Shown: piece by piece, positions 1-64,000 of the stretch
How the letters are laid out: each line of letters opens with the position of its first letter
Position numbering within the stretch: the stretch's first letter is position 1
Assembly (NCBI GenBank): GCA_050253075.1
Contig: JBFWJS010000008.1
Location: forward strand, 24,874-88,873
From: Deferribacterales bacterium
Lineage (GTDB): Bacteria > Chrysiogenota > Deferribacteres > Deferribacterales > Geovibrionaceae
DNA length: 64,000 nt
Direction: 5' to 3'
The notes under the pieces: generated by a model
What the model saw: only the letters and a program-made list of their open reading frames with translations
Databases searched by the model: none
Told to the model about the DNA's origin: nothing
Translations under genes and position numbers: made by a program

Positions 1-1106
1 CCTCTCTGGTGCAGAGCATAAACCTTACGTCTAATTACATAGTCGCCGTGGACATCCCCAGCGGGCTCTCGGGCGACACGCATAATATCATAGGCGAATG
101 TATCGACGCCGACCTTACGGTGACTTTTGCACGTCCGAAGTTCCCTCATGTGATGTATCCCGCAAGGGATATGTGCGGGGAAGTTGTCGTCACAGACATC
201 TCCATCCCCGACTTCGCAGTGGACGAGACGGACTGCAATGTTTTCCTGCTGAATGAAGACACCCTCCCCTGTACACCCGAGCGTGAGCCCGACAGCCACA
301 AAGGGCATTTCGGTCATGCTGTCATCATGGGCGGTTCCGAGGGGAAATCAGGTGCAGTCTTCATGGCTTCCCGTGCATGTGCAAGGTGCGGAGCCGGGCT
401 GACCACCACGGCAGTACCAAAAGAGCTCCTTTACGCCGCTGAGATAGTAAACCCTGAGATAATGTCCTTCGGCTTTACCTACGGGATTAAGAATGACGAC
501 AGCGAAACTATTTATGAATTTATAAAAAATAAATCTGTCCTCGCCATAGGCCCCGGCATAGATATTTCCGAAAAAGCTGAAAAGATGATCAACGAGATCA
601 TTAAGTACAGCTATGTCGACGGGCTCAAAATGGTAATTGATGCAGACGCTATAAATCAGCTGAACAAAGAGTCATTCAAATCATTAAAAGGCAGAGCGAT
701 ATTAACCCCGCATATAGGCGAGTTCGCCCGTCTGATAGGCAAAGATACCGAAACAGTTTTAGCCGAGCGCATAGAGCTCGCATCTGCTTTCGCATCGCAA
801 AATGAGATCGTGCTGGTGCTGAAAAGTGCCGACACCGTAATAGCCCTTCCGGACGGGAGCATATTCGTGAACATCACGGGATCGCCCGCACTGGCGAAGG
901 GCGGCAGCGGAGACTGCCTCACGGGGCTGATCGCCGGCTTTACAGCACAGGGATATGATCTGGACGAGGCGGCGTGCCTCGGAGTATACACCCTCGGACG
1001 CACGGCGGAGCTGATGAGCGAAGAGATGAACGAAAAATCTGTCCTGACGACAGACATCATAGAAAATATCTGGAAAACACTGGATGAGCTTGAAGAAAAC
1101 TCTTAA
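1..1106 (+). CDS. nnr: NAD(P)H-hydrate repair enzyme Nnr (epimerase/ADP-dependent dehydratase fusion), N-terminus outside window
   Basis: Frame is open to base 1. YjeF_C-type motifs are present: HKGHFGHAVIMGGSEGKSGA, TPHIGEFARL, GSPALAKGGSGDCLTG. Confidence 0.85.
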   Translation, partial: SLVQSINLTSNYIVAVDIPSGLSGDTHNIIGECIDADLTVTFARPKFPHVMYPARDMCGEVVVTDISIPDFAVDETDCNVFLLNEDTLPCTPEREPDSHKGHFGHAVIMGGSEGKSGAVFMASRACARCGAGLTTTAVPKELLYAAEIVNPEIMSFGFTYGIKNDDSETIYEFIKNKSVLAIGPGIDISEKAEKMINEIIKYSYVDGLKMVIDADAINQLNKESFKSLKGRAILTPHIGEFARLIGKDTETVLAERIELASAFASQNEIVLVLKSADTVIALPDGSIFVNITGSPALAKGGSGDCLTGLIAGFTAQGYDLDEAACLGVYTLGRTAELMSEEMNEKSVLTTDIIENIWKTLDELEENS

Positions 1107-1503
1107 GAACGAAAAAGATACCATAGCCTTCGCAAAAGAGATGTCAGACAAGCTGAAAGGCAGGGTCGTCCTTATGAACGGAACCCTCGGCGCAGGAAAG
1201 ACATTCTTTGTAAAATCCTATGCGGAGAACTTCGGATGCGGCGAAACAAGCAGCCCGACATTCACCATTCACCAGCGGTATGAAGGGGATATAACCATAC
1301 ACCACTTCGACCTTTATCGTCTGGAGAATATGGTCGAGCTGGAGAACATCGACTTCTGGGAATTTGTCGATTCGGGGGACACATGCTTCATCGAATGGGC
1401 AGACAGATTTAATCTTAAGGATGAGCTTGAAAAATATACCGAAATCACTATAACTGTAGATAGCCCGACAATGCGGACAGTGACCGTCACAAACGTCGGG
1501 TGA
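1084..1503 (+). CDS. tsaE: tRNA t6A37 threonylcarbamoyl-transfer ATPase TsaE (YjeE)
   Basis: 139 aa with P-loop GTLGAGKTFFVK. Overlaps the nnr stop by 23 nt. Confidence 0.85.
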   Translation: MSLKKTLKNEKDTIAFAKEMSDKLKGRVVLMNGTLGAGKTFFVKSYAENFGCGETSSPTFTIHQRYEGDITIHHFDLYRLENMVELENIDFWEFVDSGDTCFIEWADRFNLKDELEKYTEITITVDSPTMRTVTVTNVG

Positions 1504-1520
1504 GAAAGGAATAGATATAA

Positions 1521-1760
1521 ATGATGCTTTTAAAGCCTGAAATGTGCCCCTACTGCGGGGAGAAAACGCTGGAGGAGCTCCAGCCCACCGAGATAGTCGT
1601 AGACGAAATGCTCTGGACTATATACCACTATGAATGCCAGTTTTGCTCTGAAGTATTCGACAAGATAGTCCCCGAGGGAGAGATGCAGTATGACATCTTC
1701 TCCGAAGGTCTGGACTCTGACATTGACGAGGACGACAGTGAAAAAAGATTCGATAACTGA
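1521..1760 (+). CDS. small zinc-ribbon protein with acidic tail (hypothetical)
   Basis: 79 aa with CPYC...CQFC cysteine pairs and a C-terminal DSDIDEDDSE tail. Confidence 0.5.
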   Translation: MMLLKPEMCPYCGEKTLEELQPTEIVVDEMLWTIYHYECQFCSEVFDKIVPEGEMQYDIFSEGLDSDIDEDDSEKRFDN

Positions 1761-2010
1761 TATTTTAGAACACCTCAGCGAAGAAGAACTCAGCAGGATT
1801 ATGCTGCTGAAAAGCGGTCTGGAAGACCTCAATCTCATCCTTCAGGAGATAGAGGACACATACGAGACCCTCGCAGGCTTCGATCTTTCGGAAAAAGAGC
1901 GAAAGCACCAGAAGCTGCGCCTCCTCTCTCTGGAGAAATACATGGCTGAGCTGAATCAGAAGGTGAACAGCGCAATGGGCACCGACGAGGAAAAAAAGAA
2001 ACTATCCTGA
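1690..2010 (+). CDS. hypothetical charged-helical protein; start uncertain (1690 or ATG 1801), possibly the 3' part of a frameshifted gene with 1521..1760
   Basis: ORF in the +1 frame overlaps the previous ORF by 71 nt. It reads plausible helical sequence: DILEHLSEEELSRIMLLKSGLEDL. Confidence 0.35.
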   Translation: MTSSPKVWTLTLTRTTVKKDSITDILEHLSEEELSRIMLLKSGLEDLNLILQEIEDTYETLAGFDLSEKERKHQKLRLLSLEKYMAELNQKVNSAMGTDEEKKKLS

Positions 2011-2026
2011 CGGAGTAATTAGATAA

Positions 2027-4651
2027 ATGCAGAAAGAATACCCTACCAGAATCGATCCCCAAGAATTTGAATCCGAAATTTACAAGGAGTGGCTCGAAAA
2101 GAACTATTTTCATGCTGATGAAACAAGTGAAAAGCCGCCCTATTCTATAGTTATCCCGCCTCCGAACGTAACAGGCTCCCTCCACATGGGACACGCCCTG
2201 AACAACACGCTTCAGGACATCATGATACGCTTTCATAAGCTGAACGGATACGAGACAATGTGGATGCCCGGAATGGACCACGCAGGTATCGCCACACAAA
2301 ACGTAGTGGAAAAACTGCTCGCATCACAAGGCATCACACGCCATGACCTCGGCCGTGAAAAATTCATCGAAAGAGTATGGGAGTGGAAAGAGGAATCAGG
2401 CGGAGCCATCATCAACCAGCTCAAGCGCCTCGGATGTGCCTGCGACTGGGAGCGTGAGCGATTCACAATGGACGAGGGACTCAGCAAAGCCGTGCGTAAG
2501 GTATTCGTATCACTTTATAAAGAAGGGCTCATCTACCGCTCTAAGAACTATCTGGTGAACTGGTGCCCCAGATGCCACACCGCCCTCTCCGATCTTGAGG
2601 TCGAGCACGAGGAGATAGACGGAGCTTTCTATCACATCCTTTACCCTGTGAAGGACTCGGACTTCAAATTTGAAGTTGCTACAACAAGACCCGAAACAAT
2701 GCTCGGAGACAGCGCAGTAGCTGTACACCCCGAGGATGAAAGATATAAACACCTGATAGGTAAAACAGTAATACTGCCTATCATGAACCGTGAGATACCC
2801 GTCATAGCCGACGAATATGTCGATATGGAGCTGGGAACAGGCTGTCTGAAAGTGACACCTGCCCACGACCCGAACGACTTTAACCTCGGACACACACACG
2901 GTCTCCAGTTCATCAGTGTTATGGACGACAACGGATGCATAAACGCCGAAGGCGGAGAATTCGAAGGTCAGGACAGATATGAGGCAAGAAAAAACATCAT
3001 AGCGAAGATGGACGAGCTAGGACTCTTCGTTAAGAAAGTAGACCATAAACATCAGGTGGGCGGATGCTACAGATGTAAGACAACCATCGAGCCGAAGCTC
3101 TCCGACCAGTGGTTTGTAAAGATAAAGCCCCTCGCAGACGAAGCTGTTAAAGCTGTGGAAACAGGACAGATAAAACTGCTCCCCGAAACATGGCATAAGA
3201 CATTCTATAACTGGATGAACGACATCCACGACTGGTGCATCAGCCGTCAGATATGGTGGGGACACCGTATACCTGCATGGTACTGCGACGAATGCGGAGA
3301 GATAACAGTCGAGATGGAAGACCCTACAAGCTGTAGCAAGTGCGGCAGTAAAAACATCAGACAGGAAACCGACGTCCTCGACACATGGTTCTCGTCAGGT
3401 CTGTGGCCTTTCTCTACTCAGGGCTGGCCTGAGGACGACGCCACATTGAAAAAATTCTACCCTACTTCATGCCTTATCACAGGCTTCGACATCCTCTTTT
3501 TCTGGGTCGCCAGAATGATGATGTTCGGTCTGAAATTCATGGACGGCGTAGAGCCTTTCAAAGAGGTCTACCTCCACGCTCTCATCCGTGACAAAGACGG
3601 ACAAAAGATGAGCAAATCAAAGGGTAACGTCATCGACCCTCTGACAATGGTGGATAAATACGGTGCGGATGCATTCCGCTTCACCCTCGCCGCTTTCGCT
3701 GCACAGGGACGTGATATCAAGCTCGACGAGGCACGCATCGACGGCTACCGCAACTTTGTAAATAAGATATGGAACGCATCAAGGTTCATCCTCACAGGAT
3801 ACAACGGGCAGAAGCTCGAGAACTTTGACAACCTCGAGATAGAAGATAAATGGATACTCCAAAACCTGAAAGAGGCAGAGGAGAAGATATCCAAAGCGAC
3901 AAAGAACTATGACTTTAACGAAGCCGCAGGCGCCATATATTCATTCTTCTGGCATAAATTCTGCGACTGGTACATAGAGCTGATAAAGCCGAGAATATAC
4001 GACGAAAACCGCAAGGACAAGGCTCTCTCCGTGGCTGCATACGTTCTGGAGAACTCTCTGGTACTGCTCCACCCGTTCATGCCTTTCCTCACTGAATACA
4101 TCTATAAGCTGGTGACAGAGGAAGAATCAATCATGCTCGCCCAGTGGAAAAAGGTGGACTGTGACTTCGCATCCGAGAAAGGACAGCTCGATGAAGTTAT
4201 CGAGCTCATCAGCCTTATCAGAAACATCCGAGGCGAATACAACATCGCTCCATCGAAAGAGCTGACAGCTTTTGTCAAAACAGACAGAGCGGAAGTGAAG
4301 CAGTCCTTCGAGGCGAACAAAGCTATGATACTGAACATAGCCAGACTGGAAAAGATAGAGATGACAGACAGCACTGTCGACAAGGCCGCTTCGAACATCT
4401 CTACAGGTTTCGAGGTTTTTATCCCTCTTGAGGGGCTCGTAGATTTCGAAGCAGAGATACAGAAACTTAATAAAGAACTAAAGAAACTCGAAAAAGACCA
4501 TAACATATTCGGTGGTAAACTGAAAAATGAGAACTATCTCGCAAATGCAAAGCCTGAGATCATCGAAAAGGATAAAGCGAAATTTGCCGAGATAGACGAG
4601 AAACTCACAAAGGTCAAAGAGACAATAGAGAGGCTTTCAGGACTATGCTAA
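2027..4651 (+). CDS. valS: valine--tRNA ligase
   Basis: 874 aa with class I motifs PPNVTGSLHMGH and KMSKSKGN, and a C-terminal coiled coil. Confidence 0.97.
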   Translation: MQKEYPTRIDPQEFESEIYKEWLEKNYFHADETSEKPPYSIVIPPPNVTGSLHMGHALNNTLQDIMIRFHKLNGYETMWMPGMDHAGIATQNVVEKLLASQGITRHDLGREKFIERVWEWKEESGGAIINQLKRLGCACDWERERFTMDEGLSKAVRKVFVSLYKEGLIYRSKNYLVNWCPRCHTALSDLEVEHEEIDGAFYHILYPVKDSDFKFEVATTRPETMLGDSAVAVHPEDERYKHLIGKTVILPIMNREIPVIADEYVDMELGTGCLKVTPAHDPNDFNLGHTHGLQFISVMDDNGCINAEGGEFEGQDRYEARKNIIAKMDELGLFVKKVDHKHQVGGCYRCKTTIEPKLSDQWFVKIKPLADEAVKAVETGQIKLLPETWHKTFYNWMNDIHDWCISRQIWWGHRIPAWYCDECGEITVEMEDPTSCSKCGSKNIRQETDVLDTWFSSGLWPFSTQGWPEDDATLKKFYPTSCLITGFDILFFWVARMMMFGLKFMDGVEPFKEVYLHALIRDKDGQKMSKSKGNVIDPLTMVDKYGADAFRFTLAAFAAQGRDIKLDEARIDGYRNFVNKIWNASRFILTGYNGQKLENFDNLEIEDKWILQNLKEAEEKISKATKNYDFNEAAGAIYSFFWHKFCDWYIELIKPRIYDENRKDKALSVAAYVLENSLVLLHPFMPFLTEYIYKLVTEEESIMLAQWKKVDCDFASEKGQLDEVIELISLIRNIRGEYNIAPSKELTAFVKTDRAEVKQSFEANKAMILNIARLEKIEMTDSTVDKAASNISTGFEVFIPLEGLVDFEAEIQKLNKELKKLEKDHNIFGGKLKNENYLANAKPEIIEKDKAKFAEIDEKLTKVKETIERLSGLC

Positions 4652-5478
4652 GAGATAAACTGGTTCAGCTCGCACTGGAAGAAGATATTGGAACAGGCGA
4701 CCTCACCGCAAAGGCTTTCCGCAAGCAGAATAAGAGAGGCGTCTTCAAATATCTCGCAAAGGAAGACTTCATCCTCTGCGGTACAAAGACAGCCGAGATA
4801 GTTTTTAAAGAACTCGACAGCGATATAAAGGTCAAGTTCTATAAGGAAGACGGTGAACTCCTCAAAAAAGGCGAGTTCTTCGGCGAGGTAGAGGGACCGA
4901 TATATTCCATCCTCACAGGGGAACGCACATCGCTGAACTTCCTGCAGAGGCTCTCAGGCATCGCCACAGAGACGGCCAGCTATGTGAAAGAACTGGAAGG
5001 AACAGATATAAAGATACTGGACACACGTAAGACCACACCGGGCTGGCGTGTGCCTGAGAAATATGCCGTGCTCATCGGCGGAGGTCACAACCACCGCCTC
5101 GGACTCTTCGACGGCGTAATGCTTAAGGATAACCATATAGACGCCGCAGGCGGTATAAAGCAAGCCGTAGAGCTCGTTAAGCGCAACATCCCGAGCACCG
5201 TAAAGGTGGAGATAGAAGTGCGCAACCACGACGAAGTGCGTCAGGCTGTCGAAGCAGGCGCAGACATCATCATGCTCGACAACTTTGCCACAAAGGACAT
5301 CCAGCAGGCGATAGACATCATCGGCAAAAGAGCAAAGATAGAGATATCCGGAGGGATACGTAAAAACAACCTGAAGGACTACAAAGGGCTGGAGATAGAC
5401 TATATATCCGTCGGAGCCCTGACACACCAGTCCACCAGCGTGGACATAAGCCTGAAAATACAAAAGGATGAGATTTAA
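4645..5478 (+). CDS. nadC: nicotinate-nucleotide diphosphorylase (quinolinate phosphoribosyltransferase)
   Basis: 277 aa with ERTSLNFLQRLSGIAT and TRKTTPGWR motifs. Overlaps the valS stop. Confidence 0.9.
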   Translation: MLRDKLVQLALEEDIGTGDLTAKAFRKQNKRGVFKYLAKEDFILCGTKTAEIVFKELDSDIKVKFYKEDGELLKKGEFFGEVEGPIYSILTGERTSLNFLQRLSGIATETASYVKELEGTDIKILDTRKTTPGWRVPEKYAVLIGGGHNHRLGLFDGVMLKDNHIDAAGGIKQAVELVKRNIPSTVKVEIEVRNHDEVRQAVEAGADIIMLDNFATKDIQQAIDIIGKRAKIEISGGIRKNNLKDYKGLEIDYISVGALTHQSTSVDISLKIQKDEI

Positions 5479-6004
5479 ACAGTTATTTAATAAAAAGAGC
5501 ATACTGGTTTTCATCATTGTAGGGCTCAGTTTTCACATGCTTTACAAATACAGAGCAAATGTGAACGCCCTGCAGACAGGTCTTCCTGCGCCCAATTTCG
5601 AGCTGACCACTCTGGACGGGCAAAAGTTTGAGCTGCACGATTTTAACATCCCCGTCATGCTCGTTTTCCTTAATACCAGGACGCTGCTCTCGAGCTCGCT
5701 CTACCCTGACCTGATACTGAGGCGCATGCCCAGCCTGAAGCAGGTGGAGGCAAGCAATAAGGCTGGACTGATAGTCATATTAGACACTGATCAGACCTGT
5801 GAAGCGGTGGAAAAGAAATTAAGGTCAAAAAAGTATAAAATTCTTGAAAATGCTGTCTATTTAAGTAATATAGAACAGGCGTCTGAAATGTACGGTTTGT
5901 CAAGCTGGCCTCATTTCTTCTTAATAGACGCAGACCACACGATTGCTTATGAATCAAAAATACCGTCTTTAGAGCTTATAGACGCAATTCTGGAAGGGAG
6001 ATAA
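5468..6004 (+). CDS. membrane-anchored thioredoxin-fold (TlpA/redoxin-like) protein lacking CXXC
   Basis: N-terminal TM helix, then redoxin-like LPAPNFELTTLDGQKFEL..VMLVFLNT. The position where WCxxC is expected reads RTLLSSS. Confidence 0.6.
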   Translation: MRFKQLFNKKSILVFIIVGLSFHMLYKYRANVNALQTGLPAPNFELTTLDGQKFELHDFNIPVMLVFLNTRTLLSSSLYPDLILRRMPSLKQVEASNKAGLIVILDTDQTCEAVEKKLRSKKYKILENAVYLSNIEQASEMYGLSSWPHFFLIDADHTIAYESKIPSLELIDAILEGR

Positions 6005-6005
6005 A

Positions 6006-6965
6006 ATGCAGGATTTCTTTAACGTACAAGATATTCAAGATGAATATGACATAGTGATACTCGGTGCCGGCCCTGCGGGACTCACAGCTGCTATGTATGC
6101 CGCACGCGACAAACAGACAGTAGTAGTTCTGGAAAAACAGTTCCCCGGAGGATATGTCGCCATTACTGAATGGGTGGAGAACTACCCCGGATTTTTCGAC
6201 GGCATCATGGGTGCTGACCTTTCAGAAAAGTTTTATCAGCATGCTGTTAAATTCGGTGCACTCGTACGCAGCGGAAACGCCACAAAGATAGAGCTCGACG
6301 GCGAATATAAGATCGTCCACGTTGAAAACCGTGAGAAGCCTATCAGATGTAAATCTCTGATCATCACATTCGGCTGCGAACCTAAGAGACTCGACGTACC
6401 GGGAGAAAATAAATTCTACGGACGCGGCGTATCTTTCTGTGCCACATGCGACGGATCATTTTATAAAGAGCGTGAAGTAGCTGTTGTCGGAGGCGGAGAA
6501 TCCGCACTCGAAGAAGGCATGTACCTCACAAAATTCGCAAGCAAAGTGCACGTGATACACAGACGTGATCAGTTCCGTGCATCAAAGATCACTGCGGAAA
6601 GAGCAGAAGCTAACGAAAAAATGGATTTTATATATGATTCTGTGGTAGAATCAATAAATGGTGAGACAAAAGTCGAAAGTTTGACCTTAAAAAACCTGAA
6701 AACAGGTGAAACAAGCGAACTTAAGATAGACGGTCTCTTCATTTTCATCGGACAAACGGCTAAGACCGAACTTGTTCAGGGGATAGTCGACACAGACGAG
6801 TGGGGCTTCATCATCGCTGACGAATCTACTCAGACATCTGTTCCCGGTGTTTATGTTGCGGGGGATGTCCGTACCAAAGAGTACAGACAGATCACCACAG
6901 CCGTCAGTGACGGTACTGTCGCTGCCAAAAATGCCGAGAAATATATAAACGATAACTTTAGCTAA
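6006..6965 (+). CDS. trxB: thioredoxin-disulfide reductase
   Basis: GAGPAG FAD motif, redox-active CATCDG, GGGESA NADPH motif, 319 aa. Confidence 0.92.
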   Translation: MQDFFNVQDIQDEYDIVILGAGPAGLTAAMYAARDKQTVVVLEKQFPGGYVAITEWVENYPGFFDGIMGADLSEKFYQHAVKFGALVRSGNATKIELDGEYKIVHVENREKPIRCKSLIITFGCEPKRLDVPGENKFYGRGVSFCATCDGSFYKEREVAVVGGGESALEEGMYLTKFASKVHVIHRRDQFRASKITAERAEANEKMDFIYDSVVESINGETKVESLTLKNLKTGETSELKIDGLFIFIGQTAKTELVQGIVDTDEWGFIIADESTQTSVPGVYVAGDVRTKEYRQITTAVSDGTVAAKNAEKYINDNFS

Positions 6966-6982
6966 TAGCTACGGAGGAAGTC

Positions 6983-7366
6983 ATGAGACTGCTGTTAATC
7001 ACTGTTTTCGCTCTTTTACTCACATTCACCAGTGTTTTTGCGGAAACATCCGTCAGCAGGATAACCATGACGACCGGTGTTGAAAATATCGAACCTATCG
7101 ACTCTGCCACCGAGTTTAAAAACGACGTAGGCAGAGTCTTTTGTTTTACAGAGATAGCTACCGACAAATATCCCACGGAAGTGACACACATCTGGATCTA
7201 TGAAAAAAACATAGAGGCAGAGATAAAACTCCCGGTGAAATCCCCTAAATGGCGCACATACAGCTCAAAGGCTATCCTCCCCGAGTGGAGCGGTAACTGG
7301 AAAGTGGAAGTATACGCCGAAGACGGCAAGCTCATTGATTCAGTAGATTTCAAGATTCATGAATAA
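6983..7366 (+). CDS. exported DUF2914-like protein (hypothetical)
   Basis: Signal peptide, then a pattern recalled for DUF2914: VFCFTEI..THIWIY..WRTYSSK..GNWKVEV. Confidence 0.5.
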   Translation: MRLLLITVFALLLTFTSVFAETSVSRITMTTGVENIEPIDSATEFKNDVGRVFCFTEIATDKYPTEVTHIWIYEKNIEAEIKLPVKSPKWRTYSSKAILPEWSGNWKVEVYAEDGKLIDSVDFKIHE

Positions 7367-8177
7367 CACACCGCAGGTCTCCTTTGTCCCCACCCCTATA
7401 GGGAATCTGGGGGACATTACCAAACGCTCAGTCGAAACCCTCGAATCATGCGACATAATATTCGCAGAGGACACACGCACGGCTCGTTCGCTCATGTCTG
7501 CCCTCGATATTAAAAAGCCTGTGGAATCATACCATAAAGACAACGAGGCATCCGCCACGTCCAGAGTGATAAACGCCGTCAACGAAGGTAAGAAGGTCTG
7601 CATAATATCCGAAGCGGGCACACCATGCATAAGCGACCCAGGAAACACCCTCACAGCCTCTCTGGCGAAAGAAGGGATACGTTTCGAGGCGTTACCCGGT
7701 GCAGTGGCTTTTGTCCCTGCTCTGCTTATGTCAGGCTTCCCTGTGGAGAACTTTTACTTCCACGGCTTCCTGCCTCATAAAAAGAGCGATAAAAAGAAAG
7801 CTGCCGAAGCACTCACAAGCATGAACACGGTGATAGCCTTTTACGAGTCTCCCCACCGTGTGGTTGAAACCATCGAAATACTGCTGGAGATATTCCCTGC
7901 GCCGATCTTCTGCGCAAGGGAGATAAGCAAGATATACGAATCATCCTATTTCATCAACGATGCCGATGACATCAAAGAGATAACCCTTAAGGGCGAATTC
8001 GTACTGGCTGTGAATAACAGACACGAGGATTCATCCGCACCGTCCGACTGTGCCGAAACGGCTAAAAAGCTGATAAAGGCGGGATACGACGGAAAGGATG
8101 CCCTGAACATCTTAAAAGCTCTCGGGTATAAACGTAACGATGCCTACTCAGCGATACAGGATATTGTAAAATCCTGA
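7359..8177 (+). CDS. rsmI: 16S rRNA (cytidine1402-2'-O)-methyltransferase
   Basis: Tetrapyrrole-methylase fold start VPTPIGNLGDIT..IFAEDTR and DAGTPxISDPG-like EAGTPCISDPG. Confidence 0.88.
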   Translation: MNNTPQVSFVPTPIGNLGDITKRSVETLESCDIIFAEDTRTARSLMSALDIKKPVESYHKDNEASATSRVINAVNEGKKVCIISEAGTPCISDPGNTLTASLAKEGIRFEALPGAVAFVPALLMSGFPVENFYFHGFLPHKKSDKKKAAEALTSMNTVIAFYESPHRVVETIEILLEIFPAPIFCAREISKIYESSYFINDADDIKEITLKGEFVLAVNNRHEDSSAPSDCAETAKKLIKAGYDGKDALNILKALGYKRNDAYSAIQDIVKS

Positions 8178-8660
8178 TCCTATAAAGAAAGCTGTCGCCG
8201 CAACCACAAGCAGTGTCAGAAACCTTCTCTTCTTCCTTATGGACTTCGGCGTGACAGGGTCGAGAAAACACTCGACATTATCACAAACCTTTTCACGCAG
8301 GTATTCCACGAAGCCTTCGAAATCCTCATAAAGCGAAGATATGAAAACAAACTTCTGCGGGTCGGACAATATGAGTATTATCCTCCAGCGGAGCTTCACA
8401 ACTCCGATGTCTTCTATATCTGCGAGGTTAACGCTCTTTTTGCCGTATATGGTGGTCTGTGATATCTCTTCACCCTCGAGCTCTATCTTTTTGGATATGA
8501 GCACTATGAGGTTGAAAAGTATAAATACAACCACAACGAAACATACGGCAAGACCGCCCTTGCCCATGCCTGAGGCATATACAGAGAAAGTAAAAAACAA
8601 TGAAGCGATAAAAAGTAAAACTGTCAACGCTATCAAGCGCCTGTCAACCTTATAAACCAT
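8148..8660 (-). CDS. small integral membrane protein (hypothetical)
   Basis: 170 aa with two N-terminal and one C-terminal hydrophobic helices. Start overlaps the stop of the upstream TPR gene by 11 nt. Confidence 0.55.
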   Translation of the reverse strand: MVYKVDRRLIALTVLLFIASLFFTFSVYASGMGKGGLAVCFVVVVFILFNLIVLISKKIELEGEEISQTTIYGKKSVNLADIEDIGVVKLRWRIILILSDPQKFVFISSLYEDFEGFVEYLREKVCDNVECFLDPVTPKSIRKKRRFLTLLVVAATAFFIGSGFYNILYR

Positions 8661-11463
8661 CTATGGTCATCTCCAGTGATAGTTTTTTGAGGAAGTTCCC
8701 CTCCTCCTTTGCCAGATCGTTGAAGCTGTTGAGAGCTATCTCAAAGTTCTCTTCCCTGACGTTATATAAAACTCTGACTGCCTTACCCCTGATGTCGTCA
8801 GGATACTCTTTCATAAAGTTCTTAACTGCATCAATAAGACGTCTTCCATTATAATTTAACACAAAATACATCATCTTGTAATAGTCTACGTACGGGTCGG
8901 TATAGTTCAGGTGGTCGAGAGACGTGTATGACGCCTCGGCGTTCACAAAATCCTCAACCCACATGAAGTAATACATCGAAGCCTTGTAAAGCTCTGTGGA
9001 GCGTATTGTGATGGCACTGAGTTCCTGCAGGTATTCAAGCGCCTGATCTCTGTCGCCCATGAGTATGCTGTAGTACACCAGCTCTTTTAAGACCATGATA
9101 TCGCCCGGGTAATCGCTAGGCTTGATATCGGGCATGCCTGCGCCACGCTTCACCATTGCGTATGACTTCATAAATCTATAGAGCCTGTCGTCCTTTAAGC
9201 TGTCGTCGAAGGAGACGATCTCCCCCTCCAGCGTGCCGAGAAGGTCACGCAGTGCCCTGCCTCTGAATATGGTGTTTGGCTCACGGAGAGGATTGAGAGA
9301 CTCGAATCCGTCACCTCTGAGGTATTTGGCGATGGCGACCATAGCTGTGAGGAATGAATTATCATCCTTTTTATCACCTATGGTATCAATCACACGTGTG
9401 TATCCCTTGAAGCCCATCTCAGCGAGGAATCCAGCATAGAGCACAGGTTCGGGTATCTTTCTGTTGTTTTCTATCACCTGCACAACCCTGTCACGGACGA
9501 GGTTGTAATAGTCCAGAGCCTTATGCATCTGCCCCTTTTCACGGAAGCATATAGCCATGCCGAGATAAGCGGGGAAGTGGAAATTGTTCTGTAGTATCGC
9601 AGTGTCAAAGTGCCTTGCAGCCCTGTTCACATCGCCCATGTTCAGCTTTGCCAGCCCCATGTTGAAAAGAGCGTAAGGGTTGTTGTTCAGCAGAGTGTTA
9701 GCCTCGCTGAATTTATCATATGCTTCGTCAAATTTGTATTGGAGGAAGAGTCCTACCCCTTCGTTGTTCAGCTTTATGCCTTCGGAGTATTCTACGGAAC
9801 GCTCCAGCTCCTGCAGGGCTACGACCTTGTCATTCTCCTGCAGCATCTTATATCCCAGTGCGACGAAGTCCATCATGTCGTTAGGATCCATAAAGAGCGG
9901 ATAAAGGACAGTGGTCAGTATGTCCTCGAAAGCACCGTCAAATCTGTATGAGAAGTCTATATCCTTCATCTCTGGCTTTATGTGGAAAGAGACACGCATC
10001 AGCTTGTTATAGCTGGCTTTTCTCGCCACCTGCTCTGCCAGCAGTTCCTGAACTCCTCTGACGTCTGCCATGTTGTATTCAGCGACAAACTTATACCAGA
10101 AGCTCTCAGGGCGAACCTTATTTATACCCTGCGCAAAAGCGAGGGCGTTCTCATACTTACCGTATCTCTGCAGTATATAAGAGCGGAAAACGTAATAGTC
10201 GTTGTCTGTCTCGGGCGGAACCTTCAGCACGTGTTCTCTGGCTTTCAGCATCTGATCCTTTGCTATGTAGTATGCTGTGCGCGCCAGCTCGAGAAACGGG
10301 GATGTCCTGTCCACAAAAATGCGGTCTTTCTGTGAGTCCACATCTTCGTGATATATGATCTTATGCTTTACGACAGTGTAAAGTGTGCTGTCGGTTTTAA
10401 ATCTTCCATATGCTTTCTCAGCCATATCCCCCGCCTCACGGATGTATCCGAGGGCGATGAGTATCTCATAATACAGTCTGTAATATTTATGGGTCTCGGG
10501 GTCTATGCTGATGAGGCTTTTTATCTCGTTCTCTGCCTGCTCCATCTTACCGTCGAGGTAATATGCGTATGCGAGGCGATAGTTATATTCATTTGTAAGG
10601 TTTACGGAGATGAGGAATGTGAGGTTCTTTATCTCGTTGTAGTAGTCGCCGAGGGCATGGTATATCTCAGCCGCAAGGGAGAGAGCGTCCTCTGACCTGT
10701 TCAGCTTTATCGCACGCTCGATGGACTCAAGGGCTGCCTTGTTCATATTCAGGTTCAGATAAGCCTTTGCGAGGTTGTAATAGTCTGTATAGTCCTTGTA
10801 ATCCAGCTTTTCGATAACTTCCACGCCCCCCTGATATTCGCCCACAGCCATGAGGAAATAGCCGTAGTTTGAAAGGACGTATTTGCTGTCGTTGCCTTTA
10901 TCCATAGCCTGACGGAAATACTGGGCTGCCTTTGCCGTCTCGCCACGTTTCAGGTGGATGTTTGCCATGTTTACAAGGAGCTTTGCGGAATCTTCGTCAG
11001 TTAGCAGCTGGTCAACGTATGACTCTGCCTCGTCGAGCTGGTCTGTCTGTATGAGGACAACGGCGAGGTTCATCATAGCCTCACGGAATGTCGGGTCTTC
11101 CTGCACCGCCTGACGGAATGCCTGTTCGGATTTTCTGATATCACCCATAAGGTAATGGCTGACGCCTATGTTGTAAAAAGCGACCGACCTGTTCTTTGCC
11201 ACGCCGTTCTGATAAAATTCTATCGCTTTCTCAAATTCGCCTTTGAGGAAAAAATCATTACCTTTTGATATATCCACATCGTTGCTGAACATAGGAGAAA
11301 CGACAGGTGTAGCCTCTGTAATGGTCTCCTGGAGCTTCTGTTTCTCCGGCTGTCCGCACGAAATTATAAGAAATGGAAAAATGAAGACAAGTATAAGGGG
11401 AAAGATACGGAACGCTTTTACAGAAAGTAAGGTGTCTGTTCTTTTTTTGCTGCCCGGCGGCAT
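8650..11463 (-). CDS. large TPR-repeat lipoprotein
   Basis: 937 aa with lipobox-like LIISCGQ. Many 34-aa TPR-like units, e.g. AIEFYQNGVAKNRSVAFYNIGVSHYLMGD. Confidence 0.8.
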   Translation of the reverse strand: MPPGSKKRTDTLLSVKAFRIFPLILVFIFPFLIISCGQPEKQKLQETITEATPVVSPMFSNDVDISKGNDFFLKGEFEKAIEFYQNGVAKNRSVAFYNIGVSHYLMGDIRKSEQAFRQAVQEDPTFREAMMNLAVVLIQTDQLDEAESYVDQLLTDEDSAKLLVNMANIHLKRGETAKAAQYFRQAMDKGNDSKYVLSNYGYFLMAVGEYQGGVEVIEKLDYKDYTDYYNLAKAYLNLNMNKAALESIERAIKLNRSEDALSLAAEIYHALGDYYNEIKNLTFLISVNLTNEYNYRLAYAYYLDGKMEQAENEIKSLISIDPETHKYYRLYYEILIALGYIREAGDMAEKAYGRFKTDSTLYTVVKHKIIYHEDVDSQKDRIFVDRTSPFLELARTAYYIAKDQMLKAREHVLKVPPETDNDYYVFRSYILQRYGKYENALAFAQGINKVRPESFWYKFVAEYNMADVRGVQELLAEQVARKASYNKLMRVSFHIKPEMKDIDFSYRFDGAFEDILTTVLYPLFMDPNDMMDFVALGYKMLQENDKVVALQELERSVEYSEGIKLNNEGVGLFLQYKFDEAYDKFSEANTLLNNNPYALFNMGLAKLNMGDVNRAARHFDTAILQNNFHFPAYLGMAICFREKGQMHKALDYYNLVRDRVVQVIENNRKIPEPVLYAGFLAEMGFKGYTRVIDTIGDKKDDNSFLTAMVAIAKYLRGDGFESLNPLREPNTIFRGRALRDLLGTLEGEIVSFDDSLKDDRLYRFMKSYAMVKRGAGMPDIKPSDYPGDIMVLKELVYYSILMGDRDQALEYLQELSAITIRSTELYKASMYYFMWVEDFVNAEASYTSLDHLNYTDPYVDYYKMMYFVLNYNGRRLIDAVKNFMKEYPDDIRGKAVRVLYNVREENFEIALNSFNDLAKEEGNFLKKLSLEMTIDGL

Positions 11464-11572
11464 ACTCCGTTATCCCTCCGGTTTATGGTTGTAAAAGCAC
11501 AGGCTCCGCTGTGCCTATCATATTTAAAAATCGGACAAATTATCGAAAAGTAAAGCTACACGAGCATACTAT

Positions 11573-11974
11573 TTATTTGGTGTGTTCGTCAATGGCTCTA
11601 TTAGCCAGCATATCCGCTACCTTATTCTGCGCTCTGGGCACATGGTTAAAGGTAACTTTCTTTCCTGACAGAGTCTTATCGATCTCGAGCTTTATGGGGA
11701 TGAGCCCTGCGTTCTTGAGCTTATACTCACCCTTCATCTGCTTTACCACCAGCTCGGAATCCAGATAGAAATCGAACTGTCCGTATTCTTTAAGTATAGG
11801 ATCGTTCGCAGCCTCGAGGAGAGCCGTGTATTCTGCTATGTTGTTTGTCGCCGTGCCGATGTACTTCACCCCTGTGGCGATCTCCTGTCCGTCGGCATAT
11901 ATGACGTATCCGCATCCGGCGGGGCCGGGATTACCCCGACACGCGCCATCGCTGAATATTTTAATCTCAGGCAT
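11573..11974 (-). CDS. rnhA: ribonuclease HI
   Basis: 133 aa with FSDGACRGNPGPAGCGYV, NNIAEYTALL and a C-terminal NKVADMLA (RNase H type 1 pattern). Confidence 0.85.
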   Translation of the reverse strand: MPEIKIFSDGACRGNPGPAGCGYVIYADGQEIATGVKYIGTATNNIAEYTALLEAANDPILKEYGQFDFYLDSELVVKQMKGEYKLKNAGLIPIKLEIDKTLSGKKVTFNHVPRAQNKVADMLANRAIDEHTK

Positions 11975-12689
11975 CTGCTTCTTCGTCTTTTCTGTAATAG
12001 AGGAAACGCTGGCAGTTAGGGCACTGGAGAAGTTCTTTATCCTTCACTACCTCTACATAAAGCTGAGGTGGAACTTTGATATAGCATCCTGTGCAGGTTT
12101 CTTCCTCTACACGTACAACGGCAAGGTTGTTTCTTGCGTTTCTTACCCTGTCGTATTTAGCCAGGAGAGATTTCTTGACGCCTGATACAGACTCTTCTCT
12201 CTTTTCTTTGTTAGAAGCGAGTTCCGATGTCAGCTCAGAGTTTTCTTCGTCTCTCTGCTTAAGACCGCTTTCGTATGCAGCTTTTGCATCTTCCAGCTTT
12301 TTTGTGATGCTTTCGTCTTCGGATTGATACTTGTCCACAGCCTCAGAGAGCTCGAGTATCTTGTATTCTGCCTCATTCACGTTCTTTTTCAGAACATCCA
12401 TCTCTTTGAGAACAGCCTCATACTCTTTGTTGTTCTTCACTTCAGGAAGCTTCTTCTGAGCTTTCTCAAGCTGTGCTTTGTTTTCTTCATAGCCTGTCTG
12501 AACTTCGTTTTTGGCTTTAAGGTCCTTTTCGTACTTCTCTTTGAAAGTATCGAACTCTACCTGAGCCTCTTCCATTTCAACTTTTGCCTTTTGCAGGTAT
12601 TCCGGCATACCGGAAAGTTTCTCTTCTGCATCAGCGATAAGATTGTCCAACCTCTGGATCTCTATAAGCTTTGCTATAGCTTCAAGCAT
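11967..12689 (-). CDS. COG1579-type coiled-coil protein with C-terminal C4 zinc ribbon
   Basis: 240 aa with a long heptad-rich region, then CTGCYIKV...CPNCQRFL. Lies in the conserved Nif3 neighbourhood. Confidence 0.8.
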   Translation of the reverse strand: MLEAIAKLIEIQRLDNLIADAEEKLSGMPEYLQKAKVEMEEAQVEFDTFKEKYEKDLKAKNEVQTGYEENKAQLEKAQKKLPEVKNNKEYEAVLKEMDVLKKNVNEAEYKILELSEAVDKYQSEDESITKKLEDAKAAYESGLKQRDEENSELTSELASNKEKREESVSGVKKSLLAKYDRVRNARNNLAVVRVEEETCTGCYIKVPPQLYVEVVKDKELLQCPNCQRFLYYRKDEEADA

Positions 12690-12694
12690 TTAAA

Positions 12695-13807
12695 TTACCT
12701 CCAGTTGATAACAGAGGGCTCTTCCTCTATCACAACAGTGTCTATATTGAATTTTTTGTTAATTATTTCTGAAAGGTAGTGCATGTAAATCTTCTCGGTC
12801 TCGTAGTGCCCCGCATCAATGATCAGGATGCCGTTTTCCGCAGCATCAAGAGCATCGTGGTGCTTCATATCCCCTGTGAGGAGAACATTAACTCCTGCGC
12901 CCTTACAGGCGTTCCACATGGATGCCCCGCTGCCTGTGACAACGGCGAACTTGTTCATCTTAAGTCCATCGGGTTTCATGTTTATCTTCACAGTGTCCAG
13001 ACCGAGCTTTTCCTTAACTATTTTAAGAAAGCTCTCCACGGGCATCTCGTCTTTAAATGCGCCTATGCGCCCGATGCCGTATGTCTTGCCCATGTCGAGG
13101 CTGTATATGTCGTGTGCGACCTCTTCATAAGGATGCGCCTTTATCACTGCATCCAGAAGAGCGCCGACCCTGCGTTTGTCTATGATGGTTTCGATGCGTT
13201 TTTCATTCACCTTTTCCAGCACGTCTTTAGTACCGATAAAAGGATTGGTCCCTTCGCCGGGCATGAATGTGGCCTCGCCGGAAACTGAGAATGTACATCC
13301 GCTGTAATTGCCTATATGACCGCCGCCTGCGTCTATCATAGCCTGCCGTACGGCTTCTGCATGTGTTTCAGGTACGAAAACGGAGAATTTCACATAGTCG
13401 TGTCTCCCCTCTTTTATAAAAGGAGCGAGAACATCAGCACCCAGAATTTCACAAATGTGATCGTTCAGGCTGTAGTCTGCACGGTCGAGACTGGTGTGTG
13501 CGGCTATTATGGAAAGTTTGTTCTGAATGGCGTTTATGACCTTTCTGTCGAAAGGCTTAGAAATGTCTAAGTGTTTGATCTTACCAAAAAAAAGGGGGTG
13601 ATGAGTTATAAGTAACCCACACCCCTCTTTGATTGCTTTTTCTATAACCTTTTCGGAAGGATCTAGTGCAAGAGCTGCTTTTTTTATCTCCTGATCAGTC
13701 AGGATGAGTTGTTTGCCGCTGTTGTCCCAATCGTATTGTCGGGTTACATCTGCAAAACTTCGCTCTAAAAAGTTGAGAATGTCTTTAACTCTTATCACTC
13801 TACCCAT
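12695..13807 (-). CDS. Nif3-like dinuclear metal centre protein (GTP cyclohydrolase 1 type 2 homolog)
   Basis: ITHHPLFF, AAHTSLD and GHYETE motifs. Start moved to ATG 13807 because the longer ORF runs into the tRNA. Confidence 0.88.
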   Translation of the reverse strand: MGRVIRVKDILNFLERSFADVTRQYDWDNSGKQLILTDQEIKKAALALDPSEKVIEKAIKEGCGLLITHHPLFFGKIKHLDISKPFDRKVINAIQNKLSIIAAHTSLDRADYSLNDHICEILGADVLAPFIKEGRHDYVKFSVFVPETHAEAVRQAMIDAGGGHIGNYSGCTFSVSGEATFMPGEGTNPFIGTKDVLEKVNEKRIETIIDKRRVGALLDAVIKAHPYEEVAHDIYSLDMGKTYGIGRIGAFKDEMPVESFLKIVKEKLGLDTVKINMKPDGLKMNKFAVVTGSGASMWNACKGAGVNVLLTGDMKHHDALDAAENGILIIDAGHYETEKIYMHYLSEIINKKFNIDTVVIEEEPSVINWR

Positions 13808-13859
13808 ACCATATTTGTTGAAAGGTATGCAGCCCCTCTTTCGAGAAGCTGCATTAAAA

Positions 13860-13933
13860 TGGGCCAAGTTGGAATCGAACCAACGACCTACCGGTTATGA
13901 GCCGGTGGCTCTAGCCAACTGAGCTATTGGCCC
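13860..13933 (-). tRNA. tRNA with CAU anticodon (elongator tRNA-Met, or tRNA-Ile2 if lysidine-modified)
   Basis: Reverse complement folds as a 74-nt cloverleaf: acceptor GGGCCAA/TTGGCCC, D arm GCTC..GAGC, anticodon arm ACCGG-CTCATAA-CCGGT, T arm GTTGG-TTCGATT-CCAAC. G1-C72 excludes an initiator. CCA is not encoded. Confidence 0.9.
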
Positions 13934-14144
13934 TTATATTTAACTGTATAAGATTTTCTGTCCTAGAAAATCTTATTATCGCTTCGCTGTAACAAGTGAC
14001 AGCTACGCTCCCGCTCTGTTAAAACCTTCGCAATCTTGCTCAGGTTCACTCCGCGAGGAACATCCTGTTCCTTATATTTAACTGTATAAGATTTTCTGTA
14101 CCAGAAAATCTCACCGTAACTCCGCTGTGAGAAGTGACTCACAA
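13932..14144. repeat. 138-bp tandem duplication between rpoD stop and tRNA (two units, second diverged)
   Basis: The 42-nt stretch ccttatatttaactgtataagattttctgtNcNagaaaatct occurs at 13932-13973 and 14070-14111 with 2 mismatches. Similarity continues (cgctgtRaSaagtgac, ctgttWaaacc). Confidence 0.7.
13975..14072. repeat. Structured intergenic repeat, family B, copy 1
   Basis: Hand alignment to 57256-57339 shows shared blocks attaYcgcttcgc, gctRcgctYcc, tcactccg, and a terminal hairpin aggaaca-tcc-tgttcct. Confidence 0.6.
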
Positions 14145-14194
14145 GGGAGGACTGTTTTAACCAAAATTGACAAAATTGTCAACAAGTTTTTCGC

Positions 14195-16099
14195 TTATTC
14201 CGTAAAGGTTTTCAGAATACGGCTTCTGGTAGGGTGGCGGAGCTTTCTCAGTGCTTTTGCTTCGATCTGTCTGATACGCTCACGTGTAACATTGAATTGT
14301 TTACCTACCTCTTCCAGTGTATGGTCAGAATCGCATTCTATACCGAATCTGAGTTTGAGCACACTCGCCTCTCTGTGGGACAGTGTCTCAAGTATCTGCT
14401 TTGTATGCTCCTTCAGCTTAAGGTATGTGACCTCTTCCGAAGGGTTTTTCGCAGATTTATCTTCGATAAAGTCGCCGAGTGAGCTGTCTTCGTCTTCACC
14501 GATAGGTGTCTCGAGTGAAACAGGCTCTTTGGCGATCTTCATAACCTTTTTGATCTTCTCCACAGGGATATCCATCTTGCTGGATATCTCCTCAGGTGTG
14601 GGTTCTCTTCCCATGTCCTGCTGGAGCTGACGTGTTATCTTCATCATTTTATTGATGGTCTCTATCATATGCACAGGTATACGGATAGTACGTGCCTGAT
14701 CGGCAATAGCTCTTGTAATCGCCTGACGTATCCACCATGTAGCGTATGTAGAGAATTTATAGCCGCGTTTATATTCGAACTTTTCCACGGCTTTCATCAG
14801 ACCGATGTTACCTTCCTGTATCAGGTCAAGGAACTGCAGCCCTCTGTTTGTATACTTTTTAGCGATGGAAACAACAAGACGGAGGTTAGCCTCTATCAGC
14901 TTAGACTTCGCCATTTCTGTCTCGTTCTCGCCCATAAGGAGCGAATCATGGATAACATCGAGCTCTGCTTTATCAAAGCCGAGTCCGCCGATGCATTCAT
15001 CGAGTCCTTTCTTCGCTTTTTTATATTTTTTTATGATTATCTCATAGTCGGGCAGGCTCATGCCCCTGTTTTCGCAGGCACGTGTGAGCTCTTCCTCTGT
15101 GACAGACGACGCATCTGTATAGTCCACATATCTGATAAGTTTGCAGATCTTGTCGATCTCTCTGGATTTATCATAGATAGACTGGTGTGCGTCTTTTATC
15201 TCGTTTGCGATACTGCATATCTTAGAGTAGTTAACCTTTATCTCAAGGAGCTTGTCGGTTATCTCGTCTACGGTCTCATGCATTTTCTGCTTTATGCTGA
15301 GCATCTCGTCGATGCTGTATTTGTTCTCTTTGATCTTGTCGTTCAGATCGATGTTGTTATGCAGTTTGTCGGCGATATCCTCAAGGATAGCAATGAACTG
15401 AACCTTTATCTGTTCTTCGCGCTCCTCTGCCTGCTGCTGCTCAGCCTCGACCTCTGCCGCTATCTCTTCAAGAGTTTTAACAACTTCCGGCTCTTCAACT
15501 TTCTCTTCGCCGGCCTCTACTGCTGTTTCTTCTGTCTCGGTATCAACATCGTTTTCGTTTTCAACTGCATCCAGTTCGTCATTTTCCGCATCTGAACCGT
15601 CATCGATATCGATGATGTCTTTCAGGCGCATGCTGTCGTTACGGATGTTTCTTGCGATGTCCATGATCTTCATGGCTGTATTTGGATAGAGCAGAACAGC
15701 TCTGACGACTTTTCTCTGCCCTTCTTCGATCTCTTTAGCGACCTCTATCTCTTCCTCACGGTTAAGCAGAGGTATGTTACCCATCTCTTTCAGATAAAGC
15801 CTTACGGGGTCGTCTGTGCTGATGGATTCTTCCACCTCTTTAAGGAGAGATATTGAGTCATCGTCGTCATCATCGAGGTCATCATCCGCAGAAAACAGGT
15901 TAGGCTTATCAACCTTAGAGTCGATAACGTCGATCTTAAGCTGCGCGAGCAGCATCATGATCTCGTCTATCAGTTCGGTTGAAAGTATATCTTCTGGAAG
16001 GTTTTCGTTGATCTCATCAAAGGTAAGGAATCCCTTTTCCTTTCCCATTGCGATGATGTTTTTGACTTCTGGACTTTTTATCTTTCGGGATATAGACAT
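14195..16099 (-). CDS. rpoD: RNA polymerase sigma factor RpoD (sigma-70)
   Basis: 634 aa with an acidic non-conserved region, region 2 [27 protein letters not shown], and region 4 [27 protein letters not shown]. Confidence 0.97.
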
Positions 16100-16105
16100 A
16101 AAGTA

Positions 16106-17833
16106 TCATTCCTCCGGGTCTGACGTTCCCTGCAATTTCTTCTTAGTATTGAATTTTTCAATTATAAGCCTGCGTTTCTCATCCATGTCTGCCGCATCTT
16201 GCATTTTGCGCTTCATGGAGTCCTTCACAGAGTTGGCCAGTATCTTTTCTCTACTGGCTGCTGCCGAACGGTACAAGTCCGAATTCAAATCGTTGACTAT
16301 GATAGGAGAAAGCTCCTTAGCTATATCGGGCGTACTCAAAAGGACGTTGATATTATCACCATTTGATAAAACATCAAGAACTTTTTTATAAATTTCCGAC
16401 ATTTTCCTGTCATTAAAGTATTCGGGAAGTATGTTGTCGGTATAATTTAAGGCAACATCCTCCGGCAGCTGAACCAGCGCAGCTATGAAATCTCGTTCGC
16501 AGAAGTAGGTAACACCCCTTTCCTCTCTTCTGCTGTAGCCGGCTGCTTCGCCCGTCTTTCTTAATGTAGTTTTCGCAGCAGAAATATCAATATCCTTTCT
16601 CAAAGTATTTTCGTCTATCTGATACATCACTGCGAGTTTTTCTGCATAATGATCTTTTCGATACGGGCTTTTAATAGTAATAAGCATGTTCTTAAGTTTA
16701 TCAAGACTTCTCAATTTTGCATTGAAATCTTTTGACTTTTTTAGAAGTGCCTCAGCAGCAAAGAGAAAAAGGTCCTTCTTTGACCCCAGAAGTTCTTCAA
16801 AACCCTCTTTGCCATGCTTATCAAGGAAAGTGTCGGGGTCGTCACCCTCGGGCAGAAATATTACATATGGAAATGTTTCCGCTTTTAAAAATGTCTCCAG
16901 ACTTTTCAGGGCAGACGTATATCCCGCCTGATCCCCGTCAAAGAGCATATATATATCGCCTGTGTATCTCCGCAGGAGCGAGACATGCTCAGGCGTGAGC
17001 GATGTGCCCATGGATGCGACACAGTTGCCGTAGCCGTATTCGTGGAGCCGCATAACGTCGAAATATCCTTCGACCACCATAGCAAACTCCATCTTGCGAA
17101 GGGCTGTCTTAGCCTTGTCCATATTGAAGAGCACACGGCGTTTTTTGAATATCTCAGTCTCTGGAGAGTTTATATATTTCGGCTGCTGTCCGCTGATGGT
17201 TCTGCCTGAAAAGGCGATGGTCTTACCCGTTACGCCCTTCACGGGTATAGTAACCCTGTCGTAAAACATAAGATAGAGCCCATAGCGCCCCTCTTTAAAG
17301 AGACCCGAATTAAGCATTACGGATTTATCATACTTTCTTATATATTTGGTCACATCCACCTTAGCGGGGAAATAGCCCACCTGATATTCCTCAAGGAGTT
17401 TATCAGAGAATTTCCGCTCATACAGATACTGCAGAGCCTTTTTACCGTCGGGGGAATAAAGATATTTGCGTGAGTCTATGATGAGCTCATCATGGAGCGA
17501 GACTATATCCTTGGCGTCCTGAGAGGCGGCGGACTGCTCTAGCTCGATCTCTACACCACACCTCTCGCCGAGCATACGCACCGCATCGGGGAAGCTAAGC
17601 CCGTGATATTTCATCACGAAGGATATGGCGTTCCCACCCTCTCCGCATCCGAAACAGTGATAAAAGCCTTTATCGGGATGAACGTTAAAAGACGGCGTCT
17701 TCTCCGTGTGGAAAGGACACAAACCTTTAAAGCTCGTTCCGCTGGACTTTCTCAGAGGAACAACCTCATTCACGAGGTTATACAGATCGGTCTGCTCCAG
17801 TATTTCTTCTATCTTTGCATCAGGAATTCTCAA
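16106..17833 (-). CDS. dnaG: DNA primase
   Basis: Zinc ribbon CPFHTEKTPSFNVHPDKGFYHCFGCGEGG and TOPRIM VVEGYFDV...LFDGDQAG. Lies 6 nt upstream of rpoD. Confidence 0.95.
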   Translation of the reverse strand: MRIPDAKIEEILEQTDLYNLVNEVVPLRKSSGTSFKGLCPFHTEKTPSFNVHPDKGFYHCFGCGEGGNAISFVMKYHGLSFPDAVRMLGERCGVEIELEQSAASQDAKDIVSLHDELIIDSRKYLYSPDGKKALQYLYERKFSDKLLEEYQVGYFPAKVDVTKYIRKYDKSVMLNSGLFKEGRYGLYLMFYDRVTIPVKGVTGKTIAFSGRTISGQQPKYINSPETEIFKKRRVLFNMDKAKTALRKMEFAMVVEGYFDVMRLHEYGYGNCVASMGTSLTPEHVSLLRRYTGDIYMLFDGDQAGYTSALKSLETFLKAETFPYVIFLPEGDDPDTFLDKHGKEGFEELLGSKKDLFLFAAEALLKKSKDFNAKLRSLDKLKNMLITIKSPYRKDHYAEKLAVMYQIDENTLRKDIDISAAKTTLRKTGEAAGYSRREERGVTYFCERDFIAALVQLPEDVALNYTDNILPEYFNDRKMSEIYKKVLDVLSNGDNINVLLSTPDIAKELSPIIVNDLNSDLYRSAAASREKILANSVKDSMKRKMQDAADMDEKRRLIIEKFNTKKKLQGTSDPEE

Positions 17834-17869
17834 ACTTGAAACCTCTTATGAAAAAGGAGAAAAAAATAA

Positions 17870-17930
17870 GTCATTCTGAACAGAGTGAAGAATCTGCAAC
17901 AATCAGATCCTTCGCATAGCTCAGGATGAC
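17870..17930 (+). repeat. Palindromic intergenic element, family A, copy 1
   Basis: gtcattctgaacagagtgaagaatctg-caacaat-cagatccttcgcatagctcaggatgac, with a long imperfect inverted repeat. Confidence 0.85.
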
Positions 17931-17992
17931 TCACTAACGTTCTCTCTATATATTGTATAGACACGGACGGAAATATCAAATATATTTTTCTA

Positions 17993-18934
17993 ATGCTTGA
18001 AGTTAAAGACCTCACAGTTGAACTGAAGAGTAAATCAAACAATTTCATTATCCTGCGCAGAGCCAGCCTCACCCTTAAAAAAGGCGAGATACTAGGCATT
18101 GCGGGCGAATCGGGAAGCGGCAAAACCATCTTTGCCAAAACCATCCTGAACCTTATCAAAAAGCCCGTGGTACGCACCGAGGGAGAGATAATCCTCGACG
18201 GCGTAAAGCTCGAAAATGAAAAAGATTTCCGTTCCATCAGGGGCAAAAAGATATCTATGATATTCCAAAACCCCACGGCATCGCTAAACCCTGTCTATAC
18301 CGTCGGCAGCCAGATTGTCGAAACCATTCGCACACACAACCCGAAGATAAGCGTGAAAGAAGCGGAGAAACGTGCAGAAGAGCTCCTTTCAGAGGTAGAG
18401 ATACCACACCCGAAGGAGAGACTGCAGAGCTATCCGCACCAGCTCTCAGGAGGGATGAATCAGCGAGTAATGATAGCCATGGCGCTCGCATCCAACCCAG
18501 AGATACTCATAGCAGACGAACCGACAACAGCGCTGGACGTCACCATACAGATGCAGATAGTCGAGCTGATAAAAAAGCTGAACCGTGAAAAGGGGCTCTC
18601 AGTGATATTCATCACCCACGACCTGTCGCTCCTCGCACAGGTAGCAGACGAAAGCATCATTATGTACGCAGGCGAGATGATGGAGCGTGTGTCCTCCGCC
18701 CAGCTTAAAGAAGGCACAATGAGACACCCGTACACGAAAAACCTGCAAAGCTGTGTGCCGAAGATAGGCGACGAAAGAGAATTTCTGAACACTATCAAAG
18801 GAACGATAACATTCAACGGCAAAGATTTTGACTCCGCATGCGTCTTTCACCCCAGATGCGAAAAAGCATCCGACAAATGCCGCACAGAAAAGCCCGCCTT
18901 CACCGACGGCTTCTCCTGCTTTTATCCTTACTAA
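17993..18934 (+). CDS. Peptide/nickel-type ABC transporter ATP-binding protein (DppD/OppD-like), orphan
   Basis: Walker A GESGSGKT, signature LSGGMNQR, Walker B LIADEPTTALD, and a Cys-rich oligo-HPY-type C-terminus. No permease or binding protein is adjacent. Confidence 0.85.
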   Translation: MLEVKDLTVELKSKSNNFIILRRASLTLKKGEILGIAGESGSGKTIFAKTILNLIKKPVVRTEGEIILDGVKLENEKDFRSIRGKKISMIFQNPTASLNPVYTVGSQIVETIRTHNPKISVKEAEKRAEELLSEVEIPHPKERLQSYPHQLSGGMNQRVMIAMALASNPEILIADEPTTALDVTIQMQIVELIKKLNREKGLSVIFITHDLSLLAQVADESIIMYAGEMMERVSSAQLKEGTMRHPYTKNLQSCVPKIGDEREFLNTIKGTITFNGKDFDSACVFHPRCEKASDKCRTEKPAFTDGFSCFYPY

Positions 18935-20250
18935 ACCTTTATAGTTTTCCAGTGACCGCTGCGGAAGCGTTTTGTGAGTATCACCGCACGGAAGAGAACC
19001 TCAAACACGCAGACGATGTATATCCATACAGGCGTACTGGTAACGTATGACAAAAGCCACGCAGGGAATATGCGCACTGCCCAGAGGGATGCGGTGTTTA
19101 TATAAAATGTCCATCTGGTGTCTCCCGCTCCACGCAGGCACCCCGAAAGGACGAATGTGACAGCAAGGGGAACCTGACAGAAACCCATGATGCGTAAATA
19201 TGTCGCAGCATGATCTATTGCAGCTTTGTTATCAGAAAAAACCGAAGCCATCGGTTGAGCAAAAGCTATCATCAGAACACCCATAAAACCCATAACAGCA
19301 GAAGCGGAAACAACGGTGGCCACGGCATCCTTTTCAGCTTCATCAGGACTGCCTGCACCTATCCCCTGCCCTACGAGAGCCATACCGGCCATAGTGAAGC
19401 CGACACCGGGCATGAATGCCATCCCCTCCAGCCGTAAGCCCACTTGATACCCCGCAAGGCTGTCTACGCCGTACTTGGCCACAAGTGCCGAAAGAACAAG
19501 GTATGAAGGATGGGAAGACACACGCTCTATCCATACGGGTATGCCGACCTTCAGCGCACGTTTCAGTATGCTCAGGTCCACCTTTACCTTGATAGTTATT
19601 TTTTTCCGCACAAGATAAACATAAAGATATAGCAAAATCTGGAAATATATAACAAGTACAGTCGCCAGAGCCGCACCCTGCACGCCCATAGGCTGAAATC
19701 CGAGGTTACCGAATATCAGAACCCAATCGAGGAAAACATTCAGCAGATTACCGCTGATGCTGATAAATAGAGGTATCTTCGTAGCGCCGATGGCATTCAT
19801 CCCGCTGAAGAATACTCCCATCACATACATGGCAGGGATACCGAATGCAAAGGTCTTCATATACTGGCTGCCCTCTTCGACAACGGTGTCGCCTGCATTG
19901 AGTATATGAAAGAGGAATTCGCTATGGTTATAAGCTATGTACGTTATCGGTGCGGATATCAGAAAGGAAAAGCAGATCATCATAAAGATGGTCTCGCCCG
20001 CCTTTGTCATATCCCGCCCGCCGAAAAATCTGGAAACGAGAGCATTCGTGCCAACGTATATGAGAGACATAAAGGCATACATAAGCCCCATATACTGCAT
20101 GCTGACGCCCACGGCAGCCACGCTGGCTGCGGAAATACGCCCCACAAAAAACATGTCGATAAGCCCCTGAACCATGTTTAGAAAGTTATGCATGGCGGAA
20201 GGGATGGAAATTCTCAGGACTCTTCTGTATCTCTCATTGATAAAAGACAT
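18931..20250 (-). CDS. MATE family efflux transporter
   Basis: 439 aa with about 12 hydrophobic helices and a MatE-like N-terminus RRVLRISIPSAMHNFLNMVQGLIDMFFVGR. Confidence 0.9.
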   Translation of the reverse strand: MSFINERYRRVLRISIPSAMHNFLNMVQGLIDMFFVGRISAASVAAVGVSMQYMGLMYAFMSLIYVGTNALVSRFFGGRDMTKAGETIFMMICFSFLISAPITYIAYNHSEFLFHILNAGDTVVEEGSQYMKTFAFGIPAMYVMGVFFSGMNAIGATKIPLFISISGNLLNVFLDWVLIFGNLGFQPMGVQGAALATVLVIYFQILLYLYVYLVRKKITIKVKVDLSILKRALKVGIPVWIERVSSHPSYLVLSALVAKYGVDSLAGYQVGLRLEGMAFMPGVGFTMAGMALVGQGIGAGSPDEAEKDAVATVVSASAVMGFMGVLMIAFAQPMASVFSDNKAAIDHAATYLRIMGFCQVPLAVTFVLSGCLRGAGDTRWTFYINTASLWAVRIFPAWLLSYVTSTPVWIYIVCVFEVLFRAVILTKRFRSGHWKTIKV

Positions 20251-20371
20251 AAAAAACCTACTTTAGTTATAAGAAATATAATGTAAGACTTGTTAAAGTA
20301 TATTGCAATATTTCAATTCATGTTCTAAGATAGGCGTTAAATATAATAGCATTTTAATCGGAGACAAAGAG

Positions 20372-21058
20372 ATGATCGGTAAATTGTTCAGCAAAAAACA
20401 GGACACAGGGCTTCCGGTAGACCCTATAGCCTTTTTTGTTAACAAAAAATGTGAAAAGATTAATAATAGTAAAACACTGGAGATAGATATTCAGAACGCT
20501 GTTTTCTCTATTGTCGATACGGAAACAACCGGACTGGACATCAATAATGCCAGAATAATCAATGTCGCCGCCGTTAAAGTGCAGAATTTCAAGATAATCG
20601 ACTTCTACAATTCATTCATAAACCCCGAGATGGAGATACCGAAAGAGTCTATAAAATGGCACAACATCACAGACGAAATGGTAACAGATAAACCTACCGT
20701 CGGCGAGGTTCTGCCCGATTTCATAAACTTTGTGGACGACTCGATAATAGTGGGCCACCACATCAACTTCGACATAAAAATGATCAATAAAGAGATGATG
20801 CAGAGCTTCGGCTGCGAGATGAAAAACAACTGGCTGGACACAATGCTCATCTATTCCAACGCTATAGTCAAAAAAGATGAGCACTACAGTCTCGACCATC
20901 TGCTCGATCTTTACAATGTCACCTGTAACGGGCGACACACCGCTCTGGGCGATGCTCTCGCTACTGCGGAGGTCTTCACAAAGATGATAAGCCAGGTCAG
21001 CAGAGAGTTCAAAACTGTGCGCGAGCTGTGTAATTGTCAGAAGTCCTTCGTAGGATAA
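20372..21058 (+). CDS. DnaQ/epsilon-like 3'-5' exonuclease
   Basis: ExoI FSIVDTETTGL, ExoII GHHINFDIKM, ExoIII HTALGDALATAE. Start set at ATG 20372, preceded by ggaga. Confidence 0.8.
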   Translation: MIGKLFSKKQDTGLPVDPIAFFVNKKCEKINNSKTLEIDIQNAVFSIVDTETTGLDINNARIINVAAVKVQNFKIIDFYNSFINPEMEIPKESIKWHNITDEMVTDKPTVGEVLPDFINFVDDSIIVGHHINFDIKMINKEMMQSFGCEMKNNWLDTMLIYSNAIVKKDEHYSLDHLLDLYNVTCNGRHTALGDALATAEVFTKMISQVSREFKTVRELCNCQKSFVG

Positions 21059-21117
21059 ATGAAATTTAATTTGACTATAAATAATCTAATGATATAGTAT
21101 TCATAGGGTAATACTAT

Positions 21118-21522
21118 ATGAGTCAGTTTAGACAAAGTGTCTTTCAGGAGATACTTAAAAATTATGAAAAATTTTATGTTCACCTTATGCCGCACCCGGA
21201 GCTTATCATTGGCTCACGAGGGCTTCTCGGCGAGGAGAATAAGAACGGACTTGTCCTCGTTTTCGGACCGCATTCATACGACAAGCTCTCTCTGGAGAAA
21301 GACTGTATCACAGTTAATATGAAATTCTCCGGCAGCTGGGAGAGCCTCTATATCCCTCTCAACGCAGTCAGCGCAATCTTTAACGACCCTGTAAAGCCTG
21401 AGTTTATGTTCAGCTTTAAGCCTGTGGTAAAGACCGAGAGCGGTGAGGAAAATATAATGGATGACCCTGCGGATAACGATTCGGGTGGAAAGATACTGGA
21501 ATTTCCTAAAAGGAAGAATTAA
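21118..21522 (+). CDS. SspB-like ClpXP adaptor (putative)
   Basis: The pattern GLVLVFGP..ITVNMKFSGSWESLYIPLNAVSAIF parallels the E. coli SspB core as I recall it. It is followed by a flexible acidic linker and a basic C-terminal tail. Confidence 0.55.
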   Translation: MSQFRQSVFQEILKNYEKFYVHLMPHPELIIGSRGLLGEENKNGLVLVFGPHSYDKLSLEKDCITVNMKFSGSWESLYIPLNAVSAIFNDPVKPEFMFSFKPVVKTESGEENIMDDPADNDSGGKILEFPKRKN

Positions 21523-21950
21523 ACCTTCCTCTTTATCCCCAGTTCTTTCAAATAGTCGAAGAGCAGAATGACGGTTTTCGCCGTCATCTCGTGACACATC
21601 TTTTTTGCTGCATCCCCGTCATACCCTTCTCTTAATTTCTCACATATAGAATTATCGAATTCACTAATAAATATATCTCTGAATGCCGCTATATACGGGT
21701 GTATAACATCAACGTCTTTCGAAGTGTCCTTTCTGCCTATCAGCATACTGAGTGCGACCACGCTGCCGTTCAGCGCACCGCATGTCTCTGCCCTGCTGCG
21801 CCCTACTCCGCCGCCGAAGCCAGTCACAAGGTTTGAATAGGCGAAATCTATCTCAGGCAGATAATACCTGCCCGCCATCAGCACGACAGTCTCTGCACAG
21901 TTATATCCTTTCTGCTGTTCTGCCATGGCTTCTGCGTATATTTGCTCCAT
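21519..21950 (-). CDS. C_GCAxxG_C_C family redox protein
   Basis: 143 aa with YNCAE, ETCGALNGS and two downstream Cys (ICEKL, MCHEM). Start abuts the stop of the upstream gene. Confidence 0.8.
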   Translation of the reverse strand: MEQIYAEAMAEQQKGYNCAETVVLMAGRYYLPEIDFAYSNLVTGFGGGVGRSRAETCGALNGSVVALSMLIGRKDTSKDVDVIHPYIAAFRDIFISEFDNSICEKLREGYDGDAAKKMCHEMTAKTVILLFDYLKELGIKRKV

Positions 21951-23537
21951 TTAAAGCTCCGTCTCGATTATTTCAGGGCTGCTGTTCTTAAACTGAGGCA
22001 TAACCATCCCCGCTGTGGCGTTGATGTATGTAGGGTCTGCCACGGTGTATTTCTCGCCGTTATACATTAGTACTGCACCAGTATTATATTTGCCGAGGTT
22101 CACAGCCGTTGCGATGTGTCCGGGGAAATCGAGCATGACTACATCCAGACCGAGCACCTTCCTCACGAGGAAAGCGAAAAGGACACTTCTGTCCTCACAG
22201 TCGGAGTATGGGTAATATATTGTCTCCTCGGCAAAGAAGAACTTCTCACGTCCGAACTGCTGGTCGTCTGTCTTATACTCAAAGGCTGTCTGCACAAAGC
22301 GGAGAATGATGTCCACCGCTTCCTTTGCATTTTTGCCCAGTGTCAGCTTCTTTATCTCAGGCAGTATGGTCTGGTCTATCCACTCGGGTGTTTTCGCACC
22401 GGTGTAGACAGGCAGATCAGCCTGAGGGAAGTTGTTCAGGTAAGCAATGCTGTACCTGTTCGCTATGGCGTTTATCTTATGTTTTGTACCTTCGATGTCG
22501 AATGTCAGCTCTCTGGCAAAGCCTGCGAATCCGAGCTTCGGATAAGCCATGTGCGAGAGCTTTATGATATCCTTCGCATCGGGATAGCTCCCCTGATAGG
22601 TATAGAGGGGTTCCGTCTCTTCCTTCTTTCCGAAGATGTCTATGACATAGTATCTCTCGCCGGAGAATGTATAATAAGGCACGCCGTAGAGCTCTTTATC
22701 CGTAGGCGACATAACCTTTGTACGTCCGTCATCGGTATAGCCGAGCTTTGCGTTGTAGCCGCCTTTATTCATGTAAAACCATACGAGCATCTTCCTCTCG
22801 GGCACGTCGCCGAGGAGCTTTGCGGAGAATCTCTCGATAAGGTTCACATACCCCCAGTCGCCGAGGTTCATGTCTGCTGCGGTCTTTTTCATATATATCA
22901 GCGTCTTTTTATAGTCTGAGGATGCGACATCCTCCCACCATTTCGCTATAGTTTTCGAAGATAAAGGTTTGGCAACCGGTGTCTTGAGCTTTTTATCGAA
23001 AGGAACATCCAGCTCCACACCGTAAAAAGAGAGTGCGAGCCCCTTCGCACTGCCCGAAGGCTTAAATGTCGGCTCAGGCTCTTTCACCACAGGTTCCTGA
23101 GGTGCAGGCTCAACAGGCACGGGTTCCTTCACCACGGGCGGCGCAGGAACAGGCTCTTTGGTTATATCAGGCTGAGGCTCAGGCTTTACCTCCGGCACAG
23201 GCACGGGAGCAGGCATTTTCACAGGCTCCTTATCTGCAACGGGCTCTTCCTTAGGCTCAGGTTTTGGTTTTAAAACGATAGGCTCTGGCTTTTTCTCAGG
23301 TTTGGCGACAGGTATATCGACAGGCTTAGGCTCGTCGAGCAGCTTCTTAGGTTTCTTAGCGTCATACGGTTCCCATTTCTGTTTGAGAAAGGACGTAAAT
23401 TCACGGTCTATCTTTTCCAGATAGGTATTATAGTCGTTCATCTGCTGTTTGAGGTAATCTTCGAAAGAATCCACAGCAAACGCCGTAAAAGACGTTATTG
23501 ATATTATAAGGGCTGTCAGCCAGATCTTATGCTTCAT
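21951..23537 (-). CDS. Secreted protein with Pro/Lys/Glu-rich spacer and C-terminal transglutaminase-like Cys-His-Asp core
   Basis: Signal peptide, then about 110 aa of KPEP/EPVP low complexity, then YSDCEDRSVLFAFLVRKVLGLDVVMLDFPGHIATAV...VADPT. Confidence 0.65.
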   Translation of the reverse strand: MKHKIWLTALIISITSFTAFAVDSFEDYLKQQMNDYNTYLEKIDREFTSFLKQKWEPYDAKKPKKLLDEPKPVDIPVAKPEKKPEPIVLKPKPEPKEEPVADKEPVKMPAPVPVPEVKPEPQPDITKEPVPAPPVVKEPVPVEPAPQEPVVKEPEPTFKPSGSAKGLALSFYGVELDVPFDKKLKTPVAKPLSSKTIAKWWEDVASSDYKKTLIYMKKTAADMNLGDWGYVNLIERFSAKLLGDVPERKMLVWFYMNKGGYNAKLGYTDDGRTKVMSPTDKELYGVPYYTFSGERYYVIDIFGKKEETEPLYTYQGSYPDAKDIIKLSHMAYPKLGFAGFARELTFDIEGTKHKINAIANRYSIAYLNNFPQADLPVYTGAKTPEWIDQTILPEIKKLTLGKNAKEAVDIILRFVQTAFEYKTDDQQFGREKFFFAEETIYYPYSDCEDRSVLFAFLVRKVLGLDVVMLDFPGHIATAVNLGKYNTGAVLMYNGEKYTVADPTYINATAGMVMPQFKNSSPEIIETEL

Positions 23538-23604
23538 GTCGTCACCTGCCTATCTATATAATATACTGTTTAGACAGTTAAACGAGTGAAAAAGCACATT
23601 TTCG

Positions 23605-24078
23605 TTATTGAAATTTTACTTCAAGAACTTCGTATTCGATCTCTCCGCCTGGAGCTATAACGAGAACTTCATCGCCGACCTTTTTATTCACAAGGGCTCT
23701 GGCGAGAGGCGACATAATAGATATCGTTCCGTTAGAGATGTTTGCCTCATCGGGTCCGACGATCTTATATGTCTTATGCTCTTCTGTCTCAAGGTTCTCT
23801 ATAGTAACGGTAGCACCGAAAACGATCTTATCTCCGGAAAGAGTAGTAGTATCGATAACCTGAAAGCGGCCCATCTTTCCTTCGAGCTCGCCTATACGGG
23901 CTTCGATCATCCCCTGTCTCTCTTTTGCTGCGTCGTACTCAGCATTTTCACTGAGGTCTCCGTGGCTTCTGGCTTCTTCTATGGCAGCGACGATTTCTTT
24001 TCTGTCGACTGTCTTGAGCTTTTCGAGCTCTTTTTTTAGTTTGGCATAACCTTCCGTAGTAATCGGAATTCTATCCAT
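23605..24078 (-). CDS. greA: transcription elongation factor GreA
   Basis: MDRIPITTEGYAKLKKELEKL..SENAEYDAAKERQ. Start chosen at the second ATG (ggagga 5 nt upstream). The longer ORF overlaps xseA. Confidence 0.92.
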   Translation of the reverse strand: MDRIPITTEGYAKLKKELEKLKTVDRKEIVAAIEEARSHGDLSENAEYDAAKERQGMIEARIGELEGKMGRFQVIDTTTLSGDKIVFGATVTIENLETEEHKTYKIVGPDEANISNGTISIMSPLARALVNKKVGDEVLVIAPGGEIEYEVLEVKFQ

Positions 24079-25552
24079 CATCTTCCTCCGAGACTTTCTT
24101 TCCGGTAACGAAGCTGTTAATATAGCCGTCATTTAGCCTTATTTCAAGCTCATCTTGCAGAGACACGTCAGAAACACTCTTTACGGGTGCTCCGTTCAGC
24201 ATCACAAAGCTGTATCCCTTTGACAGGATGTTCTGCGGGTCTAGCGCTTCTAGCTTTGCCTGCAGGGGTGCCAGTCTGCTTTTGTTATCAGATATTTCTG
24301 ATCTGACGGCAGAGCGCATCCGCTGTAATAAGCTGTCTAACTGCCCTCTGAACCTCTCGGCTTTTCTATCGGGGGCATGCTTCGATATTTTTTGTACTAA
24401 AAAGTTTATTTTATCAGCACTCTCTCTGTTTTTTATGAGTAGTGCGTCTTTTAATCTTCGTTCATAGTCGGCAATGGTCAGCTTCTGCCTTTCTATCCTG
24501 TTTGCGGGGGTCAGCCTGCTCATGATAGAGGCGAGCTCGTTCACACGGCTCTTACGGCTTCTGACAGCCTGCAGCATATGCACTGATACTGATTTTAGCA
24601 TATGATCGACGTGCCGTCTGTCCGATTCTAATCTTTTTATCGGCGAAGATGCATTAACCGCAGCCAAAAGCATGTCCAGACGCTGATTGCTGTTCATCAG
24701 TTTCTGGTTCATTATGTTCACCAGCCTGCGTCCGTGGTCTTTCAGATCCCGCCCGGCAGAGCGGAAACCTTCACCGAGAAGGCTCGCAGCAGCAGTAGGT
24801 GTCGCCACCCGCACATCCGCAACAAAGTCGCATATTGAAACGTCCCTCTCGTGACCTATGGCACTGACAGTGGGGACGGCACAGGCTGCGAGAGCCCTTG
24901 CGACATACTCTTCGTTAAACACGGCGAGGTCTTCCAGTGAGCCCCCTCCGCGCATAAGGACAAGCACGTCGTATCTGTCTGTCATCATCCCCGCCTTAGA
25001 AAGCGCCTCGACAATCGGCGCAACGGCGTCTTTCCCCTGTACGGGCACAGACCACACATCCACCTCAAAGCGGATGTCGTTATTCTGCATAGTGATCAGA
25101 AAGTCCTTTATCGCCGCTCCCGTGGCCGATGTGACCACCGCCACACGCTTCGGCAGGAAAGGCAGCGTTTTTTTCAGCTCTTCGGCAAATAGTCCTTCCG
25201 CCTCGAGCTTTTTCCTGACTTCTTCGAAAAGCTGCCAGAAGAGCCCCACGGAGTCATATTCCAGCTTTTTCACCAGAAGCTGATAGTTCCCCCCCTGTTC
25301 GTAAACGGTCATCTCGCCGATAGCCTCGACGCTGTCGCCGTTTTTCGGGTTAAAGCTCAGTCCGTTCACCATTCCACGGAACATAACGCACTTTATCTGA
25401 GCCTTTTCATCCTTCAGCACAAAGTAAAGATGCCCGGCAGGGGAACGGGAAAAGCTGGAAATCTCGCCTTTTACAGCGACATTATCCGCAAAGGTATTTT
25501 CAATGAGCCCTTTTACGGCTCTGGTTAATTCTGTAACCGTATATTTTTTCAT
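24071..25552 (-). CDS. xseA: exodeoxyribonuclease VII large subunit
   Basis: N-terminal OB fold (VAVKGEISSFSRSPAGHLYFVLKD), catalytic core RGGGSLEDL, long helical C-terminus. Confidence 0.92.
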   Translation of the reverse strand: MKKYTVTELTRAVKGLIENTFADNVAVKGEISSFSRSPAGHLYFVLKDEKAQIKCVMFRGMVNGLSFNPKNGDSVEAIGEMTVYEQGGNYQLLVKKLEYDSVGLFWQLFEEVRKKLEAEGLFAEELKKTLPFLPKRVAVVTSATGAAIKDFLITMQNNDIRFEVDVWSVPVQGKDAVAPIVEALSKAGMMTDRYDVLVLMRGGGSLEDLAVFNEEYVARALAACAVPTVSAIGHERDVSICDFVADVRVATPTAAASLLGEGFRSAGRDLKDHGRRLVNIMNQKLMNSNQRLDMLLAAVNASSPIKRLESDRRHVDHMLKSVSVHMLQAVRSRKSRVNELASIMSRLTPANRIERQKLTIADYERRLKDALLIKNRESADKINFLVQKISKHAPDRKAERFRGQLDSLLQRMRSAVRSEISDNKSRLAPLQAKLEALDPQNILSKGYSFVMLNGAPVKSVSDVSLQDELEIRLNDGYINSFVTGKKVSEEDDG

Positions 25553-25863
25553 TTGCTTTCAGATGTATCAGACTGGTTTTCCTCTGGGGAAACGAGAGGT
25601 TTTTCGATTATATAGAGGTCTTCATCAGCTTTTTTAAGGCTGAGTTCTTTCTTTATCATCATTTCGAGGTATTCGGTGTTTTCTTTCACCTGTTTCAGTT
25701 CCTGCTCCAGGTTTTTAACCTTGTCTTCCGTCACATGGAGCTGGAGTTCATAATTATTCTTTATGCGCACCAGTTCCTTATATTTCAGCAGACCGTTATG
25801 GCCGAAGACCATATACCCTGCGAGCACTGTTATTATGATTAGAAAAAGAATATTCAGCTTCAC
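25549..25863 (-). CDS. ftsB: cell division protein FtsB/DivIC-like (septum formation initiator)
   Basis: 104 aa with one N-terminal TM helix and a coiled coil (LKYKELVRIKNNYELQL..). Overlaps the xseA start by 4 nt. Confidence 0.7.
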   Translation of the reverse strand: MKLNILFLIIITVLAGYMVFGHNGLLKYKELVRIKNNYELQLHVTEDKVKNLEQELKQVKENTEYLEMMIKKELSLKKADEDLYIIEKPLVSPEENQSDTSESK

Positions 25864-25880
25864 GGAAACACCTTAATAAA

Positions 25881-26441
25881 TCATCTTTCAGGTATTATAC
25901 CACAAGTGCCGGATGAACCTATACGTTCTTCGAGAATTTTCCGTGCTTTTTCGAAAAATCCGATGGTGAAGTCAAAGGCATAGTCCTGAAATGTCCATTC
26001 CATAGGTATATAGCGTCCTTTACGCCTGAGCAGCTGAAGGTCTCCGTAGATGTTGTCCCTCAGATATACCCTGTGGGTAAAGTTCTTTGTGCTGGCTGCC
26101 ACTATCTTTTCCATAGCGACATAGCCCGGGTCTATGTTTATGATGCGTTTCCCTTCCTGCTGGAGTCCGTCCTCAATGTTCACCGCTTCGATCTTATAAT
26201 CCGGCAGATCGTCGGGAAACTCCACTTTGTCATACAGAGCGAAATATTTCACAAGGTTTTCACCCATTTCAGGCTCGTAGTATGATGTGTGTGAAAAGTC
26301 GAATTCGGGTGAGCGCAGGATAGGCTCGCCGAACAGAGGCGCAGCGATAGAGTCAGGGTCTTTCACCAGATCTCTGTTGTAGAGGATAGCATTGAAATAG
26401 ATTACTTTACCGGTTTGTTTGAAACCGCCGCCCGTAACCAT
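25881..26441 (-). CDS. DUF4416 family protein
   Basis: 186 aa with DFSHTSYYEPEMG, INIDPGYV, THRVYL and EWTFQDY, matching my recollection of DUF4416. Starts 1 nt after the hfq stop. Confidence 0.7.
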   Translation of the reverse strand: MVTGGGFKQTGKVIYFNAILYNRDLVKDPDSIAAPLFGEPILRSPEFDFSHTSYYEPEMGENLVKYFALYDKVEFPDDLPDYKIEAVNIEDGLQQEGKRIINIDPGYVAMEKIVAASTKNFTHRVYLRDNIYGDLQLLRRKGRYIPMEWTFQDYAFDFTIGFFEKARKILEERIGSSGTCGIIPER

Positions 26442-26442
26442 A

Positions 26443-26667
26443 TTAGTTCATTTCGATTTCGAGGATCTCCTCAGAAGGCTCTATTGTAGAGATTGCGTGC
26501 TTATAGATCATCTTCTGAGAGTCATCCTTCAGTATCACGACGAAGTTGTCGAAACCTTTGATGTAGCCCTCTATCTTCACACCATTGACGAGATAGATTG
26601 TTGCTGAGATACGCCTCTTTCTGAGGTGATTTAAAAATACGTCCTGAATATTAATCTTCTTGCTCAT
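26443..26667 (-). CDS. hfq: RNA chaperone Hfq
   Basis: 74 aa with Sm1/Sm2 [45 protein letters not shown]. Confidence 0.93.
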
Positions 26668-26741
26668 TCCGGTACCCCCTGAATAAAGAAATAATCATAT
26701 ATTATTCTATGCGATAAATTTATATAAAAAATGGAATATAT

Positions 26742-27647
26742 TCAAGTAAAAATGACATTATCCAGTCTTTTAACCTCATTTTCACTGCCAAGGTCCACAT
26801 AATTAACATCATTCATATGCCTGAACCATGTTAACTGACGTTTTGCAAAGTTTCTGGTGACGGTCTTGATACGCTCGCTTACGGTGTCCGTGCTGACGTT
26901 CTCTCTCACGCAGTTTGCTATCTCTCTGTAACCGATGGCCTTGAAAGAATCAAGTGTCTCGTCATAGCCCATTTTAAACAGCTCTCTGACCTCTTCTTCC
27001 CATCCCATGCCGAACATGATGTCCACACGGCGGTTGATGCGGTCGTATATCTTCTGCCTGTCTTCCGTCAGGATGTATATATCATACTGATAGTCAGGAT
27101 TTCTGTGAAATTTTACCTGTGCATCACGCACATTCATCTTAAGCTGAATATTTATCTCCAGCCCTCGCAGTATACGTGTTTTATCCGTCGGCTTTATACC
27201 CGATGCGAACTCCGTGTCCATGGCGACCAGCTCCGCATAGAGCGGTTCCGTGCCGTTCACCTCGAGCCTCTCTTCCAGAGACTTCCGCAGATCCATATCC
27301 CTTTCGGGACCTGCAAAGATACCCTTTTGCAGCGTCTCCACATACATCCCCGTTCCCCCTGCGACGACGGGTATGTTCCCACGCTCCAGAACACCCTTTA
27401 TACACTCCTGCGCCTGTTCGAAAAATGCGCCTGCGGAGTATGTCTGATCCGGGGTATAGATATCTATGAGATGATGGGGTGCTGCTTCCAGCTCGTGCTT
27501 TTCCGGCTTTGCCGTGCCGATGTTCATATATTTATATACCTGATAGGCATCTGCACTGATGATCTCGATATTATGCTTTTCTGCGAATCCTAAAACAACG
27601 GCTGTCTTCCCCGCTGCCGTCGGACCTGTTATGACGGGTATTCTCAT
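26742..27647 (-). CDS. miaA: tRNA dimethylallyltransferase
   Basis: P-loop GPTAAGKT. Start at ATG 27647 gives an ATGA overlap with the mutL stop. The longer ORF start is unlikely. Confidence 0.92.
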   Translation of the reverse strand: MRIPVITGPTAAGKTAVVLGFAEKHNIEIISADAYQVYKYMNIGTAKPEKHELEAAPHHLIDIYTPDQTYSAGAFFEQAQECIKGVLERGNIPVVAGGTGMYVETLQKGIFAGPERDMDLRKSLEERLEVNGTEPLYAELVAMDTEFASGIKPTDKTRILRGLEINIQLKMNVRDAQVKFHRNPDYQYDIYILTEDRQKIYDRINRRVDIMFGMGWEEEVRELFKMGYDETLDSFKAIGYREIANCVRENVSTDTVSERIKTVTRNFAKRQLTWFRHMNDVNYVDLGSENEVKRLDNVIFT

Positions 27648-29389
27648 CGTCCGAACTTCCTCAGGAAAAATTCCTCCGTCTGTTTGAAAACTATCGGTCT
27701 GCCGTGGGGGCATGTGTATGGATTGTCCGTGGTGAATAGGTCGCTGACGAGTTTCCGCATCTCGTGCATCTCGAGCTTGTCACCCGCTTTCACGGCTGCC
27801 TTACAGCTCATAACAAGGGCTCTGTAGTCCACACTGGTGTCCTTGCGCTCCTCTATCATGTCTGCCAGTATCCCTTTCACCTGTGCTTCTATGTCACGGT
27901 TCAGAACCTCTGTGGGCACACGGCTCACTTTCAGGCTTTCACCGCCGAATGATTCTATCTCGTATCCGAACTGTTCGAAAACATCTTTGCTGTCTTCGGC
28001 TATCGCCAGCTCTTCATCGCCGACATTTATCAGTATCGGCTCATACATCACAACGCTCGGCACACTCATCTGCGCCTCACGTATAAATTTCTCGTAAAGA
28101 ACCCTTTCATGCGCCACATGCTGGTCTATGAAGAGGGCTTCGCCGTCCTTTTCACAAACTATTACAGTGTTGAAAAGCTGCCCGACAACCCTGATGGAGG
28201 ATTCCTCTCCGCTCTGTTCAGGCACATTGACGATCTGCGCTTCGGAGCGGTGCTCATATTCCACAACCTCCATCTCGCCCGCCATGTCATAGCTTTGGGA
28301 TGCGAGCCTGTGGTCGTATTTGGTCTCTGGTTTATATGTAGAAGTGTAAGAATTTGTGCTTGTATAGCCCGTTGCAGGAGCCTCGGAACGCATCTGTACG
28401 CCCTGATCATGCCCTGCCTCGTCCAGCCTGTTCTTTATGCTGTGATGGACAAAGCTGAAGATGTCCCTGCCGTCCAGAAGTTTTACCGTTGTCTTTGCGG
28501 GGTGGACGTTCACATCCACCTTTTCAGGGTCTACGTAAAGGGATATGGCAGCAGCGGGAAATTTACCGTCGGGTATCATCCTGTTATACGCTGTCACCAC
28601 CGCCTGAGTGAGCGACATATCCTTTACCACACGCCCGTTTATGCCTATGATTATCATGTCTTTACGATATCTCTGCACAGTGGGGAGAGATGTCACAAAG
28701 CTGAGCTTCATCCCTTCGTATTCGTTTTCTCCGTATACGAGGTCACGTTCCCTCGTCACCTGCACGGCACGAGCTTTCATATCCATATCGGCTGATGCGC
28801 TGTATGTGCTCTTTCCGTTAACGGTGAGCTCCACTGCGATATGCGGGTTTATCACGCTGAAAGAACGAACGAATTTAGCTATCTCACGCTCTTCAGCGGA
28901 AAAGCTCTTAAAGAATTTTAATCTGGCGGGCACATTGGCAAATAGGGATCTGACCTCAACAGTAGTCCCCTCCAGAGCTGGAGCAGGGAGCACCTGAGGC
29001 TCTCCGCCGTGTTTTATGCGTATCTCTGCGCCGTCGTTACCCTTTCGGCATGATCGTATGGAAAAGTCGGAAACAGAGGATATGGCAGCCAGTGCCTCGC
29101 CACGGAATCCGAATGTTTTGACATTATAAACGTCGTCTGCGGTCTTTATCTTACTGGTGGCGAACCTCTGCACGGCGACAGGCATATCCCCGGGCAATAT
29201 TCCACGCCCGTTATCCGTCACCCGCACCATGCCCACACCGCCGTTCTCAACGATAACGCTGATACGCGATGCTCCTGCATCTGCGGAGTTCTCCATCAGT
29301 TCCTTTATAACGTTAAATGGCCGCTCGACAACTTCGCCGGCGGCCACCATATTGGCTACATCTTCGCCAAGTCTGAAAATTTCATTCAT
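27644..29389 (-). CDS. mutL: DNA mismatch repair protein MutL
   Basis: GHKL ATPase motifs VVERPFNVIKELMENSADAGA, DNGRGI and FGFRGEAL, with a C-terminal dimerisation domain. Confidence 0.95.
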   Translation of the reverse strand: MNEIFRLGEDVANMVAAGEVVERPFNVIKELMENSADAGASRISVIVENGGVGMVRVTDNGRGILPGDMPVAVQRFATSKIKTADDVYNVKTFGFRGEALAAISSVSDFSIRSCRKGNDGAEIRIKHGGEPQVLPAPALEGTTVEVRSLFANVPARLKFFKSFSAEEREIAKFVRSFSVINPHIAVELTVNGKSTYSASADMDMKARAVQVTRERDLVYGENEYEGMKLSFVTSLPTVQRYRKDMIIIGINGRVVKDMSLTQAVVTAYNRMIPDGKFPAAAISLYVDPEKVDVNVHPAKTTVKLLDGRDIFSFVHHSIKNRLDEAGHDQGVQMRSEAPATGYTSTNSYTSTYKPETKYDHRLASQSYDMAGEMEVVEYEHRSEAQIVNVPEQSGEESSIRVVGQLFNTVIVCEKDGEALFIDQHVAHERVLYEKFIREAQMSVPSVVMYEPILINVGDEELAIAEDSKDVFEQFGYEIESFGGESLKVSRVPTEVLNRDIEAQVKGILADMIEERKDTSVDYRALVMSCKAAVKAGDKLEMHEMRKLVSDLFTTDNPYTCPHGRPIVFKQTEEFFLRKFGR

Positions 29390-29392
29390 ATT

Positions 29393-30349
29393 TTATTCTG
29401 CAAAAACACCCATGTTGCGGAATTTCTGGTATCTGTCTTCGAATATCTGCTCACGGGACATCTTCTTAAGGTCGTTGAGGGAACGGAGTATGAAATCCTT
29501 CACTCTGCTTGCCGTAAGTTTATGGTCTCTGTGAGCACCGCCGTCGGGTTCTTTTATTATCTCGTCTATTATACCAAGTTTTATCAGGTCATCGGAAGTC
29601 AGTTTAAGGGCTTCGGCTGCTTTACCTGCGTATGAAGCATCTTTCCAGAGGATAGACGCACAGCCCTCGGGGCTGATAACTGCATAGATAGAGTGCTCGA
29701 GCATCGCCACACGGTTACCCATTGCGATACCGAGTGCACCGCCCGAACCGCCCTCGCCTGTCACTACCGTGACCATAGGCACTGAAAGCTCTGCCATCAT
29801 CATAAGGCTTCTGGCGATAGCTTCCGCCTGTCCGCGCTCTTCTGCGCCGATGCCGGGGTATGCTCCGGGTGTATCCACGAAAGTAATGATAGGTCTGTTG
29901 AAGTTCTCCGCCATCTCAAACATACGCTGAGCCTTGCGGTATCCCTCAGGGTTTGCCATACCAAAGTTTCTGTGGATGTTCTCTTTAGTGTTGCGCCCCT
30001 TCTGGTGCCCGATGACAAGTACAGGCTCGCCGTTCAGCTTTGCTGTACCGCATACTATTGCAGGGTCGTCACGGAAGAGTCTGTCGCCGTGAAGCTCGAC
30101 AAAATCGGTGAAAACATTCTCGATGTAGTCGAGAGTATAAGGTCTGTCGGGATGACGAGCCACCATCACCTTTTGGGGCGGTGTCAGCTTTTTATATACA
30201 TCCTTCTTTATCTTATCCAGCTTGTCTTCAAGGCTTTTCAGCTCTTTATCTATATCTCCTGCGCCGAGGCCGGAGACGTTCTTTATTTCTTCAATACGGC
30301 TTTCGATCTCCAGTATGGGAGCTTCGAATTCCAGTGTTGTCATTGACAT
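29393..30349 (-). CDS. accA: acetyl-CoA carboxylase carboxyltransferase subunit alpha
   Basis: 318 aa with FVDTPGAYPGIGAEERGQAEAIA and GEGGSGGALG. Confidence 0.95.
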   Translation of the reverse strand: MSMTTLEFEAPILEIESRIEEIKNVSGLGAGDIDKELKSLEDKLDKIKKDVYKKLTPPQKVMVARHPDRPYTLDYIENVFTDFVELHGDRLFRDDPAIVCGTAKLNGEPVLVIGHQKGRNTKENIHRNFGMANPEGYRKAQRMFEMAENFNRPIITFVDTPGAYPGIGAEERGQAEAIARSLMMMAELSVPMVTVVTGEGGSGGALGIAMGNRVAMLEHSIYAVISPEGCASILWKDASYAGKAAEALKLTSDDLIKLGIIDEIIKEPDGGAHRDHKLTASRVKDFILRSLNDLKKMSREQIFEDRYQKFRNMGVFAE

Positions 30350-30420
30350 GGTTCACCTCTTAAATCATCAGCTTAGGTTGCCTATAATAGCTATTGTTTT
30401 TCGCAATATCAAGCAGTTCT

Positions 30421-30501
30421 GTCATCCTGAACAAAGAGTGAAGGATCTGCATGTGTTATAAATATCCACAACACAGATTCTTCGTTAACACTCAGAATGA
30501 C
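30421..30501 (-). repeat. Palindromic intergenic element, family A, copy 2 (inverted orientation, longer centre)
   Basis: gtcatcctgaacaaagagtgaaggatctg...cagattcttcgttaacactcagaatgac. The arm types are swapped relative to copies 1 and 3. Confidence 0.85.
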
Positions 30502-30506
30502 TTATG

Positions 30507-31346
30507 CTACTTAAGGCTGTCAAGACCGAGGTCAAAGAGAGACTCTTTGTACCCGCCGACAGGCTTTCCGTCGAAGTAAATGTGCGGAGTGCCTGTGATG
30601 CCGAGGTCGCCTGCCATTTTAGCCTGTGCTTCGATCTTGCCTTTTATAGAAGGTGATTTCACCAGTGCTTTGAATTTTTCAGCGTCTTTTGTCTTAGCTG
30701 CGAAGATGTTTATGATCTCTTCGTCAGATTTCGCATCAAATTCTTTATCAGTGGCGAAAAGCTCACCGCCGAAGTTTACACCGAGCTCTGAGCCCGCCTC
30801 AAAGATGCTTGCGTAAAGCATAGCCTTTGGATGGAAGCTGAGCGGAAGGTGCATCATATATACTGCTACGTCGATCTTTTCGTTTTCGATAGCCTCGTGA
30901 AGATACGCATAGGCTTTCTTACAGTATGGACACTGGAAGTCGCTCACTTCGATTATCACGTGCTTAGAGTTTTTGTTTCCGCCGAAGAAAGAGAGCTTTG
31001 AAACGTCGATATCGACCTTATCGGCAGAGTCGAACATCAGCTTGTCTTTTATGCTGGTATTGGAGTCTATTGTGAGGATGTCAGGAATGATGTATTTGCC
31101 GTCTGTAAAAGCGAACTGCTCCTGAGTACGTCCTGATCTTTCATCTTTCAGTGTCATCATGATGAAGTAAAGTCCTTTCGGCTCTTCTATCTTCTGTATC
31201 ACGTCTATCTTAAGACTGAGAGGGATATTATTTTCTTTAAAAAACTTGGTCATTCCCTTTTCCACCTTTGCTCCCACGTTTTCTGCAAAGGCCTGCCCTG
31301 TGAAAAGAATAGTGAATGCTATCAGGGCTAAAATCAATTTTCTCAT
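30507..31346 (-). CDS. periplasmic thiol:disulfide interchange protein (DsbC/DsbG/DsbA-family)
   Basis: Signal peptide, N-terminal domain, then a thioredoxin fold with CPYC (FQCPYCKK). Confidence 0.8.
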   Translation of the reverse strand: MRKLILALIAFTILFTGQAFAENVGAKVEKGMTKFFKENNIPLSLKIDVIQKIEEPKGLYFIMMTLKDERSGRTQEQFAFTDGKYIIPDILTIDSNTSIKDKLMFDSADKVDIDVSKLSFFGGNKNSKHVIIEVSDFQCPYCKKAYAYLHEAIENEKIDVAVYMMHLPLSFHPKAMLYASIFEAGSELGVNFGGELFATDKEFDAKSDEEIINIFAAKTKDAEKFKALVKSPSIKGKIEAQAKMAGDLGITGTPHIYFDGKPVGGYKESLFDLGLDSLK

Positions 31347-31535
31347 ACGTTCCTCCGTATAAAATGTTCAGGTTATTATATATACTTACATTACTAAGAA
31401 CGGCAACATGTAATTTTGTTCACCGTCAATATGCAATATTTTTGTCTGCTCCCTCTTGATAAAATATCCAATTGGTGCTAATAAATCCGTTCTACATATT
31501 GTATGTTTGGCGCTATAGGTGCGCTCAGATTTAGA

Positions 31536-31637
31536 GTCATCACGAAGCTTTTCTTAAAGCTGACGTGATCTTCCAAGTTTATTAACGCAATAAACGCTGA
31601 AGATTGCCGCGTCAGCCAAGAGCTTCCTCGCAATGAC
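31536..31637. repeat. Divergent gtcat...atgac palindromic element in the dsb/ileS intergenic region
   Basis: Outer arms gtcatcacgaagc / gcttcctcgcaatgac. Nested stems gctgacg/cgtcagc and gtttatt-aacgc-aataaac. Confidence 0.55.
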
Positions 31638-31684
31638 AAATTACTTACAGCATGTAGGTCTTTCAGAATAATCAGGAGTGATAA

Positions 31685-34480
31685 ATGGATTACAAAGATA
31701 CCCTTAATCTTCCTCAGACCGACTTCCCTATGAAAGCCAGTCTGACGACCAAAGAGCCAGAGAGAATCAAAAAATGGGACGACGAAAAAGTCTACGAGAA
31801 AATGCTCGCAGCCAGAGACAAGAACAACCCTTATATTCTCCACGACGGACCTCCATACGCTAACGGCGAGATCCACATCGGACACGCCATGAACAAAATT
31901 CTGAAAGACATTATTATTAAACTTAAAGCATTCGAAGGACACTATACACCATACATCCCCGGATGGGACTGCCACGGTCTGCCTATCGAGCATCAGGTAG
32001 ATAAAAAGCTGGGCAAAAAGAAATACGAGATGTCTAAATCCGACATCCGTAAAGAGTGCCGTAAATACGCCGACAAATTCATCGATGCACAGCGTCAGGG
32101 CTTCATACGCCTCGGCGGTTTCGGCGACTGGTACAACCCATACATTACTATGGATTACAAATACGAGGCGAAGACACTCGCAGAGCTTTACCGCTTTTTC
32201 GAAAACGGCGGAGTATATAAAGGTCTGAAACCCGTATACTGGTGTACAAGCTGTACGACAGCCCTCGCCGAAGCAGAGGTGGAATACGACAACCACACAT
32301 CTACATCCGTGTTTGTCAAATTCCCTATGAAGGACGCTTTCAAAGCGAAATTCGGACTCGCCGACGGGGACAAGGTCTCCGCTGTAATCTGGACAACAAC
32401 ACCGTGGACGCTCCCTGCGAACCTCGGTATATGCGCCAATGCAGAGCTCGAATACAGCATCATAAAAGTAACTGACACATGCAATAAAAACCTTGAAAAA
32501 GGCGAATATATAATCCTCGCAACAGACCTTGTGGCAAACCTCAAAGAGAAATTCCACATACACGAGTGCGAAAGCGTAAAAGTCTTCAGAGGTACAGAGC
32601 TCGAGCGTGTTGAATTCACACACGCATTCTACGACAGAGTATCACTCGGTATCCTCGGCGACCACGTTACGCTCGAGGCAGGTACAGGACTCGTACACAC
32701 GGCACCGGGACACGGTCAGGAAGACTATCAGGTAGGACTTCAGTACGGGCTCGAGGTTTATAACCCCGTAGACGATAAAGGCTGCTACAGACCAAACGTA
32801 GAGCTCTTCGCAGGGGAACACATTTCCAAAGCAGGGCCGAAGATAGTCGAGATGATGGACGAGCAGGGCTCGCTCCTTGACCACGGCGACATAAACCACT
32901 CTTACCCGCACTGCTGGAGATGTAAAAACCCTGTAATCTTCCGTGCGACACCTCAGTGGTTCATCAGCATGGAGACAAACGACCTCCGTAAGAACGTTCT
33001 GAAAGAGATAAAGAAGGTTCGCTGGACACCGTCATGGGGCGAAAACAGAATAACGGCAATGATAGAGAACAGACCTGACTGGTGTATCAGCCGTCAGCGT
33101 ACATGGGGCGTGCCTATCGCAGTATTCCTTTGCGAAGACTGCGGAGAGACCGTCACAAATAAAGAGATACAGAACAACATCGTAAAAGCATTCGAAGAGG
33201 AAGGCGCAGACGCATGGTTTGACAGACCGAACGAGGATTTCATCCCCGCCGGAACAACATGTAAATGCGGAAGCACAAACTTCTCCAAAGAGACAGACAT
33301 CCTCGACGTATGGTTTGACTCAGGTACATCACACGCAGCAGTGCTCGAAGAGAGGGAAGAGCTCTCCTGGCCTGCGAACATGTATCTCGAGGGCTCTGAC
33401 CAGCACAGAGGCTGGTTCCACTCATCTATCCTTGAGAGCGTGGGCTCCAGAGGCGTAGCACCATACAAAGAAGTGCTCACACACGGTTTCGCCATGGACG
33501 GAAAAGGACGCAAGATGTCCAAATCCCTCGGCAACACCGTAGACCCTAAAGACATCATAAACAAATTCGGCGCTGAGATCCTCAGACTTTGGGTTTCCGC
33601 CGAAGACTATTCCGAAGACGTGCGTATATCCGAGGATATCATCCAACGACTTGTGGAATCATACAGAAAAATAAGAAACACTGCCCGCTACCTGCTCGGC
33701 AACATCAGCGACTTCAACCCTGACACAGACAGCGTTGCATTCGAAGATATGCTCGACCTCGACAGATACGCTCTGATGAGATGGCAGCAGGTGAAAAAGC
33801 GTATATACGATGCGTATGACAACTATCAGTTCCATACCTTCTATCACACATTTATAAACTTCAACATCGGTGACCTCTCATCCTTCTACCTCGACATCCT
33901 GAAGGACAGGCTCTATGCATATAAAGCCGACAGCCTCGAGAGACGCTCCGCACAGACAGTCCTTTTCAAACTGGTGCGTGAGATGGCTATCCTCATGGCT
34001 CCTGTGCTCTCCTTCACTGCGGACGAGATATTCGAATACATCCCCGCATACAAAGGCAAGGGAGACACAATATTCACAGAACTATTCGCCCCTGTGGAAG
34101 AACATGATGATGCTGAAAACCTCAACAAATGGAAGAAGATACTTGAAGTCCGCAAAGAGGTGACAAAAGCCCTCGAGATAGCCAGAGCAGAAAAGACCAT
34201 CGGTCACCCTCTGGATGCGGATGTTGTCATCGGCGTAGATGCCGAGACTGCGAAATACCTTGTCGCTGACGAAGGTATCGAGCGCATATTCATCGTTTCC
34301 GAGGTTAAGATAGTTGACCCGTCTGAGCTTTCCGACTGTCACGTTTCAGAGGAAGGCAACATTAAGGTGAAGGTCACACCTTCATCCAACGCTAAATGCG
34401 AGAGATGCTGGACAAAATCCCACACCGTGGGCGAGAAAACAGAAGGCATCTGTAACAGATGCGCCGAGGCTCTCTCATAA
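31685..34480 (+). CDS. ileS: isoleucine--tRNA ligase
   Basis: 931 aa with PPYANGEIHIGHAMN, KMSKSLGN and a C-terminal zinc motif CERCW...CNRC. Confidence 0.97.
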   Translation: MDYKDTLNLPQTDFPMKASLTTKEPERIKKWDDEKVYEKMLAARDKNNPYILHDGPPYANGEIHIGHAMNKILKDIIIKLKAFEGHYTPYIPGWDCHGLPIEHQVDKKLGKKKYEMSKSDIRKECRKYADKFIDAQRQGFIRLGGFGDWYNPYITMDYKYEAKTLAELYRFFENGGVYKGLKPVYWCTSCTTALAEAEVEYDNHTSTSVFVKFPMKDAFKAKFGLADGDKVSAVIWTTTPWTLPANLGICANAELEYSIIKVTDTCNKNLEKGEYIILATDLVANLKEKFHIHECESVKVFRGTELERVEFTHAFYDRVSLGILGDHVTLEAGTGLVHTAPGHGQEDYQVGLQYGLEVYNPVDDKGCYRPNVELFAGEHISKAGPKIVEMMDEQGSLLDHGDINHSYPHCWRCKNPVIFRATPQWFISMETNDLRKNVLKEIKKVRWTPSWGENRITAMIENRPDWCISRQRTWGVPIAVFLCEDCGETVTNKEIQNNIVKAFEEEGADAWFDRPNEDFIPAGTTCKCGSTNFSKETDILDVWFDSGTSHAAVLEEREELSWPANMYLEGSDQHRGWFHSSILESVGSRGVAPYKEVLTHGFAMDGKGRKMSKSLGNTVDPKDIINKFGAEILRLWVSAEDYSEDVRISEDIIQRLVESYRKIRNTARYLLGNISDFNPDTDSVAFEDMLDLDRYALMRWQQVKKRIYDAYDNYQFHTFYHTFINFNIGDLSSFYLDILKDRLYAYKADSLERRSAQTVLFKLVREMAILMAPVLSFTADEIFEYIPAYKGKGDTIFTELFAPVEEHDDAENLNKWKKILEVRKEVTKALEIARAEKTIGHPLDADVVIGVDAETAKYLVADEGIERIFIVSEVKIVDPSELSDCHVSEEGNIKVKVTPSSNAKCERCWTKSHTVGEKTEGICNRCAEALS

Positions 34481-34953
34481 TGAAGAAAATACTATTAATA
34501 ATAGTTGCAGTTATAGTTGCTCTTGATCAGTGGACAAAGCTCTACATCAAGGGCAACTTTGACCTTTACGAAATGCGCCCCGTCATCGACGGCTTTTTCA
34601 GCATCACATACGTGCTGAACAAGGGCGCAGCATTCGGAATACTGGCAAAGCTGAACGAGGCATACCGCCAGGGATTCTTCGTCGTTATCACTGCCGTGGC
34701 TATCGCCGCCGTTATTTACCTTATGGTTAAAGAGAAAGCGATGAAGGTGCGCCTCATCTCATACACTCTTATCCTCTCGGGAGCCATAGGTAACTTTATA
34801 GACAGGATATACCTCGGGCAAGTGGTGGACTTCCTCCACTTCTACTACAAACAATATCAGTGGCCGGCCTTTAACGTGGCGGACATCGCCATCTCATGCG
34901 GGATCGGACTGCTGTTCTTAGATTATATGATATTAAAAAACAGGAAGAACTGA
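34480..34953 (+). CDS. lspA: lipoprotein signal peptidase (signal peptidase II)
   Basis: MKKILLIIVAV.., NKGAAFG, GNFIDR and FNVAD motifs. TAATG overlap with the ileS stop. Confidence 0.9.
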   Translation: MKKILLIIVAVIVALDQWTKLYIKGNFDLYEMRPVIDGFFSITYVLNKGAAFGILAKLNEAYRQGFFVVITAVAIAAVIYLMVKEKAMKVRLISYTLILSGAIGNFIDRIYLGQVVDFLHFYYKQYQWPAFNVADIAISCGIGLLFLDYMILKNRKN

Positions 34954-34962
34954 TCACTGCGC

Positions 34963-34991
34963 GTCATCCTGAATGCAATGCTCAGAATGAC
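34963..34991 (-). repeat. Family A mini-copy (outer arms only)
   Basis: gtcatcctgaatgcaatgctcagaatgac, with only the outer 10-bp stem retained. Confidence 0.6.
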
Positions 34992-35036
34992 ATGGTGATG
35001 TGTGTTCCTGTTTCCAAAAAATTTTGAGGGTACAGA

Positions 35037-36581
35037 ATGAAAATCATGCCTAAATCCGCCCTTATCAGTGTGTCTGATAAAGACGGTATCGTAGAATTCG
35101 CAAAAGGTCTTAAAAAACACGGCGTCAAGATAATCTCCACAGGCGGCACAGCGAAACTGCTCGCTGAAAGCGGCGTAGAGATAATCGAGATAGGCGAATT
35201 CACAGGGTTCCCTGAAATGCTCGACGGCAGAGTAAAGACTCTCCACCCGAAGGTACACGGAGGCATTCTCAATGTCCGTGACAACTCAGAGCATCAGGCG
35301 ACAATGAAAGAGCACGGGCTCGAAGACATCGACATGGTCGTTGTAAACCTTTATCCTTTCGAAGCTACTGTGGCAAAAGGCGCAGAGCACGACGAAGTTG
35401 TGGAAAACATCGACATCGGCGGACCGTCAATGATACGCTCCGCAGCGAAAAACCATAAGTTCGTGACCATCATCGTGGACAACGGCGACTTTGACCGTGT
35501 GCTCGCAGAGATGGACAACGGCGGTACTGAGCTCGACACACGTATCGACCTCGCTCGTAAGGCATACTCTCACACAGGAGTTTACGACTCCATCATCGCT
35601 AGCTACTTTAACAAAAAGCTCGGCGTAAAATTCCCCGAAGAGATAGCTATCCCCGCACGTAAAAAGCAAGGTATGAGATACGGTGAAAACCCTCATCAGG
35701 ACTCTGCTTTCTATGTTAAACCTCTCGTGAACGAGGCATCCGTATCCACAGGCAAACAGCTTCAGGGTAAGGAACTCTCATTCAACAACATAGCAGACAT
35801 ACACGCTACGCTTGAGCTTGTGAAAGAATTCAAAAAGCCTGCTGTAGCCATCATAAAACACACAAACCCTTGCGGATGCGCCATAGGCGAATCTGTATCC
35901 GAGGCATATGACAAGGCTCTCGAGTGTGACCCCGTATCCGCTTTCGGCGGTATCGTGGGTGTTAACCGTGAGGTGGACAGAGACCTCGCCGACAAGCTGG
36001 CGAACATCTTCCTCGAGGTTGTTCTCGCTCCTTCATTCAGCAAGGAAGCTCTCGAAGTTCTCGCTCCGAAGAAAAACCTCAGACTCATCGAGCTGGGCGA
36101 TATCACAGGCGGACGTGACAACGAGCTGGACATCAAAAACGTAACGGGCGGTCTGCTCCTTCAAGACAGAGACCTCCACGAAATAGACGACATCCGCTCT
36201 CTTAACGTTCCCACAGACAGAAAGCCTACCGATGCTGAATATGAAGCACTCGATTTCGCATGGATAGTAGCTAAGCATGTAAAATCCAATGCGATAGTAT
36301 ATACTACTGAAGACAGAACAATAGGCGTGGGCGCAGGACAGATGAGCCGTGTGGATTCATCCAAAATAGCAGCCAGCAAAGCACAGAAAGAACTGAAAGG
36401 AACAGTTATGGCGTCTGACGCTTTCTTCCCTTTCAGAGACAGTGTGGACGAAGCAGCGGAAAGAGGCATCACAGCCATCGTTTCCCCCGGCGGTTCTATC
36501 AGAGACGACGAAGTTATCGCTGCTGCAAACGAGCACGGCATAGCTATGGTCTTCACCGGCGTGAGACACTTTAAACACTAG
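35037..36581 (+). CDS. purH: bifunctional AICAR transformylase / IMP cyclohydrolase
   Basis: 514 aa with the MGS-like start ALISVSDKDGIVEFAKGL, VVVNLYPF and GGIVGVN. Confidence 0.96.
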   Translation: MKIMPKSALISVSDKDGIVEFAKGLKKHGVKIISTGGTAKLLAESGVEIIEIGEFTGFPEMLDGRVKTLHPKVHGGILNVRDNSEHQATMKEHGLEDIDMVVVNLYPFEATVAKGAEHDEVVENIDIGGPSMIRSAAKNHKFVTIIVDNGDFDRVLAEMDNGGTELDTRIDLARKAYSHTGVYDSIIASYFNKKLGVKFPEEIAIPARKKQGMRYGENPHQDSAFYVKPLVNEASVSTGKQLQGKELSFNNIADIHATLELVKEFKKPAVAIIKHTNPCGCAIGESVSEAYDKALECDPVSAFGGIVGVNREVDRDLADKLANIFLEVVLAPSFSKEALEVLAPKKNLRLIELGDITGGRDNELDIKNVTGGLLLQDRDLHEIDDIRSLNVPTDRKPTDAEYEALDFAWIVAKHVKSNAIVYTTEDRTIGVGAGQMSRVDSSKIAASKAQKELKGTVMASDAFFPFRDSVDEAAERGITAIVSPGGSIRDDEVIAAANEHGIAMVFTGVRHFKH

Positions 36582-36608
36582 ATTATTAACTTACGCCCTA
36601 ATATATCT

Positions 36609-36669
36609 GTCATTCTGAACAAAGTGAAGAATCTGAATCCTTCAGATCCTTCGTTGCACTCAGGATGAC
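36609..36669 (+). repeat. Palindromic intergenic element, family A, copy 3
   Basis: gtcattctgaacaaagtgaagaatctg-aatcctt-cagatccttcgttgcactcaggatgac. Confidence 0.85.
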
Positions 36670-36688
36670 TTTTACCGGAGAGTTAGTA

Positions 36689-36731
36689 ATAAAAATATTA
36701 GTAGTGGGCGGAGGCGGACCTGAACACGCAC
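36689..36731 (+). pseudogene. Decayed duplicate of the purD 5' end (codons 1-14, start codon ATG->ATA)
   Basis: ataaaaatattagtagtgggcggaggcggacctgaacacgcac matches purD 36876-36918 at 38 of 43 positions by hand alignment. A cggag RBS-like block also precedes both copies. Confidence 0.75.
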
Positions 36732-36875
36732 ACCCATTACTAATGCAAAAGTTATCATCCGTGGAACTTTTGCAGACGCTCGGGCAAAATAGAATTTAGC
36801 CCTCACTTTCAATTTGCTTTTAGCAAATTGGGCTTACATCCCTGTAAGCCGCAGAGTACGGAGGTTTTATATATT

Positions 36876-38159
36876 ATGAAGATTTTAGTTGTGGGCGGAG
36901 GCGGACGTGAACACGCACTCTGCTGGAAGATAGCCCAGTCTCCCCTTGTGGCGAAGATATACGCCGCACCGGGTAACGGCGGTACCGACCTCGAAGATAA
37001 AACTGTAAACCTTGATATACAAGCCACAGACATCGAAAAGCTAGTGGCATTTGCTAAATCTGAGAAGATCGACCTGACTGTTGTCGGTCCGGAAGATCCT
37101 CTCGCCCTCGGCATCATCAACGCATTTGAAAAAGAAGGTCTCAAAGCCTTCGGACCAAACGCCGATGCTGCACAGCTTGAGGCGAGCAAGGCATTCGCAA
37201 AGGATATGATGATAGCCGCTGGCATACCTACTGCCGCTTACGGTGAGTTCACCGACCTCGCATCTGCAAAGGCATATGTAGAGGAGCAGGGAGCACCTAT
37301 CGTCGTTAAGGCTGACGGACTCGCCGCAGGTAAAGGCGTAACAGTCGCCAGAACTCTCGAAGAGGCTATGGCTGCTCTGGACGAGATATTCGTGGACAAC
37401 GCTTTCGGCGAAGCAGGAAGCAAGGTCGTTATCGAAGAATTCCTCGACGGTGAAGAGGCATCTTACCTCGCATTTACCGACGGAAAAACTGTCCTGCCGA
37501 TGGTGACATCACAAGACCATAAACCCGCATACGACAATGACGAAGGCCCGAACACAGGCGGAATGGGAGCCTACTCCCCTGCCCCTGTCGTGACAGATGA
37601 AATATTCAACTTTGCTACTGACAAGATCGCCTATCCGCTGATAAAAACTATGGCGGAGAAAGGCATCACTTTCAAAGGTATAATATACGCAGGCCTGATG
37701 ATAACAAAAGACGGCCCGAAAGTGCTCGAGTTCAACGCACGCTTCGGCGACCCTGAGACACAGCCTGTCCTCAGCCGTCTGAAATCCGACATAGTGCCTG
37801 TTTTCCTCGCATGTGTTGATCAGACACTGGATAAGGTCGAAATAGAATGGAACGAAAATCCGACAGTATGCGTTGTTATGGCGTCGGGCGGATATCCAAA
37901 ATCTTATAAAAAAGGCTACGCCATCGAAGGTATATCAGATGCTGATGCTCTGGACGGCGTAAAAGTTTTCCACGCCGGAACTGAGACAGTGGACGGCAAA
38001 ACAGTGAACACAGGCGGACGTGTCCTCGGCGTGACAGCATGCGGAGACGGTCTGGAAGAAACTATAAAGCTCGCCTATGAGGCAGTGAAAAAGATAAGCT
38101 GGACAGATGTGCACTACCGCACGGACATCGGCGCTAAAGCATTAAAGAGGATGAAATAA
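36876..38159 (+). CDS. purD: phosphoribosylamine--glycine ligase
   Basis: MKILVVGGGGREHAL start. An ATP-grasp core and GGMGAYSP are present. The longer ORF start at 36828 is rejected. Confidence 0.95.
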   Translation: MKILVVGGGGREHALCWKIAQSPLVAKIYAAPGNGGTDLEDKTVNLDIQATDIEKLVAFAKSEKIDLTVVGPEDPLALGIINAFEKEGLKAFGPNADAAQLEASKAFAKDMMIAAGIPTAAYGEFTDLASAKAYVEEQGAPIVVKADGLAAGKGVTVARTLEEAMAALDEIFVDNAFGEAGSKVVIEEFLDGEEASYLAFTDGKTVLPMVTSQDHKPAYDNDEGPNTGGMGAYSPAPVVTDEIFNFATDKIAYPLIKTMAEKGITFKGIIYAGLMITKDGPKVLEFNARFGDPETQPVLSRLKSDIVPVFLACVDQTLDKVEIEWNENPTVCVVMASGGYPKSYKKGYAIEGISDADALDGVKVFHAGTETVDGKTVNTGGRVLGVTACGDGLEETIKLAYEAVKKISWTDVHYRTDIGAKALKRMK

Positions 38160-38653
38160 TGGGAAAAGTTGGCATCATAATGGGAAGCAAGTCTGACTTT
38201 GATATAGCTCAGGCTGCCATAGAAGTACTCAAAGAATTCGGCATCGAATACGAAGTAATTGTTTCAAGCGCACACCGTACACCCGAGCGCACAGGCGAAT
38301 GGTCACGCACTGCCGCAGACAGAGGTCTTGATGCTATCATCGCCCTCGCAGGTGCTGCTGCCCACCTCGCAGGTGTTATCGCCAGCGAGACAAACGTGCC
38401 AGTCATCGCCGTGCCTATCTCAGCCACCAGCATGAACGGTATAGACGCCCTCTACGCTATGGTACAGATGCCCGGAGGCATCCCCGTGGCGACAATGGCA
38501 ATAGGCAAAGCAGGAGCTAAAAACGCAGGTATATTTGCGGCGCAGATCATCGGACGCAAAAACCCCGAGATGTATCAGAAACTCCTCCAGTACCGTGAAG
38601 ACATGAAGGCAAAGGTCTACAAAGACAATGAAGCCGTTCAGGAAATGCTGTAA
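38159..38653 (+). CDS. purE: 5-(carboxyamino)imidazole ribonucleotide mutase
   Basis: 164 aa with MGSKSD and SAHRTPER motifs. ATG overlaps the purD stop. Confidence 0.93.
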   Translation: MGKVGIIMGSKSDFDIAQAAIEVLKEFGIEYEVIVSSAHRTPERTGEWSRTAADRGLDAIIALAGAAAHLAGVIASETNVPVIAVPISATSMNGIDALYAMVQMPGGIPVATMAIGKAGAKNAGIFAAQIIGRKNPEMYQKLLQYREDMKAKVYKDNEAVQEML

Positions 38654-39256
38654 ATGCTGATAGCGAAAGCTGACAGTAAAAACTCAATAGATATATTCAG
38701 ACGGGCTTCGCTAAAATCGGAGCCCGTTATTTTTTCCACCGACACAATATACGGTATCGGTGCGCCCCTTTCAGACGAAAAAGCCAATGACAAAATCTTT
38801 GATATAAAAGGTAGAGACAGGTCAAAACCCTTCCCTGTGCTGGTCTCTTCGCTGGAGCAGGTTAAGCAGATAGCCGAGCTGGATCAAAAGCAGGAAGACT
38901 TGTTAAAATCTATCTGGCCGGCGAAGGTAACCTTTATCCTTAAAGCGAAATCCAATCTGGCCCCATTGTATACTTACCAGAATACCGTGGCCGTGCGCAT
39001 GCCTGACAAAAAGTGGCTGAGAGATTTAATAGACGAGACAGGGCCTATCAGTGCCACCAGTGCAAACCCCTCGGGAATCGAGTACACTAATGATGAAAAC
39101 TTTTTATTTGATACTTTCAAGGGCAAAGTCGAATACTTCCTTATTGACAATAATAAGTCGACATCCTCATCCGCCATTATCGACATATCATCAGATATTT
39201 ACAAGATAATCAGACCATCAGGCGAACTGCCTGAAATTAACAATATATTCAACTAA
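38654..39256 (+). CDS. tsaC: L-threonylcarbamoyladenylate synthase (TsaC/YrdC family)
   Basis: 200 aa with FSTDTIYGIGA, KGRDRSKPFPVL and SATSANPSG. Confidence 0.85.
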   Translation: MLIAKADSKNSIDIFRRASLKSEPVIFSTDTIYGIGAPLSDEKANDKIFDIKGRDRSKPFPVLVSSLEQVKQIAELDQKQEDLLKSIWPAKVTFILKAKSNLAPLYTYQNTVAVRMPDKKWLRDLIDETGPISATSANPSGIEYTNDENFLFDTFKGKVEYFLIDNNKSTSSSAIIDISSDIYKIIRPSGELPEINNIFN

Positions 39257-39272
39257 AAAATCATATACCCCA

Positions 39273-39301
39273 TTGACATAGGCGTTCACTAAGGTTAATA
39301 T
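39273..39301 (+). promoter_or_regulatory. Near-consensus sigma-70 promoter for the cytochrome gene
   Basis: TTGACA (39273-39278), a 17-nt spacer, then TAATAT (39296-39301). The RBS gaggagag follows. Confidence 0.55.
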
Positions 39302-39331
39302 CATAAAAATTTACATGAGGAGAGATACCAA

Positions 39332-39694
39332 ATGAAAAAAATAGCAATCGCAATGCTCGTTATTTTCTCAGTAGCTCTTGTAGCTTTCGCTGCAGGTCCT
39401 GAGTCTATCAACCTTGCAGAAAAATGGGGAATCGCACCTAAGAAACCGGCTGTAGTTTTCCCACACGCTCTTCACCAGACTAAAAACCAGTGTGTAGAAT
39501 GCCACGCAACACCAGAAGGCGGAGCTCTTAAGAACATCGCCGGCGCTGCAATCGACCCAGCTGCTCTCGTTGCTTCAGGCAACCTTAAGCCTGGCGGCAT
39601 GAAGAACGACATCCACGATGAATTCTGCTGGAAATGCCACGTAGAGAAGAAAGTTCCTAAAGGCAAATCCTGCAACACTTGCCACAAGAAGTAA
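39332..39694 (+). CDS. periplasmic triheme cytochrome c (c7/PpcA-like, cytochrome c3 superfamily)
   Basis: Signal peptide and three CXXCH motifs (CVECH, CWKCH, CNTCH). FPHALHQ and the C-terminal CHKK resemble Geobacter PpcA as I recall it. Confidence 0.8.
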   Translation: MKKIAIAMLVIFSVALVAFAAGPESINLAEKWGIAPKKPAVVFPHALHQTKNQCVECHATPEGGALKNIAGAAIDPAALVASGNLKPGGMKNDIHDEFCWKCHVEKKVPKGKSCNTCHKK

Positions 39695-39720
39695 CATTCA
39701 TCCTACTTAACGACAAAAAT

Positions 39721-39747
39721 AAACCCGCTCATCTGAGCGGGTTTTTT
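39721..39747. terminator. Bidirectional intrinsic terminator (cytochrome gene / PilZ gene)
   Basis: Stem aaacccgctc-atct-gagcgggttt followed by tttt, with an A-run on the other side. Confidence 0.8.
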
Positions 39748-39748
39748 A

Positions 39749-40189
39749 TTATAAGATTTTAGCTTCGAATGACGACTTCGCCAGCTTATCCAGCTTACGC
39801 CTGTCGCCGTCTGAGATATCCACGTACTCTATACCGCACCTGTTTTCCTTAGCCCACATAACCTTCGCTATTATTGGCTTAGTAACGAAACCGTCATTGA
39901 TGATGCCCACCATAGAACAGTTGATGCATTCGACTTTCTTAAGATTATTTTTGGAATTGATCATGATATATTTATCAGGGAGAAGTCTGTCTGGGTGACT
40001 GATGCACATACCGCCTGCGCTGATGTCGTATGTGCGTATGGAAAAGCAGTCTCCGTATTTGAACGTCTTGTCGCCCTTCTTATAGTTGATAAGTATTGTG
40101 GCGCAGAGCTTTACACCGTAAACCCCACGGGGGAATTTACGCTTTATATTAGCTTTCAGACCGGTTTTCTTAATTAGCTTTTTCAGCAT
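39749..40189 (-). CDS. PilZ domain protein (c-di-GMP receptor)
   Basis: RxxxR (RKFPR) and D-x-S-x-x-G (DISAGG) motifs, 146 aa. Confidence 0.7.
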   Translation of the reverse strand: MLKKLIKKTGLKANIKRKFPRGVYGVKLCATILINYKKGDKTFKYGDCFSIRTYDISAGGMCISHPDRLLPDKYIMINSKNNLKKVECINCSMVGIINDGFVTKPIIAKVMWAKENRCGIEYVDISDGDRRKLDKLAKSSFEAKIL

Positions 40190-40271
40190 ACTTCAACCTT
40201 TGATAAATATCTGTATAGCTAGACAATACAGAATCTAATAAATGTTTTCAAGTTTTAATATGACAAATTTA

Positions 40272-40745
40272 CTACGATTTAATAATTTGCTCAAGCTGAG
40301 CTTCAATAGCAGGCTCATCGACCCACTCCGAGGTCTTTCTCAGCCATTCTTCGGCTTCCTGCAGATGAGACTGACGAGCCTCTTTATCTTTCTCGTTTGC
40401 TGCTTTTTCAAGGAACTTAAGCGACATATCAAGCTGGTGAGACACCATATATCTTACCTGCTTCACCTTATCCAGCTTCAGAGCTATGCGGAAGCCGAAT
40501 ATGACGATGAGAGCATAAGGAACCCATATGTACCACTTGAACGGGAGCGAAACGATGTAGACCGTAGCAAGGATCACTATAGCAAAAGCAAGAGCAACCA
40601 TCAGCCCGGGAACACCTATGTAAAAAACAGGCTCAAGCTCTCCGCTTTTATTTTTCACCATACGCATGGACTTGAAAACTGCCTGGTTCTTATACTTTTT
40701 TTCGTAAAACTTATGTATCTGGCGAAATTCGTCTAAAATTTTCAT
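40272..40745 (-). CDS. membrane protein (hypothetical, two central TM helices)
   Basis: 157 aa with hydrophobic stretch VPGLMVALAFAIVILATVYIV..WVPYALIVIFGF. No recognisable family. Confidence 0.45.
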   Translation of the reverse strand: MKILDEFRQIHKFYEKKYKNQAVFKSMRMVKNKSGELEPVFYIGVPGLMVALAFAIVILATVYIVSLPFKWYIWVPYALIVIFGFRIALKLDKVKQVRYMVSHQLDMSLKFLEKAANEKDKEARQSHLQEAEEWLRKTSEWVDEPAIEAQLEQIIKS

Positions 40746-40877
40746 TCTTTATCCTAATAATTATTTATTCCACATTAAAATCTATTTTATATCAGTGTAC
40801 TATTTTACAGTTATTAAAGTGACTTTGATTATAATTTAGTATACTATGTTTGTAAACATTTTGGTTCGGGGTTGTAA

Positions 40878-42901
40878 ATGAATATTAAGGTCAAGTTGAT
40901 TTTCTCTTACCTGCTAGTCACTTCATTTATCGTGATTTTATCGGTAACCTTCATGGTATCGAACAAAAGGGTGACAGGGTATGTAAATGTCGTGATGAAC
41001 GACATGTTGGCTGACCGAGAAGTCGCAAATGCGGTGAACGGGCAGTTCAAAAACATCGTAATAGCCTTAAAGAGCGCAAGGGTCACAAATAGCTCTGACG
41101 AGATAGCTCAGTATCGAAAAGACATAGATGCTAGCTTTGGAGTCATCAATAAGGCTCTTTCCAGAAAAAAAGGTGATCCCACATTCGACAAGATCACCGG
41201 CGAAAGCGAACATCTCAGACGTCTGTCTGACAATTTTCTCCAGAAAAAGCAGGAGTTTGTCAAAACAAACGACGAGATGTTACTGTTATTCGACGATATG
41301 GACTCACTCTTCAGAAAACAGAAGGGATACATATTCGTCAGCATCATGACTCTTGAAAAGTTCGGAACAAGGTATAAAAATACCCTTAATTTCCTTCATA
41401 AAATGATGGAAGACCCTCTCGAGATCAAAGTATACATCTCTGAAATTGTAAATGCGAAGGATGCCATTGATGCGGAAGATGGCGTTTTCACCCTCGTGAA
41501 CTACGCAGAGATACTCACTGAGAAAACTAATACTCTTCTCGAAGGCGGTACATACAAAGGCGATACTCTCGTACAGCTTAATAATGAAGAGGTGAGAGAG
41601 AGAATGACCATGCTGCTGGATGTTACTAAGCAGATGATCGACGCCTCAGACAAACTTCAGGAGATCCGCCTGCTCACCATCGAACAGGAGCAGGATCTCG
41701 CTAAGCAGATCATCGAACTGGAAACTGATGTGGCAGAGACCGAGGGACTGCTTAAAAACCTTACAAAAACAGCGAAAGCAAAAATGGACGAAGGGGTTTC
41801 AACCATCTTCTCCATCTCTTCGAAAGTTATGACAACCACCATCGTGGTTCTCGTTATCGTTGTAATACTTGCCATCGTTGTCGGTCTGTTCAGCGCTAAG
41901 CAGATAACAGGCCCGCTGAGAAAGATCATGAACGTCGCCGAAAGCATCAAAAACGGAAACCTCATGTGCGGAGAGATAGCCCACTCGTCTAAAGACGAAT
42001 TCGGAGCTCTCACCAACTCCATCAATAAGATGCAGAACTCCCTCTGTGAGCTGGTGAACAACATCACCACCAGCACAGACTACCTCAGCAAAACAAGCGA
42101 TCAATCCACTGAGCTGATGCATAAAATGCATGATAACCTCAACAATACAAACCTTGAGATGGCTGCTGCCGCTTCTGCTGCGGAGGAACTTTCTTCTTCC
42201 ACAGTGAACATTATAGAGTCTGTACAGGTCGGTATTAGAGAAGTGCAGGCTGCTAAGGATAAAGTGCTCGAGGGTAACTCCGGGCTTCAGACATCCATTA
42301 AACAGGTAGCAGTGTTGCAAACAACCTTTCAGGTGTCGCAGACAGTCTGAACGAGCTGAAAACAGCCAGCCAGGGGATCACAAACATCGTCAGCATCATC
42401 GTTGATATCGCAGAGCAGACAAATCTTCTCGCACTCAACGCAGCCATAGAGGCAGCTAGAGCGGGAGAGGCAGGCAGAGGCTTTGCCGTGGTTGCAGACG
42501 AAGTGAGAAAACTTGCTGAAAAGACAAGTACTTCAACACAGGAAATATCCACAATGGTCGCCACTATACAAAGCAATGTACAGGGCGTCGTGGATGTGGT
42601 TCATAACGGTATAGAAGAAGTGGAATCCAGCTCGGAAGCCATCACACACGTGGGCGAAAACTTCGAAGAGGTTGTCAGCCAGATGGAATCCGCAGCAGGA
42701 GCCGTTGAGCCGATACTTACTATTATAGAGCAGCAGAGTGAAGCTATCACTAACATCACATTAACTGTGACGAATGTCAGCGAGGCATCCGAAGAGAGCA
42801 AGATGATCGTAGAGGAAGTTAACGCTTTCTCAGAGAAACTTGCGGAGCTTTCACACGATCTGCAGGATAAGATATCTCATTTCAAAACTAACGCATGCTA
42901 A
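40878..42901 (+). pseudogene. Methyl-accepting chemotaxis protein interrupted by a 1-nt frameshift near 42302-42315
   Basis: Frame 1 (40878-42350) carries TM, sensor, TM, HAMP and the start of the signalling domain. The hairpin core [39 protein letters not shown] is in the next frame, which is open from 42302. Confidence 0.85.
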
Positions 42902-43671
42902 AAAAGTTAATTGAACTAGAGAACGTTACAAAAACATATAGAGCCTTTGAAGGAATCTTCAAGGGCTCTTCTACTATCATCAAGGCTGTGGACAATATAT
43001 CTCTGTCCATAGAAAAAGGCCGCTCGCTCGGCATCGTCGGCGAGTCAGGAAGCGGCAAGACAACCATGGCGAAGATCATCGCCGACATCATAAAGCCCGA
43101 CTCAGGGCGTGTGCTCTTCCACGGTGAAGACATATGCAGTCTGGGCGACGGATATAAGAACTACCGCAAAAATGTTCAGGTTGTCTTTCAGGACCCATAC
43201 CTAAGCCTGAATCCGAAGCTGACAGTCTTCTCTGCTATGAAGGATGCGCTGAAAGTGCACGGTATCAAAGGCGACCCTAGAGAGGTCTGCGGCGATTATA
43301 TGGAGATGGTGGGGCTGGAGAGAGAATACCTCGACAGATACCCGCACGAGTTCTCCGGCGGGCAGAGACAGCGTATATCCATAGCGAGAGCACTGTCGCT
43401 GGAGCCCGAGATAATAATAGCCGACGAGCCCGTGAGCTCACTCGATGTTTCCGTACAGGCTCAAATACTGAACCTTATGAAGAAATTAAAACTTGAAAAG
43501 GATGTCACTTTTATTTTAATATCCCATGACCTTGCCGTTGTTTCTTATCTGTGCGATGATGTGCTTGTGATGCATGACGGCGAGGCTGTTGAATACGGTA
43601 CGGTGCAGTCCGTGCTGACAAATCCTGAAAAAGATTATACACGAAAGCTGCTCGAAGCTTCCGGCGGGTGA
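42895..43671 (+). CDS. Peptide/nickel-type ABC transporter ATP-binding protein (DppF/OppF-like), orphan
   Basis: Walker A GESGSGKT, signature FSGGQRQR, Walker [15 protein letters not shown] overlaps the MCP stop by 7 nt. Confidence 0.85.
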
Positions 43672-43676
43672 TAAAT

Positions 43677-45116
43677 ATGCTTAAAGTTTTTAACACACTT
43701 ACAAACCAGAAAGAAGAATTCAAACCTATAAACGAAGGAAAAGTGAACATGTACGTATGCGGTGTCACTGTTTACGACTTTTGCCATATCGGCCATGCGC
43801 GCAGCTCCGGCGTTTTTGATGTTATACGCAGATACCTTATGTATAAAGGTTTTGATGTTACTTTCGTTAAAAACTTTACCGACATAGACGACAAGATCAT
43901 CAAGAGAAGCAACGAACGAAATATAGACTGGAGAGACCTGACAGCCGAGTTCATAGCCGAACACGATGCCGACATGGATTCTCTGAACATACTGCGCCCC
44001 GACCACACGCCAAAGGCGACAGACTACATCAAACAGATGATAGAAATGTGCGAGACGCTCATCTCCAAAGGATTCGCATATGAATCCGAAGGGGACATAT
44101 ACTACCGTGTTCAGGAATTTAAAGAATACGGAAAGCTCTCCCACCGCAAGCTGGAAGACATGATGGCCGGTGCCAGAATAGAAGTGAATGACAAAAAAGA
44201 GAACCCGTACGACTTTGTACTGTGGAAATCGTCTAAACCCGGCGAACCAAGCTGGGAAAGCCCATGGGGACCGGGAAGACCGGGTTGGCACATCGAATGC
44301 AGCGTCATGAGCGAAGACATCCTCGGGCTGCCTTTCGACATACACGGCGGCGGAAAAGACCTTGTATTCCCCCATCACGAAAATGAAATAGCACAGTCTG
44401 AGGCGGCATGCGGATGCATGTTTTCCAAATACTGGATACATAACGGTTTCGTAAACGTAAATCAGGAGAAGATGTCTAAATCACTCGGCAACTTCTTCAC
44501 CATCAGAGACGTGCTGAAAGAGTTCGACTCTGAGATAGTCAGATTCTTCCTCATGACCACACACTACAGAAGCGCCCTCGACTTCTCTCAGGATCACCTG
44601 CTGGAAGCGGAGAAATCGCTCGACCGTGTCTACACCATGCTGGACGAACTGAACAGGTTCAATGCAGGTAAAAAAGGCGTGGATGTTACAGCAGACGCAG
44701 AAAAGATGTTTGCTGCTTTTAAGGAAAAGTTCGAATCCGCAATGGACGACGACTTCAACACTCCTGAAGCACTGGCTGCTATGTTTGAAGTAATACGTGA
44801 GACAAACAGACTACTCGGCGCAAAACCGAATAAAGAGGGGTTCCCTGCCCTGCAGAAAGCCGTGGCAGATGTTTTTGCCATGCTTAATAATGTGCTCGGT
44901 ATCATAAAATACACCCCCGAAGACTGGTTCAGAATAAACCTTTCCATACCTGAAGACGAGCTTCTCAAAAAGATCGAGGAAAGAACAGCGGCAAAAAAAG
45001 AGAAAAACTTTGAGCTCTCCGACAGCATCAGAAACGAGCTGAAAGAACAGGGCATAGAGCTGCTCGACACCGTCGAAGGAACCATCTATAGAGCTGTGAA
45101 AATTAGAAATCTTTGA
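43677..45116 (+). CDS. cysS: cysteine--tRNA ligase
   Basis: MLKVFNTLT start, CGVTVYDFCHIGHAR and KMSKSLGN. The GTG at 43668 is rejected in favour of ATG 43677. Confidence 0.95.
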   Translation: MLKVFNTLTNQKEEFKPINEGKVNMYVCGVTVYDFCHIGHARSSGVFDVIRRYLMYKGFDVTFVKNFTDIDDKIIKRSNERNIDWRDLTAEFIAEHDADMDSLNILRPDHTPKATDYIKQMIEMCETLISKGFAYESEGDIYYRVQEFKEYGKLSHRKLEDMMAGARIEVNDKKENPYDFVLWKSSKPGEPSWESPWGPGRPGWHIECSVMSEDILGLPFDIHGGGKDLVFPHHENEIAQSEAACGCMFSKYWIHNGFVNVNQEKMSKSLGNFFTIRDVLKEFDSEIVRFFLMTTHYRSALDFSQDHLLEAEKSLDRVYTMLDELNRFNAGKKGVDVTADAEKMFAAFKEKFESAMDDDFNTPEALAAMFEVIRETNRLLGAKPNKEGFPALQKAVADVFAMLNNVLGIIKYTPEDWFRINLSIPEDELLKKIEERTAAKKEKNFELSDSIRNELKEQGIELLDTVEGTIYRAVKIRNL

Positions 45117-45132
45117 TAGATATAAAAGAAAA

Positions 45133-45152
45133 GGCAGGCTTTAAAACCTGCC
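45133..45152 (+). terminator. Possible cysS terminator hairpin (no clear U-run)
   Basis: ggcagg-ctttaaaa-cctgcc, 16 nt after the cysS stop. Confidence 0.35.
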
Positions 45153-45282
45153 CTCTCCTTAACCTTTAAAAACCTACAGGGGATATATAAAGGGCTTTCG
45201 CCCCACGAATTGTTCAGCTTATATTACAAAGATACTGCGGCAGAGAAATAGTTCAACAAGAAATCTAAAATTATATGAATAT

Positions 45283-46491
45283 TCACGAGATTTTATTCAT
45301 CTGGTCTATAAATTTGTATATATCATCCGGTATAAATACTGACTCCGGATTCACAGGCGCAACTATTTTATGAGCATTTACAACGGATTTTGAAAGATCT
45401 ATCGCTTTGATAGGCAGTCTGTCCCCACGCTTGTTCATAAAAACGAGAACAATCGGCTCCGTCGGTTTGTTTAAATTTGTTTTCCCCACCACTGCCAGCT
45501 CATGCGAACTCATCAGCACAAGAGACCCAACGGGGTATATACCGATATTCTTTATGAAGAACTCAAAGACCTTCTTATTTATATGCGAGTCTGCCCACTT
45601 AAACATGAGCTTCAGAGCCGAAGGGGGCTCCATACCTTTGTGGTATACTCTGTCGCTGGTGATAGCGTCATAGATGTCTACCACTGCTCCTATCTTCCCC
45701 TCTATGCTGATATCTTCGTCTTTCAGATTATTCGGGTAGCCCGAGCCGTCATATCTTTCGTGGTGTTCGTATGCAAGGCGCAGCATCTCATCAGGAATAT
45801 TCTGCTTCTTTAGGAAGTCATATCCGTACTGTACATGGTTACGCATTATCACGAATTCCTCTTCGGTCAGCTTCCCCGGCTTATTTAAAACCTCAGTAGG
45901 CACGAGCATCTTACCGGCATCATGGATAAGCCCTGCATTTGCGATAGATTCAATTTCTCTCTGGCTCATCCCGAGGTGTGCTGCCAGACTCGCTGCATAG
46001 ATGCTCACGTTCATGGAGTGCTGGAATGTATAGTCGTCATAGTGGCGCAGCTTTGTGACGCTGCAGAGGACACTTTTATTCTTTCTGGTGAGTTCTGCTA
46101 TATTTGATGCTACATGCTTTACGGCTTCACTGTTAAACATCTTTCCGCCGCGGATGTCTTCCATCACATTTCTGACTATTTTTACAGATTCGGTGTAGAT
46201 ATCGCTGACTTTATCAAGCTCTCCGAGGTCTACCATGTTTTCGGCAGACTCTTCTGCGGCTTCTTCGACAGCGTCGGGTTCGGGTGCGAGGATGATTTTA
46301 GAGGCTTTCTTCTCCTCTACACTCACTTCCTCTATGTATACATATCTGATATCATTGGATTTTATCTTATCGATAGTTGCTTGATTCTTAACTACGAACT
46401 TGTGTTTAAGAAAATCAGTATCCAGCCAGCTACAGTCGAATTTTAAGACCTTATCGCCGATCTTTAGGTCGTTGATGTCTATTTTTTTCAT
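45283..46491 (-). CDS. HD-GYP domain c-di-GMP phosphodiesterase with DUF3391-like N-terminus
   Basis: HDAGK, HHERYDGSGYP and an N-terminal KIGDKVLKFDCSWLDTDFLKHKF. Confidence 0.88.
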   Translation of the reverse strand: MKKIDINDLKIGDKVLKFDCSWLDTDFLKHKFVVKNQATIDKIKSNDIRYVYIEEVSVEEKKASKIILAPEPDAVEEAAEESAENMVDLGELDKVSDIYTESVKIVRNVMEDIRGGKMFNSEAVKHVASNIAELTRKNKSVLCSVTKLRHYDDYTFQHSMNVSIYAASLAAHLGMSQREIESIANAGLIHDAGKMLVPTEVLNKPGKLTEEEFVIMRNHVQYGYDFLKKQNIPDEMLRLAYEHHERYDGSGYPNNLKDEDISIEGKIGAVVDIYDAITSDRVYHKGMEPPSALKLMFKWADSHINKKVFEFFIKNIGIYPVGSLVLMSSHELAVVGKTNLNKPTEPIVLVFMNKRGDRLPIKAIDLSKSVVNAHKIVAPVNPESVFIPDDIYKFIDQMNKIS

Positions 46492-46573
46492 GTCGTACCC
46501 AATTATAACAATAACGCATAAGTCTTTGTGTTTTTATGTTAATAAATTATACAACAGAAAAATAAATATTGCA

Positions 46574-47248
46574 TCAAATTTGTGTGAGCACTTCCTCGAA
46601 TTGTGTTCTTATAAACTGCCAACCGTTGTAAACGTGTGTCTCTACTATCTTTTCCACTCTGTCGGTATCTTTCTTTTCAAAGGCATTTATGAGGCTTTCG
46701 TGCTCTTCGTTCACCTTTTTGGTACGTCCCTCTGTGGTGAAAGAGTAGACTGTGGCTCTTTTGAACTGCTGCTGCAGTCCTTCGAGCATTCTGATGAGTC
46801 TGTCGTTATGGCATTTATATATAAAAATGTTATGGAAGTCGTAGTTCCAGTTGATGAGCTGTGTCACACCCTTTGCAGAGCCTGCTTCCATCTTTACGGC
46901 GAGCTCGCGCATTTTATCAAGGTCTGCCTTTTCGATATGATCGACAGCGAGCCTTGACGCAAGGGGTTCGAGCTTCATCTTTATGACAAAGATGTCGTCG
47001 ATATCTTTTCTGGTGAGGGTGGTTACCACCGCACCCCTTCTGGGGATGATGTCTATGAAGCCCTCCATCTCAAGAAGCCTGAGAGCCTCTCTGATAGGGG
47101 TTCTGGATATACCGAGCATCTCAGAGAGCTTTGGTTCAACAAGTCTCTCGCCCGGCTTTATTATACCTTTTATGATATTATTACGAATTGTCTGGGCTAT
47201 CTTCTCACTAAGCGGCGTATTGTCTATGTTTATATCTCTGCCAGCCAT
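46574..47248 (-). CDS. GntR family transcriptional regulator (FCD effector domain), paralog 2
   Basis: wHTH LVEPKLSEMLGISRTPIREALRLLEMEGFI plus a helical FCD-type C-terminus. Confidence 0.88.
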   Translation of the reverse strand: MAGRDINIDNTPLSEKIAQTIRNNIIKGIIKPGERLVEPKLSEMLGISRTPIREALRLLEMEGFIDIIPRRGAVVTTLTRKDIDDIFVIKMKLEPLASRLAVDHIEKADLDKMRELAVKMEAGSAKGVTQLINWNYDFHNIFIYKCHNDRLIRMLEGLQQQFKRATVYSFTTEGRTKKVNEEHESLINAFEKKDTDRVEKIVETHVYNGWQFIRTQFEEVLTQI

Positions 47249-47260
47249 TTTAAATCACCT

Positions 47261-47929
47261 CTAGTGGCTTTTGATCCTTTCTTTCAGATATTCCCATCCG
47301 CTGATGATATGGTCTCTGACGGATGTTTCAGCCAGGTCCGGATCTTTAGATACGAATGCATCTATGATCTTTTTATGTTCTTTTACGGCAGTAGCTGCCC
47401 TTCCCGCATCAGAAACCAGCATGGTCTTCAAACGCTGGAAATTTTTTGAAAGTCCATCCAGAATGTCCACAAGCTTATCATTGTCGGAAGCGGCAATGAA
47501 TATATTGTGAAAGTCGATGTTATCTTTCAGGTACTCGTCTGTTACACTCGGATTCTTTTCGACTATGTTTTTAAACTGTTTATTAATGTTTATAAGGCTT
47601 TCTATCTGTTCTTCGGTAAGGTTTATCACTGCCTGTCTGGCGGCGAGCCCTTCCAGGTTAGCCTTTATGGCGTACAGGTCGTCGATATCTTTGATGGTCA
47701 GCTCTTTGACAATTGCGCCCCTTCTGGGCACTATTTCTATGAAGCCTTCTGCCTCGAGCTGCCTGAGAGCTTCCCGTATCGGGGTGCGTGATATACCCAG
47801 TGTTTTAGCCAGCTTAGGCTCTACGAGTCTTTCGCCGTTTTTATAAACACCTTTGATTATATCCGCTCTTATTTTATCCGCTATCTTTTCACGCAGCGGT
47901 TTGCTTTCGATAAATACTTCCTGACTCAC
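47261..47929 (-). CDS. GntR family transcriptional regulator (FCD effector domain), paralog 1
   Basis: wHTH LVEPKLAKTLGISRTPIREALRQLEAEGFI. About two-thirds identical to its neighbour over the N-terminal 90 aa by eye. Confidence 0.88.
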   Translation of the reverse strand: MSQEVFIESKPLREKIADKIRADIIKGVYKNGERLVEPKLAKTLGISRTPIREALRQLEAEGFIEIVPRRGAIVKELTIKDIDDLYAIKANLEGLAARQAVINLTEEQIESLININKQFKNIVEKNPSVTDEYLKDNIDFHNIFIAASDNDKLVDILDGLSKNFQRLKTMLVSDAGRAATAVKEHKKIIDAFVSKDPDLAETSVRDHIISGWEYLKERIKSH

Positions 47930-47972
47930 ACCAAACCTCTTTTAATTTGAGGTAAACCTCACCACCGAAAGG

Positions 47973-47997
47973 TACACTGTATACAGTATACAGTGTA
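47973..47997. promoter_or_regulatory. Perfect 25-bp palindrome, candidate GntR operator
   Basis: tacactgtatac-a-gtatacagtgta, 44 nt upstream of the first GntR start codon. The GT..AC core is typical of GntR-family operators. Confidence 0.6.
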
Positions 47998-48097
47998 TAA
48001 TGCGAAAAATATAGCTGTTTTTTATCTTTGAGTCAATCTCTATTCTGGTACTTTTTCACAGAATAAAATGTCTTTATGAAATAAGTGAAGTAAAAGT

Positions 48098-48441
48098 GAA
48101 AGAAGGTCTGTAAGCCGGATCCTGTGTAAATCGGTCATTTATCTAGCCATGTGATTGCTCACATGGTCAAGCTGCCTACCCGCAGATCATAAAGAACGGG
48201 CCGTTCTGCGAGATCTGCCTATTTGGCATTGCACCGGATGGGGTTTGCCGTGCCTGTGCCGTCACCGGCATCAGCGGGGGTCTCTTACACCTCCGTTTCA
48301 CCCTTACCATATAAATGGCGGTCTGTTTTCTGTGGCACTGTCCCCGGCTCGCACCGGGCTGATGTTATCAGCCATCCTGCCCTGCGGTGTCCGGACTTTC
48401 CTCCCGTGCTTAAAGCACCGGCGACCGAAAGACCTTCTTTC
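48098..48441 (-). ncRNA. rnpB: RNase P RNA, bacterial type A
   Basis: The reverse complement contains GGAGGAAAGTCCGG, ACAGAAAACAGACCGCC, GGTAAGGGTGAAACGG, GCCAAATAGG, CTAGATAAATGA and ACAGGATCCGGCTTACAG. A 12-bp P1 forms between GAAAGAAGGTCT and AGACCTTCTTTC. Confidence 0.9.
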
Positions 48442-48523
48442 GGTCATTATAATTGTATATAGAGCAGAATATTACAAGCACTATTAACAAGTCTGTATCA
48501 TTAAAACCCGAAAAGCTGTAGAA

Positions 48524-48892
48524 TTGACTATGAACCCTATAGACATAGTCGAACACGACCTGCTGGAGATGAAGGCTAACACCCTTTACAAATACGGCAA
48601 AAAGCTGGAGATAGCTGAAGACATGTATCACCAGAAGCTGAAACTGCTGGACAGACTTCAGAAGATACTCCTGCGTCTGGAAAGTGAAACAGTCATAAAA
48701 CACGGGTGGAAAAAGAAAAAACGTCAGGCTGAGCTGACCGAAAGAGTCCGTTCAAAGATAATAAAAACTGACAAAACAGTCAGAAAACTGGAAGAGCTGA
48801 AAAACAAATATATGGAAGAGTTCAAATATCAGCGTGAAGCATGCGGCATGCTCGACCATTCATTCATAGACGAATTCTACAAAGAAAACTAA
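48524..48892 (+). CDS. hypothetical coiled-coil protein
   Basis: 122 aa, Lys/Glu-rich helical sequence. No family recognised. Confidence 0.45.
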   Translation: MTMNPIDIVEHDLLEMKANTLYKYGKKLEIAEDMYHQKLKLLDRLQKILLRLESETVIKHGWKKKKRQAELTERVRSKIIKTDKTVRKLEELKNKYMEEFKYQREACGMLDHSFIDEFYKEN

Positions 48893-48965
48893 AAAAACCT
48901 TTCTATTCAAGTATTCAGAAAAGTTTCCGATCTTAATTATACAGAGAATAATTAAGGAGGATGTC

Positions 48966-49178
48966 ATGGAAATAAGTATGATACCCCCCGTCGGGCCTTT
49001 CAAAGTGAACCGCTCGGAAGTTAACGAGCCAGAAAGGAAAAAATACTTTCATATCAAAGGGAAAATAGAGTCTGTCAAAAAAGACGACGGAAAATATGTG
49101 ATAACTGTCACTTCGGAAGAGCCGTCTTTCAAAGTGGAAGGCATCGCCGGTGAAAAAGTTCTCCTGTCAAATCTTTAG
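48966..49178 (+). CDS. hypothetical small protein
   Basis: 70 aa with strong RBS aaggagg 5 nt upstream. No family recognised. Confidence 0.5.
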   Translation: MEISMIPPVGPFKVNRSEVNEPERKKYFHIKGKIESVKKDDGKYVITVTSEEPSFKVEGIAGEKVLLSNL

Positions 49179-49198
49179 CCGACGACCTCATAACTGCT

Positions 49199-50008
49199 CT
49201 ATCTGACTATCGTGTATGCAGATGTTGCCTCTGTCCATGTGTCCGGTTCCAGCTTGTTCAGTCTGCGTATCAGGTCGCTTATCATATTTGTCGACCTTGC
49301 ATCATACACAAGAAACAGCCCCTCCTGAAACCCCAGCGGTAAAAGGTCTTCACGCTCTTTCGTAGCTATTATCTTAACACTTTCCTTCGCACTTTTACCT
49401 TTGAAATCAGGGAGAAAACGGGCGAAAAGAGTTATCTCGCTCCCATTCTGTGGATAGGTATACACCTTGCCTTTTTCTGTATAGTTGTTCCTGTCTATGC
49501 TGTTGGGGAAAATAAGCGTGACCGAACCGTCCGCACCAATTGAAAATATATAGACGTAAGCATTGTCGCTGGTCTTATAACTGACGGATATCTTATCATT
49601 CTCCCTCAGCTCTTCCTTATCCAGCACAAGATCAACGGATAACCTTCCGCTCACATCAGGCATATATGGCTCTATCAGCGCTTTTATACGCACTCTGTAG
49701 AGTCTTTTATCCTCTGTGTCGAATCCCTCTGCCAGCACCTCGCTCTTTACCACATGCCCCCTGACGCCTGCATATACAAGGTCGTCTGCGAGCTGTCCGT
49801 TCGACACCATAGACATAGACTTTATAAACACGCCTACGGCATCTTCCACGGCATTCCTAAGGGCGTCATTCTTTGCTCTGGAGACAGTCTCTTTATAAGT
49901 GTCGGCATCACCCATGATTGATGCACCTTCGGCCTCTACCCAAATATTCTCCGCAGAGTAAACAGTTCCGAAACATAACAGCAGAGCAAAGATTAAAATG
50001 ATGCGCAT
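49199..50008 (-). CDS. Secreted LPP20/FlgO-like + DUF4384 protein
   Basis: Signal peptide (VYS/AEN), an LPP20-like block (KETVSRAKNDALRNAVEDAVGVFIKS), and DUF4384-like YVYIFSIGADGSVTLIFPN. ATGA overlap with the upstream gene. Confidence 0.7.
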   Translation of the reverse strand: MRIILIFALLLCFGTVYSAENIWVEAEGASIMGDADTYKETVSRAKNDALRNAVEDAVGVFIKSMSMVSNGQLADDLVYAGVRGHVVKSEVLAEGFDTEDKRLYRVRIKALIEPYMPDVSGRLSVDLVLDKEELRENDKISVSYKTSDNAYVYIFSIGADGSVTLIFPNSIDRNNYTEKGKVYTYPQNGSEITLFARFLPDFKGKSAKESVKIIATKEREDLLPLGFQEGLFLVYDARSTNMISDLIRRLNKLEPDTWTEATSAYTIVR

Positions 50009-51999
50009 CAGTACAGCTCCCCGAAAGTCTTGCTGTCTATCTTTCCGTTTAAAAATGAGTCCATCAGCTTCGAATTCGTTTTATTCTTAACCTCATCCAG
50101 AGCCTTGCTAAGCTGGGCGGCATTGATATCGCCATTCTCAAAGGCTGCTTTGAGCTTTGATTTCGCTGATTCTTCCGAAAGCTCTTTAGACATCTTCCAG
50201 TTTCTGCTGACAACAAAGTCCCCCTTTCCTATCAGCTGAGGCGTCTGAGGCTCCCCTTTTAGCCTTGAGGATGCCTTAGGCACGTTCGTCATAACATAAT
50301 CTGCGAGGTCCTTCACGCTTATCCATGCGCTCTGCCCTGCATTCATTATACCGTCTATCAGGTAATGGCTGAAAATGCCTGATTTAAACTCATTATCGTC
50401 CTCCCATGACTGCTGATCGGCAGCAGAGGATGTCAGTATCAGCTTGCCCGCTCCTGTGGTTTTTATGATGTCATTTGCCACCATCATGCCCACGATGGGC
50501 TTTCCGCCTTTAGGAGTGACAGACTTACCCGTACCGGTAAAACATGCATCGAGAGCAACCAGAACCCCCTTCGCATTCGAATTATCCAGAGCATTCTGAA
50601 TATAGCTTATGCTTACGGCTGTATCCTTCATCGCCTCGGGGTCTGATATGACAGCGTCGTAAGGGATGATAACGCCCCCCGTAACGGAGTCGCCTGTGGT
50701 GATGGGTGCGCCGTGACCGGAGAAATATACATATACATATCCGTCCCATGTGCGAATCTTCCGCAGGGCAGAGATGATATTATTCCTTGTCGCCTTGTCG
50801 TTCAGAAGGAGCACAGAATTTTCAGGGTTTATACCGCCGTATCTCTTGTCCGTTATAACTTCATAAACTTTCTTTGCGTCTACAGAGGCATATTTTAACC
50901 CGGGTATGTCTTTCCTGCCTGCATAGTCGATGCCTATCACAACGGCGAAAGCATCGGAGCGGTACTCAGGCAGTTCTTCAGAGCCTGAATGCGGGGCGAG
51001 TATCGGAGTATATGAATCCACAGCCTTAGTTGACTGCGCAACGGGCTCTTTTGAAACCAGATGCACCACCTGAAATATGTCCGAACCTGATCTGTTTATC
51101 TTGAGTATAATGTCTGTGTCTGGGTTACGGCTGGATATTATATCCGCCATAGATTTTGCGCCGGTCACCTTTTCCCCGCTGACCTCCAGCAGAATGTCCC
51201 CTACTCTCACGCCTGATTTGAAAGCAGGTGAGCCCTGCTCGACACCAGTAACGCTTGCGCCCAATATCCTCATGCGCCTGTTGTTCTTCATACTGACGGC
51301 GTCATAGTCGGATATATGCACACCCAGCCATGCCTTCGGAGATGTATCGGCAGGGGCTTGCCGTGTATCTGTCTTTGCGACAGCCTGCGGAGCGCTTTTA
51401 ACCTTTGCGGCATACTGCTTCAGAGGATATGCCATAGACATCTCTTCTGTTATCTGTTTATAGCAGGCGGCGAAACACTGAGACAGAGCTTCCGCCTTTA
51501 GCTGTTCGTGGGGGATAACAGGAGAGACCACAGACCTGCTGGTGCTTCTGGCATTTGCAGAGGTTTCCCATATCACCTGATTGTTCCTGTTCCTTACTGA
51601 TGCTTTCAGGGTCAGGTTTGCCTCAAATTTCATCCCAAAGCCCAATGCGACCATTATGCCGTTGAAACTGAGGCTCTGCACATCCACTTCGACCACGGCG
51701 TCTGCTTCTTCGCTGGCGGTATTTTTCCTGATAAATATCGGGTTAGTGAAGGTATATATCATATACTTTCTGTTCATACTGCTTATCAGCTTGCCTGTAT
51801 AAACAGACGTGGTGGTATTGCCTATGGTGTTATTGCGCAGTTCATTATCGTCAGGCATTATCACCGCCGTCTTCATATCTATGGACTGCACATTCGGTCT
51901 GTCCACAGGGGGCTGTATAAAAGGCAGGGTGTAGTGGAATGTACCGCAGCCTGTGACCGCCAGAATTATAAATATTAGTAGTATGTTATATCTTCTCAT
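50008..51999 (-). CDS. Lipoprotein-anchored PDZ + caspase-like (peptidase C14) protease
   Basis: Lipobox AVTGC; PDZ GSPAFKSGVRVGDILLEVSGEKV; catalytic His in YFSGHGAP (codon 50713-50715); catalytic Cys in LDACFTG (codon 50542-50544). Start set at ATG 51999 (gaggg RBS) rather than TTG 52011. Confidence 0.85.
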   Translation of the reverse strand: MRRYNILLIFIILAVTGCGTFHYTLPFIQPPVDRPNVQSIDMKTAVIMPDDNELRNNTIGNTTTSVYTGKLISSMNRKYMIYTFTNPIFIRKNTASEEADAVVEVDVQSLSFNGIMVALGFGMKFEANLTLKASVRNRNNQVIWETSANARSTSRSVVSPVIPHEQLKAEALSQCFAACYKQITEEMSMAYPLKQYAAKVKSAPQAVAKTDTRQAPADTSPKAWLGVHISDYDAVSMKNNRRMRILGASVTGVEQGSPAFKSGVRVGDILLEVSGEKVTGAKSMADIISSRNPDTDIILKINRSGSDIFQVVHLVSKEPVAQSTKAVDSYTPILAPHSGSEELPEYRSDAFAVVIGIDYAGRKDIPGLKYASVDAKKVYEVITDKRYGGINPENSVLLLNDKATRNNIISALRKIRTWDGYVYVYFSGHGAPITTGDSVTGGVIIPYDAVISDPEAMKDTAVSISYIQNALDNSNAKGVLVALDACFTGTGKSVTPKGGKPIVGMMVANDIIKTTGAGKLILTSSAADQQSWEDDNEFKSGIFSHYLIDGIMNAGQSAWISVKDLADYVMTNVPKASSRLKGEPQTPQLIGKGDFVVSRNWKMSKELSEESAKSKLKAAFENGDINAAQLSKALDEVKNKTNSKLMDSFLNGKIDSKTFGELY

Positions 52000-52007
52000 A
52001 TCTGCCC

Positions 52008-52841
52008 TCAATATAGGTCGCTGAAAGTTTTTGAATCTATAGAGCCGTTTATAAATGACTGTAATATCTTTGACGGATTGCCTGAGTTAAGGTCTTCGAT
52101 AGCTTTGGAGAGCTGGTCTGATGAGATATCTCCATTTTCGAAAGCATATCTCAGCTTTTCCTTATCAGACATTCCGGACAAATCTTTTTCAGTTGTATTC
52201 TGTTTTACAGGAGGGTTATTTTTGATTATTACACCGCTTGATCCGGAAAGATATTCAACAACGGCATACGAATGCATGATGTTATCAAGCGCCTTTTTCA
52301 TAGCACTTCTGAAAGCATTATAGGTCTGCTCGCCCCATGCCTGCCCTGCGGAGGCACCGGAGAATGCGTTATACTTCCGCCCCTGTGCATCTGCAAATGC
52401 CGTGGTGGTATACAGCTCGCTCCCCTTTTCAGTTTGCATCCGCACCCTTAAGGACAGCTCCGCTTTATACACTCCTTCCGAAAAACCGATGGCGACCGTC
52501 GGTCTGTAATCCACCAGATCAGCAGAGATAACCACGCCGTCTTTAACATCACCTGCACTGCCGACAAAATCTGTTTTTTCGAAATAATTCGGCAATACAT
52601 CCTTAGCGGCGCCGTTTATTATCTGCCCGGAGGGGACTATATACAGCACCGTTATGCCCGACTGTTCGTTTTCAGTTTTTGTGTATTTCTCAGATTCATC
52701 TTTTAAGAGGAAAGACGCCTTTGCAGGGACTTTTGCGGAATATACCACATTGTCTTCCACAGGCGTAAAGGGGATGACAGATCTTACCGTGCATCCATAA
52801 AAAGAAAATAGTGTGACTAATATAAGGATTACAGTTTTCAT
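52008..52841 (-). CDS. Lipoprotein paralogous to the N- and C-terminal parts of the caspase protein (no protease domain)
   Basis: Lipobox SFYGC. VVISADLVDYRPTVAIGFSEGVYKAELSLRVRM aligns with VVEVDVQSLSFNGIMVALGFGMKFEANLTLKASV. A C-terminal module is shared. Start at ATG 52841. Confidence 0.7.
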   Translation of the reverse strand: MKTVILILVTLFSFYGCTVRSVIPFTPVEDNVVYSAKVPAKASFLLKDESEKYTKTENEQSGITVLYIVPSGQIINGAAKDVLPNYFEKTDFVGSAGDVKDGVVISADLVDYRPTVAIGFSEGVYKAELSLRVRMQTEKGSELYTTTAFADAQGRKYNAFSGASAGQAWGEQTYNAFRSAMKKALDNIMHSYAVVEYLSGSSGVIIKNNPPVKQNTTEKDLSGMSDKEKLRYAFENGDISSDQLSKAIEDLNSGNPSKILQSFINGSIDSKTFSDLY

Positions 52842-52870
52842 ATCGAGCACCGTTTGTATATATATAGGTA

Positions 52871-52878
52871 ATTATACA
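52871..52878 (-). promoter_or_regulatory. Extended -10 element (TGTATAAT) for the caspase operon
   Basis: The reverse complement of 52871-52878 is tgtataat, 30 nt upstream of ATG 52841. Confidence 0.4.
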
Positions 52879-53216
52879 CCTTAATTATATACAACGGCAC
52901 GCAAAAACTATGTCAGAAGTGACATAAAGTAAATTTTGGTCACATCGAAAAAAGGCACCTTCTTAAGACATTAAAACATATGGGTTTCCATTAAAGGAAA
53001 GCCGGCTTCCTTGCCGGCACCCCGTTGAGCTCCGTCTCAGTCGGCGCGGTTTTTCCGCTACCATAGAAAGCTATATATCAACTTGCGTGCCAAAATGTGC
53101 ACACTTGCCACACACACGCATATCTATCTGGTAATTCAATATAATTATAAACATGTATTAATTATGCAGACGTATATTACCCCATTTCTCATACAAAATG
53201 GGAAATTATTATCATT

Positions 53217-53244
53217 TACCCGCTAATTAATGCGGTATTTTTTT
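53217..53244 (+). terminator. Intrinsic-terminator-like hairpin inside the leader of the 53316 operon
   Basis: tacccgc-taattaat-gcggta followed by 7 T, 72 nt upstream of the ATG. Confidence 0.45.
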
Positions 53245-53315
53245 CTTCACAGCAAGAAACGGGTGGGAAGTCTCCCCTTGAACTGCTATTTTACTCTTAA
53301 GAACGGAGAGGAAAT

Positions 53316-53969
53316 ATGAAGAAACTATTTGCACCGGGATGTGCAATGCTCATCTATAAACCCGAACTGGCAGAGAAGATAAACAATACCCTCGGCGACA
53401 AATATCATACGGAGGGGCTGTACGACACATGCTGTCACCACCGCCCCGAAACAGATGAACCGCTGGAGATAGTAAACACCTGCCCCGGATGCGACAGAAG
53501 ATACTCTTCATTATATAAAGGAGTGAGCACTATATCCCTGTGGGAAATACTGGCATCGGACGAGACATTCCCCCTGCCTGATTATAAAGGCGCAGTGATG
53601 TCCGTACACGACGCATGCCCCACCAGAAAGAATACGAAAGTACATGACGCCATCCGCACGCTGGCGGAAAGGATGAACATTATAATAAAAGAACCCGCAA
53701 GGACACGCACAAATGCCGTCTGCTGCGGTGATACATTTTACGGAAAGCTCCCCGCAGAAGAAGTTACCGCAAAGATGAAAGAGCGGGCGGACGAGATGCC
53801 CTGTGAGGATGTGATAGTATATTGTGTCTCCTGCGTGCACGCCATGCAGAAAGGCGGTAAAAAGGCGCACTATATGCCTGATCTACTCTTTGGCGAACAG
53901 ACATCCGTAAAGCCCGAAACCACGGAAGAGTGGCACGGTAAAATAGAAGCATTTATAGAAACACATTAG
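53316..53969 (+). CDS. Cysteine-rich (CCG-domain-like) Fe-S binding protein
   Basis: 217 aa with clusters APGCAM, CCHH, CPGC, HDACPTRK, VCCGD and YCVSCVH, resembling HdrB/GlpC-type CCG repeats. Confidence 0.6.
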   Translation: MKKLFAPGCAMLIYKPELAEKINNTLGDKYHTEGLYDTCCHHRPETDEPLEIVNTCPGCDRRYSSLYKGVSTISLWEILASDETFPLPDYKGAVMSVHDACPTRKNTKVHDAIRTLAERMNIIIKEPARTRTNAVCCGDTFYGKLPAEEVTAKMKERADEMPCEDVIVYCVSCVHAMQKGGKKAHYMPDLLFGEQTSVKPETTEEWHGKIEAFIETH

Positions 53970-53976
53970 GTGCAGT

Positions 53977-54807
53977 ATGTTCCGATCAGATTATGACCGT
54001 ATAGCAGAAGCTATAAAATACATTGAGGAAAACAGCTCGCTTCAGCCGTCGCTGGATGACATCGCATCCCATGTGGGGCTGAGCCCATTTCACTTTCAGA
54101 AGCTGTTCAGCAGATGGGCGGGGATAAGCCCGAAACGCTTCCTGCAGTTCGTAACGCTCACCAATGCTAAAAAGATACTGAAACAGGCATCAATACTCGA
54201 CACTACCTATGAGGTAGGTCTGAGCAGCCCTTCACGCCTGCACGACCTATTCATCTCCGCAGAGGGGATATCGCCAGGCGAATATAAAAGCAAGGGGAGC
54301 GAATTAAGCATATCCTACGGCACTGCTCCGTCGCCATTCGGCGAATGCTTCATAGCAGAGACAGACAGGGGCATATGCCATCTGGCTTTCGAACCTTTAG
54401 ACATCGCACTGGAAAAGATGAAGATGCGCTGGCAGGGGGCAGAGATAGCCCGAAATGATGAAAAGATATATAACACGGCTGAGAGGATATTCGACGGTTC
54501 GTCAGAGCTTAAACTGCATATGAAAGGGACAAACTTTCAGATAAAGGTGTGGTCAGCCCTCCTCCGCATCCCGGAGGGACACCTCACCACATACAGCCGC
54601 ATAGCCGAAACAATAGGAAACCCGAAAGCTGTCAGAGCCGTAGGCACGGCAGCGGGTCAAAACCATATAGGATACCTCATCCCTTGCCACCGTATGCTGA
54701 GGGAATCAGGCGAACTGGGCGGATACAGATGGGGACTGGAGAGGAAGAAGATAATGATAGCTATGGAAGCAGGAAAAAACGAAGAGCTACAGCCCGAGCT
54801 TGATTAA
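53977..54807 (+). CDS. AraC-type HTH fused to methylated-DNA--protein-cysteine methyltransferase (Ada/Ogt-like)
   Basis: An N-terminal AraC HTH (SLDDIASHVGLSPFHFQKLFSRWAGISPKRF) and a C-terminal MGMT active site IPCHRM. Confidence 0.88.
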   Translation: MFRSDYDRIAEAIKYIEENSSLQPSLDDIASHVGLSPFHFQKLFSRWAGISPKRFLQFVTLTNAKKILKQASILDTTYEVGLSSPSRLHDLFISAEGISPGEYKSKGSELSISYGTAPSPFGECFIAETDRGICHLAFEPLDIALEKMKMRWQGAEIARNDEKIYNTAERIFDGSSELKLHMKGTNFQIKVWSALLRIPEGHLTTYSRIAETIGNPKAVRAVGTAAGQNHIGYLIPCHRMLRESGELGGYRWGLERKKIMIAMEAGKNEELQPELD

Positions 54808-55632
54808 TATAACGCCGACCATTATAACCACAGTGCCGAGAGCCTTATTTAATGTCATCTTCTCACCGAATAACATCATGCCGAATAAAGCGCCGAAAAG
54901 TACATTAACCTGTCTGAGCGCCGTCGCATAGGAAAGCTCTATCATGGTCAGACCGTATCTGTAAGACGTAAAGGACGCAAACACTATTACCCCTGCTAAT
55001 ACGACCCACTTGGCATCACTGCGAACTTTCTCAATGGTCAGTTCTCCGCTCTTTCTGGAATAAAGGAATAGAAAGAATGTCATAAAGAACGACATGGAAT
55101 ATACATATAATATAAAATTACCCTGAGAAACGCCCTTTTTATCCATCAGAGCACCGAAAGAATAGAGGAAAGCCGCCAGCAGAGCATAAAGAACACCCTT
55201 CCCCAGCCTAAATCCCCTTCCCTTTATACTATTTAAAACGATTGTACCTAATATTGTAAGGAGTATCCCGAATATACCTATGAAAGTAAGGTCTTCGTCG
55301 AGAAATAACATAGCCCACACCAAAATAAAAAGGGGTGATGATGTTGTGATAGGGTAAACCAGAGAGACATCAGAAAAGCGGTAAGATGTTGAAACTGCGA
55401 GATGATATCCCGAAAAAAACAGTGCCGCAATAAATGCAGTAATCACCACTCCGCCGTTAAAATAAAGGTATTCAGGGAAAACTATAGGGTACAGAACGGT
55501 AAAGAAAGATATGTTTACCAAATGCATGTAAAAATTAAACGCGTATTTGTTTTTTGATTTTTTCAGCAGCATATTCCATAGAGAATGAGACAGGGCACTG
55601 AAAATAATGAATAAAAAACCTAGCATCTGCAA
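54787..55632 (-). CDS. EamA/DMT family transporter
   Basis: 281 aa with about 10 hydrophobic helices in two similar halves. Confidence 0.8.
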   Translation of the reverse strand: MQMLGFLFIIFSALSHSLWNMLLKKSKNKYAFNFYMHLVNISFFTVLYPIVFPEYLYFNGGVVITAFIAALFFSGYHLAVSTSYRFSDVSLVYPITTSSPLFILVWAMLFLDEDLTFIGIFGILLTILGTIVLNSIKGRGFRLGKGVLYALLAAFLYSFGALMDKKGVSQGNFILYVYSMSFFMTFFLFLYSRKSGELTIEKVRSDAKWVVLAGVIVFASFTSYRYGLTMIELSYATALRQVNVLFGALFGMMLFGEKMTLNKALGTVVIMVGVILIKLGL

Positions 55633-55814
55633 CCCATAATTAAGACGTATTTCATCAAGATTATTATTATTTGAAATAACGTCTTTTTATATTTTATTGT
55701 TTTTTCATTATCGCACTCAGCACCATGTCAGGTCAAGGATAAATTATTGTCATTTCTTTTTAAATTTAGTTATTTCTACAAAATAATCATTACCTTCGTA
55801 ACTGTCATAAGTGC

Positions 55815-55826
55815 ACACTGTATACA
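55815..55826. promoter_or_regulatory. Exact 12-nt copy of the GntR-palindrome half-site upstream of gltA
   Basis: acactgtataca is identical to 47974-47985. It ends 9 nt upstream of the gltA -35 box. Confidence 0.5.
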
Positions 55827-55835
55827 ATTTCATAG

Positions 55836-55864
55836 TTGACAAGCAGTATCAGTAATGATAAAAA
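55836..55864 (+). promoter_or_regulatory. Candidate gltA promoter
   Basis: TTGACA (55836-55841), a 17-nt spacer containing TG, then TAAAAA (55859-55864). Confidence 0.4.
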
Positions 55865-55911
55865 ATAAACAGTGTTTAAATTATGAGACCATAAATTGAG
55901 GAGGCATTTCA

Positions 55912-57222
55912 ATGGGACTTAAAGAAGTACTTAAGCAAAAAATCGACGAGCAGCGTCCTAGAACTACCAAACTGGTTAAAGAGTTCGGTGACGTTAAAGT
56001 TGGCGAATACACTATCGCACAAACTATCGGCGGTGGTAGAGGAATCAAATCACTCGTGACAGATATCTCTTACCTCGACCCAATGGAAGGAATCCGTTTC
56101 CGCGGAATGACTATTCCTGAAACATTCGCCGCTCTGCCTAAAGTTCCTGGTTCTGACTACCCATACGTAGAAGCTTTCTGGTGGCTGCTTCTCACAGGTG
56201 ATGTACCTACAGTTGAGCAGACACAGGAAGTTGTAGACCTTTGGAAGAAGGTTGGAGAAGTACCTCAGTACGTATTCGACATTCTTAGAGCTATGCCTAG
56301 AGACGCTCACCCAATGTCTATGTTCTCCGCTGCGATCGTGGCTATGCAGCGCGAGTCAATATTCGCTAAAAACTATGCAGCCGGTAAGTTCAACAAAATG
56401 ACTTGCTGGGAAGACATGCTTGAAGACTGTAACATCCTTATGGCCAGACTTGGCAAAATCGGTGCTTACATCTACAGAATGAAATACAAAGGCGACACAC
56501 ACATCCCTTCATGTGCTGATCTTGACTTCGGCGGTAACTTCGCTCACATGATCGGACAGTCTGATGAGTACAAAGATGTTGCTAGAATGTACTTCATCCT
56601 TCACTCTGACCACGAGTCAGGAAACGTTTCTGCACACGCTACACACCTTGTTGCGTCTGCTCTTTCCGATGCATACTACTCACTTTCCGCTGGTATCAAC
56701 GGTCTTGCCGGTCCACTTCACGGTCTTGCTAACGAAGAAGTTCTTCGTTGGACACAAAACTTCATGGACAAGCTCGGCGGTGAGGTTCCTTCAGAAGACG
56801 CTCTTAAAAAAGCTCTTTGGGACACACTTAACAGCGGTCAGGTTATTCCTGGATACGGTCACGCGGTTCTTCGTAAAACAGACCCACGTTACACATCTCA
56901 GCAGGAATTCTGTCTTAAGACTCCAGGTCTGAAAGACTACCCACTTTTCAAACTTGTTAAAATGATCTTCGACGTTGCTCCCGGCGTTCTTCTTGAGCAC
57001 GGTAAAGCTAAAAACCCATGGCCAAACGTTGATGCTCAGTCTGGTGTTATCCAGTGGTACTACGGTGTAACTGAGTACGAATACTACACAGTTCTCTTCG
57101 GTATCGGTAGAGCACTCGGTGTTCTTGCGAACATCACATGGGACAGAGCTCTTGGTTACGCTATCGAGCGTCCAAAGTCTGTTACAACAGCTATGCTCGA
57201 AGAAGTTGCTGGTATCAAATAA
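55912..57222 (+). CDS. gltA: citrate synthase, mitochondrial/eukaryotic-like type
   Basis: 436 aa. LHSDHESGNVSAH..LAGPLHGLANEEVL, GYGHAVLRKTDPRY and GKAKNPWPNVDAQSG closely parallel pig heart citrate synthase as I recall it. Confidence 0.95.
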   Translation: MGLKEVLKQKIDEQRPRTTKLVKEFGDVKVGEYTIAQTIGGGRGIKSLVTDISYLDPMEGIRFRGMTIPETFAALPKVPGSDYPYVEAFWWLLLTGDVPTVEQTQEVVDLWKKVGEVPQYVFDILRAMPRDAHPMSMFSAAIVAMQRESIFAKNYAAGKFNKMTCWEDMLEDCNILMARLGKIGAYIYRMKYKGDTHIPSCADLDFGGNFAHMIGQSDEYKDVARMYFILHSDHESGNVSAHATHLVASALSDAYYSLSAGINGLAGPLHGLANEEVLRWTQNFMDKLGGEVPSEDALKKALWDTLNSGQVIPGYGHAVLRKTDPRYTSQQEFCLKTPGLKDYPLFKLVKMIFDVAPGVLLEHGKAKNPWPNVDAQSGVIQWYYGVTEYEYYTVLFGIGRALGVLANITWDRALGYAIERPKSVTTAMLEEVAGIK

Positions 57223-57255
57223 GTTTGATAAAAAAATTCGTTCATGAATTTTTTT

Positions 57256-57339
57256 ATTACGCTTCGCCTGAATAAATACAGGCTGCGCTTCCTCTACGTT
57301 TGAGCCTTTGGCTCACTCCGAGAGATACATCCTGTATCT
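57256..57339. repeat. Structured intergenic repeat, family B, copy 2
   Basis: Aligns with 13975-14072. Its terminal hairpin agataca-tcc-tgtatct carries two compensatory changes relative to copy 1. Confidence 0.6.
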
Positions 57340-57361
57340 GCGAGGCTAAACTAAAAATTCC

Positions 57362-57390
57362 AAAAGGAGACCTTCGGGTCTCCTTTTTTT
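57362..57390 (+). terminator. Strong intrinsic terminator downstream of gltA
   Basis: aaaa-ggagacc-ttcg-ggtctcc-ttttttt. Confidence 0.85.
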
Positions 57391-57548
57391 ATGCCTACCT
57401 GTGGCTTTAAGCCTGTCCTGAGAGCATCTTTCTGCCTAATTCCATTGCTTCTTTTTTAATTATCATACAAAATATACTATATATGTCTGCTCCCCGCTCC
57501 GGCATTGATTAGGCGCAGACACACACACCTAAAAGAGGTAAGGCTGGA

Positions 57549-58139
57549 ATGTTGACTTCGTGCCATACATGCGGGTTGGTAATAGAAATAACAGAATCAG
57601 ACGGTGAAAGAACCGCTTGTCCCCGATGCTCTGCCACGCTCTTTAAAAGGGACGGCGGGACACTCTATTCCCTGTTTTTCAGCATTACGGCTCTGATACT
57701 GCTTGTCCCCGCTGCTACATATCCATTCATCTCCATCAGGATAAACGAAGCCACCACATCAGCCACGATATTAGATACGGCATACATAATGATACACGAC
57801 GGATTCGGCATAGCGGGTATTCTGGTGCTGTTCACCGCTTTGATATTCCCCATGGCATACCTGCTGGTGATGACATACATCTCCCTTAGCTGTGTCACAA
57901 GGACGGATCTGCCCTATAAATGGTTTTTCGTGCGGATAATGAATATGTTCGAATACTTTCAGATGACAGACGTCTTCATAGTGGGGATACTCGTCAGCAT
58001 CGTGAAGCTAGTCGACATGGCGGATGTATCCCTTGAGAAGGGCTTTTACCTTATGATAATCATGACAGGGATGCTGGTCGCCGCAGGAGCATTTTACGAC
58101 AAACACCTCTACTGGTGCAGGAGGCATAATGGTAAATGA
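57549..58139 (+). CDS. PqiA/LetA-family membrane protein, first half-gene
   Basis: N-terminal zinc ribbon CHTCG...CPRC, then about 4 TM helices. 196 aa is about half of E. coli PqiA/LetA. Confidence 0.85.
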   Translation: MLTSCHTCGLVIEITESDGERTACPRCSATLFKRDGGTLYSLFFSITALILLVPAATYPFISIRINEATTSATILDTAYIMIHDGFGIAGILVLFTALIFPMAYLLVMTYISLSCVTRTDLPYKWFFVRIMNMFEYFQMTDVFIVGILVSIVKLVDMADVSLEKGFYLMIIMTGMLVAAGAFYDKHLYWCRRHNGK

Positions 58140-58749
58140 TCTGAAAGCCGACGCCGCCCTTTGCACCACATGCGGAACACTCCTCCAAAGGGACGAGGGC
58201 GAAATGACATGCCCTGTCTGCAGCAGTATCGTGCATCCACGCCTGAGAAACAGCATACAGCACACATGGGCACTGACCATCGCATCTATCCTGCTGTATA
58301 TACCGGCGAATTTGCTGCCCATAATGGACGTAAGCATAATGAACGACACATCCAGCAATACTATCCTGCAAGGGGTTGTACAGTTTTATCAGTATAAAAT
58401 GTATTTCATATGCGCCGTCGTTTTTGTCGCCAGCTTTGTGGTGCCCATTTTTAAGATGACGGCACTGGTATATCTTTTAGTCTCTTTAAAGCGTAAAAGC
58501 AGGCTGTCTAAACTGCAAAGAACCAGACTTTACTATATAATAGAGCACATCGGAAAATGGTCCATGCTCGATGTTTATGTTGTTGCTATCATGTCGGGGC
58601 TCATTGAAACGGGCTACCTTATAGATATTACAGGCGGGCCGGGGATAGTATTCTTCGGTCTGGTGGTGGTGCTGACAATGCTCGCCTCGGCGAGGTTCGA
58701 CACCAGACTTATATGGGATTACGAGGAAAAAGATGAACGAACTGCCTAA
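58129..58749 (+). CDS. PqiA/LetA-family membrane protein, second half-gene
   Basis: Zinc ribbon CTTCG...CPVC, then TM helices and KWSMLDVYVVAI. Overlaps the first half by 11 nt. Confidence 0.85.
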   Translation: MVNDLKADAALCTTCGTLLQRDEGEMTCPVCSSIVHPRLRNSIQHTWALTIASILLYIPANLLPIMDVSIMNDTSSNTILQGVVQFYQYKMYFICAVVFVASFVVPIFKMTALVYLLVSLKRKSRLSKLQRTRLYYIIEHIGKWSMLDVYVVAIMSGLIETGYLIDITGGPGIVFFGLVVVLTMLASARFDTRLIWDYEEKDERTA

Positions 58750-61675
58750 GGCTAAAATAGTACAAAAAAGAAGACTCTCATACGTATGGCTCACGCCTAT
58801 ACTCGCACTGCTCATCACGGGATGGCTGTTTTACAACGACTATGTTAATTCGGGCAAAGAGATCCGTGTGCAGTTCGACACGGGCTCGGGGCTCATCATA
58901 GGCAAGACACCGCTGAAATACCGAGGCATCACCGTAGGTACCGTCACAGACTTTGAAGTGGGCGACCCGATAAACAAGGTGAACGTGGTGATAAAGCTGG
59001 ACAGGAAAGTATCCGGCATCGCCAGCGAAGGGATGAAATTCTGGGTGGTAAAACCGAGGGTAAGCATCAGCCAGATAACAGGGCTGGAGACCATCATATC
59101 AGGAACATACATCGAGGTACGCCCTCCGTTTTACGACCTGAGCAGGATAAACGAGCTGCAGGAGCAGGATTTCTTCATTGGTCTGCCTGAACCGCCTGAT
59201 GACGAGACATCCCCGGATGAAATGATCGTCACCCTCTTCTCCTCAATAGACACGGGTGTAATAGACGGAGCCCCCGTCTTTTACAAAGACACCACAGCAG
59301 GCGAAGTAGCAAACATCAGATACGACAGTGAAATAGAACAATACAGGATAACCCTTGCGATAAATAAGAGCTATGCGGACATGATGAACTCATCCACCAG
59401 ATTCTGGAACCTTAACGGGCTGGATGTAAAAATGGACTCCGCCGGGCTCAGGATGCAGATGGCACCCATAGAGAGCTTGTTTCAAGGCGGGATATCATTC
59501 GAAGCCGAAGACAGAAAGCACGCACCTCTGGAGAGCTATGAGCTCTTCAAAAATTATTCCGAAACACTCCTGTCGGCTGAAAAGGTAACGCTCATAATGC
59601 CCGACTGCAGCGGTATAAAACCCGAAAGGACACCTGTGATGTATAAAGGCGTCGAGGCGGGGATCGTTTACGGAATATCCATAAATAAGAATGAAAAGTG
59701 TGAAGCCGTAATCAGACTGCAGAAAAACTTTGAATACCTCGCCAGCGAAGGGAGCAGATTCTTCCTCGAAGAGCCTCAGGTATCCTCAAGCTCGATAAAA
59801 AATCTGTCCACTGTGATACTCGGACCTTTCATCAGCGTGATGAAGGGGAATGGCGGGAAAAAGACAGAATTCATGCTGAGTCAAGAGCCGTATGTCAATG
59901 TGCCCGAAGGCTCTCTCCTGCTGAAGCTGAACCCCGAAGCGGGAGCAGCAGCAGAGGTCGGCTCAGGGATATATTATAAAGGCATCCGCATAGGAGCCGT
60001 GACCGACCGCAAGCTGGTTAAGGACAAGCCCCTGTATAGCTGTGCCATCTTCCCAGAATACCGCAAGCTCGCCGTGGGCGGGCTAAGCATATGGATGATA
60101 GAGCTGGCAGACATCAGTCTCCATGAAAACGGCGTAAGCATGAGCGCAAACCCTATGATGGTTCTGGAGGGGGCTCTGATAGCCGACTTCCCCGTTTATA
60201 AGACATCGAGCCCGCTCAATGAAGGCACCACCCTCACCGTATATGCAAACAGCGTAAACGCCAGAAGAGCAAAGCTCGACAAAGGGGGATACATAGCCAT
60301 GAACCTGCTGGCAGATGATTCCTTCGGTCTGAATGTCGGCTCGCCGATATATTACAAAGGGATGAAAGCGGGCGAAGTGACAAACACAGAGATAAAAGGA
60401 AACGGCGTGGCTGTGAAAGCCCTGCTGAAACCTGAATATAAAGAGATATACACAGACGGGCTGATATTCTGGAAAAACGGCAAGGCATCAGTAAGCATAG
60501 ACGGCACAGGGGTCTCCGCAGACATGCCGAACACCGCCGAGGTTTTAAACGGCGGGCTGTCTTTCGAGCCTTCCGGTGCAGGGCAGATAAGCACCATATA
60601 CGAAAGCAGGACATCAGCAATGAAGGAACTGCGCATACTCTCTGCGGGCAGACAGATAAAGCTGACAATAGACGAAGGGAATCCCCCTGCCGTCAGTGCT
60701 CCCGTCTATTTTAAAGGTGTACGCACGGGCGAAGTCGTGGATGTCGCCTATGATAACAAGATCAGGAAATCCACCGTTTTGCTGATAATAGATAAGAAAT
60801 ACGCAGACACCCTCGATGCGGAGACAAGGTTCTGGAGCGGAGCTTCGGTATCTGTCGAAGCAGGGGTCGGAGGCATCACGGTCAATACGGAACCCGCCCT
60901 GAATTATCTCATAGGTGCCTTATACTATGACACTTTCGCCAGTGATGCAGGCTCGGATAAGCTGTATAAGAGCAGGCTCTCAGCCGAGAAGCCAGACTAT
61001 GTGGCTGCCACCCTCCGCATGGGCTACGATGACGGCATAAAGGAGATGACAGAGCTCACAGGCGAAGGCAGAACAGCAGGATATGTGGAATCTGTATCAT
61101 CAGATGAAAACGGTACAACGGCAAAAATGCTCATCCACAGCGATTTCAAAGACTATCTGAACAGCGGAACACTCTTCTGGAAGGAAGAAGTGCAGATAGG
61201 CATGGACGGCATATCAAACGCAGAAAACGCTATATTCGGCACAAAGCTGGCGATGAAGAAAGGAAACGGCGAACCGTGCAGTGAATTCCGCCTGAGCAGT
61301 GCCGCAGAAGCGAAATACGCAGACAGGAAGGGTCTGCACATCATACTGATATCCGACACGGCGAGCTCCCTCGAGCCCGATTCACCAGTTTATTACAAAC
61401 AGGTGCAGACAGGCGCAGTAGAATGGGTAAGGCTTTCTGAAAATGGTGAAAAGGTAGAGGTAGGCGTCTTCATCGAGGATAAATACGCAAACTTGCTGGA
61501 TACAGAAACTGTTTTTGAGACTGTCAGCGGAATAGACGCAGGTTTCGGACTTTTCAGCGGGCTGAAGGTTAAAACAGCATCGGTGAAATCAATCATAAAA
61601 GGCGGGCTGACCTTTTCCAAAGGGAGAAGCAAAGGCACACCGCTAATAGGCGGAGAAAAGCTCACGCTGAAATGA
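58733..61675 (+). CDS. LetB/PqiB-like multi-MCE (MlaD) domain protein, about 8 MCE domains
   Basis: An N-terminal TM helix. Eight repeats of the P-[VI]-[YF]-[YF]-K-G-x-x-x-G-x-V block, each followed by an (R)FW-type block. Overlaps the upstream gene by 17 nt. Confidence 0.88.
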   Translation: MNELPKAKIVQKRRLSYVWLTPILALLITGWLFYNDYVNSGKEIRVQFDTGSGLIIGKTPLKYRGITVGTVTDFEVGDPINKVNVVIKLDRKVSGIASEGMKFWVVKPRVSISQITGLETIISGTYIEVRPPFYDLSRINELQEQDFFIGLPEPPDDETSPDEMIVTLFSSIDTGVIDGAPVFYKDTTAGEVANIRYDSEIEQYRITLAINKSYADMMNSSTRFWNLNGLDVKMDSAGLRMQMAPIESLFQGGISFEAEDRKHAPLESYELFKNYSETLLSAEKVTLIMPDCSGIKPERTPVMYKGVEAGIVYGISINKNEKCEAVIRLQKNFEYLASEGSRFFLEEPQVSSSSIKNLSTVILGPFISVMKGNGGKKTEFMLSQEPYVNVPEGSLLLKLNPEAGAAAEVGSGIYYKGIRIGAVTDRKLVKDKPLYSCAIFPEYRKLAVGGLSIWMIELADISLHENGVSMSANPMMVLEGALIADFPVYKTSSPLNEGTTLTVYANSVNARRAKLDKGGYIAMNLLADDSFGLNVGSPIYYKGMKAGEVTNTEIKGNGVAVKALLKPEYKEIYTDGLIFWKNGKASVSIDGTGVSADMPNTAEVLNGGLSFEPSGAGQISTIYESRTSAMKELRILSAGRQIKLTIDEGNPPAVSAPVYFKGVRTGEVVDVAYDNKIRKSTVLLIIDKKYADTLDAETRFWSGASVSVEAGVGGITVNTEPALNYLIGALYYDTFASDAGSDKLYKSRLSAEKPDYVAATLRMGYDDGIKEMTELTGEGRTAGYVESVSSDENGTTAKMLIHSDFKDYLNSGTLFWKEEVQIGMDGISNAENAIFGTKLAMKKGNGEPCSEFRLSSAAEAKYADRKGLHIILISDTASSLEPDSPVYYKQVQTGAVEWVRLSENGEKVEVGVFIEDKYANLLDTETVFETVSGIDAGFGLFSGLKVKTASVKSIIKGGLTFSKGRSKGTPLIGGEKLTLK

Positions 61676-61742
61676 TATAAACCCCGTGACTCTCTGTAGA
61701 CACAATAAAATTTGACAACAATATAGTCAGAAATTAGTAGAC

Positions 61743-61774
61743 GAAACACATCTTTAAAAGCTAATATGTGTTTC
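61743..61774 (+). terminator. Possible terminator after the MCE gene
   Basis: gaaacacat-(14 nt)-atgtgtttc followed by the T-rich ttattaattatttt. Confidence 0.4.
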
Positions 61775-61799
61775 TTATTAATTATTTTATGGTGTCTAA

Positions 61800-62645
61800 A
61801 TGCAGCTTACGGGGACGTTGCAGTCGATAATCGACTTCAGTAATTTTTTTGATCAGCAGCTATACGTGTTCTGCGAGGGGAACGGTGCGTTCTTTTCCGT
61901 GAAGAACGGCGTATACAAACAGATCAAATTCCCCGACCATCTGAGAAAACTGCTCGCCGATAAATATATAATGTCTAAGGCTATCTCCTCCGGCGGGGAA
62001 AAGTCCATACTGTATATATACCGCCTCGGCGACGGGCACACCCTATTCCTCAACGACCCGGGCACGGGTAATGTCGTCAACGGATTCATCCTCAGCCTCA
62101 TCACACTCAGCTCTAATGTGTGCAGTGTATCACCTTCGCAGTCGGACGGAGATATAAATCAGGTGCTCCTTGATCAGCTGGTGGCCGAATTCGACAGGGA
62201 AAAGAAGAAATTCGCCGTGACGGACAAACGCCAGAAGGAAGAGATAATCATCCTAGAGGAACAGGCAAAAGAAGCATACAACCAGATGGCTGAGCTGGAA
62301 AACACCCTTAAACAGAAAGATGCCGAGATAGCAAAGCTGAAAAAGAGCATAACAGACCTGGCCGAAAGCTATAAATCCACTGAGAAAAAGCTCGCAAGCG
62401 CCCATCAGACAACAGACTTTCAGCTTGGCGCAGATCTGAAAAAGAAGAACGAAGAACTCAGAAACAACAACAGGATGCTCGTTGACCTGATAAAGAAGAA
62501 CACATCCGCCATAGCCGACCTGCACTCTGAGCTGGAAATGTATATAGAAGACTTCGCAGGCAGGACAGACATCACAGACGAACAGCATCAGGAGCTTAGA
62601 TCAGCACTAGCAGACCTTTTCAACACCCAGCAGATAGAATCCTAA
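61800..62645 (+). CDS. hypothetical protein with C-terminal coiled coil
   Basis: 281 aa with a globular first ~110 aa, then a heptad-rich Lys/Glu region (EEQAKEAYNQMAELENTLKQKDAEIAKLKK). Confidence 0.5.
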   Translation: MQLTGTLQSIIDFSNFFDQQLYVFCEGNGAFFSVKNGVYKQIKFPDHLRKLLADKYIMSKAISSGGEKSILYIYRLGDGHTLFLNDPGTGNVVNGFILSLITLSSNVCSVSPSQSDGDINQVLLDQLVAEFDREKKKFAVTDKRQKEEIIILEEQAKEAYNQMAELENTLKQKDAEIAKLKKSITDLAESYKSTEKKLASAHQTTDFQLGADLKKKNEELRNNNRMLVDLIKKNTSAIADLHSELEMYIEDFAGRTDITDEQHQELRSALADLFNTQQIES

Positions 62646-62655
62646 CCGACCGAAC

Positions 62656-64000
62656 TCACATGAGATAAAGCAATCTATCAGTTGATGATATAATAGTATC
62701 ATTTTTTGGCGAAAGTTCTGAATTGTTGTCTTTATCAATAACTCCCAAAAGGGTAATCTCTTTATCTATAAGTTTTAACTTTAGTTCTTTATAACTAAGG
62801 CTATAATTGATTCCAAAATCAGCGAGTGTGGCCTCTTCCATAGTTCTATTATCGATATTAAGCATGTCATAAATCAAAGGTGAAATATATGGATGCCTGA
62901 CACAGTTGCATATGAGACTCGCATCTATCATTTCCTTATATATTATTTCATCCCCCATTATTTTATCTCTAATTATCTCTCCATTCTCCTGATTTATAAT
63001 CTCTGCAATAGTATGCACCTCAGAGTTTTCTTGCTCTATATTAAAAACTGTCAGAACTGTCCTCAGATCAACAGACTTCACTGTGTCGTGCTCATTAATT
63101 TCAGAGAAAACGATGCACATCCTCGATTCTTTTACATTAACTTGCCGGAGTACTTTAATATCTGAGTAATCACCGTGGTAATATATTATTCCAGAGATAT
63201 CTGGATTCTCTCTCTCAGTAACAAGTACAATATTCTCTGATTTTTTAAGTGCTAGAAGTTCAGCAATAACCTTAGCAGAACAAGCACTGAACCCACACAA
63301 TACAATATGATTTTTAAGAGATATTTTGCCTAAATGCCCTTCTTTAATTTTGGTCATAACACTCTCCATTTTTGTGGTAATTAAGGAAATGAAAATAGCT
63401 ATAAACGTTATATTCAGCAACAGTGTGGTCGAAGCAATTACGTTAGCGACAATGCTTTTATTCTCATCAGTAGCAAAATCAAGTAATTTAAGGTGATAAA
63501 CGACAAAGTCAGTGAATTTAAGGTCATTTGAAATCGGATTAGCGACAATAAATGATAAAAATGAATTAATAATAACAATCGCCAATACACTAAGAAATAA
63601 AATAACGAAAACTCGCGTCTCCTGCTTATAAGACCTGATAGCAAGCATAATACTGCTTGATTGTTTAAAGGCTCTTAAAAGCCTAAGAATTCTAAATAAT
63701 CTAAAGAAACGTATCTCTGGAATCAGCGCAAGCAAATCTATTATGTTAAAGGGTTTAATTGCCCACAGTATTTTCTGATTGATGGCATACAGAAAAGACC
63801 CGTGATCCCTTTTTATATCGATTAAAAAATCTGTGGCAATAAAAAATCGCAAACTATACTCAAGAGTGAATAAAATAGTTATTACAGTCTCAATAGTATC
63901 TAAAAGTTTATGATGCGAATAATAAAGCTGCGTATTTTGAAGGAAAGTTGTTATGACAGATAGAATAATCAAAAATATGATAACAGTATCGAGATATGGT
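62656..64000 (-). CDS. Voltage-sensor-containing ion-transport protein with C-terminal RCK/TrkA-like domain; N-terminus outside window
   Basis: S4-like RFFRLFRILRLLRAFK and a Rossmann-like NHIVLCGFSACSAKVIAELL. The frame stays open to base 64000. No TVGYG-type filter was seen. Confidence 0.65.
   Translation of the reverse strand, partial: PYLDTVIIFLIILSVITTFLQNTQLYYSHHKLLDTIETVITILFTLEYSLRFFIATDFLIDIKRDHGSFLYAINQKILWAIKPFNIIDLLALIPEIRFFRLFRILRLLRAFKQSSSIMLAIRSYKQETRVFVILFLSVLAIVIINSFLSFIVANPISNDLKFTDFVVYHLKLLDFATDENKSIVANVIASTTLLLNITFIAIFISLITTKMESVMTKIKEGHLGKISLKNHIVLCGFSACSAKVIAELLALKKSENIVLVTERENPDISGIIYYHGDYSDIKVLRQVNVKESRMCIVFSEINEHDTVKSVDLRTVLTVFNIEQENSEVHTIAEIINQENGEIIRDKIMGDEIIYKEMIDASLICNCVRHPYISPLIYDMLNIDNRTMEEATLADFGINYSLSYKELKLKLIDKEITLLGVIDKDNNSELSPKNDTIISSTDRLLYLM

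What the first reader, a model, noticed from the sequence alone, without database searches (positions are those of the whole stretch)
49199..52841. Three-gene envelope operon: lipoprotein-anchored PDZ-caspase protease, a protease-less paralog, and an LPP20/DUF4384 partner
Three minus-strand genes are tightly packed. There is an 8-nt gap with a gaggg RBS, then an ATGA overlap. They sit behind an extended -10 (tgtataat) and a 470-bp intergenic region. All three products carry export signals, two with lipoboxes (SFYGC, AVTGC) and one with a type-I signal peptide.

The central protein combines three parts. The first is a ~180-aa N-terminal domain of unknown family. The second is a PDZ domain. The third is a C14 caspase-like domain with the His (SGHG) and Cys (DACFTG) dyad intact.

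The first gene encodes the same N-terminal domain and the same C-terminal module but no PDZ or protease. It looks like a scaffold, decoy or regulator paralog. The third gene joins an LPP20/FlgO-like domain to DUF4384, a domain that often accompanies bacterial caspase homologs.

I know of no characterised system with this composition. Periplasmic, PDZ-gated caspase-like proteolysis (envelope-stress sensing, programmed lysis or an anti-phage suicide response) is a plausible but untested reading.
Basis: partly seen in the sequence, partly recalled or inferred. Interest (0 to 1): 0.8.

Follow-up and report, generated by a model that had tools for sequence, protein, structure and literature searches.

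The report
Outer-membrane-tethered periplasmic caspase-like protease operon
Three tightly packed genes encode exported proteins: a lipoprotein-anchored caspase-like protease with a PDZ domain, a protease-less copy of it, and a highly conserved DUF4384 partner. Together they form a real, conserved and still uncharacterised envelope protease module found in several anaerobic bacterial phyla.

Summary
Three minus-strand genes sit head to tail: A (52008-52841), B (50008-51999) and C (49199-50008). A and B are 8 nt apart. B and C overlap by 1 nt (TGATG, not ATGA).

- **B** is a lipoprotein with four parts: an LptE/CsgG-like anchor domain, an HtrA-type PDZ, a C14 caspase/metacaspase domain (His429, Cys486, Asp484) and a C-terminal helical module.
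- **A** has the same anchor domain (visible only by profile comparison and structure) and the same C-terminal module (56% identity), but no PDZ or protease.
- **C** has a type-I signal peptide, a FlgT_N/FlgP-like domain and DUF4384.

The A-B-C cassette recurs in three other Deferribacterales species and one 97%-identical strain, with different flanks. Reduced forms occur in Desulfobacterota and Nitrospirota: caspase+C, caspase+A-like, or C inside caspase islands. Close C orthologues adjoin a C14 gene in 6 of 7 species-representative genome loci.

No characterised orthologue turned up in the searchable literature, PADLOC, plasmids or viral contigs.

My best model is regulated periplasmic proteolysis by an outer-membrane-tethered A/B assembly, with C as dedicated substrate or regulator. 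The anatomy is shown; the mechanism is inferred. I classify it as a new variant of a known kind (bacterial C14 proteases), of moderately high interest.

The parts
52008..52841 (-). Gene A: 277-aa lipoprotein and protease-less paralogue of B. Layout: signal + lipobox (Cys17), LptE/CsgG-like anchor domain (aa 18-198), disordered linker (202-218), four-helix C-terminal module (226-277) ending in FSDLY-COOH.
   Evidence: ORF. No Pfam, NCBIfam or PADLOC hit. AlphaFold pLDDT 85.7. Foldseek hits LptE, CsgG, DUF330, GNA1162 and an HpaA homologue at E 5e-5 to 4e-3. hhalign against the B N-domain gives 98.2%. About 10 A-like clusters at 50% identity among 1.84e9 representative proteins.
52248..52790 (-). 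A anchor domain (aa 18-198), LptE/CsgG-like alpha/beta fold
52011..52166 (-). A C-terminal module (aa 226-277): two helix-turn-helix repeats of the form F-x-N-G-x-I, with a terminal LY-COOH
   Evidence: 56% identical to B aa 605-663, E 3e-17. Predicted as four helices. The tail F-G-[EAD]-L-Y ends 112 of the ~122 proteins that carry the C-module. SHOCT matches are weak only.
50008..51999 (-). Gene B: 663-aa lipoprotein (Cys18) made of anchor domain, PDZ, C14 caspase-like protease and C-terminal module
51394..51942 (-). B anchor domain (aa 20-202), homologous to the A N-domain
   Evidence: hhalign E 5e-14 against A, E 1.3e-56 against the ~560-aa lipoprotein-caspases. Weak Pfam LptE match, E 0.015. 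pLDDT above 90.
51055..51336 (-). B PDZ domain (aa 222-315), HtrA/DegS/RseP type, with carboxylate-binding loop WLGV
   Evidence: Pfam PDZ_2 6.8e-9 and PDZ_6 1.9e-8. Best PDB sequence hits are DegP-like PDZ domains at 6e-9. The [WY]LG[VI] loop is conserved in orthologues.
50200..50967 (-). B C14 caspase/metacaspase-like domain (aa 345-600). His429 codon at 50715..50713, Asp484 at 50550..50548, Cys486 at 50544..50542.
   Evidence: Pfam Peptidase_C14 3.8e-14. Foldseek metacaspase 2.5e-10, MALT1 TM 0.72. Yca1 profile hit with SGHG aligned. Residue conservation.
50011..50187 (-). B C-terminal module (aa 605-663), ending in FGELY-COOH
49199..50008 (-). Gene C: 269-aa periplasmic protein. Layout: type-I signal peptide (aa 1-19), FlgT_N/FlgP-like domain (20-113), short linker carrying a basic residue (R122), DUF4384 (134-218) with a conserved C-terminal extension.
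   Evidence: Pfam DUF4384 3.5e-18, FlgT_N 0.035. At family level, FlgT_N matches 44 of 83 members and PDB lipoprotein chains are hit at 0.002-0.016. At least 376 homologue clusters, 50-60% identical across phyla. The linker carries K/R in 97% of homologues.
52842..53018 (-). Conserved 5' region of the operon with promoter-like elements (TGTATAAT at 52878..52871, TGTATATAAT at 52893..52884). It is bounded upstream by a GC hairpin + T-run at 53018..53001.
   Evidence: Sequence. Hairpin. In the 97.3%-identical contig L028, homology ends exactly at 53018.

Best explanation
This is an accessory envelope protease module built from three exported proteins.

B is tethered by its lipid anchor and an LptE/CsgG-like lipoprotein domain, most likely to the inner face of the outer membrane. 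It carries a catalytically competent metacaspase-type cysteine protease (His429/Cys486). Asp484, two residues before the Cys, matches the D-x-C pattern of Arg/Lys-specific metacaspases and paracaspases. An HtrA-type PDZ domain with an intact carboxylate-binding loop sits between anchor and protease.

A is a non-catalytic paralogue that keeps only the anchor domain and the C-terminal helical module. It most likely co-assembles with B through these shared modules, as a scaffold or stoichiometry-setting regulator.

C is a soluble periplasmic FlgT_N/FlgP-like + DUF4384 protein. It is the most conserved component and the near-constant neighbour of this caspase clade. It is most likely the protease's dedicated substrate or docking/regulatory subunit.

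Working model: the protease is kept in check until the PDZ binds a free C-terminal peptide. That peptide could be the invariant ...FG(E/D)LY-COOH tail of A or B, in cis or trans, or exposed C-termini of envelope proteins. B then cleaves after basic residues. One candidate site is the conserved Lys/Arg in the linker between the two domains of C, which would separate the ring-forming-type N-domain from DUF4384.

Shown here: gene organisation, export signals, folds, catalytic residues, paralogy, and conservation of the neighbourhood.

Inferred: outer-membrane location, A-B-C assembly, PDZ gating, P1 specificity, and C as substrate.
For: - Coupled genes.
- Lipoboxes and signal peptide, read from the sequence; 0 of 120 C homologues have a lipobox.
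- C14 fold and dyad.
- The PDZ is closest to DegP/DegS/RseP PDZs, and its [WY]LG[VI] loop is conserved.
- The A/B anchor domains are homologous and LptE/CsgG/GNA1162-like by fold.
- The shared C-module is 56% identical, and its terminal F-G-x-L-Y-COOH is nearly invariant (112 of ~122).
- A-B-C is conserved in Seleniivibrio woodruffii, Deferribacteraceae UBA6793, a Deferribacterales MAG and a 97% strain, while the flanks differ.
- An A-like gene also follows an anchor-caspase-C-module gene in an unrelated contig, in reversed order.
- Close C orthologues adjoin C14 genes in 6 of 7 species-representative genome loci (L007-L013), and also in L006, L028, L030/L031 and L032.
- The C linker has K/R in 97% of homologues.
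- In type III-E CRISPR systems, one group of the protease substrate Csx30 carries DUF4384 as its C-terminal domain, downstream of the linker where the authors suggest Csx29 cleaves (bioRxiv 10.1101/2022.08.17.504292).
Against: - No interaction, activity or localisation was measured.
- I had no multimer prediction and no model coordinates to inspect.
- Most family members with the same FGELY tail lack a PDZ, so the tail cannot exist only as a ligand for B's own PDZ.
- Many caspases of this clade have no C nearby (L004, L005, L025, L027), and one C orthologue is an orphan (L010). C is therefore not obligatory in cis.
- The window's C has Val at the consensus Lys position of the linker, with Arg three residues later.
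- The +2 sorting rule for lipoproteins comes from E. coli and may not apply here.
Confidence: 0.5

Rival explanations
1. Envelope-located conflict, abortive-infection or programmed-death system. The caspase is a latent executioner that, on sensing phage or envelope damage, destroys envelope proteins or releases a toxic fragment of C. A acts as a decoy or inhibitor.
For: - Caspase-like proteases are recurrent executioners in bacterial conflict systems (eLife 2020, PMC7159879; Craspase).
- The distribution is patchy and multi-phylum. Only 3 Deferribacterales species representatives were hit in the genome scan, which is a lower bound because the scan uses degenerate peptide patterns.
- In Nitrospirota, C and these caspases sit in islands with TPR-CHAT, WD40-caspase, transglutaminase and toxin-antitoxin genes.
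- In a 97% strain the operon abuts a giant helicase/methylase/ART 'polyvalent' gene typical of mobile elements.
- The caspase family has a constant core with hypervariable N-terminal modules (TPR, ankyrin, PDZ, S41).
Against: - PADLOC gives only a generic caspase hit and nothing for A or C.
- The NCBIfam EACC1-type caspase model scores 75 bits, below its 140 cutoff, and no EACC1 gene is present.
- No pore-forming or nuclease effector is present.
- All parts are periplasmic.
- C is unusually conserved (50-60% identity across phyla, uniform ~270 aa), which is unlike arms-race components.
- No copies were found in viral contigs. Plasmids hold only remote caspase-domain hits at 24-34% identity.
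Confidence: 0.2
2. Housekeeping-type envelope quality control or processing, working like DegP/DegS or the lipoprotein-adaptor proteases Prc-NlpI and CtpA-LbcA. The PDZ captures C-termini of misfolded or specific envelope proteins, and the tethered cysteine protease degrades or matures them. C and A are adaptors.
For: - The PDZ is most similar to DegP/DegS/RseP PDZs.
- The protease has a lipoprotein tether.
- One family member fuses Peptidase_S41 + PDZ to the same caspase domain (P0071). Many others carry TPR + PDZ, reminiscent of NlpI/LbcA-type TPR adaptors (that resemblance is from my own knowledge).
- C is under strong purifying selection.
Against: - The module is absent from most genomes, including most Deferribacterota species representatives in the pattern scan, so it is not a core function.
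- There is no conserved link to envelope-biogenesis genes. Flanks differ between genera.
- Nitrospirota loci carry multiple paralogous caspases, which suggests diversification rather than one housekeeping role.
Confidence: 0.15
3. Mainly structural: a periplasmic ring or scaffold beneath the outer membrane, built from FlgP/FlgT-like and LptE/CsgG-like domains and associated with a motor, pilus or secretion machine. The caspase acts only as an assembly or maturation protease.
For: - The C N-domain matches FlgT_N and PDB 'lipoprotein' chains present in 52-116 copies per entry. I suspect these are flagellar-disc FlgP proteins, from memory and not verified here.
- The anchor domain resembles ring- or plug-forming CsgG and LptE.
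- In Seleniivibrio and UBA6793, T2SS/MSH-type E and F genes lie upstream.
Against: - No flagellar, pilus or secretion neighbours are conserved across loci. The window has none.
- Similarities are at fold or clan level only, with TM 0.45-0.6.
- This reading does not explain why the catalytic dyad is so strictly conserved across the family.
Confidence: 0.1

Closest known systems
Bacterial C14 caspase homologues (orthocaspases/metacaspases, e.g. cyanobacterial orthocaspases; fold relatives yeast Yca1 and MALT1 paracaspase)
   Same: Caspase-hemoglobinase fold, SGHG His and D-A-C Cys motifs, Asp at Cys-2 as in Arg/Lys-specific relatives, and Pfam Peptidase_C14 above threshold.
   Different: B is exported and lipid-anchored. 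It is fused to an LptE-like anchor, a PDZ and a previously unmodelled C-terminal module, and it is paired with a protease-less paralogue and a DUF4384 partner. In the searchable literature, characterised orthocaspases are cytoplasmic or of undetermined location.
HtrA-family PDZ proteases (DegS/DegP) and lipoprotein-adaptor proteases (Prc-NlpI, CtpA-LbcA)
   Same: Periplasmic protease with an HtrA-type PDZ that probably reads C-terminal peptides, tethered to the outer membrane through a lipoprotein.
   Different: The catalytic domain is a cysteine C14 protease, not a trypsin-like or S41 serine protease. The protease itself is the lipoprotein. There is no TPR adaptor in this locus.
Type III-E CRISPR Craspase: Csx29 (TPR-CHAT protease) with substrate Csx30
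   Same: A caspase-clan protease is paired with a two-domain partner whose C-terminal domain can be DUF4384, downstream of a flexible linker where cleavage by Csx29 is suggested. C has the same N-domain / linker / DUF4384 layout.
   Different: Here there is no CRISPR, RNA guide, Csx31 or RpoE. This system is periplasmic, and the C N-domain (FlgT_N-like) is unrelated to the Csx30 N-terminal domain.
EACC1-caspase two-gene membrane conflict system (Kaur, Burroughs, Iyer & Aravind 2020)
   Same: The best NCBIfam hit for the caspase domain is caspase_w_EACC1 (E 5e-21). Both show a constant caspase with variable fused modules and a membrane association.
   Different: The score is below the family cutoff (75 against 140). 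No single-TM EACC1 gene lies upstream. The partners are lipoprotein and periplasmic proteins instead.
LptE / CsgG / GNA1162 (DUF799) / DUF330 outer-membrane lipoprotein folds, and FlgP/FlgT_N/LPP20 periplasmic ring proteins
   Same: The A/B anchor domain matches the former by fold. The C N-domain matches the latter by profile. GNA1162-like + TPR proteins neighbour caspases of this clade in Nitrospirota.
   Different: There is no significant sequence membership: LptE scores 16 bits against a cutoff of 23, and FlgT_N scores 15 bits against 28.8 for the window protein. No LptD, curli or flagellar genes are nearby.

Membership tests
Peptidase C14 (caspase/metacaspase/orthocaspase) | Sequence match to the family model above the curated threshold | tested here: met
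   Pfam PF00656 at 53.4 bits against a cutoff of 21.4, aa 351-588
Peptidase C14 (caspase/metacaspase/orthocaspase) | Caspase-hemoglobinase fold | tested here: met
   AlphaFold pLDDT 87.6. Foldseek metacaspase 7qp0 at E 2.5e-10; MALT1 3v4o at TM 0.72.
Peptidase C14 (caspase/metacaspase/orthocaspase) | Catalytic His-Cys dyad in the canonical motifs | tested here: met
   The His429 motif SGHG aligns to YSGHG of Yca1. Cys486 sits in LDACFTG. Both residues are at least 90% conserved in 118 homologues. The Cys was not covered by the HMMER local alignment; its assignment rests on the D-x-C-x-[ST]-G motif and on conservation.
Peptidase C14 (caspase/metacaspase/orthocaspase) | Proteolytic activity and P1 specificity (Arg/Lys for metacaspase-type enzymes) | not testable with these tools
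   Only inferred, from the invariant Asp484 at Cys-2 compared with the D-x-C pattern of metacaspases and MALT1 (my own knowledge).
HtrA/DegS-type PDZ serine proteases | PDZ domain with a carboxylate-binding loop | tested here: met
   PDZ_2 at 6.8e-9. WLGV loop conserved.
HtrA/DegS-type PDZ serine proteases | Trypsin-like serine protease domain | tested here: not met
   NCBIfam DegP/DegS matches cover only the PDZ region, aa 220-322, and fall far below cutoffs. The catalytic domain is C14.
EACC1-caspase conflict system | Caspase scoring above the caspase_w_EACC1 cutoff | tested here: not met
   75.1 bits against a cutoff of 140
EACC1-caspase conflict system | An upstream gene for a single-TM EACC1 protein | tested here: not met
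   The upstream gene is lipoprotein A (anchor domain + C-module), with no EACC1 model hit.
Known anti-phage defence systems (PADLOC 2.0), including gasdermin-protease pairs | Component proteins matching system models | tested here: not met
   Only a generic 'caspase' model hits B (1.1e-11). A and C have no hit.
DUF4384 (PF14326) | Sequence match above the curated threshold | tested here: met
   65.9 bits against a cutoff of 27, aa 134-218 of C. All 83 homologues tested match.
FlgT_N / LPP20 / FlgP-like lipoprotein domain (N-domain of C) | Sequence match above the curated threshold | tested here: inconclusive
   The window protein scores 15.1 bits against a cutoff of 28.8 (E 0.035). At family level, 44 of 83 members match (best E 2e-6), and the profile hits PDB lipoprotein chains 9hmf_C (0.002) and 9yec (0.016). 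C itself is not a lipoprotein.
LptE (PF04390) | Sequence match above threshold, and a partner LptD | tested here: not met
   16.4 bits against a cutoff of 23 for B, and nothing for A. There is fold similarity only, TM 0.45-0.6. No LptD-like gene was seen among the neighbouring ORFs.
SHOCT (PF09851) / DUF1707 for the C-terminal module | Significant match to the family model | tested here: not met
   Only 2 (SHOCT) and 3 (DUF1707) of 19 diverse modules match, with best E 0.015-0.06.

The most novel reading that the evidence does not exclude
This is a periplasmic counterpart of caspase-substrate switches such as Craspase-Csx30 or caspase-gasdermin. An outer-membrane-tethered A/B hetero-oligomer is held inactive by its own invariant ...FGELY-COOH tails sitting in the PDZ. 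Competing C-termini, exposed during envelope damage or phage attack, displace the tails. The protease then cuts the conserved basic linker of C and frees a FlgP-like domain that polymerises or remodels the envelope. DUF4384 would then be a general caspase-docking domain shared with Csx30.
Probability: 0.15. Interest if true: 0.85.

Novelty: new variant of a known kind. Interest (0 to 1): 0.6.

Why it matters
Bacterial caspase homologues are abundant in Nitrospirota, Deferribacterota and Deltaproteobacteria (PMC3501461). Almost none has a known substrate, partner or location.

This locus offers a compact, testable three-gene form of a large clade of exported C14 proteases. It has a near-constant partner (the DUF4384 protein C), a natural protease-less paralogue (A), and two unmodelled domains: an LptE-like anchor and a tandem helical module with an invariant LY-COOH end.

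The link between DUF4384 and caspase-clan proteases now appears in two unrelated settings, Csx30 of type III-E CRISPR and this periplasmic system. That suggests a general protease-docking or substrate role for a domain of unknown function.

Cultured hosts exist. Seleniivibrio woodruffii carries the A-B-C cassette, and Thermodesulfovibrio yellowstonii carries C plus caspases. Biochemistry is therefore feasible.

Tried and rejected
- **Single-sequence PDB searches.** Searches with A and with the caspase domain found nothing useful. Profile and structure searches were needed.
- **BLASTP of A against B.** It showed no N-terminal similarity.
- **SHOCT for the C-module.** Only weak, non-significant hits, so I did not adopt it. 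The PDB profile search of the module gave only noise.
- **EACC1-caspase and PADLOC defence systems.** Below cutoff or no system hit.
- **Relation between the C N-domain and the A/B anchor domain.** hhalign probability below 1%; rejected at sequence level.
- **Metagenome scan for A-like genes.** A 5-sequence alignment gave only two uninformative loci. A-like context came instead from one contig look-up.
- **Mobile carriage.** No relatives of C in IMG/VR viral contigs. PLSDB plasmids hold only remote caspase-domain hits at 24-34% identity.
- **Riboswitch or sRNA in the 474-bp upstream region.** Rfam gave only an RsmY-like match at E 0.69. Folding z-score was -2.8. Not established.
- **C-module co-evolution.** An ungapped last-50-aa identity matrix was confounded by a 1-residue indel, so I did not use it.
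- **Organism.** Not determined directly. The Deferribacterales affinity rests on the best full-length homologues of A, B and C.

Full report
**1. What is in the sequence**

Three ORFs lie head to tail on the minus strand.
- A: 52008..52841, 277 aa from the ATG.
- B: 50008..51999, 663 aa from the ATG.
- C: 49199..50008, 269 aa.

A and B are separated by 8 nt (TGA GGGCAGAT ATG), with GAGGG overlapping the stop codon. The B stop and C start share one base (TGATG).

Upstream of A there are 474 non-coding bases before a divergent ORF at 53316. A TGTATAAT lies at 52878..52871. The generic promoter scan did not pick it up, and promoter-like sites in the region are no more frequent than in shuffled sequence. 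The promoter is therefore plausible but not demonstrated.

Export signals are visible in the sequence.
- A has ...SFYGC (Cys17). Its orthologues have canonical ISAC, VSAC or AAAC boxes.
- B has ...AVTGC (Cys18).
- C has a hydrophobic signal ending VYSA|EN. None of 120 C homologues has a lipobox.
- No SignalP or LipoP tool was available.

**2. The protease B**

Pfam finds Peptidase_C14 (aa 351-588, E 3.8e-14, 53 bits against a cutoff of 21) and PDZ (aa 223-307; PDZ_2 E 6.8e-9).

An AlphaFold model built on 118 homologues is confident (mean pLDDT 87.6). It divides the protein as follows:
- anchor domain, aa 20-202
- disordered linker, aa 206-219
- PDZ, aa 222-315
- disordered linker, aa 320-338
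- caspase domain, aa 345-600
- a long helix, aa 601-621
- a small helical module, aa 627-662

Foldseek places the catalytic domain with metacaspases (7qp0, E 2.5e-10) and the MALT1 paracaspase domain (3v4o, TM 0.72 normalised to the target). A family profile hits yeast metacaspase Yca1 (4f6o, E 1.6e-6) and aligns SGHG with YSGHG.

His429 and Cys486 are at least 90% conserved. Ser427, Gly428, Gly430 and Asp484 are invariant. Asp at Cys-2 (LDACFTG) is the D-x-C pattern of Arg/Lys-specific metacaspases and paracaspases, whereas Asp-specific caspases have QACxG. That comparison is from my own knowledge, so the inferred specificity is an inference, not a result.

The PDZ is closest to DegP/DegS/RseP PDZs. 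Its carboxylate-binding loop [WY]-L-G-[VI] is conserved in orthologues.

**3. The paralogue A and the two unmodelled modules**

A has no hit in Pfam, NCBIfam or PADLOC. BLASTP against B finds only the last 59 residues (56% identity, E 3e-17).

Profile-profile comparison shows the N-terminal domains are also homologous.
- A orthologues against B orthologues: 98.2% probability, E 5e-14, about 20% identity over 190 columns.
- Both match the N-terminal domain of a large set of ~560-aa lipoprotein-caspases: 99.8% for A, 100% for B.

The AlphaFold model of A (pLDDT 85.7) has an alpha/beta domain (aa 18-198), a disordered linker (aa 202-218) and four short helices (aa 226-276).

Foldseek relates the alpha/beta domain to several outer-membrane-lipoprotein folds (E 5e-5 to 4e-3, TM 0.45-0.6):
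- LptE
- CsgG
- DUF330/XCC0632
- an H. pylori HpaA homologue
- Cj1090c
- GNA1162

Rad52 also appears at similar E-values, but with RMSD 16-17 Å, so I disregard it. This agrees with a sub-threshold Pfam LptE hit in B (E 0.015). It is a fold-level resemblance, not family membership.

The C-terminal module is an internal duplication of a helix-turn-helix unit (K-L-x-x-A-F-E-N-G-x-I-S...QL and K-I-L-x-S-F-x-N-G-x-I-D...F). It resembles SHOCT only weakly, with 2-3 of 19 members matching at E 0.015-0.06.

Its very end, F-G-[E/A/D]-L-Y followed by the stop codon, is nearly invariant: 112 of the ~122 proteins that carry the module.

**4. The partner C**

DUF4384 is clear (aa 134-218, E 3.5e-18).

The N-terminal domain scores only E 0.035 against FlgT_N in the window protein. 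However, 44 of 83 homologues match FlgT_N (best E 2e-6). The family profile also hits PDB 'lipoprotein' chains: 9hmf_C (E 0.002), 9yec (52 chains per entry, E 0.016) and 9yfg (116 chains, E 0.075). I suspect these are FlgP-type flagellar disc proteins, but that is from memory and not verified here.

C is strikingly conserved. At least 376 clusters were found, nearly all ~270 aa long and 50-60% identical to the window protein. They span Deferribacterales, Nitrospirota (including Thermodesulfovibrio yellowstonii), Thermodesulfobacteriota/Deltaproteobacteria and Nitrospinae. Mean column identity is 58%.

The short linker between its two domains carries Lys/Arg in 97% of homologues (consensus P-E-K-G). 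The window protein has Arg122.

**5. Conservation of the neighbourhood**

- The full A-B-C cassette, with the same tight spacing, occurs in Seleniivibrio woodruffii, Deferribacteraceae UBA6793 and a Deferribacterales MAG. It also occurs in a contig 97.3% identical to the window.
- In Seleniivibrio and UBA6793 the flanks are T2SS E/F-like genes on one side and DsbD/Ccm genes on the other.
- In the window the flanks are the RNase P RNA gene, GntR regulators, an Ada-like regulator and an EamA transporter. The three genes therefore travel as a unit.
- Outside this order there are reduced forms:
  - anchor-caspase-C-module + C, without A or PDZ (L006; L011, a Deltaproteobacteria MAG)
  - anchor-caspase-C-module followed by an A-like gene, in reversed order and without C (L027)
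  - C next to other C14 genes (L012 Desulfobacterales, L013, L032)
  - C inside large Thermodesulfovibrio-type islands with TPR-CHAT, TPR-PDZ, caspase, GNA1162-like+NosD+TPR, WD40-caspase and transglutaminase genes
- Some clade members have no C nearby (L004, L005, L025), and one C orthologue is an orphan (L010).
- Of the seven species-representative genome loci with a close C orthologue, six have a C14 gene within about 3 kb.
- A-like proteins (anchor + C-module, 268-307 aa) form about ten clusters at 50% identity in 1.84 billion representatives. The family is rare but real.
- Among 140 proteins examined, the commonest architecture is lipobox-anchor-caspase-C-module. Other members replace the anchor with TPR, ankyrin, PDZ or S41+PDZ modules.

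**6. How it most likely works**

Shown: three coupled genes for exported proteins; a catalytically intact metacaspase-type domain on a lipoprotein; an HtrA-type PDZ with an intact binding loop; a paralogue that retains exactly the two non-catalytic end modules; and a very conserved DUF4384 partner that tracks this caspase clade.

Inferred:
- A and B co-assemble through the shared anchor and/or C-module. This is the simplest reason to retain precisely those parts, and A-like genes pair with such caspases in two lineages with opposite gene order.
- The assembly hangs from the outer membrane. Neither lipoprotein has Asp at +2, and all fold relatives are outer-membrane lipoproteins.
- The PDZ gates or targets the protease by binding free C-termini. 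The invariant ...LY-COOH tails of A and B are obvious candidate ligands. However, most tail-bearing relatives lack a PDZ, so the tail must also have another role.
- C is the dedicated substrate or regulator. In type III-E CRISPR systems, the substrate Csx30 of the caspase-clan protease Csx29 has, in one subgroup, a DUF4384 C-terminal domain. That domain lies downstream of a flexible linker where the authors suggest Csx29 cleaves, and they note that DUF4384 is often fused to proteases (bioRxiv 10.1101/2022.08.17.504292). C has the same domain / linker / DUF4384 layout, with a conserved basic residue in the linker.

I put about 0.5 on this overall model. The anatomy alone is far more certain than that. 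The individual gating and substrate steps are each about 0.3.

**7. Rivals**

- *Defence or programmed-death reading (0.2).* It is favoured by the patchy multi-phylum spread, the hypervariable N-terminal modules of the caspase family, the Nitrospirota islands with toxin-antitoxin, CHAT and WD40 genes, and a mobile-element-like giant gene abutting the operon in a near-identical strain. It is disfavoured by the extreme conservation of C, the lack of any PADLOC system match, the lack of an effector, and the absence from viral contigs and plasmids.
- *DegP/Prc-like quality-control role (0.15).* It fits the PDZ type and the S41+PDZ+caspase fusion, but not the sparse distribution.
- *Mainly structural ring or scaffold role (0.1).* It rests only on fold-level similarities.

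**8. Comparison with the known, and novelty**

B is a bona fide member of peptidase family C14. It is not an HtrA protease, because it has no serine-protease domain. It is not an EACC1-caspase system (75 bits against a cutoff of 140, and no EACC1 gene). It matches no PADLOC-listed defence system.

The anchor domain is LptE/CsgG-like by fold only. The C-module has no family. Full-text searches found nothing that characterises this architecture or DUF4384. The terms covered DUF4384, orthocaspase + lipoprotein/periplasm, caspase + PDZ + lipoprotein, bacterial metacaspase + periplasmic, caspase + LPP20, and GNA1162. The library lacks most subscription-journal papers, so absence is not proof.

I classify the finding as a new variant of a known kind. 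It is an exported, lipid-anchored, PDZ-bearing C14 protease with a pseudo-paralogue and a dedicated DUF4384 partner. It is the compact form of a much larger uncharacterised clade.

**9. Limits**

I had no multimer prediction, no model coordinates, no signal-peptide predictor and no structure for C. The genome scan used degenerate peptide patterns and gives lower bounds only. The source organism is inferred as Deferribacterales-like only from the best homologues.

Noticed in passing
window 53001-53018 (minus strand) and L028 5824-5841: A GC-rich hairpin followed by a T-run (GCCGGCAAGGAAGCCGGC TTTCCTTT) marks the exact point where a 97.3%-identical contig stops matching the window. Upstream of it that strain carries a 4594-aa helicase/Eco57I-methylase/ART 'polyvalent' gene typical of mobile elements. 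The window instead has ~300 bp of non-coding DNA and a Cys-rich 217-aa ORF. This may be an integration junction or a strain-variable island boundary right next to the operon.
   Followed up: partly
window 52990-53130 (minus strand): The non-coding stretch ending in that hairpin folds somewhat better than shuffles (z -2.8). It has only an RsmY-like Rfam match at E 0.69. It could be a small RNA or an orphan terminator; this is not established.
   Followed up: partly
window 48095-48440 (minus strand): Bacterial class A RNase P RNA gene (305 bits, full length), about 750 bp downstream of the operon. Two small convergent ORFs without Pfam hits lie in between (48524-48892 and 48966-49178, plus strand).
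   Followed up: yes
window 46574-47929 (minus strand): Two tandem paralogous GntR/FCD-family regulators (224 and 222 aa), followed by an HD_5 + DUF3391 (HD-GYP-like) protein at 45283-46491.
   Followed up: partly
L030/L031 (Thermodesulfovibrio-type contigs), whole loci: The C orthologue sits in a ~17-kb same-strand island. The island holds TPR-CHAT, TPR proteins, TPR-PDZ, a 324-aa caspase, GNA1162-like+NosD+TPR, DUF4282, a second DUF4384 protein, WD40-caspase and a transglutaminase-core protein. A similar GNA1162-like+TPR / caspase / transglutaminase trio occurs in L005. This looks like a larger uncharacterised exported-caspase gene island.
   Followed up: partly
proteins P0001-P0140 (family of B and A): The last five residues F-G-[E/A/D]-L-Y, directly before the stop codon, are nearly invariant in every protein carrying the C-terminal module, whatever the N-terminal architecture. 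This suggests a functional free C-terminus, for example a PDZ ligand or recognition tag.
   Followed up: partly
L026 6980-7896 (JDSF01000003.1): Only fragments of an anchor-domain ORF and of a C-like ORF lie close together. This may be a decayed copy of the module or an assembly problem.
   Followed up: no
P0071 (808 aa, NCBI metagenome protein): One family member fuses Peptidase_S41 (tail-specific protease) + PDZ to the same caspase domain and C-module, putting two unrelated protease types in one exported protein.
   Followed up: no
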